The position numbers and the translations under genes were made by a program. DNA of 64,000 bases, taken from the IMG/VR virus record IMGVR_UViG_3300031237_000273, positions 2,579-66,578 of that record; one strand, given 5' to 3'. This document shows positions 1-64,000 of the stretch, piece by piece; positions within the stretch are counted from its first letter, which is position 1, and every line of letters starts with the position of its first letter. The stretch comes from a virus. Below the pieces are notes generated by a model. It was given only the letters and a program-made list of their open reading frames with translations. It was not told the DNA's origin and did not search any database.

Positions 1-489
1 TTTCGAGTACTCATCAACGTCGTAAAGCGTGACGTTATCCAACCGAAATCGGATATTGAATACGTACGGGGCATACTCGTCATGCCCCAAGTCCTCAGGA
101 TTGCGACCAAGCTGGACAATCTCTTCACACATCTCTTGAAACCAGCCATTTCTTTGGAACAATGCGAGCGCATCTTGCGCTTGACGGTCGGTAAGGCATT
201 CCACTTCTCGAATTTCACCTACGTACCGACGTTTTGCTTTTGGCTCAATGCTGAAGAGGTGCAGATCGAATGGTTGCGCGTCCTTGAGCAATCGATTGCG
301 GCTTTTGTTAACGCCTTGCACGAAGGCGTAACGCCAACCATCAACGACCCAATCATCTCTGAACAGCCATTCCTCATGGCCGAACCCGAATTTGCTTGTA
401 TAGGAGCTTTTGACCTCTTTGGCCGGCGCTACGCCCGAGGGTTTCTTCCAGTTGTCCGTGTTGTAACAAAGCCTCGTTAGATACTTCAT
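1..489 (-). CDS. Hypothetical protein, 3' end outside window (possible nuclease/DNA-recognition N-terminal domain)
   Basis: Manual translation from ATG at 489: MKYLTRLCYNTDNWKKPSG...KFGFGHEEWLFRDDW...; open to the window edge; absent from the ORF track because it has no stop here. Confidence 0.7.
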   Translation of the reverse strand, partial: MKYLTRLCYNTDNWKKPSGVAPAKEVKSSYTSKFGFGHEEWLFRDDWVVDGWRYAFVQGVNKSRNRLLKDAQPFDLHLFSIEPKAKRRYVGEIREVECLTDRQAQDALALFQRNGWFQEMCEEIVQLGRNPEDLGHDEYAPYVFNIRFRLDNVTLYDVDEYSK

Positions 490-635
490 CGCCGCTTCCT
501 GCATGAGAGATATCAAATGGACATTACTTTATAGACCGTTGGAATTGTAGCCAGCGACGAGCCGTATTGCCGAGGATTCATAACTCACTCAACCGCTCAT
601 CAATTTTTCTAGACGCCTTCACCGACCGCTTTGGG

Positions 636-701
636 TCACAACGAGATTTTCGTTCCGGTTTTGACTGTTGAACCTGTCCTAAGACGTTTTCACATAGCTT
701 G
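636..701. mobile_element. Partial MITE copy (one end only)
   Basis: ...ttttgactgttgaacctgtcctaagacgttttcacatagcttg matches the right end of the MITE at 1797-1954. Confidence 0.6.
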
Positions 702-909
702 GAGGCAGGAGCGCCGATCCGGCTATGCTGGGCTCGGTTCGCAATCAGAGGTGTTTCGCGCTTTCGCCAGTAGTACAAAGTAAACTCGGGCCCCAAGCCT
801 CTTGAGCCTAGCATCTAGACTAAGCTAGACGGGAGCTGGATAACGCTAGTTTACGGCCGGCACACTTTTTGAGTCGCCACCACGATACTGACGTAACGAG
901 TAATGAAGA

Positions 910-1368
910 ATGTGGGACAGCTTAATTAGAACGCTGCAAGCGAACGCGACCGTCGAATTTGGGATGCTTCAGTTAGCACGACAACCTGACTGCCCCTCCT
1001 GGCGTCGACACAGGTCCCCAAATCGCTTTGAGCATCTGCACAACGCGCTCTTCAGCGATAAGGGGGCATATGCCGCCTGTACGGGGAAGTCGGCGTATCC
1101 CAAACAGAAATATTCGATGGCCGGTCAGCTCGTAGTGCCCTTCGCCGCCGCTTGGGACCTGAATACCGGGGTGGGGTTTCTAGTGCGCGCTGCGGTCCCC
1201 TATCCTGAAATCACTATAGTGGCCGTTGATGTACTTGAGGCTATTGAGCCCGCGACCGAGCATGAATTGCTAAACCAGCTTTCATGGACTTTCGGTACAG
1301 CGGCTGGCGATTACGGTATTCGCTGGCTTACAAATCGCAACATTCAGCTTCCAACCAACGAATGCTGA
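910..1368 (+). CDS. Hypothetical protein (uncertain)
   Basis: 152-aa ORF, no recognised motif. Confidence 0.35.
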   Translation: MWDSLIRTLQANATVEFGMLQLARQPDCPSWRRHRSPNRFEHLHNALFSDKGAYAACTGKSAYPKQKYSMAGQLVVPFAAAWDLNTGVGFLVRAAVPYPEITIVAVDVLEAIEPATEHELLNQLSWTFGTAAGDYGIRWLTNRNIQLPTNEC

Positions 1369-1647
1369 GTGCATCGCGAGATGCAACAAAAGCTATGAGG
1401 CATCATGGTAACAACGCAAGGCGCTGAAGGGCCAGCGGCTTCCCTTAGTATTCCTTCTCCCCCGTGCCCCTAGACCGGGTAGATGGCCCCCTTATCAACC
1501 TCCTCGCAGACGAGTGCGACTTAACGACGTGTAGAACCCACAACATAGGAGTGCTTCCTTGTGCCATCGTCACATAAGCCAACCCGGTGATGCGACAGCT
1601 ACCGACTTTAGACGGTCGAACACTCGCAGCTTCCGCCATCACTGGGG

Positions 1648-1673
1648 TGAATTGCCCCCGGTTCCGTAGAGAC
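1648..1673. mobile_element. Solo IS3-family-like terminal inverted repeat
   Basis: TGAATTGCCCCCGGTTCCGTAGAGAC resembles IS51/IS629-group ends; no transposase follows. Confidence 0.4.
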
Positions 1674-1714
1674 GGTGATCTTCACTTTCTGATTGAGATT
1701 CAGTGGCTGCGACT

Positions 1715-1968
1715 GTCAGCTTAGGGTTGACTGCTGCCCCCGGCGAGAGGCAGCAATTGGCCAATAGCGCCTCCCGCTCAGCAACTGCTCACGACCCAGC
1801 TATGTGAAAACGCATGCATCGTTTCGATGTCTGCATTGCTGTGCAAAATCCGCCAGCATTTGGTTAATCCGCAGACCTGGAATTTGCGTAGGATCGCGAT
1901 TTCCATTCCGTCTTTGACTGTCAAACCTGCTCTAAAACGTTTTCACACTACCTGGACCTAAAGCGGAC
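1715..1968. repeat. Array of three 24-bp palindromic sites (34-bp period), third interrupted by a MITE
   Basis: Cores GGGTTG 1724, TGGCCA 1758, CGACC 1792, each flanked by GNCNGC-like/GCNGNC-like arms. Confidence 0.75.
1797..1954. mobile_element. MITE (158 bp)
   Basis: TIRs cagctatgtgaaaacg / cgttttcacactacctg; GACC duplication; inverted homolog of 21318-21476. Confidence 0.8.
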
Positions 1969-2032
1969 GCTCCTGATAGGCACCCTCGGGTGCTAGACTT
2001 GCGCTTTTGCCCCTACTCCAAGGAACTGTTGC

Positions 2033-4012
2033 GTGAATACGGAAAATCATTCCCAGACGGCCGCCTTTCTCTGGTCGATTGCCGACCTGCTGCGTGGTGA
2101 TTTCAAGCAGTCCCAGTACGGCCGCATCATCCTGCCATTCACCCTGCTGCGGCGCATGGAGTGTGTGCTGACGCCGACCAAGGATGCCGTGATTCGCGAG
2201 TTCTACGCCCAGGAAGGCCGCCCGGACACCGTACGTGAAATGTACATGCTACGTGCAGCAGGTGGCCTGCAGTTCTTCAACGCTTCGCCGCTGACTCTCG
2301 GCACTCTGTCCGATACCCAGACCTCGGCAGACCTGATGAGTTACGTGCAGTCCTTCAGCAAGGACGCACGCGAGATCTTCGAGCACTTCCACTTCGAGGA
2401 CTTCGTTCTACAATTGGCCAGCGCCAACTTGCTCTATCAGGTAGTGCAACGGTTTGCTGCCACCGACCTGAGCCCCGAACGCATCAGCAACTTCGGCATG
2501 GGCATCATCTTTGAAGAGCTGATCCGCAAGTTCGCGGAAAGCTCCAACGAAACCGCGGGTGAGCACTTCACCCCGCGCGATATTGTGCACCTCACCACTT
2601 CGTTGGTGATCACCGATCAGGACCACAAACTCGCGCCCAACAGCATCGTCACCATCTATGATCCAACCGCGGGTACGGGTGGTTTTCTGTCCGAGGGTGA
2701 CGAGTACATCCAGTCCATCAGCGAAAAGGTCAGCGTGTCCCTGCACGGACAGGAACTGAATCCCGAGTCCTATGCCATCTGCAAAGCGGACATGCTGATC
2801 AAGGGCCAGGACGTGATCAGCATCAAGCTCGGCAACACGCTGTCCAACGACCAACTGGCCAACAAGCACTTCGACTTCATGCTCAGCAACCCGCCGTTCG
2901 GCGTGGAATGGAAGAAGGTGCAAAAGCAGATCACCGACGAGCACAGCCACAAGGGTTTCGATGGCCGCTTCGGCCCAGGTCTGCCACGGGTGTCCGACGG
3001 TTCGCTGCTGTTCCTCCTCCACCTGGTCAGCAAAATGCGTGACCCGCGCGACGGTGGCTCGCGCATCGGCATTATCCTTAACGGGTCGCCGCTGTTTACC
3101 GGCGGTGCGGGCTCGGGAGAGTCGGAGATTCGCCGCTACCTGCTGCAAAACGACCTAGTGGAAGCCATCGTCGCGCTGCCGACGGACATGTTCTACAACA
3201 CCGGCATCGCCACCTATGTGTGGATACTCAGCAACCACAAAGCGGCTGAGCGCCAGGGCAAGGTCCAGTTGATCGACGGCAGCCAGCACTACGCCAAAAT
3301 GCGCAAGTCGCTGGGCAGCAAGCGCCAATACATCACTGAGGATCAAATCAGCGAGCTGGTGCGCCTGTATGGCAGCTTCGAGCACACCGCGCAGAGCAAG
3401 ATCTTCCCCATTGACGCCTTTGGCTACCGGCGCATCACCGTTGAGCGCCCGCTACGGCTAAAATTCCAAACCAGTGCCGAGCGCATCGCTAAAGTGCTGG
3501 AAGAAAAAGCCCTGCAGAAACTCGACAGCGCCGCTCAGAAACAACTGATGACCGCCCTGCAAGCGATGGACGCAAGCCAACTGCACCGCAACCGCGAGCA
3601 ATTCAGCAAACTGCTGAAAAAAGCCCTCACCGCGCACAGCGTCATCCTGAGCACGCCGGAGCTAAAAGCCCTGCTCAATGCACTGAGCGAGCGCGACCCC
3701 GAGGCGGATATCTGCATGACCAAGGGCCAGCCGGAAGCAGACGCAGGACTGCGCGATAACGAGAACGTGCCGTTGGGCGAGTCGGTATACGAATACTTCC
3801 AGCGTGAAGTCATCCCCCATGTGCCGGATGCCTGGATCGACGAAAGCAAAACCGATGCTCAGGATGGCAAAGTCGGCATTGTCGGCTTCGAGATTCCCTT
3901 CAACCGGCACTTCTACGTATTCCAGTCGCCGCGCCCGTTGGCCGAAATCGACCGCGACCTGAAAGCTTGTACCGACCGCATCAAACAAATGATTGAGGGG
4001 CTGTCGGCATGA
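2033..4012 (+). CDS. hsdM: Type I restriction-modification methyltransferase subunit M
   Basis: GTG start; [10 protein letters not shown]-terminus, [16 protein letters not shown] (motif I), NPPF (motif IV). Confidence 0.97.
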
Positions 4013-5370
4013 GCTTGCTTGCATATCAGAAGCTGAAACCGTCAGGTATAGAGTATTTGGACGGAGTTCCAAATGACTGGTCATTAAAACGACTTGGCGA
4101 TCTTGTTGCTTTTGCTCAGGGCAAGGCGCATGAGCCATATATTGACGATGATGGCGACTATATCTGCGTTAACTCTAGGTTCGTTTCGACGTCGGGGAGA
4201 ACGATTAAGACGTGCAGTATCAATCTGACCCCTGCTTCGTTAAATGACATATTGATGGTAATGAGCGACCTGCCCAATGGGCGGGCGCTTGCTCGGGCAT
4301 ATTACGTTGATGATCACGGTAAGTACGCCGTGAATCAGCGGGTGTGTCGAATCACGGCAGAAAAGGCACATCCTCGTTTCTTGTTTTACTTGTTAGATCG
4401 TCACCCTGGACTTATGCAGAATGACGATGGCGTGCATCAAACCCATCTTTCAAATGCCGATTTTCAAAAACTAAAGCTCTATCTGCCATCAATTTCAGAA
4501 CAAAACCAAATCGCACGCTTTCTTGATCACGAAACCGTCCGCATCGACGCGCTGATCGAAGAGCAGCAGCGCCTGATCGAATTGCTCAAGGAAAAGCGCC
4601 AGGCCGTGATCTCCCACGCCGTAATCAAGGGCCTCGACCCTACGGTGCAGATGAAAGACTCCGGCGTGAAGTGGCTAGGCGAGGTGCCGGCACATTGGGA
4701 AGTGACACCCCTGAAATATGTGGTTAGCAATCTAGGACAAGGATGGAGCCCACAGTGCGATAACTATCCAGCTGAAGATGGCGAATGGGGGGTATTAAAA
4801 GTTGGATGTGTAAATGGTGGCCAATTCAATGCTGGTGAGAATAAGCATCTGCCAGTTGAGCTTAAGCCAGATGAGGAGCTAGCAATCAAGCAGGGCGACT
4901 TATTGATATCAAGGGCAAACACCAGAGAACTGGTTGGCAGCGCCGCTGTTGCCGACAAAAATTATCCGCGACTAATGCTGTGCGACAAACTTTATCGATT
5001 GCGCTTGAACATGGAGCGAGCTACTCCCGAGTTCTTAGCTCTCTACCTCAGATCTAGCGCCCCTAGAAGTCAGATTGAATTGGCCGCAAGTGGCGCAAGT
5101 GACTCGATGCAAAACATCTCGCAGTCAGTCGTAATGGATATGACTCTTTCCTTGCCGCCACTTGGCGAGCAGGAGGAAATTCTGCGGTTCCTCAGCGTCA
5201 TACTGAAAAGTTCCGATGACTTGGTTGCTGAAGCCACTAGTCAGCGCTACCTGCTCCAAGAACGCCGTTCCGCTCTAATCTCCGCCGCCGTTACCGGCAA
5301 AATCGACGTACGTGGCTGGCAGCCATCAGCCACTGCGACATTCCCTGAATTAGCAGAAGAGGCTGTGTAA
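4009..5370 (+). CDS. hsdS: Type I restriction-modification specificity subunit S
   Basis: Two variable lower-GC TRDs separated by conserved EQ..IA.FLD...[16 protein letters not shown]; C-terminal [14 protein letters not shown]; ATGA overlap with hsdM. Confidence 0.97.
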
Positions 5371-8300
5371 TGGCAGACAGCAAGGAAGCGCAGTTCCAAA
5401 AGGACATTATCGATGTACTAGCCACTCAGGGCTGGTTGGTCGGCACGGCCAGCAACTACAATCGCCATACCGCGCTGTATACCGAAGATGTACTGAGCTA
5501 CTTCAAGGACGCTTGGCCGGAGCGCTGGGAAAAGTTCGCCAAGGCCAACCCGAATGCACCAGAAGACATACTGATACAAAAGCTGGTGCGTGAGCTGGAG
5601 CAGAGCGGCACCCTGGATGTGCTACGCCATGGCTTCAAACTACCGGCGGTGAAGGTAGAGCTGTGCAGCTTCCAGCCCGACCACGGCATGAACCCGGACA
5701 CCCTAAAGCGCTACCAGCGCAACCGCTTGCGCGTGGTGCCCGAGGTGTCTTACTCGCCGCACGCGCGTGAAGCCGGCAGCAACGGGCAAAGCTACAACCC
5801 TCGACTGGATCTAGTGCTGTTCGTCAACGGCATTCCCACTGCCACGCTGGAGCTAAAAAGCGAATTCAAGCAGTCGGTGGAAAACGCCAAGCGTCAGTAC
5901 CGTTACGACCGCCCTGTGAATGACCCGCTGACGCGCAAGCCCGAGCCGTTGCTGACCTTCAAGCGCGGCGCGCTAGTGCACTTCGCCGTGGGCCAGAACG
6001 AGGTGGCAATGACCACCAAGCTGGCCGGCAAGGACACCTTTTTCCTGCCGTTCAACCTCGGCACCGATGAGGGCGGCGCTGGCAACCCGATGCCTGCCGA
6101 CGACAGCCAGTACGCCACCGGCTACCTATGGCAACGACTGTTCCAGCCAGATGCCTGGCTCAAAGTTCTGGGGCGCTTTCTGCACCTGGACAAAAAGACC
6201 AGCGAAAGCTTCGATGGCACGCCGGTTACCAAGGAAACGATGATCTTCCCGCGTTACCACCAATGGGAAGTGGTCAATAAACTGGTCAACACCACTCGCG
6301 CCGAAGGGCCTGGCAAGCGCTATTTAGTCCAGCACAGCGCCGGCTCGGGCAAGTCCAACTCCATCGCCTGGACGGCGCATCAACTGGCTTCACTGTACGA
6401 CACCGCTGGTCAGCGCCTGTTTAACTCGGTGATCGTGGTCACAGACCGAACAGTGCTGGATAGCCAATTGCAGAACGCCATTTACCAGTTCGAGCACGCC
6501 CAGGGCGTGGTCAAACCGATCAGCCGTGATGTCGGAAACCAGAGCAAGTCCGAACAACTGGCTGAGGCGCTGGCTGAGCAGACGCGCATCATCATCGTCA
6601 CCATCCAGACTTTTCCTGCATTATTCGATGCCCTAGACAAGTACCCCAAGCTGGCTAGCGGGCGGTATGCGGTAATCGCTGACGAGGCGCACTCCTCGCA
6701 AACTGGCTCGTCGGCCAGCAAGCTGAAACAGATTCTAGGCAGCGATGCACTGGACGCCGAGGAAGTCAGCGCCGAAGAGTTGTTGGACGCAGCCGTACAG
6801 GCGCGCCAACCGAATGAGCGCATCAGTTACTACGCCTTCACCGCCACGCCCAAGGCCAAGACCTTGGAGCTGTTCGGTCGCCCGGCCGACTCCACGCTGC
6901 CGGCCAGTTCCAGCAACAAGCCGGAGGCTTTTCATCTGTATTCCATGCGCCAGGCTATCGAGGAGGGTTTCATCCTCGACGTGCTGCGCAACTACACCAC
7001 CTACAGTACCGCCTGGAAGATCGCCCACCCAGATGGCGAAGACGACGAGGTGGACAGCAAGAAGGCGCGCATCAAGCTAGCGCGCTGGGTGCGTTTGCAT
7101 CCATACAACATCAGTCAAAAGGTTGAGGTGATCGTCGAGCACTTCCGCGCCAATATCCGCAATCTGCTCAATGGCCAGGCCAAGGCCATGGTGGTGACCA
7201 GCAGCCGCCAGGAAGCGGTGCGTTACCAGTTGGCGGTGAGAGCCTATGTACAGCAGATGGGTTACAACGATGTGCACCCGCTGGTGGCGTTCTCCGGCAG
7301 CGTGCTACCGGATGAGGTGATCCCCGAAGAGGTGACGGAAAGCAGCAGCCTGCTCAACCCTGGCCTGAATGGCCGCGACTTGGCAGTGGCGTTCGACACC
7401 CAAGACTTCAACGTGATGATCGCGGCCAACAAGTATCAGACCGGCTTCGATCAGCCCAAGCTGTGTGCCATGTACGTGGACAAAAAGCTGCAAGGCGTGG
7501 ACTGCGTGCAGACCCTGTCGAGGCTGAACCGCACTTTCGGTGACAGCAAGGAAACCTTCATTCTCGACTTCTTCAACGAGCCGCAGGACATTCTTGACGC
7601 CTTCCTGCCGTACTACACCAAAGCCGAGCTGACCGATGTAACCGACCCGCAGATCATTTATGACCTGCAAAAGAAGTTGGATGCAGAGGGAATCTATCAC
7701 TGGCAGGAGGTCGAGGCATTCTCCATAGCCTTCTTCGACCCCAAGGCGGCTGCTAGCAAGCTCAGTTACTACTGCACTCCGGCAAAGGAGCGCTTCGCCA
7801 AGCGCTACGCCTTCTCGGTGGAGTCGCGCCAGCAGGCGCTGGACTTCAAGCGCACAGCCGAAGCTAACGGCGACAGTGGTGGCCTGAAAAAAGCCGAGCA
7901 CGCGCTGAAAGAGGCCGGCGAGCAGATCGATCAACTTGATCTGTTCCGAAAGAATCTGCAGAGCTTCGTGCGCCTGTACGAGTTCCTCTCGCAGATCGTG
8001 CCCTATGAAGACCGCGAACTGGAGCAGCTCTGCGTGTACGCCAAGCACCTGCACCCCCTGCTGCGCGTGGATCGCCTGCAACAAGATGACGTGGACGTGG
8101 GCGAGCTACAACTTAGTCATTACCGCCTGAGCAAGCGCGCCGAACACCAGCTACGCCTGAACGAAGAACACGGCGAATATACCCTCAAACCCGGCAGTGA
8201 CGTGGGCAGCGGCAAGCCCCATGACCCGGAGAAGAAGCGCTTGTCGGAAATCATCGAGGCGCTGAACGATATCTTCGGAGCCGAGGTGAGCGATGACGAC

Positions 8301-8570
8301 CAGCTGCAGTTCCTCACCGGCATCGCCCAGCGCATCAGCCGCCAGGAAGATGTGATGGCTCAGGTAAACAACCACTCTGTGGATCAAGTAATGCACGGCT
8401 TGTTCCCCAAGCGCGTTCTGGACACCGTGCTAGATGCCATGACCGACCACGAGAAACTATCGCTGGAAGTGCTGGATAACGAGACCAAGAGCCGTGCTTT
8501 TGCCTTGGTGATTTTGAAGATGCTGAAATCGGCAGCCGCCCTCGATGAATCCGGTTTGCGAAATGCCTGA
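5370..8570 (+). CDS. hsdR: Type I restriction endonuclease subunit R
   Basis: DLVLFVNG..LELK nuclease motif, HSAGSGKS Walker A, DEAH, FTATP, TGFD, QTLSRLNR. Confidence 0.97.
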   Translation: MADSKEAQFQKDIIDVLATQGWLVGTASNYNRHTALYTEDVLSYFKDAWPERWEKFAKANPNAPEDILIQKLVRELEQSGTLDVLRHGFKLPAVKVELCSFQPDHGMNPDTLKRYQRNRLRVVPEVSYSPHAREAGSNGQSYNPRLDLVLFVNGIPTATLELKSEFKQSVENAKRQYRYDRPVNDPLTRKPEPLLTFKRGALVHFAVGQNEVAMTTKLAGKDTFFLPFNLGTDEGGAGNPMPADDSQYATGYLWQRLFQPDAWLKVLGRFLHLDKKTSESFDGTPVTKETMIFPRYHQWEVVNKLVNTTRAEGPGKRYLVQHSAGSGKSNSIAWTAHQLASLYDTAGQRLFNSVIVVTDRTVLDSQLQNAIYQFEHAQGVVKPISRDVGNQSKSEQLAEALAEQTRIIIVTIQTFPALFDALDKYPKLASGRYAVIADEAHSSQTGSSASKLKQILGSDALDAEEVSAEELLDAAVQARQPNERISYYAFTATPKAKTLELFGRPADSTLPASSSNKPEAFHLYSMRQAIEEGFILDVLRNYTTYSTAWKIAHPDGEDDEVDSKKARIKLARWVRLHPYNISQKVEVIVEHFRANIRNLLNGQAKAMVVTSSRQEAVRYQLAVRAYVQQMGYNDVHPLVAFSGSVLPDEVIPEEVTESSSLLNPGLNGRDLAVAFDTQDFNVMIAANKYQTGFDQPKLCAMYVDKKLQGVDCVQTLSRLNRTFGDSKETFILDFFNEPQDILDAFLPYYTKAELTDVTDPQIIYDLQKKLDAEGIYHWQEVEAFSIAFFDPKAAASKLSYYCTPAKERFAKRYAFSVESRQQALDFKRTAEANGDSGGLKKAEHALKEAGEQIDQLDLFRKNLQSFVRLYEFLSQIVPYEDRELEQLCVYAKHLHPLLRVDRLQQDDVDVGELQLSHYRLSKRAEHQLRLNEEHGEYTLKPGSDVGSGKPHDPEKKRLSEIIEALNDIFGAEVSDDDQLQFLTGIAQRISRQEDVMAQVNNHSVDQVMHGLFPKRVLDTVLDAMTDHEKLSLEVLDNETKSRAFALVILKMLKSAAALDESGLRNA

Positions 8571-8606
8571 AACCAAATAAATCGCATCAACAAAATACGC
8601 GCCGAC

Positions 8607-8882
8607 ATCTGTTTTTTGCCGACTGCTGCCTGTCGTCACCGGCTGCAATGGGTCGTTTACCGCTCATCGCGACAGGCAGCAACCGGCCGATGCTGTTGAA
8701 AACAGTCGGTCTGCCCAAACTGCCTGATCATTGACTGGTGAAAACGCCTTTTTTTGCACGCTGATACGTGAAATCCGAGTCCGGAAGCCCTTGCCAAAAG
8801 TAAAGATTTCAATCTCGGACGCGTACTTTTCTGATGCGCAAACCATCCTCGACTTTTTCACCAGAATCGGCCAAAAGCGGTC
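8607..8882. repeat. Array of three 24-bp palindromic sites (34-bp period), third interrupted by a MITE
   Basis: Cores TTGCCG 8616, GGGTCG 8650, CGGCC 8684. Confidence 0.8.
8689..8868. mobile_element. MITE, second family (180 bp)
   Basis: TIRs gatgctgttgaaaacagtcg / cgactttttcaccagaatc; GGCC duplication at 8685-8688 and 8869-8872. Confidence 0.75.
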
Positions 8883-9123
8883 AGTCGCGATAGATTTGTA
8901 GAGCAGGGATTGTGTGCGGTTCTCTCCGAGGTTAGCCTTGCGCAAGCCTGAACACCGCCAGCTAAGGGAACTGCAGGATTGGTGCATTTAATCCACGCCT
9001 TTACATCTCCCGAATCTATTCCAGATCAGTCTGCTGGTATTACCCGTCATGTTATCCACCAAATGGTGTGTTTAAATGCACTATCTGGTGTCTATTTATA
9101 GTTAGAAACCAAAGGAATTTTCC

Positions 9124-9528
9124 GTGCCCACCCAAAAACGACATCCAGACAATCATGTACTCGATCCAATAGTAAAGCCCCTTGCCTCCAAGGCATTCTT
9201 AATCTTTATTTCTTTAGCAGCCATTGCTGCAGGAATTACTTTTTCAGTAGTTCATGAAAACTGGTCGTGGATCAATCGATTTGGCGCGGTGGTTATAGTG
9301 GCCGGCCTGCTCTTTACTATGTCACCCCTGTTTTCAGACGGAATTTATAAGTCACAATCCGGCGCTGGGCGCTTCGCTGAGCTCCACATTGATGGCACGC
9401 CAATAATCACGACAGCAGAAGAACGGAAAATTGGTAACAATGTTGCGCTAGGTATCGTTATTACTGCTATTGGCACGCTAACTAACGCATTTGGCGACTT
9501 ACTAGGTAATTGCGTATATAACTTCTAG
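9124..9528 (+). CDS. Membrane protein, integron cassette 1
   Basis: Three hydrophobic segments; AAGGA RBS; preceded by GTTAGAA (9101) and followed by an attC. Confidence 0.75.
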   Translation: MPTQKRHPDNHVLDPIVKPLASKAFLIFISLAAIAAGITFSVVHENWSWINRFGAVVIVAGLLFTMSPLFSDGIYKSQSGAGRFAELHIDGTPIITTAEERKIGNNVALGIVITAIGTLTNAFGDLLGNCVYNF

Positions 9529-9572
9529 CTATACGCTCAATGTCGCTCACTCCGCTAGCTTAACCGTTATGT
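9516..9572 (+). other. attC site 1 (short, degenerate)
   Basis: ATATAAC ... gctatacg ... cgctagc ... GTTATGT. Confidence 0.6.
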
Positions 9573-9586
9573 CTTAGGGGTAGATT

Positions 9587-10522
9587 ATGGATTATAAACT
9601 AGACATCAAAGCAAACGCTTTGGACAGCTTCAATGAGGCTCTGGAAAAATTCGAACAAGGCGAGAACGGCAATACCAAATCATACAAGTTTGCAATCCTG
9701 CACGCATCTCACTTTCTAGAACTAATATTAAAAATATACATTATCTCAATAAATGAAAATCTTGTTTTTTCTAAATGCTATCGACACGTTGCAAAGAAAG
9801 CAAAAGACGAAAACGTAAATATTCTAGAAGCCTTTGAAGTAATCACCAAAGAAAACTTCGACCTTAACTCTCTAATAGACACAGATAGCAGCCCACACAC
9901 AATCACTCTTGACCAAGCGTTGGACTTTGCAAGATGTGAAAAATGCAAAATTACAGGCGTTAACTTTGTTGATACTGAGTTTTGCAGTGACATTGAATGG
10001 ATCAAAGGACTAAGAAACAACATCGAGCATTTCCAGTTCAAGCTTGAACCCAAAGAGGTTCGACTTTGCATTGGTCGCTTAGTTAGGAGCGTCATTGAGT
10101 TTCTTGATATTTTCGACCTGTTTAATCTGGAGAGTGAAATCGGAAAGGATAGGTTTCATATTTTTGAAACTCTTGCCGATGAGTACACTCAACTTTTAAG
10201 AGAAGCCACTCGCGAGGTTGAAGAGCAAGAATCTGAAACCTTCAGAGGCATCAGGCACAAACACTATGTATTCATCGACTGGAACATATATACATGCCCT
10301 GGATGCAACAACCACACAATGATTCCCAATCACGAATCCAGTACTGGATACAAATGTACTTTTTGTAAGAACGAAGAAAGCGGCGAAATTGAAGTGCCAT
10401 GCGATTGCTGTGGTGCACTTTCACCTTCCGATGAAATGGACACTTGGTCGATGGATGACGGCTCAATCGAATATCGGTGTTATTTCTGCTCTGGACAGTA
10501 TCAAATCGACAAAGGCGATTAA
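9587..10522 (+). CDS. HEPN-like protein with C-terminal Zn ribbons, integron cassette 2
   Basis: LRNNIEH (RxxxxH), N-terminal LELILK helix, four CxxC pairs at the C-terminus; low GC. Confidence 0.75.
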   Translation: MDYKLDIKANALDSFNEALEKFEQGENGNTKSYKFAILHASHFLELILKIYIISINENLVFSKCYRHVAKKAKDENVNILEAFEVITKENFDLNSLIDTDSSPHTITLDQALDFARCEKCKITGVNFVDTEFCSDIEWIKGLRNNIEHFQFKLEPKEVRLCIGRLVRSVIEFLDIFDLFNLESEIGKDRFHIFETLADEYTQLLREATREVEEQESETFRGIRHKHYVFIDWNIYTCPGCNNHTMIPNHESSTGYKCTFCKNEESGEIEVPCDCCGALSPSDEMDTWSMDDGSIEYRCYFCSGQYQIDKGD

Positions 10523-10609
10523 CATAACTATATACTCAACCTCATTGGCTTCGCTCGCTGGACTTGCAAAAGCTACGCTTTTGCTCGCCGGTTAGCACAG
10601 CCGTTAGAT
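10522..10609 (+). other. attC site 2
   Basis: R'' ACATAAC (exact complement of the cassette start GTTATGT), L'' act[c]aacc / L' ggttagc with one extrahelical base, R' GTTAGAT. Confidence 0.85.
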
Positions 10610-10629
10610 TTTTTAGGTACGTGGATATT

Positions 10630-11169
10630 ATGCCAAAGCGAGCAACTTCATTAACAGGCGCTGCTGGCGAGCATTATGTGGCCTATAAGCTCTCTGCAAT
10701 GGGCTATCCTACAGCTCTGACCAGAGGCGGCTCACCGGTGATCGACCTGATGGTGGGCGATTTAAGTGGTAACGGCTCCATATCCATACAGGTAAAGACT
10801 TCCAACAGCGCCCGTCGTATTCACAAGAGGGATAAGAACAAAGATAAAGATAGGTGGGAATGGGATGTCGGGAGTAAGGGTAAGACGCTGAAGGGGGAGT
10901 CAATTTTTTACGCCTTCGTGAACTTGAAGGGCGCCCCAAGCGCTATCAAGAACCCACATCCAGAAGTATTCATTGTCCCCTCCGAGGATGTTGCTTTTTA
11001 TCTTGATCGCCCGATGAGCCGCTATATGTTTTGGATAAAGGACAAGGATAAGGACCGCTACCTGGAAGCTTGGCACCTAATCACTGACCGCCTCCTTGGC
11101 CCTGTTTCTGCTGGTCCAATCGATGAGGTGGAGTCAGCCGATGTGGAAAGCGTCGTGGAGCCTGCTTGA
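10630..11169 (+). CDS. PD-(D/E)XK-type nuclease-like protein, integron cassette 3
   Basis: GAAGEHYVAYKL...IDLMV...IQVKT; likely start ATG 10630, downstream of attC2. Confidence 0.75.
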   Translation: MPKRATSLTGAAGEHYVAYKLSAMGYPTALTRGGSPVIDLMVGDLSGNGSISIQVKTSNSARRIHKRDKNKDKDRWEWDVGSKGKTLKGESIFYAFVNLKGAPSAIKNPHPEVFIVPSEDVAFYLDRPMSRYMFWIKDKDKDRYLEAWHLITDRLLGPVSAGPIDEVESADVESVVEPA

Positions 11170-11193
11170 TCTTTCATTTTAGTTGGCATCGAA

Positions 11194-11281
11194 GCCCAAC
11201 AATCGGTTCAAATCGTTCGGTTAGCTCACAGGAACAGCCAAACGCTACGCGCTTGCCCGCCCTTTAACCTGGTCGTTAGTA
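11194..11281 (+). other. attC site 3 (Pseudomonas-type)
   Basis: GCCCAAC-aatcg-GTT[C]AAA ... TTTAAC-ctggtc-GTTAGTA. Confidence 0.85.
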
Positions 11282-11338
11282 TCCGCAACGGGTCGGTGGC
11301 TGCCCTTCGTGACAGTCAGTAATCGGCCAGGAGCAATC
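11281..11338. repeat. Pair of 24-bp palindromic sites (34-bp period)
   Basis: Cores GGGTCG 11290 and CGGCCA 11324. Confidence 0.8.
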
Positions 11339-11560
11339 AGCATACAAGAAAGTTCATGTCTACGTGCACTGTTAGATTTGTCGTCTATACTAATCAAGCA
11401 ACGTGAGCTTATCACTTTTTCAACGTGTTTAATTGCTGGCGCACTCACAGATTAAATCTATCATTGCAGCTTGGCACTGGAATGCTTTTTTCAATGCAAC
11501 TACATTCTCAATAAAGTTTGCATGCCGCTCAACTGTAGCTTTTCCTCAATGGAGACTTAC

Positions 11561-12313
11561 ATGATGCCACCAGACGAAATACTAAAAAAGATACATGAAT
11601 ACGTTTACTGGCATTACGATATTGACGATGGCTATTCAACACACGACCAAGAGATGGAGATAAAAATAGAAATAGAAGCGTACAATAAATATATACATCT
11701 TTTCGATGGCATTCCGGACGATATAGCAAGGGAAATACAGGGCTACTGCAATCATGACGACAACTCCTCATGGAGTGACACTTTTGATCTCTGCGAAGAT
11801 GAGATAGAGGCATACAAATCCATAACGAGCTATCACGATGAGGAAATTGACGAGATCACAGTAAAACGATTAATTAATGCCGCAAAAACAGATGTCGCCT
11901 CAGAGCTTTCTAGTAGCGAGTACTTATACATCTGGGACACTTTCCAAAAATATTTAAGCGAAATAAAAACCATAAGAAATATTTCTCGTGAAGTCGAGCC
12001 GTTTCGCGACTTACTTATAGAAATGGAAGAAATAATCGCTTCCGAGTGCTACAATGGCAATATTCAAAATTATAGTTCATGGGGTGTATGGGACGGCGAA
12101 GGTAGATTTTTCAGATACCCAGTTACCTTTTCATCCCCACTATTGGAGAAAAAGGAGCGACATATTCCAGATCACCTTACTACAGACAACCTGATCCTTG
12201 GGAAGTATAAGTTTGGCGCGAATCATCTATATATTTACAAGGCACTGATAAAAGTCATAAGGCATATGGAGAAAAAATATGAAATATCGCTTACTGATCT
12301 GAATAAAAAATGA
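11561..12313 (+). CDS. Hypothetical acidic protein
   Basis: Low-GC ORF; GGAG RBS before ATG 11561; hairpin gtgccctt...aagggcac after the stop. Confidence 0.7.
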   Translation: MMPPDEILKKIHEYVYWHYDIDDGYSTHDQEMEIKIEIEAYNKYIHLFDGIPDDIAREIQGYCNHDDNSSWSDTFDLCEDEIEAYKSITSYHDEEIDEITVKRLINAAKTDVASELSSSEYLYIWDTFQKYLSEIKTIRNISREVEPFRDLLIEMEEIIASECYNGNIQNYSSWGVWDGEGRFFRYPVTFSSPLLEKKERHIPDHLTTDNLILGKYKFGANHLYIYKALIKVIRHMEKKYEISLTDLNKK

Positions 12314-12460
12314 AAAGTGCCCTTGTTTTCCTGACGAAGGGCACGGCGAACGCGACATTATTCGAGAAGAAACACGACGCGGATGGCAAGGCCAAATTGC
12401 TAGATTAGTGTATGCGGCAAATCAAACAACGCTGCCGACATGCCAGACAGTTTATCCATT

Positions 12461-12484
12461 GGCCGCTTCTGGCCGAGCAGATGT
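12461..12484. repeat. Single degenerate 24-bp site (TGGCCG core at 12470)
   Basis: ggccgc-ttc-TGGCCG; right arm degenerate. Confidence 0.5.
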
Positions 12485-12690
12485 GCTCGACGGGGCGCCA
12501 ACGCACGTTTTCGCCATTGGCTTCTACCGTCTGGAGGTCCCGACGCAAATAGTCCAAGGTGGTCATAGTCAAAACTCCTCTAGGTCGGGTAATTCATCGA
12601 CCTGTTCGCCCCCCCTTCGATACACCTCCGATTACTTCCCGACATGCCCGAAAGGCAAAGGTTTGTAGGCGTCCGAATAGTCCGAAGTCC

Positions 12691-13803
12691 CTAAGGGTTT
12701 CGTTTTCTTCGGACAGACTCAGTTACCAGGACATGCGGTCCGTCCCGCTCAACTATTCCACGCTTCTGCAAGCCTTCACACGCCTCCTTGGCGCGGTTGC
12801 GCTCCAGCCCAGCAACCTCGCAGCGCGCCTTCCAGTCATCGAACAGGATGTTGATCGGATGATCTTCTCGGCCCTGCTTGGCAAGCCGCGTGGCGACCTC
12901 TCCCCATATCTGGTTCAGGACGTCCAGAGCCTTCTGCTGGTTCTTCCCCTGCGGCTTCGTCGCAGGAACAGGTGCGGTGTACTCAGTCAACTTCAACGCC
13001 GCGCCGCCAACCAAACTTCCGCTATCGTCGTGCACCGGCACCCCCACTAGCTCGAAGGCGAGCGGCGGCGGCTCTTCTGCGTCCTTCATCTTGCGCGGAG
13101 TCAGTCGGATCAGTTTGTCTACGTCGCTCCGACTGACTTCGTACTCGGCATCAGCCGCCCCCTTCAGGGCGGAAGACCCACGCGCGCCCTTTTCCCCGTC
13201 CTTACCGCTATGGTGGACGATCAGCACAGTAGCCTTCCACTGTCGGCGTAGCACGTCGGCATTGCGCACAAACAGCCCAACTTCCGTTGCGCTGTTTTCG
13301 TCGCCGCCGAAGTTGCGGGCCATCGTGTCGATAACGATCAGAGCCGGGGCTTCGCCGGTTGCGTCTGCGAGTTGCTGAACCGACTCGGCTACCTTCGCCA
13401 CGTTGGTGGCGCTGGATAGATCGGTGGGGGTGTCGGACACGAATAACAGTGCCGGCATGTCGGTGACATTGTGCTGTGCCCATGCTCGCAAGCGTCGCGC
13501 CAGCCCATTGTGGCCTTCGCCCGCAATGTAGAACACTGTTCCCTGCTTCACATCATGCCCGTGGAACGGGATACCCATAGCAATGCAGCACGACACATCC
13601 AGGGCCAAGAAGGATTTGCCCTTGCCGGGTGGGCCATACACTACAGCAAGCGCATCTTCCTCGATGTATCCGCGAACTAGCCACGCGACTGGCTTCACTG
13701 GCATGTCGCAGGCGGCGATGAACCGGAACGGCGTTGTGCTGGAAAGACGCTGGTCAACCTCGGCCCACTGGTCGCCATAACGGTCTTGTACTTTTGCATT
13801 CAT
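12691..13803 (-). CDS. RepA-like AAA_25 helicase of the satellite
   Basis: WLVRGYI, GPPGKGKS Walker A, YIAGEG, IVIDT, GDENS, IVHHSGK, RGSSAL. Confidence 0.9.
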   Translation of the reverse strand: MNAKVQDRYGDQWAEVDQRLSSTTPFRFIAACDMPVKPVAWLVRGYIEEDALAVVYGPPGKGKSFLALDVSCCIAMGIPFHGHDVKQGTVFYIAGEGHNGLARRLRAWAQHNVTDMPALLFVSDTPTDLSSATNVAKVAESVQQLADATGEAPALIVIDTMARNFGGDENSATEVGLFVRNADVLRRQWKATVLIVHHSGKDGEKGARGSSALKGAADAEYEVSRSDVDKLIRLTPRKMKDAEEPPPLAFELVGVPVHDDSGSLVGGAALKLTEYTAPVPATKPQGKNQQKALDVLNQIWGEVATRLAKQGREDHPINILFDDWKARCEVAGLERNRAKEACEGLQKRGIVERDGPHVLVTESVRRKRNP

Positions 13804-14192
13804 ACACGCTCCTCCCATTGAGCCAGACGGCGACGTGCCAACTCCAAGCGGTCTAGATCTGACTTCGGCAGCTTCTCGCCTTGAGCTAGCAGGGACAGGC
13901 CAATCGCGACGATGTGACGCTCGTGCTCAACTGCCGCACGACTGGGCCCTCTTCGGGGGAAGCGCTGGCCGCCATCAGGAAACAGGTCGCGCATCTCCAG
14001 GCCGACAGCAGTGACGATTTGCGCCGCCGAGCAGCCAGCCCAGCATTTCAGCAGTAGCGTGCCGTCCCCTGCTTCCGTGATCTTCAGGCTCGGATTGCGG
14101 TCATCATGAGCTGGGCAGCAGGCGACCCATTGGCTTGGTTTAAGGGGGCGCACCTTATTTAGACGCGGCAACAGCTTGTCGGCGGGCATCAT
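13800..14192 (-). CDS. Primase zinc-finger (CHC2) domain protein
   Basis: ACCPAHDDRNPSL...LLKCWAGC. Confidence 0.85.
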   Translation of the reverse strand: MMPADKLLPRLNKVRPLKPSQWVACCPAHDDRNPSLKITEAGDGTLLLKCWAGCSAAQIVTAVGLEMRDLFPDGGQRFPRRGPSRAAVEHERHIVAIGLSLLAQGEKLPKSDLDRLELARRRLAQWEERV

Positions 14193-14273
14193 TGCTGTAC
14201 CTCGCAAAGCCAGCAAAGGGAGATCAGGACCAAGGGGGGCTGTAGGCCGACGGCATGCTCGTTGCGGAGCAAG

Positions 14274-14468
14274 TCAGTGGCGCGATTGTGAAATGCGGAC
14301 GAGTTGCTCGCAGCGCCGTGCTTCAAGGGCGGTGCTCCGAACGGAGATTTGGAGACAGCTGTGCGAAGGTTTGCCGACCGGGCAATCGAGCGCGCTTTTC
14401 GATTTGACTGAGCCTGCATCACTTCGAGGAAATTTTTCTTCGCTAAGGCGGCCATTTTCATTCTGCAT
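14274..14468 (-). CDS. Small hypothetical satellite protein
   Basis: ORF coupled to the alpA 3' end; no motif. Confidence 0.35.
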   Translation of the reverse strand: MQNENGRLSEEKFPRSDAGSVKSKSALDCPVGKPSHSCLQISVRSTALEARRCEQLVRISQSRH

Positions 14469-14679
14469 CCCTCGCTTCGATTTTGGCGCGCAGCCATGCA
14501 TCCACCTCAGCCACGACGTAATACGCAGCAGCCTGGCGGGTGTCGCCGTCTTTGATCGGCTTCGGGAAGGTCGGGTCTTTCTTGCGGAGCTTGTCTAGGC
14601 CGGAGCGGGACAGGTCCAGCCATTGACAGAGCGCTGGCTGACGGATGAGAGCTTTCGGGGGAATTGTTACTGGTTGCAT
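14458..14679 (-). CDS. alpA: AlpA-family regulator/excisionase
   Basis: LIRQPALCQWLDLSRSGLDKLRKKDPTFPKPIK...EVDAW; GAGG RBS before ATG 14679. Confidence 0.85.
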   Translation of the reverse strand: MQPVTIPPKALIRQPALCQWLDLSRSGLDKLRKKDPTFPKPIKDGDTRQAAAYYVVAEVDAWLRAKIEARDAE

Positions 14680-14751
14680 TTGAGCGCCTCCGTATCGGTA
14701 CGGAGCCATTTTTGTTGAACCCCCGATTGCTGTCGCAGTGCTCAAAAGAGA

Positions 14752-15414
14752 TTAGTTAGAGGCTTTTTTCCCCCCTTTTTTTGCACGTCTGATCAGTTTT
14801 TCGATTTCGACAATATCCTCTGGCACCTCGACTCCTGCAGCAACGAGAAGCTCTCGGGCGAGTTCTGCAGCTCTGCGTTTGGTCATCTTCGCTAAGGATG
14901 ACTGCCGTAGCTTGTCTGCGGTATCAGCCAGCAAAGCATCTCGCTGAAACTTCGGCTTCACGCCACGAATAGTTGGAGCGGCCTCCAACTTCTGCTCGCT
15001 AATATCCAACACATCGGACATCACGGTGGCCATCGCCTCAAGGTCAGAAAGCAAGCCACCGCTGAAAAAGCACCCATGGCTACGCCAGCAGGCGTCGTTG
15101 ATGAGACCCTCGACGAAAGGAGAGAAATTGCTTAGCCGCTGTAGCGTTCCACGAAGACTCAGGTGCGCCCGCTGTATTTCGCGAATTTCTTCGTGGCGCG
15201 CTGGTCCTTTTTCCGTTTCGCGGGTGACCGCTCTGTAGGACCCAAGCCTTTGCTTTAACCATTCCTGAAGATCGCCGTCGTGATGTTCGGCCAGGTCAGC
15301 GATAATTGCCTGAGCAGGATCAGACAGGCTTTCATCGACCAAATCACCTGTACCCCACTCGGGTTTATTGTCGAATACTGGAAGTGCCTTTGATCGCTTG
15401 CCTCGTTTCGTCAT
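14752..15414 (-). CDS. Hypothetical protein coupled to the integrase
   Basis: 220-aa ORF with ATGA overlap with int. Confidence 0.7.
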   Translation of the reverse strand: MTKRGKRSKALPVFDNKPEWGTGDLVDESLSDPAQAIIADLAEHHDGDLQEWLKQRLGSYRAVTRETEKGPARHEEIREIQRAHLSLRGTLQRLSNFSPFVEGLINDACWRSHGCFFSGGLLSDLEAMATVMSDVLDISEQKLEAAPTIRGVKPKFQRDALLADTADKLRQSSLAKMTKRRAAELARELLVAAGVEVPEDIVEIEKLIRRAKKGGKKASN

Positions 15415-16724
15415 ACGTGTAACCCCCGTTTCAAGCTCACAACATCAGTGTCCCGGTGCGCAAAATCATAGGGCGTGATGTGCTTTTCCCGGTTGGCGTC
15501 CAAGTAGTCAGCCCACCACGTCATCATCAGTCGACGCTCTTCCAGATGCTCAGCCTTGTGGATATAGGCCGCGCGCACGCCGTTGCGCTCTTGGTGACTC
15601 ATTTGCCGTTCAACCGCGTCACGCGACCACAGGCCGGACTCGACCAACGCGGAACAGGCCATAGTGCGGAAACCGTGCCCGCAAATCTCTATCTTGGTGT
15701 CGTACCCCATGCGGCGCAGTGACTTGTTTACGGTGTTCTCCGACATTGGCCGCCAGTGGTGGTGATCTCCTGGCAGCACCAGCTCAAAACGACCGCTCAG
15801 CTGGCGTATCTGTTCCAGCACCTCAAGCGTCTGGCGTGACAACGGGACAAGGTGCGGAGTCCCCATCTTGGCTCCTCGGTGCGACCTCTTGACACCCTCG
15901 ATTGGTGCCCGTTCGCCCGGAATCGTCCACATGCTCCGGGTAAAGTCGAACTCAGACCAGCGAGCAAAACGCAGCTCACTAGAACGAATGAACACCAGTA
16001 GAGCGAGGCTTACAGCAAGACAGGTAAGCGGTCGTCCGGTGTCAGCCTCGCAGCGTTGCAACAACTCCGGCAACCGCTCAAGGGGCAAGGCAGGGCGGTG
16101 TTTGGTCTTGCGGGTGGCCGTCCCCCCCACCAGATCAAGCGCCGGGTTGTATTCGATGAAATCGCGCTGAACGGCGATTCGCATGATTCCGGCGATGCGC
16201 TGGCGCAGTCGCCCAACCACATCAAGCGCGCCGCGCTTCTCTACCGCCTTCAGACAGGCCAGCAGGTCGCGGGTTTTCAGATCGGATACGGGGCGTTTGC
16301 CCAGCATGGGGAAAAGATCGACCTCGATCTCTTTCAACACCCTGACCGCGTGATCCTTCGACCATTTTCCGGACATGCTGGCGTGCCATTCCAGGGCCAA
16401 CGCCTCAAAGGTGTTCCCCGCCTCACTGGCCGCCTCGATCTTTGCTTGCTTAGCGCTCTCGATGGGGTCTTGGCCATGCGCCAGCAACTCGAGTGCATCG
16501 GCTCGACGTGCGCGGGCGGCTTTCAGAGTGAGAGCCGGGTAGTTGCCGAACGTAGCCAGACCGGGCTTACCGTTTGGCTTTTTATACTTGAAGCGCCAGA
16601 CCTTGGTGCCGGTAGCCTTTACAAGCAAAAAAAGCCCCTGCCCGTCGAACAGGGTGTAATCCTTCTCGCGGGACTTGGCGGCTTCACATTTGGGGTCTGT
16701 CAGAGGAGTTACGGTGCGCGCCAT
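15411..16724 (-). CDS. int: P4-like tyrosine integrase
   Basis: Arm-binding N-terminus (DGQGLFLLV..G.KVWRFKY), R(SSE), HGFR, H, Y catalytic residues; adjacent to tRNA. Confidence 0.95.
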   Translation of the reverse strand: MARTVTPLTDPKCEAAKSREKDYTLFDGQGLFLLVKATGTKVWRFKYKKPNGKPGLATFGNYPALTLKAARARRADALELLAHGQDPIESAKQAKIEAASEAGNTFEALALEWHASMSGKWSKDHAVRVLKEIEVDLFPMLGKRPVSDLKTRDLLACLKAVEKRGALDVVGRLRQRIAGIMRIAVQRDFIEYNPALDLVGGTATRKTKHRPALPLERLPELLQRCEADTGRPLTCLAVSLALLVFIRSSELRFARWSEFDFTRSMWTIPGERAPIEGVKRSHRGAKMGTPHLVPLSRQTLEVLEQIRQLSGRFELVLPGDHHHWRPMSENTVNKSLRRMGYDTKIEICGHGFRTMACSALVESGLWSRDAVERQMSHQERNGVRAAYIHKAEHLEERRLMMTWWADYLDANREKHITPYDFAHRDTDVVSLKRGLHV

Positions 16725-16814
16725 AGGTATACGCCTCGATATCGAACCGATATATACCTAAACGTATACCTAAATCGTGGGGCTGTACAGGAACATACGG
16801 GGATATTCAGACAC

Positions 16815-16840
16815 AAAAAAACCGGCTATAAGGCCGGTTT
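16815..16840 (-). terminator. Rho-independent terminator after tRNA-Leu
   Basis: aaaccggc/gccggttt stem plus T7 on the minus strand. Confidence 0.75.
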
Positions 16841-16884
16841 CTCTAGGTTTCAGGTGTTTACGGGAACATCTGAAATCATACTAT

Positions 16885-16971
16885 TGGTGCCCGAAGCCGG
16901 AATCGAACCGGCACGCCCTTACGAGCGGGGGATTTTAAGTCCCATGCGTCTACCAGTTTCGCCATTCGGGC
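16885..16971 (-). tRNA. tRNA-Leu (anticodon UAA)
   Basis: GCCCGAATGGCGAAACTGGTAGACGCATGGGACTTAAAATCCC...GGTTCGATTCCGGCTTCGGGCACCA, 87 nt, long variable arm. Confidence 0.97.
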
Positions 16972-17046
16972 GGTAGCGCGGTGAAGCAGTCTGAAGACTG
17001 TCAAATAACGATCTGGCAGTTCTGACGCCTGTGCAGCAGAGGGGGA

Positions 17047-17075
17047 AATATATACATCCCGCTCCGGTGAAGCAA
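17047..17075 (-). promoter_or_regulatory. Putative sigma70 promoter of tRNA-Leu
   Basis: TTGCTT-17-TATATT on the minus strand. Confidence 0.5.
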
Positions 17076-17123
17076 GTTTGCGACTGGCCTTTTCAAGACT
17101 AAATCTTGCAGGACAGTGCAAAT

Positions 17124-17157
17124 AAAAAAGCTCCGTAAATCATAGATCTACGGAGCT
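17124..17157 (-). terminator. Terminator downstream of the tRNA-Cys 3' fragment
   Basis: agctccgtaga...tttacggagct followed by a T run. Confidence 0.7.
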
Positions 17158-17166
17158 CGTTTAAAG

Positions 17167-17214
17167 TGGAGGCCGAGGTCGGAATCGAACCGGCGTAGGT
17201 GGATTTGCAATCCA
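17167..17214 (-). repeat. 3' half of tRNA-Cys(GCA): prophage att direct-repeat copy
   Basis: GGATTGCAAATCCACCTACGCCGGTTCGATTCCGACCTCGGCCTCCA with no 5' half/D arm. Confidence 0.9.
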
Positions 17215-17252
17215 TCCACAAAACAAGCTATTTCAATAGGTTAGCAGCTTTA

Positions 17253-17328
17253 CCGTTCCGCAAGCTACTGATTTTTAAAGGCCTGTATCCTACGGCCTTC
17301 AAGGAGCCAGTTTTGGGTTGCGGAACGG
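17253..17328. repeat. 11-bp inverted repeat next to att (putative integrase arm sites)
   Basis: CCGTTCCGCAA 17253-17263 / TTGCGGAACGG 17318-17328. Confidence 0.6.
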
Positions 17329-17440
17329 ATTTTTCCTCTTTATCCCTGCCTCCGGCCCTTTTGGCGCTCGGATCTGCGCCTCCGCATGTGTCACTGCCGT
17401 TGCCGCCTGCTACGCTGAATCTTCCACGGAGGAATCGCCC

Positions 17441-17650
17441 TTGCCAAATTCAGACCTGCTCCCTTCCCTGCTATTTAAAATCAACGAAAATCAGCTCGCC
17501 CTCGAAGCAGCCATCCTAGAAATCTCGAACTGGGTGGAGCAACGCGGATCGGCCGACGTCGCCGATAATGTTCGTGGTGCCCTGGACACCATCGACAAAA
17601 ATGAGGAGTTCATCAAGCTGACGCTCGCAGTCCTAATGACGCCTGAGTGA
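17441..17650 (+). CDS. Conserved 69-aa hypothetical protein, copy 1
   Basis: TTG start with GGAGGA RBS; near-identical to 21096-21305. Confidence 0.8.
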   Translation: MPNSDLLPSLLFKINENQLALEAAILEISNWVEQRGSADVADNVRGALDTIDKNEEFIKLTLAVLMTPE

Positions 17651-17869
17651 CAGCTATCGGCCGAGGCCGTGTAAAAACGTTTTTGAGCGCGTCAGGTACT
17701 CAAAACCGGACTGGAAATCGCATTTCTACGCGAAATCCACATCTGCTGACGTGCCGATAAATTTCAGATTTAACGTAGACGCGCACACTTCAATTTTGGC
17801 GAAGCGTTTTTACACACTCTGGGCCAAGAGCAGTCGTTCACCATTGGCAGATTCCGACCCACGATCAGC
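17649..17869. repeat. Two 24-bp sites, first interrupted by a MITE
   Basis: Cores CGGCC 17658 and CGACCC 17855; 34-bp period once the MITE is removed. Confidence 0.8.
17663..17821. mobile_element. MITE (159 bp)
   Basis: TIRs gaggccgtgtaaaaacg / cgtttttacacactctg; GGCC duplication. Confidence 0.8.
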
Positions 17870-17968
17870 CCAAGGATGGACTGGTCATGCTAGGAAAGCA
17901 TTTTCAAGGGCTTGAAGTGATTTTTTGTTACCTGTAGATTATCTATAGATTCTCCATGGTTTGAAAAA

Positions 17969-18289
17969 ATGTCTACCACTTACCCGTCCGCAGATGAAAT
18001 CGCAGCTAAAATCCGCTACCTCCATGAGGCCACTTTTGCTGGCAAAGCTCGCGGTCGCTTCAAGATCGAAGATGATCTGATGCGAGCATTATCAGGTCGC
18101 CCAGGACGGCTTCAGGACAACACCTTTGAGGGCATCAAGGCTGCTTGTGCCGAGGATGGATTGATGATCACCAGGCTTAAACACCATGGGATCTATACCG
18201 TCATGGAGACCAAGAAGATGGTCGCCTGGCGAAACGTACCAGTACGTCTTTTGACCAGGCTCGAAAAAGAGTGGGAGTGGGAGGATTGA
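17969..18289 (+). CDS. Hypothetical protein
   Basis: 106-aa ORF within a site-bounded module. Confidence 0.7.
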   Translation: MSTTYPSADEIAAKIRYLHEATFAGKARGRFKIEDDLMRALSGRPGRLQDNTFEGIKAACAEDGLMITRLKHHGIYTVMETKKMVAWRNVPVRLLTRLEKEWEWED

Positions 18290-18351
18290 GATCTGAGGCA
18301 ACTCGGGGCCATTAAAACGTGGGTTGAGTCCATCATCGCGGAGCATTTTCA

Positions 18352-18669
18352 ATGACCAAACATAGCTATAGCGTCACTGTAGATCTCAGGAGCATCAAGA
18401 CCTGGGGGAAAGCTTTTAAGCATGTTGCCAGCTTGATCCGGTCGGGGGTAATGAATGAGCATGGGTTCGCTGCTTTAAAAGGGTTAACAGACGTTCGCTT
18501 TCGAAACTGGTCGATCGCAATCAGGTTCAAAACCGCAGATAACCGTGACGAGTTCTGTCGCGAGATCCGACGCGTCTTACGTCCTAGTGTCGTCGACAGG
18601 ATTGTATTGAAACCAACGACCCCACGCAGAGGCCTCTCGCAACCCATAAGGTTTTTGCAAGCCTCTTAA
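18352..18669 (+). CDS. Hypothetical basic protein
   Basis: 105-aa ORF with GGAG RBS, co-oriented with the upstream gene. Confidence 0.6.
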   Translation: MTKHSYSVTVDLRSIKTWGKAFKHVASLIRSGVMNEHGFAALKGLTDVRFRNWSIAIRFKTADNRDEFCREIRRVLRPSVVDRIVLKPTTPRRGLSQPIRFLQAS

Positions 18670-18751
18670 ACAGCAGACCCGCGCGATCAAGGCGCCTTGA
18701 GAATCCTCGCCAAGGCGTCCTATTCGGCCTCCGGAAGTGTGTGAGGCTAAC

Positions 18752-18775
18752 GGCTGCTATGGGTCGAAATCGGCC
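18752..18775. repeat. 24-bp site (GGGTCG core at 18761)
   Basis: ggctgc-tat-GGGTCG-aaa-tcggcc. Confidence 0.7.
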
Positions 18776-18869
18776 ATTTTGCGGCTGAGAATCAAGCTGG
18801 CTAGCAGCAACCCTAACGAAGGTCTTCCAGCCAAAATCGGCCCCTTGCACCCCATAGATTTACACCCAT

Positions 18870-18956
18870 GATGGATTGTACCGATTAACGACAAAAACCC
18901 TTAAAACAAAGGCTTATAGCAACAATCAATTTTCTCCGTACCAGTTCTGTACCAGC
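18870..18956. repeat. att-like remnant, homologous to 20817-20902
   Basis: Shared gatggattgNacc...aaaacaaaggc...cgtaccaR-N3-Ygtaccag (11-bp-period direct repeat). Confidence 0.6.
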
Positions 18957-19003
18957 TACCATCTCAACTGGTCTTTTCGTTACGGATAACTGCCTTTAAA
19001 TCA

Positions 19004-19027
19004 GGCAGATAACGGCCACATCGGATC
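19004..19027. repeat. 24-bp site (CGGCCA core at 19013)
   Basis: ggcaga-taa-CGGCCA-cat-cggatc. Confidence 0.65.
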
Positions 19028-19205
19028 TAGCGAAAAGCAACCTTCGTCCCTGATGATGACTACAGATAAAAATCGACAGAAATTCAGCAGTGTTTCGAAC
19101 GCGACCTTGAAAACCAGACCGACATAGGGTGGTAGAAAAGCAAACATCTACTACTCTGAAAAAAACGCTCATGGCAAACAACAAGTCATAGTCAATGGTA
19201 GCGAT

Positions 19206-20225
19206 ATGAATCAACATCCTTTCCTGAACGTGACGCTGGCCACTTGTATCTGGCTACTTTCAAGCCAGCACTGTTATTCTGTTGAAAACTCGAATTGCTC
19301 TATTATTGACGCCGCCACCGACAAATGTGGGAGTATGATTGATCCCAGAAAAGGCCCTACGGATGATGGATATTCGCCATCAGTTATCAAGATTGAACAT
19401 GCTATCCTGCTAGTAACTAAATCGCAGACCGGAAAAGATATAATATCGTTTAGGGCCCGACCACCTTCAAGAGACCCAAACAATTATGCAAAATCACTCA
19501 CCGGACATGTTTTTATCTATTTAGGAAAAGAACTACCAGACGGCACAACAGTTTACTATATGGTCGCAGGCTTTTATCCAGATGAAACCGGCAACGAAAG
19601 AACACCAATATTTTCATCGATAACAGGCCCTGGCCGTGCAGAATATAAATTTTCAGACATGGCTAGCTCTACAAGTTATGATGCATATATAAGCGAGCAG
19701 CAAGCAAGGATGATTGAACAAATAGCGGAGAAGTGGGACACAAAAAACTACAACCTCTTCACTCAAAATTGTACAAACATGGTCAAGGATGTAGCAAGTT
19801 ACCTTGGCCTAAAAATGAATCACGAACATTCGAGCCTTCAACTCCCAACAGATGTTGTTGAAGAATTTTCTAGATTAAATGATAAATACTCCGCCATAGA
19901 GCATCTAAAAGATGAAGCCAAACGAGGAGATCCCGTAATAAAAAATGGGAGAGAGGATCACTATAAGCACATCAAAAATGGAATAAGTCCGCCTCCTCAT
20001 AATCCAGGTCGACCGGGCGCAGCGGACAATACTACTGTATGGGAAATTCCTTCATCTATGAAACCTGGCGGCGGTGGTGGCTCAGGGTCAGGTGGAGGGA
20101 GCGGATCTGGGAACGGGAACGGTTCTAGTGGAGACCCGACTGACTGGAGAATGAAATATGTGCCGAAGCAATATCCAACTGGTGGGGTTACGGTTTGTAC
20201 AAGTGATATGTTTGCTTGCCTGTAG
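19206..20225 (+). CDS. Putative exported permuted papain-like (His-before-Cys) protein with Gly-rich linker
   Basis: Signal-like N-terminus, GHVFIYLG, YNLFTQNCTNMV, GGGGGSGSGGGSG tract. Confidence 0.7.
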   Translation: MNQHPFLNVTLATCIWLLSSQHCYSVENSNCSIIDAATDKCGSMIDPRKGPTDDGYSPSVIKIEHAILLVTKSQTGKDIISFRARPPSRDPNNYAKSLTGHVFIYLGKELPDGTTVYYMVAGFYPDETGNERTPIFSSITGPGRAEYKFSDMASSTSYDAYISEQQARMIEQIAEKWDTKNYNLFTQNCTNMVKDVASYLGLKMNHEHSSLQLPTDVVEEFSRLNDKYSAIEHLKDEAKRGDPVIKNGREDHYKHIKNGISPPPHNPGRPGAADNTTVWEIPSSMKPGGGGGSGSGGGSGSGNGNGSSGDPTDWRMKYVPKQYPTGGVTVCTSDMFACL

Positions 20226-20709
20226 CTTCATTGCTAATGGCGCCGAACCATTTTTTAACTCAAGCAACCCATACTGCCCAATGATTAGCGGAATACCATG
20301 GAGAGATTATTTATCAGGGAATTACGAGACCACTTCCCCATTGTCCCCCAACATGGTTGGAATAAAGTTCATATTTGCGAAACAAGTGCGAGACCCAGCT
20401 TCGATGTATAATGTAGATCCTGGATTATGTTATGGCACCCATTATATAAAGGACGCTCGCCCTAGATTCCCCAGAGGCTACCTCTCCTATAGACTGTATG
20501 GATATGAAAGGAGAGAGTCAAATGAGCAGATGGCTAAGCTATCAATGGCGAAATCGGGGCTGGGAGGAGACCCAAACAGATGGGAAATAAATGTAGATAG
20601 TCATATCTTCATTTACAACTCTCTTGGCGAAATTTTTGACAATAAAGGAAGAAGGGTAGGCCAGATGTTTTGCTATACAGGAAACGATTGTGGCCAGTAC
20701 AAATACTAA
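20158..20709 (+). CDS. Putative exported hypothetical protein (start uncertain)
   Basis: Signal-like VICLLACSFIANGA; overlaps the upstream gene; low GC. Confidence 0.65.
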   Translation: MCRSNIQLVGLRFVQVICLLACSFIANGAEPFFNSSNPYCPMISGIPWRDYLSGNYETTSPLSPNMVGIKFIFAKQVRDPASMYNVDPGLCYGTHYIKDARPRFPRGYLSYRLYGYERRESNEQMAKLSMAKSGLGGDPNRWEINVDSHIFIYNSLGEIFDNKGRRVGQMFCYTGNDCGQYKY

Positions 20710-20760
20710 TAGCTCAGATTATTTATGATCATTGATGGGCAATAGCAATCGCTGTCTGGC

Positions 20761-20784
20761 ATCTGCTTTGGGTCGACCGCTGCC
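20761..20784. repeat. 24-bp site (GGGTCG core at 20770)
   Basis: atctgc-ttt-GGGTCG-acc-gctgcc. Confidence 0.75.
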
Positions 20785-20816
20785 GGTCACTACCTAGAAC
20801 CCACAGCTTTTTCGGC

Positions 20817-20902
20817 GATGGATTGGACCTACTATTCACAGCAGGCCTGAAAACAAAGGCCTACAAGCCTACCCATTATCCACGTACCAATTTCGTACCA
20901 GC
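20817..20902. repeat. att-like remnant
   Basis: cgtaccaa-ttt-cgtaccag at 20883-20901; homologous to 18870-18956. Confidence 0.6.
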
Positions 20903-21095
20903 ACCGTTCGCCGCACGATCAAATTCGACCTCTTTTCTTTTCTCGGTAGCAAATTTTAAGCAACCGTTTTCGGCTTCAATCATGAGCACTGTCGCTACTG
21001 TCAAATACGTTGGTGCATTGGCGCCCAACCTCCATGAATCCACCGATCCATGAAGTGTTCAGCTGCTACGCTTTCCTTTTCACGGAGGAATCGCG

Positions 21096-21305
21096 ATGCC
21101 AAATACAGACCTGCTCCCTTCCCTGCTGTACAAAATCAATGAAAACCAGCTCGCCCTAGAAGCGGCCATCCTGGAGCTTTCCAATTGGGTCGAGGCCCGA
21201 GGCTCGGCCGACGTCGCCGACAACGTACGCGGCGCCCTGGATATGATCGACAAAAATGAGGAGTTCATCAAGCTGACGCTCGCAGTCCTAATGACGCCTG
21301 AGTGA
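21096..21305 (+). CDS. Conserved 69-aa hypothetical protein, copy 2
   Basis: MPNTDLLPSLLYKINENQLALEAAILEL...; GGAGGA RBS. Confidence 0.85.
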   Translation: MPNTDLLPSLLYKINENQLALEAAILELSNWVEARGSADVADNVRGALDMIDKNEEFIKLTLAVLMTPE

Positions 21306-21490
21306 CAGTTATCGGCCCAGGCTGTGTGAAAACGTTTTACAGCTAGTTTGAAAGTCGGAATCGGAACGAAAATTGTGTTCCTACGTAAATTTTAGGTCTG
21401 CTGACTAACCGAACACCGACAGATTTTACGTAGCAACGCAGACTTCAAAACGGCGCATGCGTTTTCACATAGCCTGGGCCAAAAGCAGAC
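21304..21490. repeat. 24-bp site (CGGCC core at 21313) interrupted by a MITE
   Basis: gacagt-tat-CGGCC[MITE]A-aaa-gcagac. Confidence 0.8.
21318..21476. mobile_element. MITE (159 bp)
   Basis: 17-bp TIR caggctRtgtgaaaacg (1 mismatch); GGCC duplication. Confidence 0.85.
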
Positions 21491-21562
21491 GCTCAAACTG
21501 GCGAACACGGATAATGGGCTCTTGATAATATTAATGTTTTATCAGTTGCAAAAGGATGCGCG

Positions 21563-22522
21563 ATGCTTAATCAAGATAGATATTGCTTAACGATTAATGT
21601 CCTTGATCGAAATCCTGAAATTGAAATATCAAGGGAAAAATTTGAGGATATTAAGCAATGCACTGCAACATTAAGCGCTGCATTAGCTGTCGAAGAGAAG
21701 TATGAGCTTATCACCTGCAACTACGTGGAATATGAGCAAGACCTTTTGAACTGCGCCCTAGCGCATCAGTTGCGTTTCTCAGCTGACTATATTGACATGT
21801 TCGATGAAATTACGAAATTCAACAGACGAATAACAAACATATTAACTTCGACGCGCATGTACATGGATCACATGCCGAGACATTTGGGAAAGTGCTTGCC
21901 AGCCGAGGACAAAGCTGAAGTAGAGTTGTTTTTAAAGAGACTCACGCACGGGGAATACGACGCATACTTTGAATATGCTTTCCTCGAAGCTTTGAGAAAC
22001 CATCTCCAGCACGCAGGCCTATGCGTTAGCCAGGTAACATTAGACAACAGAAATTATCCGGTAGACGACGGGGGACGTCTATGGGAAAACCGCACTCTGG
22101 TCTTCACCGATAAGAAACTGCTCGGTGGGAATCCAGAATTTAAGAAATTTGTACTGAATAAAATGCCTGACAAGGTAGAGCTAACAACAGCAATCAGGGT
22201 TTACATCGGCTGCATTTCTCGAATACACGATAAAATTCGCGATAGAATTCAAACATCAGTTGATGCTGCTCGCGCGTCACTTGAGGAAACGCTCAAAAAT
22301 TATAGCGACCAATGTACATCACCAACCAAGATGGTGCATGCCAATCGTTATTCATCTACTCAAGACACCCCGGAAGAGGTCGTACTGATCTTTTTCGAGT
22401 GGGACAACATCAGAATTAAGTTGCAAAATAAGAATATGAAGAAATCAAATCTTTCGCGGCATTACGTCAGTAATCGTACGAATACAACAACGATCCCACC
22501 TGCCACGGGTAGTCCTAGCTGA
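21563..22522 (+). CDS. HEPN-like hypothetical protein
   Basis: EALRNHLQH (RxxxxH) and NILTSTRMYMDH helix; low GC. Confidence 0.75.
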   Translation: MLNQDRYCLTINVLDRNPEIEISREKFEDIKQCTATLSAALAVEEKYELITCNYVEYEQDLLNCALAHQLRFSADYIDMFDEITKFNRRITNILTSTRMYMDHMPRHLGKCLPAEDKAEVELFLKRLTHGEYDAYFEYAFLEALRNHLQHAGLCVSQVTLDNRNYPVDDGGRLWENRTLVFTDKKLLGGNPEFKKFVLNKMPDKVELTTAIRVYIGCISRIHDKIRDRIQTSVDAARASLEETLKNYSDQCTSPTKMVHANRYSSTQDTPEEVVLIFFEWDNIRIKLQNKNMKKSNLSRHYVSNRTNTTTIPPATGSPS

Positions 22523-22628
22523 TTTAGCGCCGTCCACGTGAGCGGAGTAATTGACGTGGACGGCGTGTGGGAGTTTCACCATTGGTTTTCAAAGTCCCAC
22601 ACTTCTGGCGGGTGCGGACGTTCACAAC

Positions 22629-22719
22629 GGTAGCTATTGGCTGTGTATACCGTTCGGGTGTGGCTGCTTTTGGCCGAGAGCTGCTTGTCGCGGAGGGCTG
22701 CAATCGACCCATAGCGGTC
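22629..22719. repeat. Array of 24-bp sites
   Basis: Cores TGGCTG 22638, TGGCCG 22671, CGACCC 22705. Confidence 0.8.
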
Positions 22720-22725
22720 ATCACC

Positions 22726-22923
22726 TTACCCGCCACTGGTATGGATGAGTAAGGCTATGAAAACCACGAAAGATGCGAATAGCACCAAGCCGCCGACGGC
22801 GACTGCCCAGCCCCAGGCAAAACCGCTTTCTCCCTTGAAACGGCCGCCACTCAGCCAGCCAAGCACGTAAACGCCAATCCTATGAGCCAACAGGTTGATT
22901 AAGATATCAAAGATGAAATCCAT
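22726..22923 (-). CDS. Small membrane protein (65 aa)
   Basis: MDFIFDILINLLAHRIG...; GAGGA RBS; hydrophobic. Confidence 0.65.
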   Translation of the reverse strand: MDFIFDILINLLAHRIGVYVLGWLSGGRFKGESGFAWGWAVAVGGLVLFASFVVFIALLIHTSGG

Positions 22924-22955
22924 TTTTGATCCTCGTGGCTCCTTGTCGGTTTTCT

Positions 22956-23047
22956 TGAGCGTTCTAGCCGAAAGCAGCCCTTGTGCAATGTCCGCTCTTG
23001 GCCGAAAGCAGTCTGTCACTACGGGCCGGATACGATCCGTAGAAGTT
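22956..23047. repeat. Array of three 24-bp sites (34-bp period)
   Basis: Cores TAGCCG 22965, TGGCCG 22999, CGATCC 23033. Confidence 0.75.
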
Positions 23048-23152
23048 ATTCGCAGACGTGTCGCACATGTGAAGTAAACATCATGTTCTATAGCCGCAGG
23101 CTTTCGGTTGCTGAGTATCTCCTTACCAAGCTAGATGCGATGGGGCAACATT

Positions 23153-24205
23153 CTAATCCTCAAGAGATTTCAGGAAATATATTATGTCCTCGATATCATC
23201 TCTAGTTAACAGCACCCTTGCTTCCTTAGACTGAAGCTCCTCTTGATTCATATATTTTTCCTGAGGTAAATTGTTATGTAGGGCGATAAAGTCAGCTAGA
23301 GAGCTGGTAATTGCGTTATGTCCATATTGCTTTTCAAATCCTTCAAATGGCTTCTTGGTAACATTTCTTAATGTTGGAGTTTTGAAAAGTGCCGTATCAA
23401 CCGGTAATCCGTCGACCTTTTCAAGGCCGGGCTCTCTTGGTAAAGGTTGCCCAAAAGCCTTATTCCAAAGAGCTGAAAGTGGCTCGTTATTAAGTAGGTT
23501 AACTCTATGTAGAGAGTAGTCAGAAAATAATGGAGTGTTATGCGGCTGTATAAGATGGCAATTCTGGCAGCCTGCTTTATTAAATCTTTCAAGTCCTCGC
23601 TGTTCGGCGGAGCTCAATATGTATTCACCTTTTAAATAGGTGTCGAATTTTGATGAGAATCTATTTACAGTGCTGCTGACTTCAAATGCGGTCAAAGCAT
23701 TTAAAGCAATATTAATGATATCTTCGGGTGCATCTAGGCAGGAGTATTTTCTCGGCGCTATATTGCTAAGTAGCTTACTTGCATAGGGTCGTCTCATTAA
23801 TTTTTCACATAGTTCATATGGAGTGCCAACATTCATTTCGTGAGCAGAATATAATGGGCCCTTAGCTTGCTCGCTTAGGCTGTCGGCACGACCGTCCCAG
23901 AAAAAAATTGATTTGTGTTTGCTGTGATTTAGTGCTGCTGTGTACGCAATTGTCTGTGTGTTTCTCGCCAATGGTGGTATAGCGGCAGAAGATCCTGAAT
24001 TTACAACCGCAGCTAATCCGCTCTGTGAATAGGTATAACCTGTTTCTGGGGCGTGGCACGTACTGCAAGAGATTCCTACTGGTTGAGAAAGAAAAGGATC
24101 TGAAAATATTTCTTTGCCTAAAGTTGTTAAATCAGATTGGGGGGTGGCAACTGAAAACTCAGTAAACGCTACCGTTATGAGTATTGCCACCCCTATCTTG
24201 TCCAT
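23153..24205 (-). CDS. Di-heme cytochrome c peroxidase/MauG-superfamily protein
   Basis: CSTCH and CQNCH heme motifs, RN, FFWDGRA, FKTPTLRNV; signal peptide. Confidence 0.9.
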   Translation of the reverse strand: MDKIGVAILITVAFTEFSVATPQSDLTTLGKEIFSDPFLSQPVGISCSTCHAPETGYTYSQSGLAAVVNSGSSAAIPPLARNTQTIAYTAALNHSKHKSIFFWDGRADSLSEQAKGPLYSAHEMNVGTPYELCEKLMRRPYASKLLSNIAPRKYSCLDAPEDIINIALNALTAFEVSSTVNRFSSKFDTYLKGEYILSSAEQRGLERFNKAGCQNCHLIQPHNTPLFSDYSLHRVNLLNNEPLSALWNKAFGQPLPREPGLEKVDGLPVDTALFKTPTLRNVTKKPFEGFEKQYGHNAITSSLADFIALHNNLPQEKYMNQEELQSKEARVLLTRDDIEDIIYFLKSLED

Positions 24206-24213
24206 TGTGGGCT

Positions 24214-24903
24214 CTATTGTTTTAGCCCAATTTCTTTTAATGCATCATGAACACTGCTCATGCGTTTTGGTAAATTTTCTTCACTCATTGAATCCGGCAG
24301 TTTCTGCAGCTTGAAGGTTTTATATTTTTCCGTTGCAGGTATGAATAACTGCTGTACCCATATGGCCATTCCTGGTTGTCCATTTATGTTAATATTCGGG
24401 TTTACTCCCATTGCAACATCCCCCGCAACCTTAGCTACCCACTCTACTTTTCCGTCTTGAGTTTCTACTTCTACCGGTGGATCCTCTCCTAGGTATAGAG
24501 TTACTCCATCCCATGGTCCAAAGAAGAAATGGTAGACGCCGGGTTCCGATATGGTGAACTCAAATTCTACTGATTTGTATTCAGCGGTTGCGTCGGATAT
24601 CCGCATTTTTATGATTTCTGCATTCTTTACAACTCCGCTCTCTAAGCTGGAGCTATTTACAACACCTGCTACCAGTCTGGTTGCACTAGTTACTAGAAGT
24701 GGAACTTCTGTTTTGTAAGTAAATTTAAAAGTTGTAGGGGTGCCGGGAGCCTTGGGTTCTAAAAATGCGGAAGCAAGTCCGGCGGTTCCAAAACCAACGC
24801 CCAGATTTTTATCAATTAGGCTGCCTCCGTGCCAAGGATTACCCTTGTGAGCCAAGGCAGGTACGGAACACATCAGAATTAGTAACGCGACTAGTATCTT
24901 CAT
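24214..24903 (-). CDS. Exported protein with mature N-terminal His (putative partner of the di-heme enzyme)
   Basis: MKILVALLILMCSVPALA|HKGNPWHGG; FEFTISEPGVYHFF Ig-like motif; 8-bp gap to the next gene. Confidence 0.8.
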   Translation of the reverse strand: MKILVALLILMCSVPALAHKGNPWHGGSLIDKNLGVGFGTAGLASAFLEPKAPGTPTTFKFTYKTEVPLLVTSATRLVAGVVNSSSLESGVVKNAEIIKMRISDATAEYKSVEFEFTISEPGVYHFFFGPWDGVTLYLGEDPPVEVETQDGKVEWVAKVAGDVAMGVNPNININGQPGMAIWVQQLFIPATEKYKTFKLQKLPDSMSEENLPKRMSSVHDALKEIGLKQ

Positions 24904-25077
24904 ACTTCTATCCCTGATAGCTGAAAAGTCAATTGACTAGGAAGCGCTGCTAACAGCATTGATACTAGCGGCCTCCTTAGTGTAGTGCGCGTACGAAATC
25001 CTGCAAATAGCTAAGGAGTCAGCCTTCGAACTTCTGCTGAGCAGACACCGTGCTAGCTATTTTTGGGCTTCGGCTAT

Positions 25078-25135
25078 GACCGCTTTTGGCCGATTGCTGC
25101 CTGTTGCGAACGACTGCAAAGGGTCGGAACGGATC
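25078..25135. repeat. Pair of 24-bp sites (34-bp period)
   Basis: Cores TGGCCG 25087 and GGGTCG 25121. Confidence 0.8.
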
Positions 25136-25273
25136 ATTGGGCATGACCTTAAGTTGGGGTGTGGATAGAGATTTGAACCCCGTCGTGCGCTCCTGAGGGC
25201 CGCTCAGCACCATTAAATGCGGCGCTTTCGTACCCCATCGGAGGCTTACTGCGGCCGGCGGCGGCCTTGAATT

Positions 25274-25292
25274 TGCCCTAATTCTGCCCTAA
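25274..25292. repeat. Arm-site-like direct repeat
   Basis: tgccctaa-ttc-tgccctaa (11-bp period). Confidence 0.5.
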
Positions 25293-25393
25293 ATATTCCC
25301 CACCCCGCAGAGCTGAGCCGAATCAAATCGGGAGATAACTGGTAACCGCGATACCCCATCGTACTGCTACCCTCTCCTTACTATTGAGGAAAG

Positions 25394-25608
25394 ATGAAGC
25401 CGAACTCTCAGATTTGCTACCTTCCCTGCTATTCAAGATTAACGAAAACCAGCTCGCCCTTGAAGCAGCCATCCTTGAGCTTTCCAACTCGGTCGAAGCC
25501 CGCTGCTCGGCCGAAGTCGCCGACGACGTTCGAGGAGCCTTGGAAGCCATCGATCGGAACGAGAAGTTCATCAAGATGACGCTCGCGGTGCTTATTGCAC
25601 CGGATTGA
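25394..25608 (+). pseudogene. 69-aa ORF copy 3, probably frameshifted
   Basis: RBS GAGGA plus ATG 25394 is out of frame with SDLLPSLLFKINENQ because of an extra CT (aactctcagat); an alternative TTG at 25384 keeps the frame. Confidence 0.65.
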
Positions 25609-25965
25609 CTGACATATCAAACGATCAATCGCCGAGTGAGCGGCCAGTCTTGCTTTCGGCGCTTGTTCTCTTCCGAAAGAAACGGACGGGCTGTAATCGA
25701 GACTGGATCTAGTGCCAACTGAATCGCGCCAATAAAACAGCTTCATTCGCAACACGCACAACCACACGACTAATCTGGACCAACGCAGGGAGATGACGTA
25801 GGACTTGGCTGCACATCATCACAATGGAAGTAATGTCCTCCGTAATTTTTACTTGCTGCCATCGCCTCATTCACCTGTGTAGATGTGTCAACAGCTGCCC
25901 CCCCTAAAACACCTGCCAGAGAGCTTAATTTTACTTGCAAGTAAGGATCGTAAAGTCAGCATGAA

Positions 25966-26457
25966 CTATTTTAACAGTTCAACCCTAACTTTATCTGGCA
26001 AACTTTCTGGATTTACTTCACCACTCTTCACAGCGTTCTTCAGCATCTCTCGAAGTATAGGTTTCGTAAGTCTGGTGGACTGATTATCACTCACCTTCTG
26101 CTTTACTAACTCAGCAACAACTTTTAATGCAGCATGATCCAAATCTACAATATCTCTGTGTAAGCCTTTATAGTCCTCTGCTATCGTTTCACCAGGAGAA
26201 GACTCAAGTATCAAATTATTACTATCAAGCTCTTCTGCAGTCAGCGTTATGACATCGATGGTCTCAATACTTGTGAGCGAGGCAACCAGTGCCAGCAATG
26301 CTTTGGGATATTCTTCATCACTGTCAGACTTCCATACTGACAATGTATTATTACTCGTTCGCAGGCAAGCAGTCACCGCATCAGCACTGATATGATCAGG
26401 ACCTATCGCCAATGATTGCTTCCACTTAGCCAAACTAACCTTCCTTATTAGCTTCAC
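25966..26457 (-). CDS. Hypothetical protein, possibly ADP-ribosyltransferase-like fold
   Basis: LIRK...ADAVT..LRT.NNTLSVW pattern; last gene of a coupled three-gene operon. Confidence 0.7.
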   Translation of the reverse strand: MKLIRKVSLAKWKQSLAIGPDHISADAVTACLRTSNNTLSVWKSDSDEEYPKALLALVASLTSIETIDVITLTAEELDSNNLILESSPGETIAEDYKGLHRDIVDLDHAALKVVAELVKQKVSDNQSTRLTKPILREMLKNAVKSGEVNPESLPDKVRVELLK

Positions 26458-26458
26458 T

Positions 26459-27157
26459 TCATAACTCTTTAAGATATGTTATCGTTTGTTTTCGATAGTC
26501 ATCGAGCCATGCAGCTGCCATGACAGAATTTTCAAGTATGTGGACACCGTCTTTGTGCCCCCAATTCTCAAAAGCTCGTATCCCTGCCTCAGCAACTTCA
26601 AAATCTTTTATCACGAGCGCAGCCATAGCTTGAACCTGAGCGTGAGGATATACACTTTCGTAAGCTATACTACTAACCGCCTTCAACAAAGCCAGTTGCA
26701 AATTTTTATTGCCTACCGCTTTAATGAAAATATGGTTGAGTACTCCTCCAAAATCAAAGTCGTGCTGTTTAGACCATTTTTCAATTAAATTATCGCTATT
26801 CGAAGATGTACCGTACTCTAGGATTTCAGAGCGTGCGACCCGGCGAAACTCGTGAAAGTAAGTATCAAACTTGCTACTGTTTTTGGGTGCTAGTGTTCCA
26901 ACTTCGCTCAAACTAGAACGAAAAACGGGCTTGTCGTCCTGCCTCTTCACAGTTACAACTTTCGGCTCAAAACCCAAACGATACTCATACCCGTTTGATT
27001 CGCTTTGGCGCCCCGGAAAAACATCTCCAGGCCGAACTGTAAAAAATAAACTTCCTACTGGAGAATAAGGAAGCTGTGAAATATTGTGGCTGTTAAAAAC
27101 CGACGACTTATTACTTAAATCAGCGACAGCCAGAAGTTCCTCAGAATCAGGCCTCAC
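26459..27157 (-). CDS. Hypothetical protein (disordered N-terminus, helical/HEAT-like C-terminus)
   Basis: Likely GTG start 27157 with GGGAG RBS, overlapping the upstream stop; EVAEAGIRAFENW. Confidence 0.7.
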   Translation of the reverse strand: MRPDSEELLAVADLSNKSSVFNSHNISQLPYSPVGSLFFTVRPGDVFPGRQSESNGYEYRLGFEPKVVTVKRQDDKPVFRSSLSEVGTLAPKNSSKFDTYFHEFRRVARSEILEYGTSSNSDNLIEKWSKQHDFDFGGVLNHIFIKAVGNKNLQLALLKAVSSIAYESVYPHAQVQAMAALVIKDFEVAEAGIRAFENWGHKDGVHILENSVMAAAWLDDYRKQTITYLKEL

Positions 27158-27848
27158 GATATTGGCGCTCCCAAGAATTGAACACGTCAGTCTGGATATC
27201 TCTGAACTTCTGCAAGAGTGGAAGAATATCACCCAAAGTGTATCTATTCACCGTATTTCTGAGGTCGGTGCCAACTTCCGATTTAAAGCGAACCTTGTCA
27301 AATGCTGTTGCGTTACCATCCTCATGAATAAAACCTTGAGCGCGAGAAATCTCAGTAAGCTTCAATAGGGTTTCGCCCCCATTTTCATCAATAATAGAAC
27401 GTCTCAAAAGCCATTCAATTGGCTCCGGCGCCCCATCTTCAACCATCAACTGCAAACGCGCTGCTCGTATTTTATCCGGGTTATCGTCGCCCATCATTTT
27501 TTCTTTTACGAGAACGCATCTCGCCACTCTGAGATCGAATAATGGAATCAACCCTTCAACGAGTTCTTGTGCCAACTGCAAAAAATCTCTAGTCTCAGGA
27601 AACTGTGGATTATAATTGCAGGCCATTATTATTTGATTAGTATTAAAGTTTACCGACAAAGTTTTTCCGTCAGTAAGGGACATTCTATTGGTACTGCGTC
27701 CATCGAGCATATTAACCTCTTGCACGACGTTTGGAATATATCCCTTTACTCCAAAAACCTGCAAAAGCTTTAAAGTGTTTTCATTACTCATTGGAACGTC
27801 GACATTTCCAAAAAGCAAAAGTTGCTCATTTACTATGACGTCAGTCAT
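27147..27848 (-). CDS. Hypothetical protein (TIGR04255-like pattern, tentative)
   Basis: Low-GC ORF, ATG 27848; beta-rich pattern. Confidence 0.7.
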   Translation of the reverse strand: MTDVIVNEQLLLFGNVDVPMSNENTLKLLQVFGVKGYIPNVVQEVNMLDGRSTNRMSLTDGKTLSVNFNTNQIIMACNYNPQFPETRDFLQLAQELVEGLIPLFDLRVARCVLVKEKMMGDDNPDKIRAARLQLMVEDGAPEPIEWLLRRSIIDENGGETLLKLTEISRAQGFIHEDGNATAFDKVRFKSEVGTDLRNTVNRYTLGDILPLLQKFRDIQTDVFNSWERQYREA

Positions 27849-28259
27849 AAAACACCATCCATTTGCGTTTTCATTTGATTGCCACATCATTAGGACATTT
27901 TAATAGTGCCATTTAGCCATCCAGTGTAAGGCTCGGTTAGCGAGAAGGCACGCATTTTCAACAGAATCTCATATCGTGTACCCTATTTGAAGGCTTGGCA
28001 GCTACCAACATGATCATAGACTAGATGCCGCATTACACCTTCGCCCGAACTGGCTCGTGAATGGCTAGATCCGGCCACCCCAAAGGAGCGCGCCGAACAG
28101 ATGGTAGCGCTCAAGGCGAACCGACCTAGGCTTTCGAGTGGTTCAAAGTGGACCGGGCCATCGGCAACGTGCGTAACCAAGGTCACTATTTGATACAGCC
28201 CGCTGAGGATGCTTTTAAAGACGATGACTTGTTCTAAGACGGCGCCAGCGATTTTAGTC

Positions 28260-28456
28260 GCTCTTCCAGCGCCGTTTCTTTCATATGTGATGTACAACCG
28301 CTCCGCGTCGCCGTCCCTCAACGCTCCAGCTACCTCCATCCCAAGCCCCCGGGCACCCGCTTTCACCGCGACAATCATCGAATCGGCTCGCCCAATCTGT
28401 GCCAACTAGCGCTCAGCTTCCCGCTTCATCTTACCGCCGAGCTCTACATTTTCCAT
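28260..28456 (-). pseudogene. Degenerate small phage-end gene
   Basis: MENVELGGKMKREAER*LAQIGRADSMIVAVKAGAR: in-frame TAG; 3' end approximate. Confidence 0.45.
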
Positions 28457-28638
28457 GGCTGCGACCCTCTAACTTGACGTCCAATACATCGACAACAATA
28501 CGACGGTAACCCAGACGATAGTCATCAGAAGCAGCTTAGCCATATGCGTTTTTTGAGTCATCTGAGGGGTGAGCCACGTGTCGAGTATGCACAAGATTTG
28601 CGTACGATCATCCCAAGGCACTGCCAGTTTCAGAAACA

Positions 28639-29433
28639 CTAGAACAAGCCTCCCAATGCCACAGGCTCCCAATTCATGATCACCAGCTCGCCACTTAACT
28701 CAGCTTTTCCTTGACGCTGATTGGTATTGCTGTAGCGGATGTCTAGCGCCTCAAAGTGGAAACCCTCAAACACACGCCGAATGTCCGGATGGTCGTTGAT
28801 GCTGACCATCACCTTGCCTTTGCAGCGGCGCATGAAGTCAGCCATCCGTTCGTAGTTCTCGAATGGAAAGTCCACGCCATAACCAGCAGTCTGCCAGTAA
28901 GGCGGGTCCATGTAGTGGAAGGTATGGGCACGGTCGTAGCGTTCAGCGCATTCAAGCCAGGGGAGGTTTTCAACGTAGGTACCGGACAGACGCTGCCAGG
29001 CGGCCGAGAGGTTTTCCTCTATCCGCAATAGGTTGATGGCCGGGCCAGTGGTAGCGGTGCCGAACGTCTGCCCGGTGACCTTGCCGGCGAAGGCATGGTG
29101 CTGCAGGTAGAAAAATCGGGCGGCGCGCTGGATGTCGGTGAGGGTTTCGGGACGGGTCATCTTCTGCCACTCGAACACCTGGCGGGAGCTGAGCGCCCAT
29201 TTGAATTGGCGCACGAACTCTTCCAGATGGTTCTGCACGACGCGATACAGCGTGACCAGGTCGCCGTTGATGTCGTTGAGGACTTCCACGGGCGCGGCCT
29301 GGGGTCGCATGAAGTAGAGCGCGGCACCGCCGGCAAAGACTTCGACGTAGCATTCGTGAGGCGGAAAAAGCGGGATGAGGCGGTCGGCCAGGCGGCGTTT
29401 GCCGCCCATCCAAGGAATGATGGGTGAAGACAT
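28639..29433 (-). CDS. Phage DNA adenine methyltransferase (D12 class)
   Basis: PWMGGK, YVEVFAGGA, NDIN, DPPY; start ATG 29433. Confidence 0.95.
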   Translation of the reverse strand: MSSPIIPWMGGKRRLADRLIPLFPPHECYVEVFAGGAALYFMRPQAAPVEVLNDINGDLVTLYRVVQNHLEEFVRQFKWALSSRQVFEWQKMTRPETLTDIQRAARFFYLQHHAFAGKVTGQTFGTATTGPAINLLRIEENLSAAWQRLSGTYVENLPWLECAERYDRAHTFHYMDPPYWQTAGYGVDFPFENYERMADFMRRCKGKVMVSINDHPDIRRVFEGFHFEALDIRYSNTNQRQGKAELSGELVIMNWEPVALGGLF

Positions 29434-29449
29434 AAGAGCAAGACCTTTA

Positions 29450-29465
29450 CTGTATGGATAAACAG
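29450..29465. promoter_or_regulatory. LexA (SOS) box
   Basis: CTGTATGGATAAACAG = CTG-N10-CAG. Confidence 0.8.
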
Positions 29466-29481
29466 GTGCTAGGCTCGCCGC

Positions 29482-29584
29482 GCTTCGTGCACGGAGTAAG
29501 AGCCTTGGCTGGACTTGCAGGGGCAATCTGCAGGGACGGCGACCGGGTTGAATGTTGACGCATCCACCTCGGTCGCTCTTTTTC
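29482..29584 (+). ncRNA. Putative antisense sRNA in the methylase leader
   Basis: TTTACT-18-TAGGCT promoter (TG-extended); long hairpin gcgaccg...tgttgacgca...cggtcgc followed by a T run. Confidence 0.4.
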
Positions 29585-30125
29585 ACTTCGGTGTTGAGAC
29601 TTCTTTGGCGTAGGCCTGACAGGCTGCCAAGGCGATCAATCCTTGGTCACCGGTATCGGTGATGCCGATAATTCGTTGAGCATACGCTGGGTCAAGTTGG
29701 GCTCGTGTTCCGCCATGAACCACGCCGCCGGCTGGGGTGGCGGCTGACACTGTGTCGCCACTGGTTGCATCGGAGGCGTCGAGTAGGACTGACAGCCGTA
29801 GATCAGCAGTGGCAAGGCGATCACGCAGGCGAGCCTGGTTGGTTTGAGCATCGCTCAGTTCCTTGTAGTGGGTTTGTTCACTGGCCGACAGCCGCTGCTC
29901 AAGGGCCAGGCGCTTGTCCTGTGCCGTGCGCACCTGGTCAGCGGCGGCGTTGCTGATGGCGATCAGATAGTCCTTGTGCAGGCTGGCCTGTTCGGCGAGT
30001 TGCTGGCCGTAGCGCCAGTCCTGCACCTTCCAGACCGACGCGGCAGATCCGCCGACCACTGCGGTCAGTAGCACGCCAACGGCTAACAGCCGGTACGGCG
30101 CGGGGATCAGGTCGACGACACGCAT
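29583..30125 (-). CDS. i-spanin (Rz-like)
   Basis: N-terminal TM, W.VQDWRYG, coiled coil, LAACQAY; follows the endolysin. Confidence 0.9.
   Translation of the reverse strand: MRVVDLIPAPYRLLAVGVLLTAVVGGSAASVWKVQDWRYGQQLAEQASLHKDYLIAISNAAADQVRTAQDKRLALEQRLSASEQTHYKELSDAQTNQARLRDRLATADLRLSVLLDASDATSGDTVSAATPAGGVVHGGTRAQLDPAYAQRIIGITDTGDQGLIALAACQAYAKEVSTPK
29636..29851 (-). CDS. o-spanin lipoprotein (Rz1-like), embedded in Rz
   Basis: Lipobox LIYG-C, Pro-rich CQPPPQPAAWFM, alternate frame. Confidence 0.8.
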   Translation of the reverse strand: MLKPTRLACVIALPLLIYGCQSYSTPPMQPVATQCQPPPQPAAWFMAEHEPNLTQRMLNELSASPIPVTKD

Positions 30126-30670
30126 AACACTGCCCTCGCCCGTTTCCACAGCTGCAGTCGATCTTGCAGGCCGTTGAGTCCACCGTTGATCTTGCGGGTG
30201 ATTGCCTCGAACTCGTCCCGATCCGCCAGGGCGTTCAGCTCTCGCACCCACCAAAACCACGCCGCCGACTCGGCGGCCCATTGCGGCAGTTCGAGCAGCT
30301 CAGGGGTGCGCAGCAAACGTTCGTCACCGAACAGCGCCAGGCTGCAGCGCAGGTAATTGCTATGGCCGGTCACCTGAATCAGGCCACGACCGCGATAGCG
30401 CTGGCCATCGCCGTCAACTTCTGGGGTATTGCCCAGTTTCACGGCCAGAGTGCCGGTATCGTATTTGCTCAGGTACTGATCGCCACCCAACTCACGGACG
30501 TACTGCAGCTGGCCCGACTCGTGCCCGACCTGAGCCAGGAACGCCGCCTGACGTTTCGACGTATTGATTTGCCGATGCGCCATGGCCGCGTTTAGAGCGG
30601 ATACAAAAACGCCCGCTTGGCGGCGGGCGTTGGGCATGATGCGTTGTAGCTGTTGCTCCGTAATGGACAT
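30107..30670 (-). CDS. Endolysin, glycoside hydrolase family 19
   Basis: AAFLAQVGHES, YRGRGLIQVTG, ITRKINGG. Confidence 0.95.
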   Translation of the reverse strand: MSITEQQLQRIMPNARRQAGVFVSALNAAMAHRQINTSKRQAAFLAQVGHESGQLQYVRELGGDQYLSKYDTGTLAVKLGNTPEVDGDGQRYRGRGLIQVTGHSNYLRCSLALFGDERLLRTPELLELPQWAAESAAWFWWVRELNALADRDEFEAITRKINGGLNGLQDRLQLWKRARAVLCVSST

Positions 30671-30718
30671 ACACACTCCTGATATAAAAAAACCGCACTC
30701 AGGCGGTGATGGGATGCG

Positions 30719-31765
30719 CTATGGCGCGTTGACATTCACCACCCTGAGCGGCGGTTTAGTTTTCTTTTTCTTACCCTTGGATTTGCCCTGCTTGCCGGCA
30801 TTGCACTCGACTGTGGTCGACCATCCGGATTGGGTAAACACCTGCTCGACCGAATCCGCCAAGTACTCGCCATCAAGACCGACCTTGAAGCCCTGGGCGT
30901 TAATCGGGCGCTCGGCAAAGATGTCGGTCCGGCCGGGCATCTCGAAACGCACGTCAGCGGTCGAGCGATTGAACGCCGCCAAACGCGCCTTGGCGGCCGA
31001 CTCGGCGGCGGTCTTGTTCGGGTAGATATGCCGATCGGTATGCACCGCCGGCAAGCCATCCGGGGCGTCCTCGTTGTCCACGGTGACCACCGACAACTTG
31101 CCGGTCTTCTTGTCTTGGTGCTTGGTCGCCACGGCCTTGTGCGAGTTGCGATCGCCCAGGCTGAACTGCCAGCGACTGAGGTCGCTCTTCGTCAGGGTGA
31201 TCGCGCCGAACGTTTTGCCGCTGGCGGTCTGCCCGCCTTGACGCGGCATCACCAACAGTTTGCCGTCGGCCACCTTGGCCGTGCAGTCGTACTGTTTGGC
31301 CAAGCGCGTGATGAAATTAAAATCCGACTCGTTGAGCTGATCGACCCGGGCGACTTTCGTCGTCACCGGGCACACCGGCTGCCAGCCATTGCGCGCAGCG
31401 ATATCGGCCACGATCTTCGACAGCGGCACGTCTTCCCAGCTACCGCTGCGAATGGTCTTGCCACTGCCGCGCATGTCGCTGGCCTTGCCCTTGATCACGA
31501 TCGTGTCCGGCGGACCCGACACCTCGACCGTGTCCACCGCGTAACGCCCCAGGCGCGCCAAGGACGTTTCGGCATAGCCCAGGTAGATCTCGATCGAGCT
31601 GCCACGCCGAGGCAGCACCACTTGGCCGTCTCGGTCATCAATGCGCAACTCAAACTCGTCGGACTCCATCCCGGGTTTGTCAGAGGTGCGCAGCAACAAC
31701 AACCGATCATTGATCTTGGCCGTTACATCCGCGCCATCGGCCACGATTCGAAACATGGGGGTCAT
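30719..31765 (-). CDS. Phage late control/baseplate hub protein D (P2 gpD-like)
   Basis: SDEFELRIDD, DQLNESDFNFITRLA. Confidence 0.93.
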   Translation of the reverse strand: MTPMFRIVADGADVTAKINDRLLLLRTSDKPGMESDEFELRIDDRDGQVVLPRRGSSIEIYLGYAETSLARLGRYAVDTVEVSGPPDTIVIKGKASDMRGSGKTIRSGSWEDVPLSKIVADIAARNGWQPVCPVTTKVARVDQLNESDFNFITRLAKQYDCTAKVADGKLLVMPRQGGQTASGKTFGAITLTKSDLSRWQFSLGDRNSHKAVATKHQDKKTGKLSVVTVDNEDAPDGLPAVHTDRHIYPNKTAAESAAKARLAAFNRSTADVRFEMPGRTDIFAERPINAQGFKVGLDGEYLADSVEQVFTQSGWSTTVECNAGKQGKSKGKKKKTKPPLRVVNVNAP

Positions 31766-31848
31766 GGATTTTGCTCAAAAAAAAACCCGCACAAGGCGGG
31801 TAAAAAAAGAAAGGAGCTTGAGGAATCAAGCGGCGCGAGTGTAGACCA

Positions 31849-32055
31849 TCAATCCCACAAGCTCACCCCCTCCCCAGTCGGGCTGGGCAGATCCGGCAGA
31901 TAGATCACCACGCCGGTACGGTAGGGCTGGGGTTCATCGGCCAACCCCTGATTGGCATCCAGCACCGCCTCGGTGCTGCCGTTCAGATGGCCATAAACGT
32001 TATGGCAAATGACATCGAGCATGTCCCCATCAGACGTTCTGCATGTCGTCGCCAT
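31849..32055 (-). CDS. Tail protein X
   Basis: GDMLDVIC...VLDANQGLA...SLWD. Confidence 0.92.
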   Translation of the reverse strand: MATTCRTSDGDMLDVICHNVYGHLNGSTEAVLDANQGLADEPQPYRTGVVIYLPDLPSPTGEGVSLWD

Positions 32056-32875
32056 AGCGCACAAACTCCAGAGTGAACCCTTGTTTACGCGGAATCCCGC
32101 CGTGCAAAAACGCGCCTTGCTCGTCGCCGATGGTCTTCAGACACCACGTCCCAATCACCTCGCCATAGCCCGTGGTGAGGGTCAGCGGCTGAAGCCTGGC
32201 CCCAATGGTGCGCAACGTGTCGAGCTGCTTGAGTCCACCCTTGAAGCCCGGGTAGATCGTGCCTTTGAGCGTGAGCTTTTCCTCCCCTATACCAATGGCC
32301 TGCTGCGCCGGACGGCGCGACAGACGTTCCTGGGAGGCCCAACGGAATTCGGTCGAGCGGCTCAGCTCGTCGAAGGCCGCCGTGTCCAAATTGAAGAAGT
32401 ACGGCTGAAGCTTCGGGTCGCGCGGCTGAATGATCAGCAGGTGCGGGAACGGCTTCACCGCTTCCGGTGCCGGCGTCGCATTCACGGCAAAGGCACTGGT
32501 GGGCACGATGTTGGCCAGCGACGGGCTGACCTTGCCGGCGATGTTGTTGACCGCCGTCGCCGCTTTGCCCGCCTGCTCCTTCAGCGTCCCCATCCGTTCC
32601 TGTACTTCGGCGGCCGCCCGGGTCGCCCGGCCGTACACCGCCACAACTTGGCCGACCTTGGCCTGGGCCGCGTCGACGCCGCGCATCACCCGCTGAAGCT
32701 TGGCGCCGATCGCCGGCCCCACGAACGGGATGTTTTCCAGCTCGGACGCCGCGCCCGTGATTTCACTGATCGCGCCGTTGACCGGGCCGAGCATGCCGTC
32801 TGCACTGCGCCGGCCAGCTTCCCCGGCTTCGACCAAGTACTTGAGCCCCGCTTGCAACTGTTCCATATACGCCAT
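32030..32875 (-). CDS. Tail protein U (P2 gpU-like) with N-terminal extension
   Basis: FRWASQERLSRRPAQQ, LTLKGTIYP, FTLEFVRY. Confidence 0.9.
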   Translation of the reverse strand: MAYMEQLQAGLKYLVEAGEAGRRSADGMLGPVNGAISEITGAASELENIPFVGPAIGAKLQRVMRGVDAAQAKVGQVVAVYGRATRAAAEVQERMGTLKEQAGKAATAVNNIAGKVSPSLANIVPTSAFAVNATPAPEAVKPFPHLLIIQPRDPKLQPYFFNLDTAAFDELSRSTEFRWASQERLSRRPAQQAIGIGEEKLTLKGTIYPGFKGGLKQLDTLRTIGARLQPLTLTTGYGEVIGTWCLKTIGDEQGAFLHGGIPRKQGFTLEFVRYGDDMQNV

Positions 32876-32884
32876 GCGGCCTCC

Positions 32885-35722
32885 TTAAACGTGGGGTTCG
32901 TCGTACAGCTTGGACGCGTTCTGTTTCGCCGCGTCCGCCATCATCCGCTGCATGTGCGGCATCAAGTCCTGAGCCAAGCGTTGCGGGTCTTTGACATCCC
33001 CTTGCACCGTGACCGGCATGCTCAGCGAATACTGAAACTGCTGATCCACTTTGGTCGGTGCCGGCTTCTCCGGCGCCTTGGGCTGAATGGCCACGGCCGC
33101 CTTGGTCGGCGCCTGTACGGCCATGGCGCGAGCCACGTCGCCCAGCGCCGGCCCTTGCGGGGCTGCCCCCGAGGCCATCAGCAACGCACCGGAGCCCTTC
33201 GCGCCATCGAACGATTGGCCCATGCTGGCCAAGCTGGGAATAGCCGGACCAGGGCGTGGCGCCATCAACAACGGCGAGGCCGGAACGGCGGGCTTTTCCT
33301 CTTCGCCAGCAAACACCGACTTGCCCACGGCGCCGCCCACCATCTGGCCGCCCTGACTGCCGAGGTAGGCTCCAATCAAGCCGCCGATCGCGGTACCGAT
33401 AATCGGCACCACCGAACCAATGGCCGCACCGGCCGCCGCGCCGGCCATGGTGCCCGCAAGATTGCCCGCAGCCGCACCGTAACCCTCGGCTTGTTCGCCC
33501 TGGGTCTTGGCATTCTCATAGGTGTCGAAGGCCATGGCGCCGGCTTCCAGTAGCGCGCCGCCGGGAATCATCTTGGCGGCTTTGCCAATCTTGCCGACCG
33601 CCTGCACCACCCCGCCCAGCCGGGCCAGCGACCCGGCCGGTACGGGTACCGGTGGAATCGGCGGATGCGGCACTGGGACCGGTGGCCGTGACCCCGGAAT
33701 CGGCGAGCGCGAAGAACTACCCGGCCGAGGCAACGGCCCACGGCGCGAAGCATTGCGCCTTGACCCGCGTCCACGCCGGCGCGTTTCCCCAGGGCCTTCA
33801 GCGCCGCCGCCCAGGGCTCCTGCGTTGACCACGAAAACCTTCTTGACGCCGTCACCGCCAGCGTCGTCGCCAGCACCACCGGCCGCGTCTTTGGCCAGCG
33901 AAACTAGTTCCAGACCGGCCGACACCACATCCAACTTGCCGGGCTTCTTACCGCCCTCAGCGTCGTCACCGCCCCCGGTCGCGCCTTTGAACGCCGCCAC
34001 CGCCTTGAGCCCGGTTTCCATCAGGGACAACGCCTTGCCGGCCTTACCCTTGGGCGCCGAGCCTTCACCATCCTCGGGATTGGTGACAAAGACCTTTTGC
34101 ACCGCGCCGGCCTTGCCACCCCCCAGCGAGCCGCGCGCCAGGTTGAACAGCCCTTTACCCATCTTGAACGAACTGAACAGGCCCGTGAGCGTGACCAACC
34201 CACCACCGACCAACGCGATTCCCGTCACTACCCCGGGCGCGCTGTCAGACATTGAGGTAATGCTTTTGGTGACCTTGGTCAGCGCCTCGGCCACCGTGTC
34301 CGTGACCGGCCGCAGAGCGTCCCCCACGCTACGCATGGCGTCATCCATCGACTGAGCCATTTCGGCCCACTTCTGCGACGAAGCCTCACGCCGCTCGCTG
34401 AGGTTTTTGTCGAGGATGCCCGTGGCATCGCGCGAATCGTTTTTAAGCTGGCTGTACAGCGCCTTGTTCTGCATGAACGCCGACAGCGCGGCCTTGACCT
34501 GCATGTCCGCGAACAGGTCGCCAGTGCGCAGCGACTCTTCCAGAGAGGCCATCATGGCCTTGGCTTTCTCCGGGTCGGCTTGCTGGCTGATTTCGGAGGT
34601 CGCTTTGGCCATCGCCGCCGCGCGCTTCGGATCGGTGGCCTGAATGTACTTCTGCGCCAGCGCCATACTGGTTTCCAGCGTGGACATGCCGTTTTGCAAA
34701 CCGGTCTGCATCGAACCCTTGTAGTCGATACCGGCCTTTTCATACGCCTTGACGGTGTCGCCGGAGCCGATTTTGCCCATCCAGTTTTTGAGGTTGTTGG
34801 CCGCCTCATCGGCGCCGCCGGCCGACTTCATCTGCACTTGCAGCATGGCGCCCAACTGCGTCACCGCATCCATGCCGGTGATGCCCAGGCTGCCCATGTT
34901 GGCCAACAGCTCGGGGAACCATTTAGCCATGTCGGCCGCTTCAAAGCTGCCCGCCTGCCCTTGATAGGCAATCGCTTCCAGCGCCTGCTGCATCTGCTTG
35001 GGGTCGGTGATCTTGGCGTTTTGCCCCAGGGCGTTGATCATCTTCGCCGTGTCGACACCGTTGGACCCCTGCCCCACGACAAACTTGGCCGCGACCGGCG
35101 CATATTCCAGCGCCTTGCTCAACTCCATACCAGCGCCAACCAACTGGTTGACCACGTCGGCCACGTCATTGCGCGCCATGCCGGTGTCACGCGAGGTGGT
35201 GATGATCTTGCGCGACATCTCCTGTTCTTGCGGCTTGTTGGCAATGCCGGCCTTGATCGCGATGTCCCGCACAATGGCGCCGAAGTCCGCGCTGACCTTG
35301 GTCGGCACCGCCATCGAGCCCACACCGATGACAGCGGCGCCGACCGCTTTTTTCATGGCGGACTTGCCGGCATCCAGCTGCTGATGTCCCTTGGCCTTCA
35401 GCTCGGCTTTATTGGCCGCCTGCCCCATGGCCCGATAGGACTTCTCCAGACGCCCGACTTCGACGCCCTGCTTTTTCAAACTGTCGAGGTTGGAGTTCAA
35501 CCGGCCCAGCAGCTTGGACGCCCCAGCGGAACCGCTGTCGTGGGCTTTCTTCCACTCATCGCGCAGGCGAATGGTGTCGCCGATCGCACGCTGCAGCACG
35601 CGTGCCTTGCCACCTTCCGCCTCAAGGCGCTTGATGCGCCCCGTCACGTCCTTGAACGCGGCGCCGACCGTCGAACTGACGGCGCCGCCGATCACTAGCC
35701 CGAGGGCGAGTTTGTTCGCCAT
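32885..35722 (-). CDS. Tail tape measure protein
   Basis: 945-aa Ala/Gly-rich ORF after the chaperone genes. Confidence 0.93.
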   Translation of the reverse strand: MANKLALGLVIGGAVSSTVGAAFKDVTGRIKRLEAEGGKARVLQRAIGDTIRLRDEWKKAHDSGSAGASKLLGRLNSNLDSLKKQGVEVGRLEKSYRAMGQAANKAELKAKGHQQLDAGKSAMKKAVGAAVIGVGSMAVPTKVSADFGAIVRDIAIKAGIANKPQEQEMSRKIITTSRDTGMARNDVADVVNQLVGAGMELSKALEYAPVAAKFVVGQGSNGVDTAKMINALGQNAKITDPKQMQQALEAIAYQGQAGSFEAADMAKWFPELLANMGSLGITGMDAVTQLGAMLQVQMKSAGGADEAANNLKNWMGKIGSGDTVKAYEKAGIDYKGSMQTGLQNGMSTLETSMALAQKYIQATDPKRAAAMAKATSEISQQADPEKAKAMMASLEESLRTGDLFADMQVKAALSAFMQNKALYSQLKNDSRDATGILDKNLSERREASSQKWAEMAQSMDDAMRSVGDALRPVTDTVAEALTKVTKSITSMSDSAPGVVTGIALVGGGLVTLTGLFSSFKMGKGLFNLARGSLGGGKAGAVQKVFVTNPEDGEGSAPKGKAGKALSLMETGLKAVAAFKGATGGGDDAEGGKKPGKLDVVSAGLELVSLAKDAAGGAGDDAGGDGVKKVFVVNAGALGGGAEGPGETRRRGRGSRRNASRRGPLPRPGSSSRSPIPGSRPPVPVPHPPIPPVPVPAGSLARLGGVVQAVGKIGKAAKMIPGGALLEAGAMAFDTYENAKTQGEQAEGYGAAAGNLAGTMAGAAAGAAIGSVVPIIGTAIGGLIGAYLGSQGGQMVGGAVGKSVFAGEEEKPAVPASPLLMAPRPGPAIPSLASMGQSFDGAKGSGALLMASGAAPQGPALGDVARAMAVQAPTKAAVAIQPKAPEKPAPTKVDQQFQYSLSMPVTVQGDVKDPQRLAQDLMPHMQRMMADAAKQNASKLYDEPHV

Positions 35723-35760
35723 GTCATGGCCCCCATTTGCACAGCCTTACCGAAGGCGGC

Positions 35761-35856
35761 TCAATCCGTGAGCCACCACACCATCTCAGCAAACGGCATC
35801 GACAGAATCTCAGCGGCGGAAAATCCGGTTTCCGCCGCCAGACGTTTCGCGGCCAT
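35761..35856 (-). CDS. GpE'-like chaperone extension (31 aa; possibly made by frameshift)
   Basis: MAAKRLAAETGFSAAEILSMPFAEMVWWLTD; frame open upstream through GGGGTTTGA. Confidence 0.65.
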   Translation of the reverse strand: MAAKRLAAETGFSAAEILSMPFAEMVWWLTD

Positions 35857-35872
35857 TTTTATGACGCCGGGG

Positions 35873-36469
35873 TCAAACCCCGTTGTCTTGGTCCATACGA
35901 AAATAGGCGGCCTGCAAGCGGTTGAAATCCACCAGCTTCAGGCCCTCCAGATCCGCGACAGGCGCATCGGCCAACGCAGCAAACAACACCAGCTCGCGCT
36001 GCTCGTCATCGCCACCCGCCTCACGATTCGCCGCACGCACGTCGCGCACGGTCGGGGAACGCAAGGCCAACTTGTCGACCGACACCCCGTTGATTTCGCT
36101 CGGACAGGACAACGTGACCAGCACGTTATCGGTGGTGATCGACAACCACGCCGGCACCGACTTCGAGTAATCGGTATCGGGCGCCAGGCGCGAATAGGCC
36201 GCCTGTACACGGCGATAGTCCACCAGCTTCAGGCCTTCCATATCCTTCAGGCCGACCTCGGCCAAACCCGCGAACAACATCAGCTCGCGCTGTTCGTCAT
36301 CGCCATTAGAGGCGCGGTCGGCCGCCCGCACTTCGCGCACGGCCGGGGCCCGCAAGGTCAACGTCTCGACCTTGATTCCGTTGGCATCGCTGGGACGCGA
36401 GAGCGTCACGACGGCGCTCTCAGCGGTGACCGCCAGCCAGCCCGGCAGTTCTTTATCAGTTGCTTTCAT
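35873..36469 (-). CDS. Tail assembly chaperone with duplicated domain
   Basis: Two copies of LR.P.VR.VRAA...DDEQREL.LFA.LA...EGLKLVD..R.QAAY. Confidence 0.9.
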   Translation of the reverse strand: MKATDKELPGWLAVTAESAVVTLSRPSDANGIKVETLTLRAPAVREVRAADRASNGDDEQRELMLFAGLAEVGLKDMEGLKLVDYRRVQAAYSRLAPDTDYSKSVPAWLSITTDNVLVTLSCPSEINGVSVDKLALRSPTVRDVRAANREAGGDDEQRELVLFAALADAPVADLEGLKLVDFNRLQAAYFRMDQDNGV

Positions 36470-36483
36470 CTGGATCTATTCCC

Positions 36484-36987
36484 TTAGAGGCCGAGCGCGG
36501 TGCGCACTTCGGCGAGCTGGTCTTTGCCGTCGATCACCTGAATACCGGCGACCATGTCGATTTCGTACATCAGGCGCCCGTCGATTTCGAGCTTGTAGTA
36601 CGTGACAGCAATGGCGTGTTTGATCTCGGCCGGATCACCGGCTTTCCAGTCGCCCAGGTCGACCTCTTTGAGCCGGCCCCGCAGGGTGGCAACCACCGCC
36701 GTCACGGCCCCCTTTTGCCCCTTGAAGGCACCCCGGAACGTCGCATTGAAGGCCGTGCCATCGGCCAGACCGAAGTACTTCAACGACTCACGGCGCACGC
36801 CCTTGGTGACAAAGGATGCCTCCATTTTTTCCAGACCCTGGTCCATCTCGATGGCACCGGCCATGCCGCCACCGCGATACTCGTCGGTCTTGCTGGTCAG
36901 CTTGGGCAGGGTCAGGTTCGGCACGTCGCCGGAAAAACTCACGCCGTCAACAAACAGGTTCGTGTTAAACAAAGTTTGAGGAATCAT
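36484..36987 (-). CDS. Major tail tube protein (FII)
   Basis: LPKL...EYRGGGM.G, YYKLEIDG. Confidence 0.95.
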   Translation of the reverse strand: MIPQTLFNTNLFVDGVSFSGDVPNLTLPKLTSKTDEYRGGGMAGAIEMDQGLEKMEASFVTKGVRRESLKYFGLADGTAFNATFRGAFKGQKGAVTAVVATLRGRLKEVDLGDWKAGDPAEIKHAIAVTYYKLEIDGRLMYEIDMVAGIQVIDGKDQLAEVRTALGL

Positions 36988-36999
36988 TGACTGGGCCCC

Positions 37000-38166
37000 T
37001 TAGGCTGTTTCAAGAACTTCGGTCATCCATTGATCGGTGACTTCGAAAAGGAAATTCGGGTTTTCGGCCGGCGGCACGTCGGTGAAGCGAATGCGCCAAT
37101 ACACTTTGCCCTGGGCGATTTGGCTGGCGGTGTTCAACTCGGTGTCCGGGTACACCTCGAAGTTGATGATTGCGCCCTGGGCTTTCAGGTCGCGCATGAA
37201 CGCTTCCAGGCCGTCGGTCACATCCTTGACGTAGGTCTTGGTGATCGAGCGGTCAACGGCCCACTTGTGGCCGGCCTGCACCGCATCCATGAGGATGAAC
37301 AGCGTGCGCACGCGGGTGACGAACGCCCATTTCGGATCGCTCGACAGCGTGCGGTTGCCCCACAGGCGATAACCGTCGTCGCGGATGATCGTCGTGATGT
37401 TGGCGTTGTTCAGCAGGTTGGCCCGGCACGTCGCATCGCCGTCCAGGTACTCGACCGCGCGGGTCGTGCCGGTGATGCCGACAAACTCCTTGTTCGACGG
37501 CGACGCCCAGAAGCCGTACTCCGCATCGGTCCAGGCAAACAAGCCCGCCGCCCAGGCCGAACCCGGGGCATCGACTGTCTGACTCAGACCGGTGTCCCAG
37601 TACTGCACGCCCGGGTCAACCATGAACAGGTTGCGACTGCCGAAGTTCTCGGCGTAGGCCATGGCGGCCTCATCCGTGGTGCCAGGCCCGTCGATAATGC
37701 CGATGGCGCGCAGCTTCTGCGCCAAGCCGTCGAGCGCCGTGGCCACCACTTGCGTGGCCGTGTGACCCGGCGCGATCAACAGCCGCGGCTGAGCGTTAAA
37801 CAGGCTTTTGCCATCGAGCAAGGCCTGTAGGCCGGTGCGCTTACCGGAAGCCAGAACCCCGCCAATGATCGCCGAGGTTTGCAGCGCCGCGTCTTCCAGC
37901 TTCGGCACACCGATGGCGACGATCACCGCCTTGGCCTTGGTGTAGATCGCCTGACAGGCCTTGGTCATCGCCGAATCGGCGCCGAAGGCGGCAATGGCTT
38001 CGCGCTCGGTGGTGATCAACTTCAGTTCGCCGGCCAGCGCCGTACCGCCGCCTAGGATGCCCGGGGTGAAGGTGTCGCACAGGCCGATGATCGACGACGA
38101 CGGCAAGGAAATGGTGCGCGCGCCGGTCTTGATATCGGTGGTCGTAACGCCGTGAAAGAAACTCAT
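37000..38166 (-). CDS. Tail sheath protein (FI)
   Basis: MSFFHGV, GFWASPSN, RLWGNRT. Confidence 0.95.
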   Translation of the reverse strand: MSFFHGVTTTDIKTGARTISLPSSSIIGLCDTFTPGILGGGTALAGELKLITTEREAIAAFGADSAMTKACQAIYTKAKAVIVAIGVPKLEDAALQTSAIIGGVLASGKRTGLQALLDGKSLFNAQPRLLIAPGHTATQVVATALDGLAQKLRAIGIIDGPGTTDEAAMAYAENFGSRNLFMVDPGVQYWDTGLSQTVDAPGSAWAAGLFAWTDAEYGFWASPSNKEFVGITGTTRAVEYLDGDATCRANLLNNANITTIIRDDGYRLWGNRTLSSDPKWAFVTRVRTLFILMDAVQAGHKWAVDRSITKTYVKDVTDGLEAFMRDLKAQGAIINFEVYPDTELNTASQIAQGKVYWRIRFTDVPPAENPNFLFEVTDQWMTEVLETA

Positions 38167-38270
38167 AAAGCTCAATCTCCAGAAACGAAAAAGCCCCGCA
38201 TAAGCGAGGCTGTGAGGGATGTTCGTGTTACGCGTAACGGAAAAGAAAACGCCCCGTCAGTGCGGGGCGT

Positions 38271-38714
38271 TTATTGGGCCAGCGTTGATAGCCAATCCGG
38301 CGCTGGGGGCCGGTGCTCGCTCAAGGGGAATTCACCAGCTTCTGGCCAGTTGCGAAGGTCGCGGCGATAGGCCTGCAATTCGGCGTATTGCTCGACCGTG
38401 AGCGTGGTCGCGCTGCCGTCCTCGATCTCATCACGGTGGCGCGAAACAATCCCATCGGTCGACGCCATTTGTGCATCACGCCAGCTCCGCTCGATCTCTC
38501 CGAGCTGCTCGAGATCCAGCGGCGGCGGATCGATCAAAACGGGATGGCCATTAGGCCGTGACGACATTTTTTTTGAACTGATCGCCAGCTCATCGAGCAA
38601 TGACTGCCAAACACCCGCCGCAACCTCAACCACGTCCGGCGGCATGTCAGAACCGTGAATCTCCGGCATATAGACGCCGCACGTTAACGGACTGAAAAAT
38701 ACGATTTTAGTCAT
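38271..38714 (-). CDS. Tail fibre assembly chaperone
   Basis: ERSWRD...YRRDLRNWPE..EFP...RP..P.WL. Confidence 0.88.
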   Translation of the reverse strand: MTKIVFFSPLTCGVYMPEIHGSDMPPDVVEVAAGVWQSLLDELAISSKKMSSRPNGHPVLIDPPPLDLEQLGEIERSWRDAQMASTDGIVSRHRDEIEDGSATTLTVEQYAELQAYRRDLRNWPEAGEFPLSEHRPPAPDWLSTLAQ

Positions 38715-38716
38715 GT

Positions 38717-40678
38717 TCAATTTCCTATAGCCCGCCACCAGACCGTCCAACCAGCCGCAGCAGTGCCAGAAGCGTTTTGAATTCGCACTGTGCAACTTGT
38801 CGTAGTAACGCTCGCCCCCATAACCGCATGCTGCAAACATAGCGTGCCAACATGAATAGGCACGACATTGCGCACACCATTTGGGAACGCGATGGGAAAG
38901 GTGATGTAAACATACCCGTTCGCGTCAGTAAGCGCCGACCCCCACTGCTCAATGGCCCCTGACGGAAGCCGATGATAGCCACTACCACCCCACGAACTGG
39001 AGAACTCTGTACTGACCTTGAGTGCCGCTGAACCCGCCAAAAAGTAGTTGGTGCCTTGTACGGTTACTTCAAGCGATGATCCGGGGTTAACGACAATGCT
39101 CGGGACGGGGACCGTGGCAATGGCCGACATACTGCCGCCCGCTGGCGGAACCACGGTTAATGAGGCGTTGCCGACGTTTCTGATATGAATGGTTGAGCCA
39201 GTCAGCACGCTACCACCAACTGGTGGCAGGGTTAGCGTTATCGGCACTCCGGCATTCGCCAGAACAATCTTGCCAAAATCCTCTACCACTATGCTGGCAG
39301 AAGCAGTGAAGATCCTCATGCCGCCTATGTTGCCCAGCGCCCGCTGTACAAACTCCGTTGTAGCCCACGTCTTGCTGACATCAAATTGCGGTGCCGTTAT
39401 CCAGTTTGGGCCAGACATTACCGCCGCATATCTGAGGGACATGGACCCCCCACGCAAACGCCAGCCACCCGACACCTTCACGAACTCCGCGTTATCCCTT
39501 GCGCTCAAAACAACCGTGATCACCCCGCCGTCTGGAGACGTCTCAACGTCCAACCCGGCCGGAAGAATAGTGACTGCACCGATCCCAGCGCTCACCACCT
39601 CAATCGTCGCCCCATCCGGCACCCCGGCAGTAGGCGGCAACGTAATGCTGATCGGTGTAGCGGACGCGGCGGAGACCATCCCGCCAACACTTGAAGCGCC
39701 CAGCGCGGTACTGGCCGTAAGTGGCGCGAAGCCCGAATACTCGACCCCGCTCCGCTTCAAAAACTCGGTCGTAACAAGCGATTTACTGATATCAAACTGC
39801 ACAGGAGTCGGTGCGGTCGGGTTACCGCCGAAACTTGGCGAGAACAACCGGGCCAGGCCGTCCGTGATGTCCTTGAACGTCAGCGCCGTGGTGCCCAGGA
39901 CAATCGGCCCATCCGTTACCAGTTGCCAAATCGTGTCGGCCTGCGTTGCGCCAACCTCGACTGCTACCGTCAGATTTGGCGTCACCTTCGCGATGTTGTC
40001 GGAATCCTTGGCACGCGTCCAAGCGCCGACCGCCACCACATACGGGCCGTTATCCTTCGCAGCCGCCTGATTCTTCACCAACACCCGATCACCGACATTC
40101 AGCGAAACACCATCCATTACCTGTAAGCCGACCAGGGCTATGTTGGCCGTAGTCGCTGCACGGACCGACTGCTTGATGTCGAGCTTGCTCAGCTCTTCAA
40201 GGATGCGGGAATCGACATACTCGCGAGTCGCCAGCACCACCGACGGGTCAATCTTGAGTGTGATGTTGCCGGTGCTGGACACAATGAAATTCATCCGCAC
40301 CACTTGGGTACGCCCGGAACCTTGCGACAGCACCGGCTTGAAGCTCGGCGCGCAGTTGGCCACCGCCACCAGATCGCCGTCCGCGTCATACAAGCCGATT
40401 TCGCGAATCCAGTGCCCGCCCTCGTCGGCCGGAATAATCTGCTCGGCGATAATCACCGCCGGGTTCACCGGATCGACCCGCACTTGATTCAGCGGACGGC
40501 GGCGCCATTCGTTGATCAGATGGGTTTGTGCCGCACTGGGGATCGGGTCGGTGTTGTTGGCATCGCCCACGCCCATTTCGGCGAACTTCCAGGGAACGCC
40601 GAGCGCGTCGGCGTTCGCCTGCTTGGCCATCCCCACGTTCGTGAGGATCGCGAAAAACTGCGAATTCGCATCAATCAT
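38717..40678 (-). CDS. Tail fibre protein
   Basis: P2 gpH-like N-terminus (GG.WIREIGLYD), internal QFD.SK..TTEF repeats, C-terminal LPSG.IEQWG..FPIAFP. Confidence 0.93.
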   Translation of the reverse strand: MIDANSQFFAILTNVGMAKQANADALGVPWKFAEMGVGDANNTDPIPSAAQTHLINEWRRRPLNQVRVDPVNPAVIIAEQIIPADEGGHWIREIGLYDADGDLVAVANCAPSFKPVLSQGSGRTQVVRMNFIVSSTGNITLKIDPSVVLATREYVDSRILEELSKLDIKQSVRAATTANIALVGLQVMDGVSLNVGDRVLVKNQAAAKDNGPYVVAVGAWTRAKDSDNIAKVTPNLTVAVEVGATQADTIWQLVTDGPIVLGTTALTFKDITDGLARLFSPSFGGNPTAPTPVQFDISKSLVTTEFLKRSGVEYSGFAPLTASTALGASSVGGMVSAASATPISITLPPTAGVPDGATIEVVSAGIGAVTILPAGLDVETSPDGGVITVVLSARDNAEFVKVSGGWRLRGGSMSLRYAAVMSGPNWITAPQFDVSKTWATTEFVQRALGNIGGMRIFTASASIVVEDFGKIVLANAGVPITLTLPPVGGSVLTGSTIHIRNVGNASLTVVPPAGGSMSAIATVPVPSIVVNPGSSLEVTVQGTNYFLAGSAALKVSTEFSSSWGGSGYHRLPSGAIEQWGSALTDANGYVYITFPIAFPNGVRNVVPIHVGTLCLQHAVMGASVTTTSCTVRIQNASGTAAAGWTVWWRAIGN

Positions 40679-41279
40679 AATAAACGTCCAGGGTGTCTAT
40701 GGAGTGTTCGCGACCCACCACGCCGATGGTCCCGGTGACCTCGATGTCACGCATGACCGGCGGATAAACGTCGATTTCGTCGCCTTCGTACAGGGCAACA
40801 CTGATGCTCAAAAAGCCTTGGCTTTCGAGGCTGATCGCCAGCCCCGTCAGGTGCCGGGTGACCGGCTTGGCGTCGTCGATCAGGCGTTCCAGCTCCTGAT
40901 ACATTTCCTCGGTGATCCCGGTGTCCAGCACGCCGACCTTCAGCGCGAAGGTGCCCGGCACGCCTTCAGGCACGGTGTTGAACCACTCGATAATTTCGAT
41001 CAGGTAGCCCAGGGGCTCGACCACCCGGCGCAGCGCGCCGATGGTCCCTTTGTGGGCATGGATGTAGTAAGAGGCCTTAATGGCGGCGCGCTTGGTCGCC
41101 TCGGTCCATCGGTAGTCCCAGCGATCCACCGACCACGCCCACGCCAGATGCGGCAGCAGATGCACCGGACAGGTATCGGCGTTGTAAAGGTCGCGCAACG
41201 GGACAATCGTTTTCTCGAAAAACGTCGCCTCCATGGCCCGTTCCAGTTGCGTGCTGTTGATCGGCAGTAGGCTTTTCAT
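40671..41279 (-). CDS. Tail protein I
   Basis: LLPHLAWAWSVDRW, HKGT. Confidence 0.93.
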   Translation of the reverse strand: MKSLLPINSTQLERAMEATFFEKTIVPLRDLYNADTCPVHLLPHLAWAWSVDRWDYRWTEATKRAAIKASYYIHAHKGTIGALRRVVEPLGYLIEIIEWFNTVPEGVPGTFALKVGVLDTGITEEMYQELERLIDDAKPVTRHLTGLAISLESQGFLSISVALYEGDEIDVYPPVMRDIEVTGTIGVVGREHSIDTLDVYYD

Positions 41280-41280
41280 A

Positions 41281-42162
41281 TCAGCCCGCCAGCGTCACGG
41301 TGTAGCCCGTACAGAACGCCGCCTGAGCCTTGGTCGGGGCCAGGTCCTGCCAGCCGATCAGTTCAACCCGAGAAACGCCGGCCACGTGCAACTGCGCATC
41401 GACGCCGGAGCGCGCGACCTCGATGCCCAGCCGCTTGCGCGGATTGATCCAGGCCGCCAATCGGCTTTTGGCCTCGGCCAAACTGGCATCCGCTTCGGGG
41501 CCGGCACTGACCATGTGCAGAATCGCGTTAATTTGGTAGCGGATCACCTGGGCGCTCTGCACCGTCACCCGATCCCCTACCGGACGCACGTCGTCGTCAT
41601 TCAGCGCCGTGGCCACCGTGGCCAGCAGCTCCGGCGACGCCTCGCCTTCCCCATCCAGACATAGCACCGTTACCGTAACGCAACACGGTGCCGGGCTTTC
41701 GGCCGTGGCATCGGCCACCAGCCCCGAGGCGTTACGCGCATGCAGGATGTAGCTGTTACGCGGGCCGGCCGTGGTCAACCCTTCATAGGCCAACTGGATA
41801 CGCTCGCGAAACGGGTCGTCGTCCTCCTTGACCTCCGGCACCGGTGGCACCGCCAGCAGATCGCCGGCTTGAATGACCAGGCGCTTTAGATTGACGTTGG
41901 CCCCCAGGTGATCGAGGTCGCCCTGGATGGCGTGTGCCAGTAATACCGCCTTGCCGGCGTCATTCACCCGGGCGCGGTTGCCGACCTTGATGTACGCGCC
42001 AACCTCCAGCACCTTCACCACCGGATCGCTTTCCAGTGCGGCAGTCCAGTTGCCGCCCATGTACCCGCGAAAGATGCCCAGTCCTTCCTGATACATCTCT
42101 TCGAAGTCCAGAGGCTCCAACACAGTCGGCGCCGGCAGCGACGACAGATCCACGATACTCAT
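41281..42162 (-). CDS. Baseplate assembly protein J
   Basis: DLS.LPAP, ESDP, TAGP..SY, VRPVGDRV. Confidence 0.95.
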   Translation of the reverse strand: MSIVDLSSLPAPTVLEPLDFEEMYQEGLGIFRGYMGGNWTAALESDPVVKVLEVGAYIKVGNRARVNDAGKAVLLAHAIQGDLDHLGANVNLKRLVIQAGDLLAVPPVPEVKEDDDPFRERIQLAYEGLTTAGPRNSYILHARNASGLVADATAESPAPCCVTVTVLCLDGEGEASPELLATVATALNDDDVRPVGDRVTVQSAQVIRYQINAILHMVSAGPEADASLAEAKSRLAAWINPRKRLGIEVARSGVDAQLHVAGVSRVELIGWQDLAPTKAQAAFCTGYTVTLAG

Positions 42163-42485
42163 ACGGCTACCTCCAACGTGACGCCGTCGCCCAGGTACTC
42201 GCCGACAATCTTCAGGTTGATTTGCCCGCCAATAACGGAAATGACGCGCACCTGATCCAGTTTCAAACGCGGCTCCCAGCGCCCCAGGGCGCGGGCAACT
42301 TCAGCCTGTACGGCGCTTTTCCAGCCCTCATTAACGGGCAAGTCAATGAACCGCCGGAGCTTGCTGCCGTACTCCATCCGATGTCGGCGGCTGCCCAACG
42401 GCGTGCCCAAAATGTCTGGAACGGATTGGCGCAAGTGCGCGATGCCGGAAATGGGTTGGCCGGTGTGGCGGTCCATTCCGATCAT
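42159..42485 (-). CDS. Baseplate wedge protein W/gp25
   Basis: HLRQS..DILGTPLGSR, WEPR. Confidence 0.93.
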   Translation of the reverse strand: MIGMDRHTGQPISGIAHLRQSVPDILGTPLGSRRHRMEYGSKLRRFIDLPVNEGWKSAVQAEVARALGRWEPRLKLDQVRVISVIGGQINLKIVGEYLGDGVTLEVAV

Positions 42486-42489
42486 TTGA

Positions 42490-42768
42490 TTACTCCAGCA
42501 ATTGCTGCAGATCTGGATGCGCTTTCAAGAAGGCATATTGATCATCACCCCATGCGGTAACTCGACCAGCTACAACAGAAAGCGTGCCGCCGCCGGGTAG
42601 GATCAATGTCCGCGAGGTGAAAACCTTGTCGCAAAAAACGCGCGGTGGTCCGATGGACTCAACCGCGTCAGCAGTAACAGGAAAACCCAGCGGCGCCGGC
42701 TTCAATCCCGGAACCGCAATGGCTTCGGCGACCCCGGCCGAATCGCCATCAGTTCTAGACTTACTCAT
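42490..42768 (-). CDS. Hypothetical phage protein
   Basis: GGAG RBS; lies between V and W. Confidence 0.7.
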   Translation of the reverse strand: MSKSRTDGDSAGVAEAIAVPGLKPAPLGFPVTADAVESIGPPRVFCDKVFTSRTLILPGGGTLSVVAGRVTAWGDDQYAFLKAHPDLQQLLE

Positions 42769-42824
42769 AAGGCAGACTCCAGATGTGAAAAAGCCCGCGC
42801 TGAGCGGGCTGTGGTGAGTTGAAA

Positions 42825-43391
42825 TTAATGCGTGTGGTGGTTGCTGTTGCCACCGGCATCGATAATCGCGCCAGCACTGGTGATGCCCTTCGTGACGTGT
42901 AAGGCGCCGTCGATGGTCACCGCCGCTTTTAGGTTGATGTTGCCGGTGGTCACGTTCACGGCGCTGTCCGTTACGACCGCTTCAGTGCTGGCGACTTTGA
43001 TGGTCACCGTACCGCTGGGCAGGGTGATGCTGTAGCTCTTGGCCTGCCAGTCGTAGATCAGCGAGCCGCCATCATCAAATCGCCAAACTTCCACGTGGTC
43101 GCGGTTATCCGGCGGCGGGCCGGCATCACCGTACAAGCCCGGAATAAACGTGCCTTGCGACACGTCGCCACTGGCACTGACCAACGTGCCCTGCTCGCCC
43201 ATGGTAGGCGCCCGCCAGTGCCGGGCCTTACCGGCAGCGATGCTGTGCCAGCGCACCCAGGCGCTGGTCCACTCACCATCCGACACCCGACACGCTGGCG
43301 GGGAGGCGGCCAGGTCCAACCCCACCACATAACAAGCCTTGACCACCCCGGCGATCATGCGGTCATGCTGGGCACTTGCGTAGCCGCTCAC
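42825..43391 (-). CDS. Baseplate spike protein V
   Basis: WRAPTMGEQ, FDDG, C-terminal HHTH. Confidence 0.93.
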   Translation of the reverse strand: MSGYASAQHDRMIAGVVKACYVVGLDLAASPPACRVSDGEWTSAWVRWHSIAAGKARHWRAPTMGEQGTLVSASGDVSQGTFIPGLYGDAGPPPDNRDHVEVWRFDDGGSLIYDWQAKSYSITLPSGTVTIKVASTEAVVTDSAVNVTTGNINLKAAVTIDGALHVTKGITSAGAIIDAGGNSNHHTH

Positions 43392-43903
43392 ATGTCCTCC
43401 GCCGGGACAAAGTCCTCTTTGACATCGTTGTTAAACCCAAACAGCAGCGAGCCCGGCGGCTGATCAGGCCAAGGCCACTCCTCGACACCGAGGTACACCT
43501 GCTGCGTCCACTCCACCAACCATACGGTGTAGCCATCCAGGTGCGGCTGGGTCCAGTCCTGCTGCGCTTGTACAAACTCGGCGGGCTCGACTGGCAACCC
43601 CCATGTCTGCGCGCGCAGCAACACGGCGAGCTGGGTTGCCAATTGCACGGCCTGTTGATGATGGTGCGGCTTGATCGGATCGACGATGATGCGCGCCTCG
43701 AACCTGCACACCAGCGAGGTTTCGCCCGTGCCAATGTCGGTACCCGGCTCGATCTCGGCCAGCTCCAGAAACACTGCCGGTAGCGACACGCGGTCCGAAA
43801 TGTTCGGCCAAGCCGTCACTGCCCGCACGCCTGGTAGATGGGTCGTCAGATGCTGTTCTACCGCCCGATAAAGCTGGTCCAGGCTCAAAGGCTCGTCAGA
43901 CAT
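43388..43903 (-). CDS. Tail terminator/completion protein
   Basis: PAVFLEL, VWLVEWTQ; position in the operon. Confidence 0.75.
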   Translation of the reverse strand: MSDEPLSLDQLYRAVEQHLTTHLPGVRAVTAWPNISDRVSLPAVFLELAEIEPGTDIGTGETSLVCRFEARIIVDPIKPHHHQQAVQLATQLAVLLRAQTWGLPVEPAEFVQAQQDWTQPHLDGYTVWLVEWTQQVYLGVEEWPWPDQPPGSLLFGFNNDVKEDFVPAEDM

Positions 43904-44561
43904 TGCCTATCCTCTTGAGGTACTTCTGCAGCTCAAAGTTGAGCTCCTGTTTCAGGATCTCCAGCAGGCGCTCATCCGCCTTTTGTACCCAGCTATCGAA
44001 GTGTGGCCGGGCTTGCTCCAGCGAGACCTTGGCTTTGGCCAACGGAAAGCGACTACCGTTTTCCGCGACCCACCCCGAACTCGGCCCGCGCCCCGGGGAC
44101 ACCGTGCTGTCGGGATAGTCGTCCGCGTTGAAATGCTTGCTCGCCGTGCGAATCCAGATGTCGGGCTTGTTGCCGTAGACCTTCTTCAGGAACGCGCCCT
44201 GGTACCGCCGCCCAGCCACCGACACGCCGCTGCCGGTCTGCCGGGCGCGACCGATTCGGCTGGACTCGATGGCATTGAGTCCAAACCACAGTTTGCCGCT
44301 GGTGGCTGAACCTGCGACCGGGTAACTGCGCAAGCGCTGACGCACCGCTGCAACGGCAATGCGCTCCTGCCGGCTGACGGCCCGGGCGATGTGCGTGCGC
44401 AACCACCCCAACGTCTTGTTGATCGCGCGCCGGTGCGCCGTGGCCGCCGCCTTAGGTACCAACTTGGCAAAGTCCTGAAACGCTTGAAGGTCCGTGGCCG
44501 AGGACTGGATGGAAATCATCCCGCCACCGGCCGAGGGTTTGAAATAGCTACCGACACTCAT
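43896..44561 (-). CDS. Minor tail protein Z-like
   Basis: RRAINKT, YQGAF; position in the operon. Confidence 0.75.
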   Translation of the reverse strand: MSVGSYFKPSAGGGMISIQSSATDLQAFQDFAKLVPKAAATAHRRAINKTLGWLRTHIARAVSRQERIAVAAVRQRLRSYPVAGSATSGKLWFGLNAIESSRIGRARQTGSGVSVAGRRYQGAFLKKVYGNKPDIWIRTASKHFNADDYPDSTVSPGRGPSSGWVAENGSRFPLAKAKVSLEQARPHFDSWVQKADERLLEILKQELNFELQKYLKRIGNV

Positions 44562-44878
44562 GGGCGCATCCTCAGGATCAGGGCGACCAGGCCGTCACCG
44601 CTCGGCTCCAGCTGCAGCAGGTCGTAATCGCCGCCGCCATCCAAAGCGGGCAAATCGACACTGACCAACAGGCCCGGCTCCAGGCCCTGCGAATCGCTGA
44701 CGCGGATCTCGAAACGCGGCTCACGTAACCCGGTGTTGAGCTTGCCGAACTTCGGCTGCAACCAGGGCGCGGCAAACATACCGAACACCGGTTCCTCGCG
44801 ACCCTCGATCCGTGCGGTGTCGCCCAGCGTTTCGAACACCAGCGCGTCAACCTCGGCGATCAGATCGCGAAAGCCCAC
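44558..44878 (-). CDS. Head-tail joining protein
   Basis: GTG start (MGFRDLIAEVD) just after the capsid stop. Confidence 0.75.
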   Translation of the reverse strand: MGFRDLIAEVDALVFETLGDTARIEGREEPVFGMFAAPWLQPKFGKLNTGLREPRFEIRVSDSQGLEPGLLVSVDLPALDGGGDYDLLQLEPSGDGLVALILRMRP

Positions 44879-44880
44879 GG

Positions 44881-45876
44881 TCAGAGTTCCAGGAGGATCT
44901 GGGCACGCGGTCGGGTGCACAGGTGCAGCGGGTTGGACTGGGCTTCACCGGCCATGCCTTTGTTGAACGGCAGCGGCTCGATCATGCTGTAGTAAGGGAT
45001 TCCCTGAGTGTTGACCGTTTCCATGTAGTCCGCCGGCGCAAATACCGAGATGTACAGATCAGGCACACCCTCAGGGACCAGCAACGCCTTATCGTCATGG
45101 ACGAAAGACACACCGGCCACCTTGCCACGGTAGCGCTCCCAGACAATGCCACCGAACTCGAAGCTTTCACGGGCATCACCGCGCAGCGCTGCAGCTTGGA
45201 GCGTGCCTTCATAGGTTTTAACGACCGATTTATGGGCGATCAGCTTGCTCCAGAAGTGCTTGCCGCAGAAGGCGCGGGAACTGGTGCTGGTCACACTGCC
45301 GAGCGCGTCTTCTTGCATATCCAGTGCTTCGAGGCACTTAACCCGTAGCTCGGTACTCTGATCGGCCAGGCCCATGGACAGCTTCTGACGCTGCACGCCG
45401 AAGGATGCATAGATGTCCAACAGCGGGGTTTGGCCATCGGCGTCGAGGATCAGACCATTGAGTGCGCCCATACGCTGGAACTCATGGGTCGCGTCCAACT
45501 GCCGACGCGCTTTCGCCAAACGGGCGTTGACCACATCCTGCACCGCCTGCAATTCGGTGCGGGTACCGAAGGCGCGAATACCTTGGATCTCGTCGGCCTT
45601 GATGGTGAAACGCTCTGGCAAGTGGACGGTGTTGAACGGAATCAGGTTGCGCTTGCTGGCCGCAACCACCAGACCAGAACTCCCGCGCTCACCGGCCGGC
45701 ACCAATGCCAGGGTGTCGCCGTCCTTTTCAATCTGCACAGTCAGGGTCGTAACCCCTTCCTCGCGAAACAGGCCCAGCGCACTGATGCGGCCCGGCAGGT
45801 ACGGTTGTTCATTGAGTGCAGCGGTGAGCGCGGTAACGGTGAACGCTTCGTCGTCAAAAATGGCGATATCGGCCAT
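44881..45876 (-). CDS. Major capsid protein (lambda gpE-like)
   Basis: ADEIQGIRAFG, AQSNPLHLCTRP; ATG 45876 with GGAG RBS. Confidence 0.93.
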   Translation of the reverse strand: MADIAIFDDEAFTVTALTAALNEQPYLPGRISALGLFREEGVTTLTVQIEKDGDTLALVPAGERGSSGLVVAASKRNLIPFNTVHLPERFTIKADEIQGIRAFGTRTELQAVQDVVNARLAKARRQLDATHEFQRMGALNGLILDADGQTPLLDIYASFGVQRQKLSMGLADQSTELRVKCLEALDMQEDALGSVTSTSSRAFCGKHFWSKLIAHKSVVKTYEGTLQAAALRGDARESFEFGGIVWERYRGKVAGVSFVHDDKALLVPEGVPDLYISVFAPADYMETVNTQGIPYYSMIEPLPFNKGMAGEAQSNPLHLCTRPRAQILLEL

Positions 45877-45939
45877 GGGTACTCTCCAGAAATGAAAAAC
45901 CCCGCTCAAGGCGGGGTGCATGCAGTGGGCTAGATCGAC

Positions 45940-46284
45940 TTATCGGACGATCAGGAAATGGGCGGCCAAGTCTTTTTCGGCGTCGGCGTCGAGTCCGGTC
46001 AGGTGCGCTTCGCTGACTTCCGCCAATCGCACGACGGCGCGACCACGGCGCACCACATCCGACTCACCCAGCGGACCGAAGAGAATCGCCACGGCAGCCT
46101 GAGTACCGTCTTCGGCCGCCGGAGCGTACGGCGCAAATTCGCTGGTGGCCGTCACCAGGCCGAGGACCTGGCCCGGGTACAGTGCCGGGCCGGCGGCGAC
46201 GTTGATCGACTCACGCGAAATGTTGCCGGCGCCCTCGGACAACAGAAACTCACCGGCGTGGATCGGTTCTTTTTTGATGGTCAT
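45940..46284 (-). CDS. Head decoration protein
   Basis: GEFLLSEG.G.ISRE, GQVLG. Confidence 0.88.
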   Translation of the reverse strand: MTIKKEPIHAGEFLLSEGAGNISRESINVAAGPALYPGQVLGLVTATSEFAPYAPAAEDGTQAAVAILFGPLGESDVVRRGRAVVRLAEVSEAHLTGLDADAEKDLAAHFLIVR

Positions 46285-47435
46285 GGTCTTGCTCCTTTCG
46301 CGCCGTGCGCAGTGCCAGAGTGAGCCGCTTGTCGAGCGGCCCAGATCGAGGTGGGATCGGTTTGTTTGGCCAGTACCTTCGGCGCCGGGTCGTTGTCCAG
46401 CGGCAAGCTGTTGTCGATTTCGAAGCCTTTGCCGCTGCTGACAATCTTGTCGAACAGGCGCGCCCGAACTGCCGCTGCGTCCAGCCCAGCCGCGACGTAC
46501 TCAGCACTGAACTCCGGCAAGCGTGCAGCCACGCACAGGTCATTCACCGCTTTGGCACGGGCCAGGCCAGCCAGGACGATCTCTTCGCTTTCAAGCTTGG
46601 TCGAACTGAGCAATGGCGCGACCAGGTTGCTGATCCCACCCTCGGTGCAACGCTGGGTGATCATCAGAGCCAACTTAGTCGAGTCGACCACCGGCGGTTC
46701 CAGCGGTGGTGTCTCAACCTCCGGTTCCGGGTCCGCTTCGGGTGGCTCGTCGAGCTGGGCCAGCAGCTCAGCCGGTGCATGCTGGTAACGCTGCAAGACG
46801 CCCCCCTGACCGAGACAGGCCTTAACCTTGATCCCGTCGCCGATTTCATCGGCCAGGCCCAGGGCCAGGGCCTCACTCGCGGTGAGCCAGGTTTCAGCAG
46901 CGACCAGCCGCCGCAATTCAACCTCATCAATGTTCGGCGCCTTGGCTTTGTAGGCCGCGATGATGGCTTCCATGGTCTGGTCGAGGACGTCGGCCACTTT
47001 GCGGAAGTCTTCGGCATCGCCGGCCGCGTAGGTCCAGGGGTTGTGGATCATCAATATCGCGCTTTCGGCGATGACGACCTTGTGTGCGCCGCACACCGCC
47101 ACGCTGGCGGCACTGGCGGCCAAGGCATCAATCCGCCCGGTGCACCGTGCGCCCAAGCGCCTCAACGCGTTGTGCATGGCCAAGCCATCGAACAGGTCGC
47201 CACCGACGCTGTTAAACGCCGCGATCACTTCCGAGACGCCGTCGTCCATGGCGCGCAGATCCTGCACGAACTGATTGGCCGTCACACCCCAGGCACCGAT
47301 CTCGCCGTAGACGAAGACCTCAATCACCCGCTCGGTGGCTTCGCCGCTGGCGTGCACGGCGTACCAGGTTTTGTCTTTGACCTGCACCCGCTCACCCGCG
47401 CGGTTGTAAATGCGCGGTCGCGCTTTTTTGCTCAT
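46281..47435 (-). CDS. ClpP-type head maturation protease/scaffold
   Basis: NSVGGD, AASAAS, MIHNPW, ETWL. Confidence 0.93.
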   Translation of the reverse strand: MSKKARPRIYNRAGERVQVKDKTWYAVHASGEATERVIEVFVYGEIGAWGVTANQFVQDLRAMDDGVSEVIAAFNSVGGDLFDGLAMHNALRRLGARCTGRIDALAASAASVAVCGAHKVVIAESAILMIHNPWTYAAGDAEDFRKVADVLDQTMEAIIAAYKAKAPNIDEVELRRLVAAETWLTASEALALGLADEIGDGIKVKACLGQGGVLQRYQHAPAELLAQLDEPPEADPEPEVETPPLEPPVVDSTKLALMITQRCTEGGISNLVAPLLSSTKLESEEIVLAGLARAKAVNDLCVAARLPEFSAEYVAAGLDAAAVRARLFDKIVSSGKGFEIDNSLPLDNDPAPKVLAKQTDPTSIWAARQAAHSGTAHGAKGARP

Positions 47436-48913
47436 GGTTGCTCCTTGTCGTCGATGGGCTCGACGGCGTCGAGAGTGGTGTAATTGAGGCCCAGGCGCGT
47501 GGCCCGGGCGAGATCGGCGGCGTTCTCCGCGTCAACCGTTTCGGCGTCGTAGCCGGTGCGCAGGACCATCTCACTACGCGAGGCAAAGCCCGCTTGGACT
47601 TCCATGCGCCGCGCCTGCACGTCCTGCACCGGTTGGATGTAGGCCCAGCCTTGCGGCACCCAGCGAGTGCGCAGGTAATTGCGACGCTTTTGCGCGTAAT
47701 CGGCCAGCACCAGGACACCCGATAACACGGCCATGTCCATCCAGGCGGCCCGCACTGGGCGGCAGAGCTGGTGGACATAAACACCGAATTGCAGTTGTTC
47801 CAGACGGCGCCGAAACTCGTTGAGCACCACACGCAGCGCCCGGTCGTTGACCTCGCGCATGTCACCGGTGAGGATCTCGTAGGGCGTCCCCGTCCCCGCC
47901 GCTGCTGCCATCAATTGCTGCCGCATAAAGTCCGGGTAGTTGTTGCCCGCGTCCGGCGGTTTGGAGAACTCGACCTCTTCACCTGGCCCCAGCTCCTGCA
48001 TGGTGCCGGGTTCCAGCGCGACCATCGGGGTGAAGCCGTCGCGATCAAGGCTCAGCGGTTGACCGGTGACCGGGTCTCTGGGCACTGGTCCGGAGTCCGG
48101 AGCCGGCCGACTGATGAAGCCGGCAAACAGGTTGGCCACCTCTTGGCGAAACAACACCGCGTCGTCGTAGTTGTCGAGACTGCGCAGGCGCTTGAGCACC
48201 GGTGACAAGCGCGGTACGCCGCGCAACTGGCCCGGCTCGACCGGCTCATAGATATGCAGCACCTGCGAGGCCGGCACGCGCACCAACTGGTTGTAACCGG
48301 CGTTCAGCGACGACGAGTCACGCGGATGCGACAGGTACATCCAGTACGCCACTCGCTTGCCATCCGGGGTGAACTCGATCCCCGCGCGGATGAGGTTGCC
48401 GGTTTTGGTGGTCTCGAACTTGTCATGCGGGACGAACTCTGGCGCGAGGATCTGAAGCTGCAGCGGTACCGCGAGGCCTTCGTCCAAACTGCGCGGACGC
48501 AACCGCACAAAACACTCGCCCGAGGTTTCAACCGTGCGCGCCGCCAGCGCTTGCTGGCCATAGAAGTCGGTGCGGTCATCCGCATCCGATTCATCAACCC
48601 AGTCCTCCCAGAGTTCCTGCAGCAATTTGCGCAGGACTTCGTCGTCGGTTTTCGGTCGCGGGGTGATGCCGGTGCCGATCAAGTTGCTGACGCGCTTATC
48701 GATCACGTTGAAGGCATACGGGTCGTTGCGAACCGCTGCCCGGGAGCGCGAACGCAAGTTACGCAGTGCCGGCGTGTTGATGCTGTTGACCCCGTTATCG
48801 GGAGCATCCCAGCCAGTGGATCGACGGCCCTCCCCGGCGCCTTCGTAACTGGCCTTGATGTTCGACGGCAACACGAATCCGTTACGGGTCAGCGTCGGAT
48901 AGTGGCGGGCCAT
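47432..48913 (-). CDS. Portal protein (lambda family)
   Basis: LRSRSR, GQLRGVP, LTGD. Confidence 0.95.
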   Translation of the reverse strand: MARHYPTLTRNGFVLPSNIKASYEGAGEGRRSTGWDAPDNGVNSINTPALRNLRSRSRAAVRNDPYAFNVIDKRVSNLIGTGITPRPKTDDEVLRKLLQELWEDWVDESDADDRTDFYGQQALAARTVETSGECFVRLRPRSLDEGLAVPLQLQILAPEFVPHDKFETTKTGNLIRAGIEFTPDGKRVAYWMYLSHPRDSSSLNAGYNQLVRVPASQVLHIYEPVEPGQLRGVPRLSPVLKRLRSLDNYDDAVLFRQEVANLFAGFISRPAPDSGPVPRDPVTGQPLSLDRDGFTPMVALEPGTMQELGPGEEVEFSKPPDAGNNYPDFMRQQLMAAAAGTGTPYEILTGDMREVNDRALRVVLNEFRRRLEQLQFGVYVHQLCRPVRAAWMDMAVLSGVLVLADYAQKRRNYLRTRWVPQGWAYIQPVQDVQARRMEVQAGFASRSEMVLRTGYDAETVDAENAADLARATRLGLNYTTLDAVEPIDDKEQP

Positions 48914-49119
48914 TAGACTCCCTTGCCTCCGTGGTACAGCCGGACCACACGCGAGCGTGGACCGGCAGCGTTGACCAGCGACGAACGAATCTCTTCGCGA
49001 GCCTTGAGCAGCTCGTCGACCGTGCGGTATTCCACGGTACGGTCGGTGTAGCGCACGACTTTTTCACCACGTGCGATGGCCGCCTCAACCGCGTCGAGGT
49101 GCTTTTGGGTAAAGGACAT
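48913..49119 (-). CDS. Head completion protein (gpW-like)
   Basis: AIARGEK.V.Y.DRTVEYR. Confidence 0.88.
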   Translation of the reverse strand: MSFTQKHLDAVEAAIARGEKVVRYTDRTVEYRTVDELLKAREEIRSSLVNAAGPRSRVVRLYHGGKGV

Positions 49120-49120
49120 A

Positions 49121-51136
49121 TCAGCGTCTCTTCAGATAACCGCTGGTGGAGCTGCGGCGTTGAGGTGGCGGTGCTGCCGGTCGCGATGGCACGATCGGAG
49201 CAGTAAGTTGTGGAGCCGATGGCGGTGCAGCAACGGGTGTTGCGGGTCCGGTGACACGTTCGCCTTGAACAGGCTTGATGCCCAAGGCATCGTCGAACAG
49301 TCCGGACTGCGCCAGGGACTGACGCACGCGCTCCCAGTCGTGTTCCTTGTAACGGTTGAGGCCTAGGTAGTGCGCCATGGCCAGGCAGTACACCATCAGG
49401 TCGAGCGCTTCGTTGCGCTCGGCCTTGCCCTTGACCCACTCGATGCGCTTGTGGCCGCGCACGTAGCGGGCGACTTTGCGTTCCGCGACGCACTGGTCGA
49501 AGAAGTCGTCCGGCAGGTCATTGGCGAAGTGCAGCGCACCTGGTCCGGACTCGAATGGGTAGCGGTTGTAGATCCAGTCTTTGGCCGTGTCGGTACCGAC
49601 GAACCACAGCTCGGCGCCGTTGCGTTCGGTCTGGCCCTTCCATGTCACGTCGACCATCGACGGGCGCTGAGCAATCACCGGCTTACCGGGTTTGCTCGCG
49701 CCCTTGATGGCGAACACATTCCGCCAGCGGCGAACGCGGCAGAACTGATAGACCTCATCGGTGTGGTGGCCACCGGAGTCGACGGCTACCGCGAGAATGC
49801 CAAGGCCGACGCCGCACGGGTGGCGGTATTTTGCCTTGAGCAATTCGTCCAATGCGGCCCAGGTGCGTTCGTCTGCGGGATCACCCGAGACCACCTGGTA
49901 ATCGACGACCCAACGCTCCATGCCGACGCCCCAACCCATCGCCATGAACTCCAAGCGGTTGGCCTGGACGTCGACGGAGCCGGTGATCATCAGCACCGCC
50001 GCCGGCAGTGAGCCGAGGGTGAAACCTTCCAACCGCGCCCGCTGCCTCAGCACATCGGCTTTGGTTTGCTCTTGTGCGCTGTCCCAGACTTTCGCCAGAC
50101 GGGTGTTGTAAAACACCTGCATCGGTTCCAGGTCGCCTTTGGCCTGGGCCTTCTTGGCTTTTTCGAATTGCTTGGCCAGCGACTTCCAGTCCATCCAGCC
50201 CAGCGGCGAATACAGCGCGTTGAGGTGGAAACCCACCGTCTCGCCATCGCCTTCGGCATGGGCACGCCATTCACCTTTGGCGAGCATCTCGCCCTTGTGG
50301 TACTCATCGATCAGCACGTCGCACTCGGGCCCGGCGCACTGGTAATGCACGACACTGAAGTCCTTCGAGTAATGCAGTCGCTCCCACTCAAGGATTTGCA
50401 TGTGCCCACAGTTCGGGCACGGCACGTAGTAGTAACGCTGGTCGCTGCCCTCGAACAGGTCGGAGATCCGCGAGGCGCCCTTGATCGTCGGCGAGCTGGA
50501 GAAGTAGAACTTCGCATTGCGACCGAAGGTACTGCCCCGGGTTTCCGCCAGCTCGATAGGGTCGCCCTCTTCGCCGATGTCCACTTCCCAGCGGTCGATC
50601 TCATCACCGTAAACGTAACGCGCCGACAGCTCCGAGAGGTTGGCCGCCGAACCGGCGGTGGTCACGTACAACGACCCGCCCTCGAATTCCTTGGTGTCCA
50701 TGGTGTTGCGCGAATCCCGCGAACGGCTGGACGCCACCCGTTCGCGCAGCACCGGTGTGGCCTTGATCGTCTTGCCGATCCGCGAAGACACCCGTTTGGC
50801 CAGGCCGAGGCTCGGTAGCAGAGTCAGGATATTGGACGGCGCCATGTGGATCAGACCGCCGATCCAGTTCAAGGCGATCTGCGTTTTCATCAGCTGCGAG
50901 GCGACCATGGTGATCACGCGTTTGCAGGGGTGAGCCGGCGACAGGCAGCGCATCGGCTCGCGGGCATAGGGCGTGCGGGACGTGCGGTATTGGCCGGGCT
51001 CAGCGGCACCGGTGTCACGCGGGATACGCATGTACTCGTCGGCCCACTGATCGACCCAGACATCTGGATCCGGATGCAGCCCACGAAAATACGCCTCCCG
51101 GTACACCTCAGCACCGTCAGGGATTTCCGTGGGCAT
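49121..51136 (-). CDS. Terminase large subunit (lambda gpA family)
   Basis: RTPY, SQLMKT, DEID, SSPT, CP.CG, DVQ, DSGG, RNEALD. Confidence 0.96.
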   Translation of the reverse strand: MPTEIPDGAEVYREAYFRGLHPDPDVWVDQWADEYMRIPRDTGAAEPGQYRTSRTPYAREPMRCLSPAHPCKRVITMVASQLMKTQIALNWIGGLIHMAPSNILTLLPSLGLAKRVSSRIGKTIKATPVLRERVASSRSRDSRNTMDTKEFEGGSLYVTTAGSAANLSELSARYVYGDEIDRWEVDIGEEGDPIELAETRGSTFGRNAKFYFSSSPTIKGASRISDLFEGSDQRYYYVPCPNCGHMQILEWERLHYSKDFSVVHYQCAGPECDVLIDEYHKGEMLAKGEWRAHAEGDGETVGFHLNALYSPLGWMDWKSLAKQFEKAKKAQAKGDLEPMQVFYNTRLAKVWDSAQEQTKADVLRQRARLEGFTLGSLPAAVLMITGSVDVQANRLEFMAMGWGVGMERWVVDYQVVSGDPADERTWAALDELLKAKYRHPCGVGLGILAVAVDSGGHHTDEVYQFCRVRRWRNVFAIKGASKPGKPVIAQRPSMVDVTWKGQTERNGAELWFVGTDTAKDWIYNRYPFESGPGALHFANDLPDDFFDQCVAERKVARYVRGHKRIEWVKGKAERNEALDLMVYCLAMAHYLGLNRYKEHDWERVRQSLAQSGLFDDALGIKPVQGERVTGPATPVAAPPSAPQLTAPIVPSRPAAPPPQRRSSTSGYLKRR

Positions 51137-51140
51137 GGGT

Positions 51141-51698
51141 TTAACTCGTGGTCAGGGCGTGCTCAAGATCCGCCGAGGACAAACGTTCTGCATCCTCAAG
51201 CGAGCGACGGATAGCGGCCGTCAGGTGCTTTTCGATCTGCCAAGGGTCGGTCATGACGGCAAGTTCCGGGGCCAGTTGCGGGGGCATGCCCAGCAGTTGG
51301 TCCCGCAACAGGCGGCCTGCGTTGAAGGCGCCGGTTTCCACCGCGATACGCTCAACCAAGGTGCCCTGCTGTTTGTGGAAGTTGGCTTGCTCTTGCAGGG
51401 CCAGGTAGTGCTCGCGCAGAGCCCGAGACTTTTGGAAGTCCACCGCCTGCCCGACTTGCGGCACCGCAGGTTCTTCGACGGCGGTTTCAGCCTCCTTTTG
51501 AAGGCGAAGCCGTTCGTGTCGGTTGGCGACAGCGGCTTTGCTTGGATCGGCGGACTCGGCCAGCAGGGCTTCGGTGGCTTCCAACTCCACCTTGCCATCG
51601 TCAGTCAGTACCAACCGATCCTGATTCGCCAACTTGGAAACATACGATTTCGCCCAGCCGCGCCGTGCTGCAAACTCCGTTTTGCTGATTACAGTCAT
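51141..51698 (-). CDS. Terminase small subunit
   Basis: N-terminal HTH (SKTEFAARRGWAKSYVSKL); upstream of terL. Confidence 0.9.
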   Translation of the reverse strand: MTVISKTEFAARRGWAKSYVSKLANQDRLVLTDDGKVELEATEALLAESADPSKAAVANRHERLRLQKEAETAVEEPAVPQVGQAVDFQKSRALREHYLALQEQANFHKQQGTLVERIAVETGAFNAGRLLRDQLLGMPPQLAPELAVMTDPWQIEKHLTAAIRRSLEDAERLSSADLEHALTTS

Positions 51699-51711
51699 GA
51701 TGGAATGTCCT

Positions 51712-51876
51712 GTTCACCTAATGAATACGGAGGGTTCACCTGTTCACCCCAGTTCACTAAGCTGGTGAACTGTCCGCTAACACTTTCCCGCGGGTTTCCG
51801 ACCCCGTACCCCTTGGATAACCCCAGGGTCCCCGGCGGTTTTCGGTGCCCCGGACCGGTTCATCACCCCTGTTCAC
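51712..51876. promoter_or_regulatory. Putative cos/packaging region
   Basis: GTTCAC/GTGAAC at 51712, 51734, 51742, 51752, 51765 and 51871, around a GC-rich core upstream of terS. Confidence 0.5.
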
Positions 51877-52207
51877 CGCCGGAGGGTGGCGCTTCGCACA
51901 CGCCCAGCCGCTTGGCGGCCCAGCGTTCGTACAACCCGATGGCAACATCGGCGCCGGCCATTGCGGTCAGGCAGCCCATCGCCGAAGCAGTCCAGATCGA
52001 CACCCCGGCGGCGTGCAACAACATCATGGTGGAAAGTCCGCAACCCACGCAGGCACCGGACCGAAGTGCCAGGCGCCGTAACAATGCCCAACCTCGCGCC
52101 CCGTCCTTGTCAGCTCGCCACATCTCGCCCGACACGCCGCCAACCAGGGCCAGAACGATCACTAACCAGATCGGCATCTCTGCCAGCGTTTGCTGCTCGT
52201 TTGTCAT
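51863..52207 (-). CDS. Phage holin
   Basis: Three hydrophobic segments; LVGGVSGEMWRAD. Confidence 0.85.
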   Translation of the reverse strand: MTNEQQTLAEMPIWLVIVLALVGGVSGEMWRADKDGARGWALLRRLALRSGACVGCGLSTMMLLHAAGVSIWTASAMGCLTAMAGADVAIGLYERWAAKRLGVCEAPPSGGEQG

Positions 52208-52432
52208 CGCCCTACCCCATAAACGCAAAAACCCGGCGCAATGGCCGGGTTTGGTGTGTGGTGTCTGTCGCTCTCTGCGGCCGCACCTATCGAAGATGAC
52301 TACTTTTTACAGGTGGATTTTACTGGCAGCAACCCCACTTTAATGCCACCCGGTGAATAAGTGGGCAACGCAGGGTGAACGCCTAGGCAATGTCGGTGAA
52401 TACACCACCTCGGCTATCTGTTGCTGTTGCGT

Positions 52433-52707
52433 TGTCCCATTTGTCCCACCATTCAGAATCGAAGTGGGACGCCTGAGAGCGCCTAAATTCGGGGCGTCGC
52501 CCCACTGTCCTACTTTTTTATCTTCTTTCTCGTGTAAAGAAAGAAATTGAATAACACGCGTGCGCGCCACGGGCGCGCTAGTGCCCGCTCCGCTCACATG
52601 GGCGGGAGGCTCCAACAGGCGGGACGGTGGGACACGCCAACAACGACAAGGCCCGCGCTTGTCCCACCGCGTTGAAACGCAGTAGGACAAGGCGGGCCAG
52701 CGGGACA
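52433..52707. repeat. GTCCCAC/GTGGGAC iterons around an AT-rich core (putative origin)
   Basis: About nine copies in both orientations, flanking tttttatcttctttctc...aaagaaagaaattgaat. Confidence 0.55.
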
Positions 52708-52732
52708 ACAACAGCCGAAGTCATGCCCAGGG

Positions 52733-53098
52733 TCACGCAGCCTTCCCCATCAGCATGCCTTCGATGTTCACATGAGCCTCGTGCAAACGCAGATAGTAAG
52801 TGCGAACACTACAGGCGCAGTGCAGCAGCTTCTGCCGCATGAAGCTTTCATGGTTGCAGTAGTGTTCCCTCACCACCTGTGCCAAGCGAGGCTCCAAATG
52901 CTTGTTCACGATCAGCTCAATATCCGCCGACTCATCCAGCAGCACCCGACTGCCGCGAGTCCCCCGAATCAACTCACCTTTGCACTCCATCAGCATGGCG
53001 ATCATGTTGCCGCCACTCGCCCCGCCGAAAGACTCGGCCACCGGCGAATGCAAGTCCTCAGCCCACAGCTTGAGCATCTCATCAATTCGCTTAATCAC
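52733..53098 (-). CDS. Phage late regulator (antiterminator Q-like, tentative)
   Basis: IDEMLKLWA N-terminus, C-terminal HTH-like RTYYLRLHEAH; position before the late operon. Confidence 0.65.
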   Translation of the reverse strand: MIKRIDEMLKLWAEDLHSPVAESFGGASGGNMIAMLMECKGELIRGTRGSRVLLDESADIELIVNKHLEPRLAQVVREHYCNHESFMRQKLLHCACSVRTYYLRLHEAHVNIEGMLMGKAA

Positions 53099-55310
53099 CG
53101 AAGCAAGGCTCCTCGATCGGTTCCACCTTCAACGCCGAAGCGCCACCCCAACCTGCCGGCTTCTTATAAGCCCAAGGACGCTGCCCACTTTTCGCCAATG
53201 CAGGCAAACGCACACGCCGCCAGCCGAGACGATGCATGATTGCCCCGACACGCATCTGTTCGGGCTTGCCCCAGTGGCCAGCGTCGAGTTTGAGAGGGCC
53301 AGAAAGCACTTCGCTGCCGGTGGTGGTTTCACCGATCTGCGATTCTTCCAACCAGGTCAGGATTGGCCCTTCCCACTCATCCACCACAAAGCGTTCTTCC
53401 TGCGCCTCGGCAAAGGTCGGCGCTTCATCAGGCGTCACCCACCAGATATCGCCTGCCTCATAGCAAAACATCGCTTCAGCCCAAAGCTGATCCCGGATTT
53501 CTCGCAGCTGCTCCAGGTCGACCTTGGTACAAGCCACCGGCCAATAACGCCTGTTGCCGGTGGCGTCCTTAAGGTATTCGTCTTGGTTGGTCGTCCCCAC
53601 GAACACACACTGGCGTGGCACGTCATTCGTTCGGCGGCCGTAGCTCTCGCGGTAGGTATCGGTCGACGCTGAGAAGAACTGTTTGGCCTTGGTACTCTCA
53701 GCCTTGTTGAAGCTATCCAACTCCCCCAGCTCGACAATCCATTTGCCACGGATCGCCTGAAAGCCGTCCTTGTCGCCCAGGGCAAAGGGCGTATCCATGA
53801 ACCACTCGCCGCCGAGGATGCTCATTGCCGTCGACTTACCCGCGCCCTGCGCGCCTTCCAGAATCATCACCGAGTCAGCCTTGCAGCCGGGCCTCATTAC
53901 CCGCCCCACCGCCGATAGCATCCATCGCTTACCGACCTTGGCCGAGTAGTCGCTGGCCTGCACGCCCATGACATCGGTGAGCCAACTTTCCAACCGAGGT
54001 ACCCGGTCCCATTCGAGTTTGTGCAGGTACTCCCGCACGGGATGAAATGCATGGTCATGAGCAACAACGCTCACCGCCTCAATCACCTGAGTCGACTTAA
54101 CCCGTAGGTTGTATTGCTGCGCGAGCCACTTCATCACCCGCACGTCATCGATGTCGGCCCAGTCGCCCGTACCACCGCCATAAGGGGCAGAACGTAGCTT
54201 GACGATCTTCGAACTGAAGGCGCTGTAAGTGATCACGCCGGCCCAGCGTTCGTCGTTGCCAAGTATCAGCTCAACGTTCTGCATGTGGGCAATCAGGGCG
54301 CCGCTTTCGGCGCGAGCCAATTGGTCTTTCCATCCACCCGCTGCCGGCGGCTTGACCACCGCCAACACCTGACGCCGGACCGCCTCCAAGCCTTCGGCGA
54401 CGTGCAAATCATTGAAGTCCGTCCACTTGTCTTCCCGTTCACCGGAGAAGATCGGGGCAACCACCTGGCCCCCGACGATCAAGGCGGCGTTGTTCGCCTT
54501 CTCTTCACCGGGGTTCCAAGCATCACCATTCGGGCGTTTCGTCTTCCAGTCATCATCCCGGCAGACGATCAGCGGGCAACCCGGAAAGCGTTCTCGCATC
54601 GCCTTGCACACCACCAGCAGATTGCCCGCATCGAAGGCGATGGCCACCGTCAGCGAGGTCGCCATATGCAGGCTGGCGCCCGTGGCGTAGCCCTCGCATA
54701 CAAGCACTGGTTCCCCCGGCTCAGGATGAGGCCCGATCAGGTGAAAGGCGCCCTCTTTCGACATTCCGTAAGGCCAGTAGGACTTATCCCGGCCGGTGTC
54801 TTCCTGCTTAGCTGGAAAGACCACCTGCAAGCCGACGATCTGGTCCCGCACGTTGCACATCGGCACCAAAAACGCGCCGGTGCGCGGCGCGTAACGAACA
54901 CCAAAACCGACGATCTGCTTTCGATCCAGATAGTCGCTACGGCCCTTCTCCGGCATGCGTTTGAACAGCCCCGCCGCCCGGTTCGCCGCTCGACGTGCAG
55001 CATTGGCCGCTATCTCGGCGGCGCGACGTTTGGCGTCCTCTTGGCGAGCGCGCATAACTTCACGTTCTTCAGGCGACATCCGCCCCGCCTTCACCTTAAT
55101 CTTCTGCGTTTCGCCCGAACGCCAGTCACCGAAGCTGCCAAAGATCAGCGTCTCGTCTTTTTCGGTGCGATGCTCATGGACGACATACCAACCGTTCTTT
55201 TCCTTGCCCTTGTCCTGAGTAGTCTTGCAGCGAGTCAGCTTGCCAAAAATTAGCGGCTGATCCGGCTCAAGGCCGTAGTCTGCGAATTGACCCAATACCT
55301 CATCGAGCAT
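53091..55310 (-). CDS. Toprim primase fused to VapE/VirE-type helicase
   Basis: CEGYATG, DDD Toprim, EGAQGAGKST, GTTN, TGNRRYWP; start ATG 55310. Confidence 0.93.
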   Translation of the reverse strand: MLDEVLGQFADYGLEPDQPLIFGKLTRCKTTQDKGKEKNGWYVVHEHRTEKDETLIFGSFGDWRSGETQKIKVKAGRMSPEEREVMRARQEDAKRRAAEIAANAARRAANRAAGLFKRMPEKGRSDYLDRKQIVGFGVRYAPRTGAFLVPMCNVRDQIVGLQVVFPAKQEDTGRDKSYWPYGMSKEGAFHLIGPHPEPGEPVLVCEGYATGASLHMATSLTVAIAFDAGNLLVVCKAMRERFPGCPLIVCRDDDWKTKRPNGDAWNPGEEKANNAALIVGGQVVAPIFSGEREDKWTDFNDLHVAEGLEAVRRQVLAVVKPPAAGGWKDQLARAESGALIAHMQNVELILGNDERWAGVITYSAFSSKIVKLRSAPYGGGTGDWADIDDVRVMKWLAQQYNLRVKSTQVIEAVSVVAHDHAFHPVREYLHKLEWDRVPRLESWLTDVMGVQASDYSAKVGKRWMLSAVGRVMRPGCKADSVMILEGAQGAGKSTAMSILGGEWFMDTPFALGDKDGFQAIRGKWIVELGELDSFNKAESTKAKQFFSASTDTYRESYGRRTNDVPRQCVFVGTTNQDEYLKDATGNRRYWPVACTKVDLEQLREIRDQLWAEAMFCYEAGDIWWVTPDEAPTFAEAQEERFVVDEWEGPILTWLEESQIGETTTGSEVLSGPLKLDAGHWGKPEQMRVGAIMHRLGWRRVRLPALAKSGQRPWAYKKPAGWGGASALKVEPIEEPCFGD

Positions 55311-55527
55311 GACGGGCCTCTCGCAACTCTTCGATCGATTGGCAAAGCACACACTGCGAACAACCGGGCTGCGCTAAACGACGGTCTTCAGGGATGGGAT
55401 CATCGCAACCTTCGCAGAACAGGAATGAATGCGCCGCCGAAGCAGGCTTGGCGGCGCTACGTGCAGCGAGTGCCTGATCAAGCCGCTTCTGCACCAGATC
55501 GTTGGCAAAGTCAGCGATATCAGCCAC
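55300..55527 (-). CDS. TraR/DksA C4-type zinc-finger protein
   Basis: GTG start MADIADFAND; CEGC..PIPEDRR...CVLCQ. Confidence 0.88.
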   Translation of the reverse strand: MADIADFANDLVQKRLDQALAARSAAKPASAAHSFLFCEGCDDPIPEDRRLAQPGCSQCVLCQSIEELREARHAR

Positions 55528-56038
55528 GGTCGACACCCCGCGTTGTTTGATTAACGTAGGTAGCGCGGTTGAACATCCCCAGCAGCCCTTGAATACCGCG
55601 AAACACCTGCAGGCGAATCGCAGCCAGCTCGTGGTCCGTGACCACGCCGTCGCCGATACTCTTGGCCCATGTCTCGGCCAAATCCGCAACCTGCCGAAAA
55701 TATTCAGCAATGCCGGTGGTCAAGGTTTCAGGCATGTCGTTGGTGTACGCCTCGGCTAACTCTTGCCAAGTCGTATCCCCGACCAGCGCATGCACTGCAT
55801 CCAGAATGCGACGGTCCTTGGTCAACTCCAGGATCTCGCCGAATTCCTGAATGTTCACCGTGTGGCTGGGATGGGTTGGCGACAGCTTGTGCTGCAGCGT
55901 GGTGGCGTTTCTGCCGGTGGTGGCGGCAATTGCAGCAGCGCCGCCGGGATAGTCCCGAGCAGCATGGTAAAGCGCTAAATCTAGCGGCAGGATTTCCCGC
56001 TGCGCTCGTTCTACAGAACTTAGAGCGATTCGACTCAT
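55520..56038 (-). CDS. Phage regulatory CII-family protein
   Basis: YPGGAAAIA...TLQHKLSP..HT; DGVVT..E. Confidence 0.88.
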   Translation of the reverse strand: MSRIALSSVERAQREILPLDLALYHAARDYPGGAAAIAATTGRNATTLQHKLSPTHPSHTVNIQEFGEILELTKDRRILDAVHALVGDTTWQELAEAYTNDMPETLTTGIAEYFRQVADLAETWAKSIGDGVVTDHELAAIRLQVFRGIQGLLGMFNRATYVNQTTRGVDRG

Positions 56039-56096
56039 GGCATTAATCCTTAAGGTTGCCAGTGCCGCGCGACATGCAGTGGTGATACATTTGCCG

Positions 56097-56363
56097 CGTG
56101 GCTTGAAAGGGCCCAAACGCCGGCTAGATCTTCAGGATCGTCACCGGCACCGTGCCGAGGCGAACAATCCGTTGTTCACCCCTGGCGCAACAGCTGCCCA
56201 ATCTGTGGTGGAAAAGGCAGCAACACCAAGGCATCCGTGCCTTAGAAAGCGCAGTAAAGAGAGGTGGTTAGCATGTGGTGTGCCGCCTATCCTTACCGCG
56301 ACCCGACAGCGCTGTGGTGGTGCGTGCCGGGAGGAACTGGGCGGCCTTTGGGTCGCCTTTTTT
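56097..56363 (+). ncRNA. Putative multi-hairpin trans-acting antisense RNA
   Basis: Extended -10 TGaTACATT 56083-56091; six consecutive stems (two UCCG tetraloops, three TGTGGTG loops); terminator gggcggcc-tttg-ggtcgcc-T6. Confidence 0.6.
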
Positions 56364-56372
56364 CTGACTATG

Positions 56373-56633
56373 CTATTCAACTAACTTCTTTGGTGCAGAT
56401 GCATCGAGCAGCCAAGTGGGCTCAAACGAGTGGCCCCTTTGCTTTGCGGCTGTTGCCAGAAGCACCGAGTATTGAGTTTCACCGGTGTAGTCGGTCCGCG
56501 GCAGGCTTGCAGTCTGACGCCACTTATTCAATGCCTGATAACTCCTGTCACAAACCTTCGCGGCGGCCCCGATGCCGCCTACTGCTTCAAAAGCGAACGC
56601 AATAGCGTTCGGAAAATCCGCGGGGTCCAACAT
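56373..56633 (-). CDS. cro: Cro-like protein
   Basis: AVGGIGAAAKVC.RSYQALNKW; divergent from the repressor. Confidence 0.85.
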   Translation of the reverse strand: MLDPADFPNAIAFAFEAVGGIGAAAKVCDRSYQALNKWRQTASLPRTDYTGETQYSVLLATAAKQRGHSFEPTWLLDASAPKKLVE

Positions 56634-56647
56634 GGCAACCTCCTTTT

Positions 56648-56721
56648 ATCAACCTAGAGTTGATATTAAACATCAACTGACTATTGCGCAAGCTCCATGG
56701 CACTCTCAACTCATGGTTGAT
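56648..56721. promoter_or_regulatory. Repressor operators (OR-like), TCAAC-N5-GTTGA
   Basis: atcaacctagagttgat 56648, atcaactgactattgcg 56672, ctcaactcatggttgat 56705 (overlaps the cI ATG). Confidence 0.75.
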
Positions 56722-57444
56722 AAAAACGAATTACGCGCCGCTTTTAGCGCGCGACTACATGAAGCACTCAACGATGCGGGCGTACGCGGCCGTGGACGGG
56801 GGGTGGACATCCATCGAAAATTGAAAAGTCTAGGGGTAGACAAGACTACTCAAGCGGTTAGCAAGTGGCTTAACGGCGAAGCTATGGCAGAAGCAGATAG
56901 CATGGTCGCGCTATGTTCTTGGTTAAAAGTGCGTAGGGAGTGGCTTGAGTACGGCGTTTTGCCAAAGCAACAAACCGGTGAGAGCAATGTTCATCAGCTG
57001 GTGGCCGATGAGGAAAGCAACATTAGCGAAATCAACCAACGCTTTGGCAAAGTTCCACTGATTTCTTGGGTTCAGGCAGGCGCTTGGTGCGAGGCCATTT
57101 CTAATTTTGAGTCCTATGATACTGACTCTTGGCTTTCCTGCCCTGTACCGATCAGCAATCACGGATTCGCATTGAGAGTACTTGGTGATTCGATGACAAA
57201 TCCAGGACCCGGAAGAAGCTACCCTACAGGTTGCATTATTTTTGTTGATCCTGAAGCGGAAACAAAGACAGGGGACCGAGTGATCGCCCGAGTCTCCCGT
57301 ACCAACGAGGCGACTTTCAAAATTCTAGTAGAAGATGCTGGGCGCCAATTTCTGCGACCGATAAATCCGCAGTACCCAATAATCGAAATTACTGAAGAAA
57401 CTCATATATGCGGCAAGGTGGTGGGCTCCTTCATCCCTGAATAA
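56713..57444 (+). CDS. cI: CI-like repressor (HTH + S24 peptidase)
   Basis: QAVSKWLNGE HTH, VPLISWVQAG cleavage site, GDSM, TFK. Confidence 0.95.
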   Translation: MVDKNELRAAFSARLHEALNDAGVRGRGRGVDIHRKLKSLGVDKTTQAVSKWLNGEAMAEADSMVALCSWLKVRREWLEYGVLPKQQTGESNVHQLVADEESNISEINQRFGKVPLISWVQAGAWCEAISNFESYDTDSWLSCPVPISNHGFALRVLGDSMTNPGPGRSYPTGCIIFVDPEAETKTGDRVIARVSRTNEATFKILVEDAGRQFLRPINPQYPIIEITEETHICGKVVGSFIPE

Positions 57445-57462
57445 GCCCACGCCTGCAATAAA

Positions 57463-59253
57463 TTATTCCAGAGCACCTAACAATTTAAATAAGTCTGTCG
57501 CGCGTCTTTCATGCTTCAGCACTAACTCGTTGTAAATTTTATATGCGCGAGCTAGATAGCGTGTTCCAAAAGCCGTATACGATGACGCTAGTATTTTGAA
57601 TGCGACAGAGTCCAAATCCATCTCATCAGTATTAAGAAGGTAATCCGCTTCATTAATATTCAATTTCAGGACACGCTTCAGATCCTCTTCTAATGCAGAA
57701 TATGTGTCCCCATCAGCATCCCATCCACCGCACAAATTAATAGCAAATGAAACAATCAACATTGGATGGCCATTAGTGACCTTGTCTTCGGCGTGATGAA
57801 ACGCAACACCTCCATGATCAATCCTCATCAGACCGTATCCAACCTGCAGATAATTTAATGTATCCTGATCGGATATTACACTTCCTACACCAAGCCTATC
57901 AAATGCGGCCTTAAGTTGCGGAATCAAAAATGCCCGCTCGACTAACTCTGGATTCTGCTCATACAATAGTGGAATAATATTATCCTCACTAAATGGCTTC
58001 CAGTACCTATTAATCAAGCCCACCTGAACATCATATTCTTCAGCCAATATATACTTAGAAACAAAATACTCCTGAAAGGATCTATGCGAATAGGCAACCT
58101 GTAATCCGTCTTCAATAAGCAGGCAAGTCGCTTTTAACAAATCTTCGAGATACCCTGCCCTTTTAAATGACAACCCAAGTCTTGTACGACTCACATCTAT
58201 ATATTCAAGACACTCCGGCGTCGTCATCCGAAACACTCGTTTATCAAATGTGAGCAATGAGAAAAGTGAAAAAACCCTTGAGAAGTCTAAAACATCTAAG
58301 TCGGTAGCTCTCTGGCGAGAGTAAGCTCCTTTTGATGCATCATGTTTTTGAAAAAGAGCCTCATAAGCCTGACCGTAAAATACACTCAGTTTAGTGGGCA
58401 CTTCAGCATTTTGATGATAAGTGAGGAGCATAATCGATAGTAACAGTGGATTAGATAGAAAAGACTTGTGTTCTACAAACAATCGATCCCTTAACTCTCT
58501 AATGAATTTTTCTTTGAAAATATTTTCGACGGGTAATTTAGAAACAAGATCAACTGCAGATGACTGGCTTAGTGGTTCAACATGACACTCACTAAACTGA
58601 TTCCATGCTCGGAATCGCTCGTCAGGCCTAGAAGAAATAAAGATCGGGCATCCTGGAAATTTTTGCGACAACGAATTTATATAGCTATCGACGCCCTCTC
58701 GCTTGGAAGCTAATAGTTCATCAAACCCGTCAAACAAGAAACAAAAATTACCAGACTTCAGGGCTTGTAAAAAAAAATCCCCCTCAATATCAAACCCACC
58801 ATTTTGCATTATGAATACTATATGCTCCTCAAGGGAACGAACAGAATCATTAAGATCCCTGAGCTCAACAAGTATCGGAGCGTACTCGCCGCCAGCAATA
58901 CAGCTTAGGAATATATGACGCATCAAAATCGACTTACCACAACCTCCCGTGCCGGCCACAATTATACGGCTGGACATCTCAATGCAACTAGAAAAATCGG
59001 GGCTCGATATTGAATCCGAGTAGCCAAATCTTAGTCCTATTGGAACATAGTAGTCATAAAAATCGACAGGAGTATCTGTACTCCATAAGCATTTCAGCTT
59101 TGAATACTTTACTCGCGACTTCAATATGTATCTTTGATAGCCAATCTCAATTTGACTTTTTTGCTCTCTAGTTTTATAGAGTCCTTTCGCGAAACTGAAT
59201 ACTTTCTCAATATTTGAATTAAAAATCTCTACAGCGGCTTCAACTTCATCCAT
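57463..59253 (-). CDS. NACHT-domain NTPase (bacterial NLR-like)
   Basis: GTGGCGKS, FLFDGFDE, SSRP, NPLLL, HRSFQEYF; low GC. Confidence 0.9.
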   Translation of the reverse strand: MDEVEAAVEIFNSNIEKVFSFAKGLYKTREQKSQIEIGYQRYILKSRVKYSKLKCLWSTDTPVDFYDYYVPIGLRFGYSDSISSPDFSSCIEMSSRIIVAGTGGCGKSILMRHIFLSCIAGGEYAPILVELRDLNDSVRSLEEHIVFIMQNGGFDIEGDFFLQALKSGNFCFLFDGFDELLASKREGVDSYINSLSQKFPGCPIFISSRPDERFRAWNQFSECHVEPLSQSSAVDLVSKLPVENIFKEKFIRELRDRLFVEHKSFLSNPLLLSIMLLTYHQNAEVPTKLSVFYGQAYEALFQKHDASKGAYSRQRATDLDVLDFSRVFSLFSLLTFDKRVFRMTTPECLEYIDVSRTRLGLSFKRAGYLEDLLKATCLLIEDGLQVAYSHRSFQEYFVSKYILAEEYDVQVGLINRYWKPFSEDNIIPLLYEQNPELVERAFLIPQLKAAFDRLGVGSVISDQDTLNYLQVGYGLMRIDHGGVAFHHAEDKVTNGHPMLIVSFAINLCGGWDADGDTYSALEEDLKRVLKLNINEADYLLNTDEMDLDSVAFKILASSYTAFGTRYLARAYKIYNELVLKHERRATDLFKLLGALE

Positions 59254-59363
59254 TTTTTACAGTTCTCCAGTTAAAGCGTCAATGTTGAGAATCTTCAGTT
59301 ATCCCCTGCGACTGTATCTTATGACTGGCTTACTGGAAATCGCGAACAACAGAAACGAAATTT

Positions 59364-59408
59364 ATCAACCGATAGTTGTTGACACAACATCAACCACTGG
59401 TTGATATT
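59364..59408 (+). promoter_or_regulatory. Early promoter (PL-like) with two operators
   Basis: TTGACA 59379-59384 and GATATT 59403-59408; atcaaccgatagttgtt 59364, atcaaccactggttgat 59389. Confidence 0.8.
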
Positions 59409-59443
59409 TGTCTCACTCTTCCACCACAGAGCGAGGCAACAGC

Positions 59444-59620
59444 ATGCACACCATAGCCACCCTGCACGTCCATCCGGCCGTTGCTGATCCATTCCGCATC
59501 TTCGAGATTCGCCGCTTAGCACGCGAATACGGATGCACGTTTGTCACCACCAAACCAAAGCTGAAAGCCCGCGGAACAACCGCTCCGTTCGATCCAAATG
59601 GCGGAGGGTATGCAGCATGA
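59444..59620 (+). CDS. Early hypothetical protein (58 aa)
   Basis: GAGG RBS; ATGA coupling to the next gene. Confidence 0.75.
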   Translation: MHTIATLHVHPAVADPFRIFEIRRLAREYGCTFVTTKPKLKARGTTAPFDPNGGGYAA

Positions 59621-60207
59621 GCAAGTACAAGCTGGACAACCGTTCCCTGCAACTGCTCAACGCCCAGGTCAACTTGACCGAGACCTTCAACCACACGCTA
59701 AGGTCAACACCCAAGCGTGAGGCCCTGTCGTTCCGCCTCAAAGTTGAACGCACCACATCCGACACCTTTTTCACCGTTGAACTGGGCAGCGATCGCCACA
59801 CGCTGACCCTGAAGAACGAAAAAAAGATGCACCTCAAGCTGGCTGACTTCATCGAAGAGATCGTCAACGGCCCGTTTGCCCCCAGCGACGCCGTCGACCT
59901 ATTGAACTTCCCCCTCGCCAACCTGGAATACGCTCGCTTCGATGCTGAGCACAAGCAGCAGGTATTCGAGCTGGTGCGCACTGGTGGTGTCGTGAGCCTC
60001 GACATGGGTTTTGAGCTCCCCCTCCACGTCGCATTGCATCGCACTAAAACCCGCTCTGGTGTCACTACCATCATGAGCATCGGCAAGAAAAGGCCGCGCA
60101 CCAAATGTTTCACCGTGTACGGCAGCGATGTCGAGATCTACAAGCAAGTGGCCGAGTCCATCAACCACCTTGCGGCAGCGGCAACACCCGCGGCGCACGC
60201 CGCTTGA
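59617..60207 (+). CDS. Early hypothetical protein
   Basis: MSKYKLDNRSLQLL..., translationally coupled. Confidence 0.8.
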   Translation: MSKYKLDNRSLQLLNAQVNLTETFNHTLRSTPKREALSFRLKVERTTSDTFFTVELGSDRHTLTLKNEKKMHLKLADFIEEIVNGPFAPSDAVDLLNFPLANLEYARFDAEHKQQVFELVRTGGVVSLDMGFELPLHVALHRTKTRSGVTTIMSIGKKRPRTKCFTVYGSDVEIYKQVAESINHLAAAATPAAHAA

Positions 60208-60217
60208 GGGGGACGAC

Positions 60218-60502
60218 ATGGAACGCACACTCGCCCAAGCCGCGAAACACCTCGGTCTGACTAGGCCCAAGCTGATCGACCTTATGCGGGCAAAAGGTCT
60301 GCTCAATAATCGAAACCTACCTGCCTTCCCGACCCGCGATCGCGAGTACCTGCGGGTCAAGGACAGCAACTGGTACCACGAGACCGCCGGTATGCAGTAC
60401 AGCCAGTCAACCCGCGTCAGACAACCCGGCATCCGCTGGCTGGCCGATCAACTGGGGCTCGATCTACCCACCATCCCGGTAAACCACCGTGATGTGGCCT
60501 AG
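60218..60502 (+). CDS. Antirepressor KilAC-domain protein
   Basis: TLAQAAKHLG.TRPKL..LMR.KGLL...TRVRQPGIRWLA. Confidence 0.8.
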   Translation: MERTLAQAAKHLGLTRPKLIDLMRAKGLLNNRNLPAFPTRDREYLRVKDSNWYHETAGMQYSQSTRVRQPGIRWLADQLGLDLPTIPVNHRDVA

Positions 60503-60668
60503 GGAATACGCTCGCCAGATCGTCGCCATGCGCACACGCGAGGAGCGCAATGCTGCGCTTCTCGAAGTGCCGGATCACCTACGCGAGCTGACCAAAACAC
60601 ACTGCCTGAATGCCTGGAACCACCCGGCAAGAACACAACGCAAGGAGGCTCAGCAAGCCAATGCCTAA
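60492..60668 (+). CDS. Hypothetical protein (58 aa)
   Basis: Manual translation MWPREYARQIVAMRTREERNAALLEVP...; overlaps both neighbours. Confidence 0.7.
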   Translation: MWPREYARQIVAMRTREERNAALLEVPDHLRELTKTHCLNAWNHPARTQRKEAQQANA

Positions 60669-60978
60669 CACTAGCCAGACACCACTACGACTGCGACCCG
60701 CACCCGAGTCAGTCACTATGGAACTGCTTTACCGCACCTTCGGCGACGTGCTGATCCCGTTGGAAAAAGTCCGCGAGCAGTATTTCCGCAACCTTAACGA
60801 GCAGTCTTTTGTGGCCGAGATCAACAGCGGTCGGATTCAGCTGCCCATCACCACGCTGGACACCAGTCGCAAGGCACCGAAGTACGCGCACATTCGCCAT
60901 GTTGCTTCACTGATCGACATCCGCGCCTACAAGGCAGATGAAGAGATGCTGCGACCACAGGACGATTCAACCGAGTAA
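60661..60978 (+). CDS. Pyocin activator PrtN-family protein
   Basis: LYRTFGDVLIPLEKVREQYF...GRIQLP...SRKAPKYAHI..VA..ID. Confidence 0.85.
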   Translation: MPNTSQTPLRLRPAPESVTMELLYRTFGDVLIPLEKVREQYFRNLNEQSFVAEINSGRIQLPITTLDTSRKAPKYAHIRHVASLIDIRAYKADEEMLRPQDDSTE

Positions 60979-61035
60979 GTCACCTGACCCAACGGCTGCC
61001 ACCACCAGCCTACGACGACACCAGGAGCACACCAC

Positions 61036-61215
61036 ATGACTGCAATTCAAATTTGCGCATTGATCGGCCTCATCATCGGCGCTGCCCTACTCTACTGGAC
61101 CGGCTACCGAGGTGGCCTGATCGATGGCCGCATCGAGGGAATCGACGAAGGCAAAGCCATCCAACAATCCGACAACGCCCTGCTACTGGCGGACCTAGTC
61201 AAGGAGGCAGCATGA
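61036..61215 (+). CDS. Small membrane protein (59 aa)
   Basis: AGGAG RBS; MTAIQICALIGLIIGAALLYWTGYRGG... Confidence 0.75.
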   Translation: MTAIQICALIGLIIGAALLYWTGYRGGLIDGRIEGIDEGKAIQQSDNALLLADLVKEAA

Positions 61216-61574
61216 GCCAGATTTCTCACCATCATCGCAACACGGATCAAGCTTCGCTGGCACCTGATGGACCAACTCGCTATCGAACTGCGGAGGAAAG
61301 CGGCATAAAAATGGACCAGCACACCACCCAAACATCAACCGCTTTACTCTGCAACGCCAGTGGCGTCGACACGCTAGAAACAAACAGCCTCTGCTGCGCA
61401 GCAGCAGGCATTACTACCCATCTCAGCGAAACTGAGGCACTTATACCCCACGAAAAGCTGCGCGAGGCAGCCACACCCGATGCAACGCTAATCGCTCAGA
61501 ATCGCCCGCCCGCGCAGCCTGTTGTGGGGCATATGCAGGTACAAGCTATCACCATCGCTCAGGAGGCAGCATGA
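61212..61574 (+). CDS. Hypothetical protein
   Basis: ATGA-coupled at both ends; ends QEAA. Confidence 0.6.
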   Translation: MSQISHHHRNTDQASLAPDGPTRYRTAEESGIKMDQHTTQTSTALLCNASGVDTLETNSLCCAAAGITTHLSETEALIPHEKLREAATPDATLIAQNRPPAQPVVGHMQVQAITIAQEAA

Positions 61575-61825
61575 ACAGAGAGAACTCGTTTCAGCTGCCG
61601 AGTGAAACGCTTACAGAAGATGAGTTGGCCGCTATTACAGGCTACAAGATTCCGTCCTGCCAACGTCAGTGGCTGCAACGCAATGCTTGGGAACACGTGC
61701 TCACAGCTGCACAACGCCCCGTTGTAGGTCGCGTGTACGCCCGCCTGAAGCTAGCTGGGGTGAAACCATCAGCAACCAATGCTGTAGCTGAAACCTGGTC
61801 CCTTGATCTCTCACGTGTAGGTTAA
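61571..61825 (+). CDS. DUF4224-family protein (putative excisionase)
   Basis: LTEDELAAITGY....Q.QWL...RPVVGR.Y; directly before the integrase. Confidence 0.85.
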   Translation: MNRENSFQLPSETLTEDELAAITGYKIPSCQRQWLQRNAWEHVLTAAQRPVVGRVYARLKLAGVKPSATNAVAETWSLDLSRVG

Positions 61826-61827
61826 CG

Positions 61828-62895
61828 ATGCGCCAGAAGAAAGCCGCAAACCGGGATCTGCCGCCACGGATGATCCGGCGTAGCCGCAAAAGAAAGAACG
61901 GCAGTACCTGGGTGGGCTACTACTACAACGGGCGGGACGCCGAAGGGAACCGAGTCGAAATTCCGCTCGGTGGCGACCTCGATGAAGCCAAAGTTGAATG
62001 GGCACGTCTGGATCGCAAAGCCACACCCAAGCCTGCTCACCTGATGGGCAGGTTTTTCGACGACTACGAAAGAAAGGTCATCCCTGGGCTGAAGCCCGGC
62101 ACTCAAAAGGACTACTTGAAAGGCCTCAAACAACTACGCAATTCGTTCGAAGCAGCCCCTGTAGACGCGGTCACCCCACAAGTGATCGCCCAGTATCGCG
62201 ACGCCCGAACAGCAAAGGTGCGCGCCAACCGCGAGATCGCCCTCCTCTCAACCATATTCACCTTTGCCCGCGAATGGGGGCTCACTGAAAAGGCAAACCC
62301 TTGCGCCCGCTTACGCAGGAACAAAGAAACACCCCGCGACTTCTACGCAGGCAAAATCGTTTGGGATGCGGTTTACGCAGAGGCACCGCCCGAGCTGAAA
62401 GACGCAATGGACCTAGCCTACCTGACTGGCCAGCGCCCCGCAGATGTGCTCAAAGCATCAACTGCCGACTTGTATAACGGGTTCCTGATGGTAGGCCAGG
62501 GCAAGACTGAAAAACGCTTGCGCATCCGTCTACACGACGGCGCAGGCGCATCAGGGCTCAGCACCTTCCTCGATGCCCTACTCGAGCGCAAAGCTATGGC
62601 CGGCATCAGAAGTTCAAGCCTGATCACCAACCAGGCGGGTCTGCGAATGAGTTACGCAATGCTGAGAAATCGGTGGGATGAAGCCCGAGAAAAAGCAGCC
62701 GCGAAGGCCGCGACTGAAGGTGATGCAACGCTTGCCGCCGCGATCCGCCAGTTCCAATTCCGCGACATCCGACCAAAAGCCGCCAGCGAAATTGAAGACA
62801 TTAGTCATGCTAGCCGCCTGCTTGGCCACTCAACGCAGGAGATGACGAAAAAGGTTTATCGAAGAATAGGAGAGATAGTGAAGCCAACAAAATAA
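61828..62895 (+). CDS. int: Phage tyrosine integrase
   Basis: ANREIA, LTGQR..D, FRDIR.K, LLGH, VYRR. Confidence 0.95.
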   Translation: MRQKKAANRDLPPRMIRRSRKRKNGSTWVGYYYNGRDAEGNRVEIPLGGDLDEAKVEWARLDRKATPKPAHLMGRFFDDYERKVIPGLKPGTQKDYLKGLKQLRNSFEAAPVDAVTPQVIAQYRDARTAKVRANREIALLSTIFTFAREWGLTEKANPCARLRRNKETPRDFYAGKIVWDAVYAEAPPELKDAMDLAYLTGQRPADVLKASTADLYNGFLMVGQGKTEKRLRIRLHDGAGASGLSTFLDALLERKAMAGIRSSSLITNQAGLRMSYAMLRNRWDEAREKAAAKAATEGDATLAAAIRQFQFRDIRPKAASEIEDISHASRLLGHSTQEMTKKVYRRIGEIVKPTK

Positions 62896-62950
62896 GGTTA
62901 CTAGATAAGTCTCTGGCTTGTTATTTTATCATGACTTGCCAGCCATACCC

Positions 62951-64000
62951 TCAGTTTATCCAAATGGACAAGTCCGCAAATTCCTCAACGACAATACGTT
63001 TGATATTTGCATGTGCAATTGCAATCCCGACACTTGTCAGATTAAAGTTCTTTGCTAGTGAATCATCCCATACGGAAAAAACCTCAGCCATATAAGGACG
63101 AAGAGAAACGCACTTAGCTCTTACCTCCTCTTTACTCATTCTATTTAGTTTATACAGCTTATCTAGTTTCTCTCTATCCTCCGGTAAGACATCGTTTTTT
63201 CCGAGTAAATCTGCCATTGTTGCATCATTCAAAGCCCTCACTTGGAATTTATTTTTATCATTTAAACATGCGAGCAAGAAACGGGTTCTGAGCACAATAC
63301 TCAACCCCACTTCTTCAACGGTACTCATATCGAATCCCTTCGAAAAGAATCCGGGATAGTGCGCTCCGAGAATCTCCCCCAAAGACGCGTCCATAAAGTT
63401 TTGACTGCCACATCCGGTGAATTCGAGGTGTTGAAAGCTAGCTTGATTTTTAACCAAATCGCCGACCAAAGGCTGGATATGTTGATCAAAATACTCACCA
63501 AACATTTCATCGTTCACTACAGCATTATTTTGCGTGTAGCGGAATATAAAAATAAGAGACAGAGTGGCCAGCTGACCTATTGTTAGCTTAGGTGCAACCT
63601 CTAACGACTCATTTAAAACAATCTGTAAGATATTACGCTGAGACTGTTTGCTCCGATCTACCAACAAGTCAACCAGCAAATCACCTAAATCCTTGTCTCC
63701 AGTTCGGCCATATTGCTTTTGTACAGTTAATAATGCGTACTGAAAATCTGGATCTACAGCCTTTGCCAGGCCTTCCGGATAATCCCTCTCAAGCTTAGAA
63801 ATCACACTATCTGTAATTTCTTCGACGCGTGCACTCATGGTCTCCTTGGCGAGCCCTGTGAGTTCATAGAAAGTTACTTTAGCGACGTCCAAAGCAATCG
63901 CGCGCGCATCCGCTGCCGAGATACCAATAATGACATCTCGTGCAGCCTGAATCGCCAAGGCACCCGCACCCACATCTTGATTTTGATCCTTATTAAGCAT
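62951..64000 (-). CDS. LPO_1073/Vpar_1526-like protein (moron)
   Basis: Q.VG.GA.AIQA N-terminus, DPDFQYAL, LTSVGIAIAHAN C-terminus; low GC; ATG at the window edge. Confidence 0.75.
   Translation of the reverse strand: MLNKDQNQDVGAGALAIQAARDVIIGISAADARAIALDVAKVTFYELTGLAKETMSARVEEITDSVISKLERDYPEGLAKAVDPDFQYALLTVQKQYGRTGDKDLGDLLVDLLVDRSKQSQRNILQIVLNESLEVAPKLTIGQLATLSLIFIFRYTQNNAVVNDEMFGEYFDQHIQPLVGDLVKNQASFQHLEFTGCGSQNFMDASLGEILGAHYPGFFSKGFDMSTVEEVGLSIVLRTRFLLACLNDKNKFQVRALNDATMADLLGKNDVLPEDREKLDKLYKLNRMSKEEVRAKCVSLRPYMAEVFSVWDDSLAKNFNLTSVGIAIAHANIKRIVVEEFADLSIWIN

Follow-up and report, generated by a model that had tools for sequence, protein, structure and literature searches.

The textbook lambdoid genetic switch is built from the proteins CI, Cro and CII, with OOP as a minor RNA. 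What, then, is encoded in the gap between cro and cII of a lambdoid phage whose gap sequence recurs, as its complement, several kilobases away in the other early operon? We addressed this question in a 64,000-nt stretch of DNA, here called the window, that spans positions 2,579-66,578 of the 66.6-kb virus record IMGVR_UViG_3300031237_000273. A model that had seen only the letters and their open reading frames had proposed a + strand RNA with loops that would bind, in trans, to the regions where translation of PL-like operon genes begins. This proposal, which we call the sequence-only reading, gained support from the co-variation of loops with targets in relatives and from an architecture that is kept in distant phages. 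We judge it probable that a + strand RNA of about 265 nt, antisense to the cII leader, pairs in trans with the PL-like operon, at its 5′ hairpin loop and at start codons.

The window has a lambdoid layout (Table 1). The gene names offered earlier hold by Pfam, which recognized a CP76-type CII, an S24 repressor, an ANT KilAC domain (1.7e-8), PrtN (1.8e-28), DUF4224 and an integrase, the last four in the PL-like operon; the name cro stands by position, and the profile match behind it is a weak one (PHROG, 1e-4). For four products of the operon (ORF1, ORF2, the membrane peptide and the 120-aa ORF), searches of Pfam, PHROGs and NCBIfam gave no family with a name, and "hypothetical" was the sole Atlas description. 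The PL-like promoter agrees with the consensus at 10 of 12 positions and was the top promoter-like site in a scan of 55400-62000. From the RNA gene it is 3.05 kb to the first complementary site considered below (59419) and 4.7 kb to the second (61027), with cI and the NACHT gene in between.

Table 1. Features of the cro-cII gap and the PL-like operon, in window coordinates
Feature	Position	Strand	Remarks
Genes beyond cII		−	DksA/TraR-like zinc-finger ORF, then Toprim/VapE-like primase-helicase gene
cII-like activator gene	55520-56038	−	Pfam Phage_CP76, E 7.4e-22; PHROG CII-like, 6.9e-29; leader overlapped by the RNA gene
cro-cII gap	334 nt		Houses the RNA gene
Extended -10-like element	56083-56091	+	TGaTACATT; predicted start near G56098
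Predicted small RNA, ~265 nt	56098-56365	+	Bounded by promoter-like element and terminator
5′ hairpin	56100-56113	+	GGCUU-GAAA-GGGCC
Hairpin HF	56119-56148	+	Region 56119-56190 (HF and HE), without guide loops
Hairpin HE	56152-56188	+	As for HF
Hairpin D	56193-56221	+	Loop guide UCUGUGGUGGAA at 56202-56213
Hairpin C	56228-56243	+	AAGGCA-UCCG-UGCCUU
Hairpin B	56250-56300	+	Loop guide CAUGUGGUGUGC at 56272-56283
Hairpin A	56302-56331	+	Loop guide CUGUGGUGG at 56312-56320
Intrinsic terminator	56339-56365	+	Stem 56339-56358, then T run (scan); convergent with cro
cro-like gene	56373-56633	−	Position and weak PHROG repressor match (1e-4)
S24 CI-like repressor gene	Probable start 56713, end 57444	+	Pfam
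NACHT gene	57463-59253	−
PL-like promoter	59379-59408	+	TTGACA, 18 nt, GATATT; overlapped by palindrome ATCAACCACTGGTTGAT
PL 5′ hairpin with target site 1a	59410-59437	+	Site UUCCACCACAGA (59419-59430) in loop and 3′ arm; Shine-Dalgarno in 3′ arm
ORF1, first of PL-like operon	59444-59620	+	58 aa; phrog_35204
Target site 1b	59447-59454	+	Just 3′ of the ORF1 AUG; GCACACCA in the window, AUGCACACCACAGC in most relatives
Hairpin 2 (target site 2a)	60994-61010	+	GGCUG-CCACCAC-CAGCC; 3′ of the PrtN-like gene
Target site 2b	61027-61038	+	GCACACCACAUG; from just past the Shine-Dalgarno through the AUG of the membrane-peptide gene
Membrane-peptide gene	61036-61215	+	59 aa; phrog_28176
PL-like operon, gene order		+	58-aa ORF1, 196-aa ORF, ANT KilAC-domain ORF, 59-aa ORF, PrtN-like ORF, 59-aa membrane peptide, 120-aa ORF, DUF4224 xis-like ORF, integrase gene

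Because the predicted RNA gene lies between cro and cII, its product would be fully antisense to the leader of the cII message. The extended -10 element and the + strand terminator, the latter recovered by a scan, lie where the sequence-only reading had placed them. In an alignment of 238 rows, up to 25 of which are truncated duplicates, T56083 and G56084 are invariant and TACATT (56086-56091) is kept in at least 236, while the intervening position 56085 is free (A in 210, T in 13, G in 13 and C in 2); TG followed by one variable position and TACATT is the pattern of an extended -10. A comparison by eye shows -10-like hexamers at the same relative place in two distant phages described below (TAGAGT in Haddon and TATATT in a Halomonas phage). 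At the other end, the T run of the terminator is invariant in 93 sequences, and one pair of its stem reads GU in 52, AU in 38 and GC in 3 when taken as + strand RNA; in − strand RNA the wobble would turn into an A.C mismatch.

Between these ends, the train of hairpins that had been described is present, with a different tally: in place of six stems, folding gives about seven hairpins and, in addition, the terminator. For 70 distinct sequences, RNAalifold returned seven local hairpins, with changes on both sides of 21 of the 102 pairs. In the 3′ two thirds of the element (56191-56368, + strand), standard pairs fill 97.3% of cells across 93 diverse sequences and 20 of 46 pairs change on both sides. 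Shuffling lowers that count to 7.8 ± 1.4, with 20 reached in 0 of 500 shuffles, and slid controls gave 4-8. Individual stems illustrate this: the closing pair of hairpin C switches between AU (44) and UA (41) in 93 sequences, and HF and HE show compensatory changes, one HE pair being AU in 34, GC in 27 and GU in 8 of 70 sequences. The 5′ hairpin includes two U.G pairs that can form on the + strand only, with TG at 56103/56110 in 179 of 209 rows and, at 56104/56109, TG in 164 and TA in 36.

The folding data do not all point the same way. The whole RNA folds only modestly better than its shuffles (z -2.3), which counts against our main reading, and the − strand leader folds well (z -4.15). Wobble pairs split by strand, with the 5′ hairpin and terminator favoring + and HE and one pair of hairpin A favoring −. 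An apparent − strand preference in the wobbles of the 70-sequence set was not upheld in the 209-sequence or + strand counts, and we set it aside as a mixed signal. Probably, both strands are structured RNAs.

The guide loops of hairpins D, B and A are G/U-rich. Each carries TGTGGTG on the + strand (56204-56210, 56274-56280 and 56313-56319, respectively), exactly where the sequence-only reading had noticed it, and the two 12-nt matches on which that reading was built are likewise exact: loop D is the reverse complement of 59419-59430, and loop B of 61027-61038. With up to one mismatch allowed, the window contains TTCCACCACAGA at 56202-56213 (−) and 59419-59430 (+) and nowhere else, with 0.26 matches expected and 2 of 100 shuffles reaching 2; GCACACCACATG is confined to 56272-56283 (−) and 61027-61038 (+), with 0.34 expected and 5 of 100 shuffles reaching 2. 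CCACCACA is present 9 times versus 2.03 expected, and none of 100 shuffles reached 9. The loop A guide has two complements, one at 59421-59429 and one in the CCACCAC loop (60999-61005).

The targets are structured in part. The PL 5′ hairpin starts the PL-like transcript, and it folds, with compensatory variants of its stem in relatives. Hairpin 2 folds as had been proposed, and relatives carry the stem variants GGCCG/CGGCC, GACUG/CAGUC and GGCUG/CGGCC around its loop. Within a target, the CCACCAC-type site comes first in the 5′ to 3′ direction and the GCACACCAC-type site second, which is the order expected if loops A (3′) and B (5′) of a single RNA bind in antiparallel fashion, much as c4 does at its two sites. 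A further 9-nt match that had been pointed out at 61319 does exist; such a site, however, occurs within 400 nt in 6 of 178 loci only, so that its conservation fails and the match is probably due to chance. Duplex energies computed with RNAduplex for the whole RNA against 60-nt windows of the stretch were dropped, as the giant interior loops made them meaningless.

The element is conserved in over 200 distinct loci of Pseudomonas prophages, each time beside a cII gene of the CP76 type. Searches by tblastn with the cII protein gave 480 and 509 confirmed stretches in IMG/VR and 108 in contigs from one genome per species. The element is present in about 500 viral contigs with cII-like genes confirmed in this way and in prophages of dozens of Pseudomonas species; the 80 genome loci listed of the 108 are all from Pseudomonas, in the fluorescens and syringae groups. 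Of the 80 viral loci examined, 72 have the full-length element upstream of cII, with identities of 80-97%, the other 8 being too short upstream of cII, and it was beside cII in 80 of the 80 listed genome loci (79 full length). Similarity among relatives ends at the terminator T run, where alignment columns 1-7 are variable and the rest conserved. Thus, it is cII that the RNA module accompanies, rather than cro and cI.

We then asked whether loops and targets change together in these relatives, as the sequence-only reading had suggested should be checked, and they do. The comparison covered 213 distinct loci, after removal of truncated duplicates. For loop B and the ribosome-binding site of the membrane-peptide gene (n = 177), 149 loci have the canonical combination of CAUGUGGUGUGC with GCACACCACAUG, which is fully Watson-Crick, and 12 have the variant loop CAUUUGGUUUGC with GCAAACCAAAUG, compensated at two positions by the same two transversions; one more variant locus has an extra mismatch. 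In the other 15, a canonical loop B faces a target with one or few changes, which in 5 of these are G.U only, and not one of the 177 loci is mixed. The start of ORF1 tracks loop B as well: of the 13 loci with a variant loop B, 9 have GCAAACC there and one keeps the canonical start, whereas none of the 179 with a canonical loop has GCAAACC and 142 have GCACACC.

Loops D and A behave similarly. The loop D variant CUCUGUGGUAAGAA (GGUAAG) occurs with the target UUACCACAG (UUACC) in 9 of 16 loci and never with CCACCACAG (CCACC), the remaining 7 of 16 having imperfect PL sites; with the canonical loop D, the PL 5′ hairpin contains CCACCACAG in 151 of 176 loci and UUACCACAG in none. The loop A variant GUGGUGA is matched by UCACCAC in hairpin 2 in 12 of 13 loci, whereas the canonical GUGGUGG is accompanied by CCACCAC in 143 of 160 and by UCACCAC, a G.U state, in 4. 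In a tree of the 238 rows built with the loops masked, each variant class forms one monophyletic clade of 17 tips; the data therefore hold two independent events in a close family and not dozens. Site placement was scored in the 154 loci with at least 7 kb downstream. Both site types were on the PL-sense strand in 141, compared with 8 (loop B) and 19 (loop D or A) in the opposite-strand control of the same loci, and 13 were without one site type at the thresholds used. We conclude that the complementarity, its conservation and its co-variation are established, with guides that lie in loops and targets that lie in two hairpin loops and three start regions.

Distant phages tell whether the arrangement outlives the letters. 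No match to 56030-56640 was found by blastn among 50,697 phage records, and tblastn with the CII protein reached six records at 34-45% identity. Two of the distant phages, the Pseudomonas aeruginosa phages Haddon and vB_Pae_U5, share the gene order, and their cro-cII gap is some 355 nt long. Opposite cII, the strand of this gap encodes hairpins with the loops CUCUGUGGUGGAGAG, CUCUGUGGUGGAAA and CCGGUGGUGGCG and the same AAGGCAUCCGUGCCUU hairpin as hairpin C. The complement of CUCUGUGGUGGAGAG is CUCUCCACCACAGAG, a 15-nt match in a 5′ hairpin that precedes the gene next to cI; UUGCAUGGUGGU is complementary to the start codons of that gene and of a gene following the PrtN-like gene (10 and 11 nt); and another loop pairs with a GGCCG-CCACCAC-CGGCC hairpin. 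No canonical terminator was found in the Haddon and U5 forms. A covariance model (R1), built from 93 sequences of prophages of the P. fluorescens/syringae group, scored the window at 201.2 bits and also recovered Haddon (49.9 bits, E 3.4e-13) and vB_Pae_U5 (47.2 bits, E 2.1e-12), with matches in the cro-cII gap and opposite in strand to cII.

The same model had no match at E ≤ 1 on the Halomonas phage vB_HmeY_H4907, whose element we would relate to the others by its architecture. There, CCGUGGUGGGGUA matches the loop of the PL 5′ hairpin over 13 nt, and GCAUUGGUUUGCA has two partners, one around the first start codon (13 nt) and one ahead of a third gene (14 nt). An intrinsic terminator in the sense of the small RNA abuts cro. 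In Ralstonia phage Dina, complementarity was no higher than in the opposite-strand control, and the score of 8 bits with R1 is noise. Across three lineages, B-type targets are placed on start codons with different letters.

Can these patterns be explained without a + strand RNA? The − strand early transcript could itself be the functional molecule, in which case the CACCAC-loop hairpins and the PL motifs would be same-sense sites, akin to lambda nutL and nutR, recognized by a single factor of phage or host origin, for instance an antiterminator. This is the main rival, and the sequence-only reading does not raise it. The cro-cII gap and the PL leader are the positions of lambda nutR and nutL, and the motif order in the two transcripts is the same, CCACCAC type and then GCACACCAC type; the good folding of the − strand leader and the stems whose wobble pairs are workable only on that strand also speak for such sites. 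Moreover, nutL and nutR co-vary between phages, so co-variation alone is no proof of pairing. Several observations argue against this explanation. The nut/boxB elements of lambda have the same stem and loop in PL and PR, whereas here only the loop letters are common. Each copy has a stem of its own, the GCACACCAC-type targets lack structure, and the identity crosses loop/stem borders and extends up to 15-18 nt. The sites, unlike nutL and nutR, lie on start codons, and the GCACACCAC-type targets do so in three lineages despite different letters. One clade changed its B-type sites only and another its D/A-type sites only, so a nut-like explanation would need two co-evolving binders. A + strand promoter pattern and terminator are conserved opposite the proposed sites, the terminator in Halomonas too. 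In addition, nut/boxB sites are bound by an N-like protein encoded first in PL, and the first ORF of PL here matched neither an N-like nor any other named family in Pfam, PHROGs or NCBIfam, which is weak evidence. On this balance, we hold same-sense sites to be an unlikely account of the locus.

A different objection accepts the + strand transcript and doubts its reach. It could be the attenuated leader of an establishment transcript of the PRE or pE type that runs toward cI, or a cis-antisense brake on cII like OOP, with the matches in trans being secondary. The promoter sits next to the start of cII, the place of lambda PRE and of pE of phage 186, the RNA is fully complementary to the cII leader, and one 1627-nt contig from an RNA library passes the terminator. 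A strong, conserved terminator nevertheless stands before cro and cI, and a purely cis role would leave unexplained both the joint change of targets and loops and the presence of both site types on the PL-sense strand in so many of the long loci; we regard this explanation as improbable. We give almost no credence to chance, or to a dispersed REP-like hairpin repeat without a regulatory link, as the source of the matches: CACCACA is somewhat common in the window (18 versus 7.8 expected) and the match at 61319 is not conserved, but the 12-mers are unique in the window, conserved in position and co-varying, and five Pseudomonas host genomes have no excess of the words outside prophages, the two 12-mers giving the prophage pair plus 0-3 other sites per genome, similar to the 0-2 of a reversed-pattern control.

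RNA libraries offer a weak hint of transcription. The runs found with 55900-56700 contain only small shares of its words, and contigs of four RNA libraries were aligned to it at 85% likeness. In three of these, from three studies (X3, X9 and X10), many short contig pieces fall on about 56109-56366, although contigs cannot show strand, ends or level; the fourth (X19) had one low-depth contig. Contigs of X10 are joined to Illumina adapters, a read-1 adapter at 56112 on the − strand side and read-2 adapters at 56233 and 56341. In most stranded kits, read 1 on the − strand means + strand RNA. The contigs thus point, weakly, to + strand RNA, given that the runs were chosen with this very stretch and that DNA can occur in RNA libraries. 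The 1627-nt contig, from X9, continues from 56283-56366 into the flank past the terminator, so some molecules, or DNA, cross it. At 85%, no X9 or X10 contig lies on the body of cII or on cro, and cover of PL is thin; contigs and diverged relatives cannot show absence.

Taking the trans-pairing RNA as our working model, we can outline how it may act. Transcription from the extended -10 (start near 56098) to the terminator (56339-56365) would yield the RNA, whose loops D, B and A would then pair with two pairs of sites in the PL-like operon, transcribed from the same strand 3-5 kb off. The first pair would comprise the 5′-terminal hairpin loop and the first codons of ORF1, and the second the loop of hairpin 2 and the spacer and AUG of the membrane-peptide gene. 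Loop-loop contacts might come first, after which ribosome entry would be blocked at the starts of ORF1 and the membrane peptide, and the message would perhaps be exposed to decay or termination. In lysogens, the predicted outcome is a silent operon (ORF1, the ANT-domain and PrtN-like genes, the membrane peptide, the xis-like gene and int), while the same RNA would damp cII in cis, as OOP does in lambda. Repression and immunity are thus predictions of this model.

How does such an RNA relate to known phage antisense RNAs? With c4 (immI of P1 and P7) it shares the plan of a small RNA whose hairpin loops carry short stretches complementary to two sites around a ribosome-binding site, in c4 that of a small ORF at the head of an antirepressor operon. 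The c4 RNA uses a′/b′ and a2/b2 sites, and P1/P7 heteroimmunity comes from changed loop/target alleles; here, too, pairing at two sites is predicted, and there are alleles in which loops and targets have both changed, which in c4 correspond to different specificities. The P4 CI RNA is the immunity factor of a phage-like element and pairs with repeated sites in the early transcript, which would be a further likeness. RNAs of the c4/CI type confer immunity or repress the antirepressor operon and are matured by RNase P. As in the c4/CI class, loop guides are complementary to RBS-region sites of an early ORF. The origin of the RNA, however, departs from that class, for it is neither encoded in nor processed from the leader of the operon that it would control. 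Whereas c4 is 77 nt and cut from the leader of its target operon, the RNA here is predicted to measure about 265 nt and to present three guide loops. Its gene, with a separate promoter-like element and terminator, is found beyond cI, between cro and cII, and opposite the cII leader. The P4 CI RNA, for its part, is processed from the very transcript it silences, which it does through premature termination; in our phage the RNA is encoded in trans, the sites are on start codons, and there is also a CI/S24 protein repressor.

Profile searches agree with this separation. The sequence-only reading had named c4 as a family to look for, and neither c4 nor any other Rfam family matched: there was no C4 match at E ≤ 1 in 50000-64000 or at E ≤ 10 in 56040-56400, the best match in the latter interval being SorX, at 16.8 bits versus a gathering score of 46.6 and covering the terminator only. 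Rfam found nothing at the gathering score on the Haddon and Halomonas loci. The RNA would thus work like c4 and CI and is not a member of the C4 family.

The review PMC12197685 describes P1/P7 c4 as an antisense RNA that pairs near the ribosome-binding site in an antirepressor operon, P22 sar as an antisense RNA that lowers antirepressor synthesis through initiation-region pairing and, in its table, lambda OOP as a cis-acting RNA of 77 nt. Like sar, the RNA here would pair as an antisense at an initiation region; sar is cis-encoded in the ant region and is 68-69 nt long, in contrast to the short loop complementarity at a distance that we describe. Like OOP, it would be a short terminated RNA read against the cII message, and the sequence features for this are present. 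OOP, however, overlaps the 3′ end of cII and is without known trans targets in PL, whereas this RNA would overlap the 5′ leader, approach the cII AUG to within 60 nt and have guide loops directed at another operon. The portion of the phage sRNA table in PMC12197685 that was covered lists no such Pseudomonas RNA, and full-text searches of the openly available literature gave no description of it. Relative to these systems, the features that appear new are that the RNA is trans-encoded, multi-loop and cII-linked, with action predicted both in cis and in trans.

A further step, which we offer tentatively and with some doubt, would make the RNA a second, sequence-programmable immunity determinant of widespread lambdoid phages, one that shuts PL in trans by multi-loop kissing and brakes cII in cis and whose alleles are heteroimmunity classes. 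If so, the loop and target alleles would decide which related phages co-reside or superinfect. The main reading by itself adds to the lambdoid switch a conserved and co-evolving guide RNA that ties both early operons together. It would make the locus a case of trans-acting, multi-loop antisense control in phage that comes with natural allele swaps, and the specificity of immunity and the occurrence of polylysogeny among plant-associated and clinical Pseudomonas may have their explanation here. There are at least three alleles in the P. fluorescens/syringae group, one more in the P. aeruginosa phages and one in Halomonas. Among genomes with at least two copies, 7 of 10 combine different classes where about 4 of 10 would be expected by chance, which is only suggestive. 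A practical corollary concerns annotation, as one small CDS in published phage genomes is likely to be mis-annotated.

Two sequences in the window are likely operators for the CI repressor: a palindrome, ATCAACCACTGGTTGAT, that overlaps the PL-like promoter, and GTTGATATTAAACATCAAC at the PR-like promoter. Near the extended -10-like promoter of the small RNA (sRNA), the predicted hairpin train in the cro-cII gap, we found no such candidate CI operator. Because of this, the sRNA is probably independent of CI control. Its target sites wrap most tightly around the first gene of the PL-like operon, whose small protein, read by eye, is conserved across the window, the Pseudomonas aeruginosa phage Haddon, and a Halomonas phage (segments MHTIATLHVHPA..., MQRSATVHVHPA..., and ...RVYMHPAAG..., respectively).

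Coordinates of features near the sRNA and the PL-like promoter (L300, Haddon; L302, Halomonas phage)
Feature	Coordinates	Strand	Description
Haddon_CDS0011	L300 216-356 (PQ571161.1 5215-5355)	strand of cII	annotated CDS, 46-aa "hypothetical protein"
First gene 3' of PL-like promoter	window 59444-59620; L300 1637-1828; L302 5654-5463		small protein, phrog_35204 (PHROG assignment)
Palindrome ATCAACCACTGGTTGAT	window 59389-59405		overlaps PL-like promoter
GTTGATATTAAACATCAAC	window 56659-56677		at PR-like promoter
NACHT gene	window 57463-59253	-	596-aa product; between repressor gene and PL-like promoter
Hairpin H-G	window 56062-56101	- (sense)	cII leader; loop UCACCAC, compensatory changes

Seven of the ten Pseudomonas genomes that harbour the element at two or three loci carry different loop classes (canonical and variant guide-loop alleles) within one genome, against a chance expectation of about four in ten estimated from class frequencies (loci grouped by genome: L223/L267, L224/L247, L228/L251/L256, L234/L257, L245/L262, L254/L264, and L261/L265). 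This mixture is suggestive, and only suggestive, of RNA-based heteroimmunity.

The rival reading, a PRE-like role in which the element gives an establishment transcript towards cI, is touched by one 1627-nt contig from the RNA library run X9, which begins in the 3' part of the element, spans 56283-56366, and crosses the terminator into diverged flank. If this contig represents RNA, then some transcripts pass the terminator towards cro and cI, and such read-through would bear on the PRE-like role.

The complement of the sRNA -10 is enclosed by hairpin H-G, whose position, upstream of where the sRNA is predicted to begin, assigns it to the minus-strand message only. Compensatory changes are seen at one pair as GC in 64 and AU in 6 sequences, and at another as GU in 58, AU in 8, and GC in 4; perhaps the hairpin has a role in cII translation. 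In Haddon, an annotated coding sequence, Haddon_CDS0011, sits in the cro-cII gap directly over the hairpin train, where the RNA element has probably been miscalled as a gene.

Among relatives, between about 1.4 and 5.1 kb separate the RNA from the PL site, indicating that the slot occupied in the window by the NACHT gene is variable. With its NACHT domain (E 7.8e-13) and SNaCT13, a short NACHT-associated C-terminal domain (E 1.8e-15), the gene looks like an anti-phage NLR-type moron.
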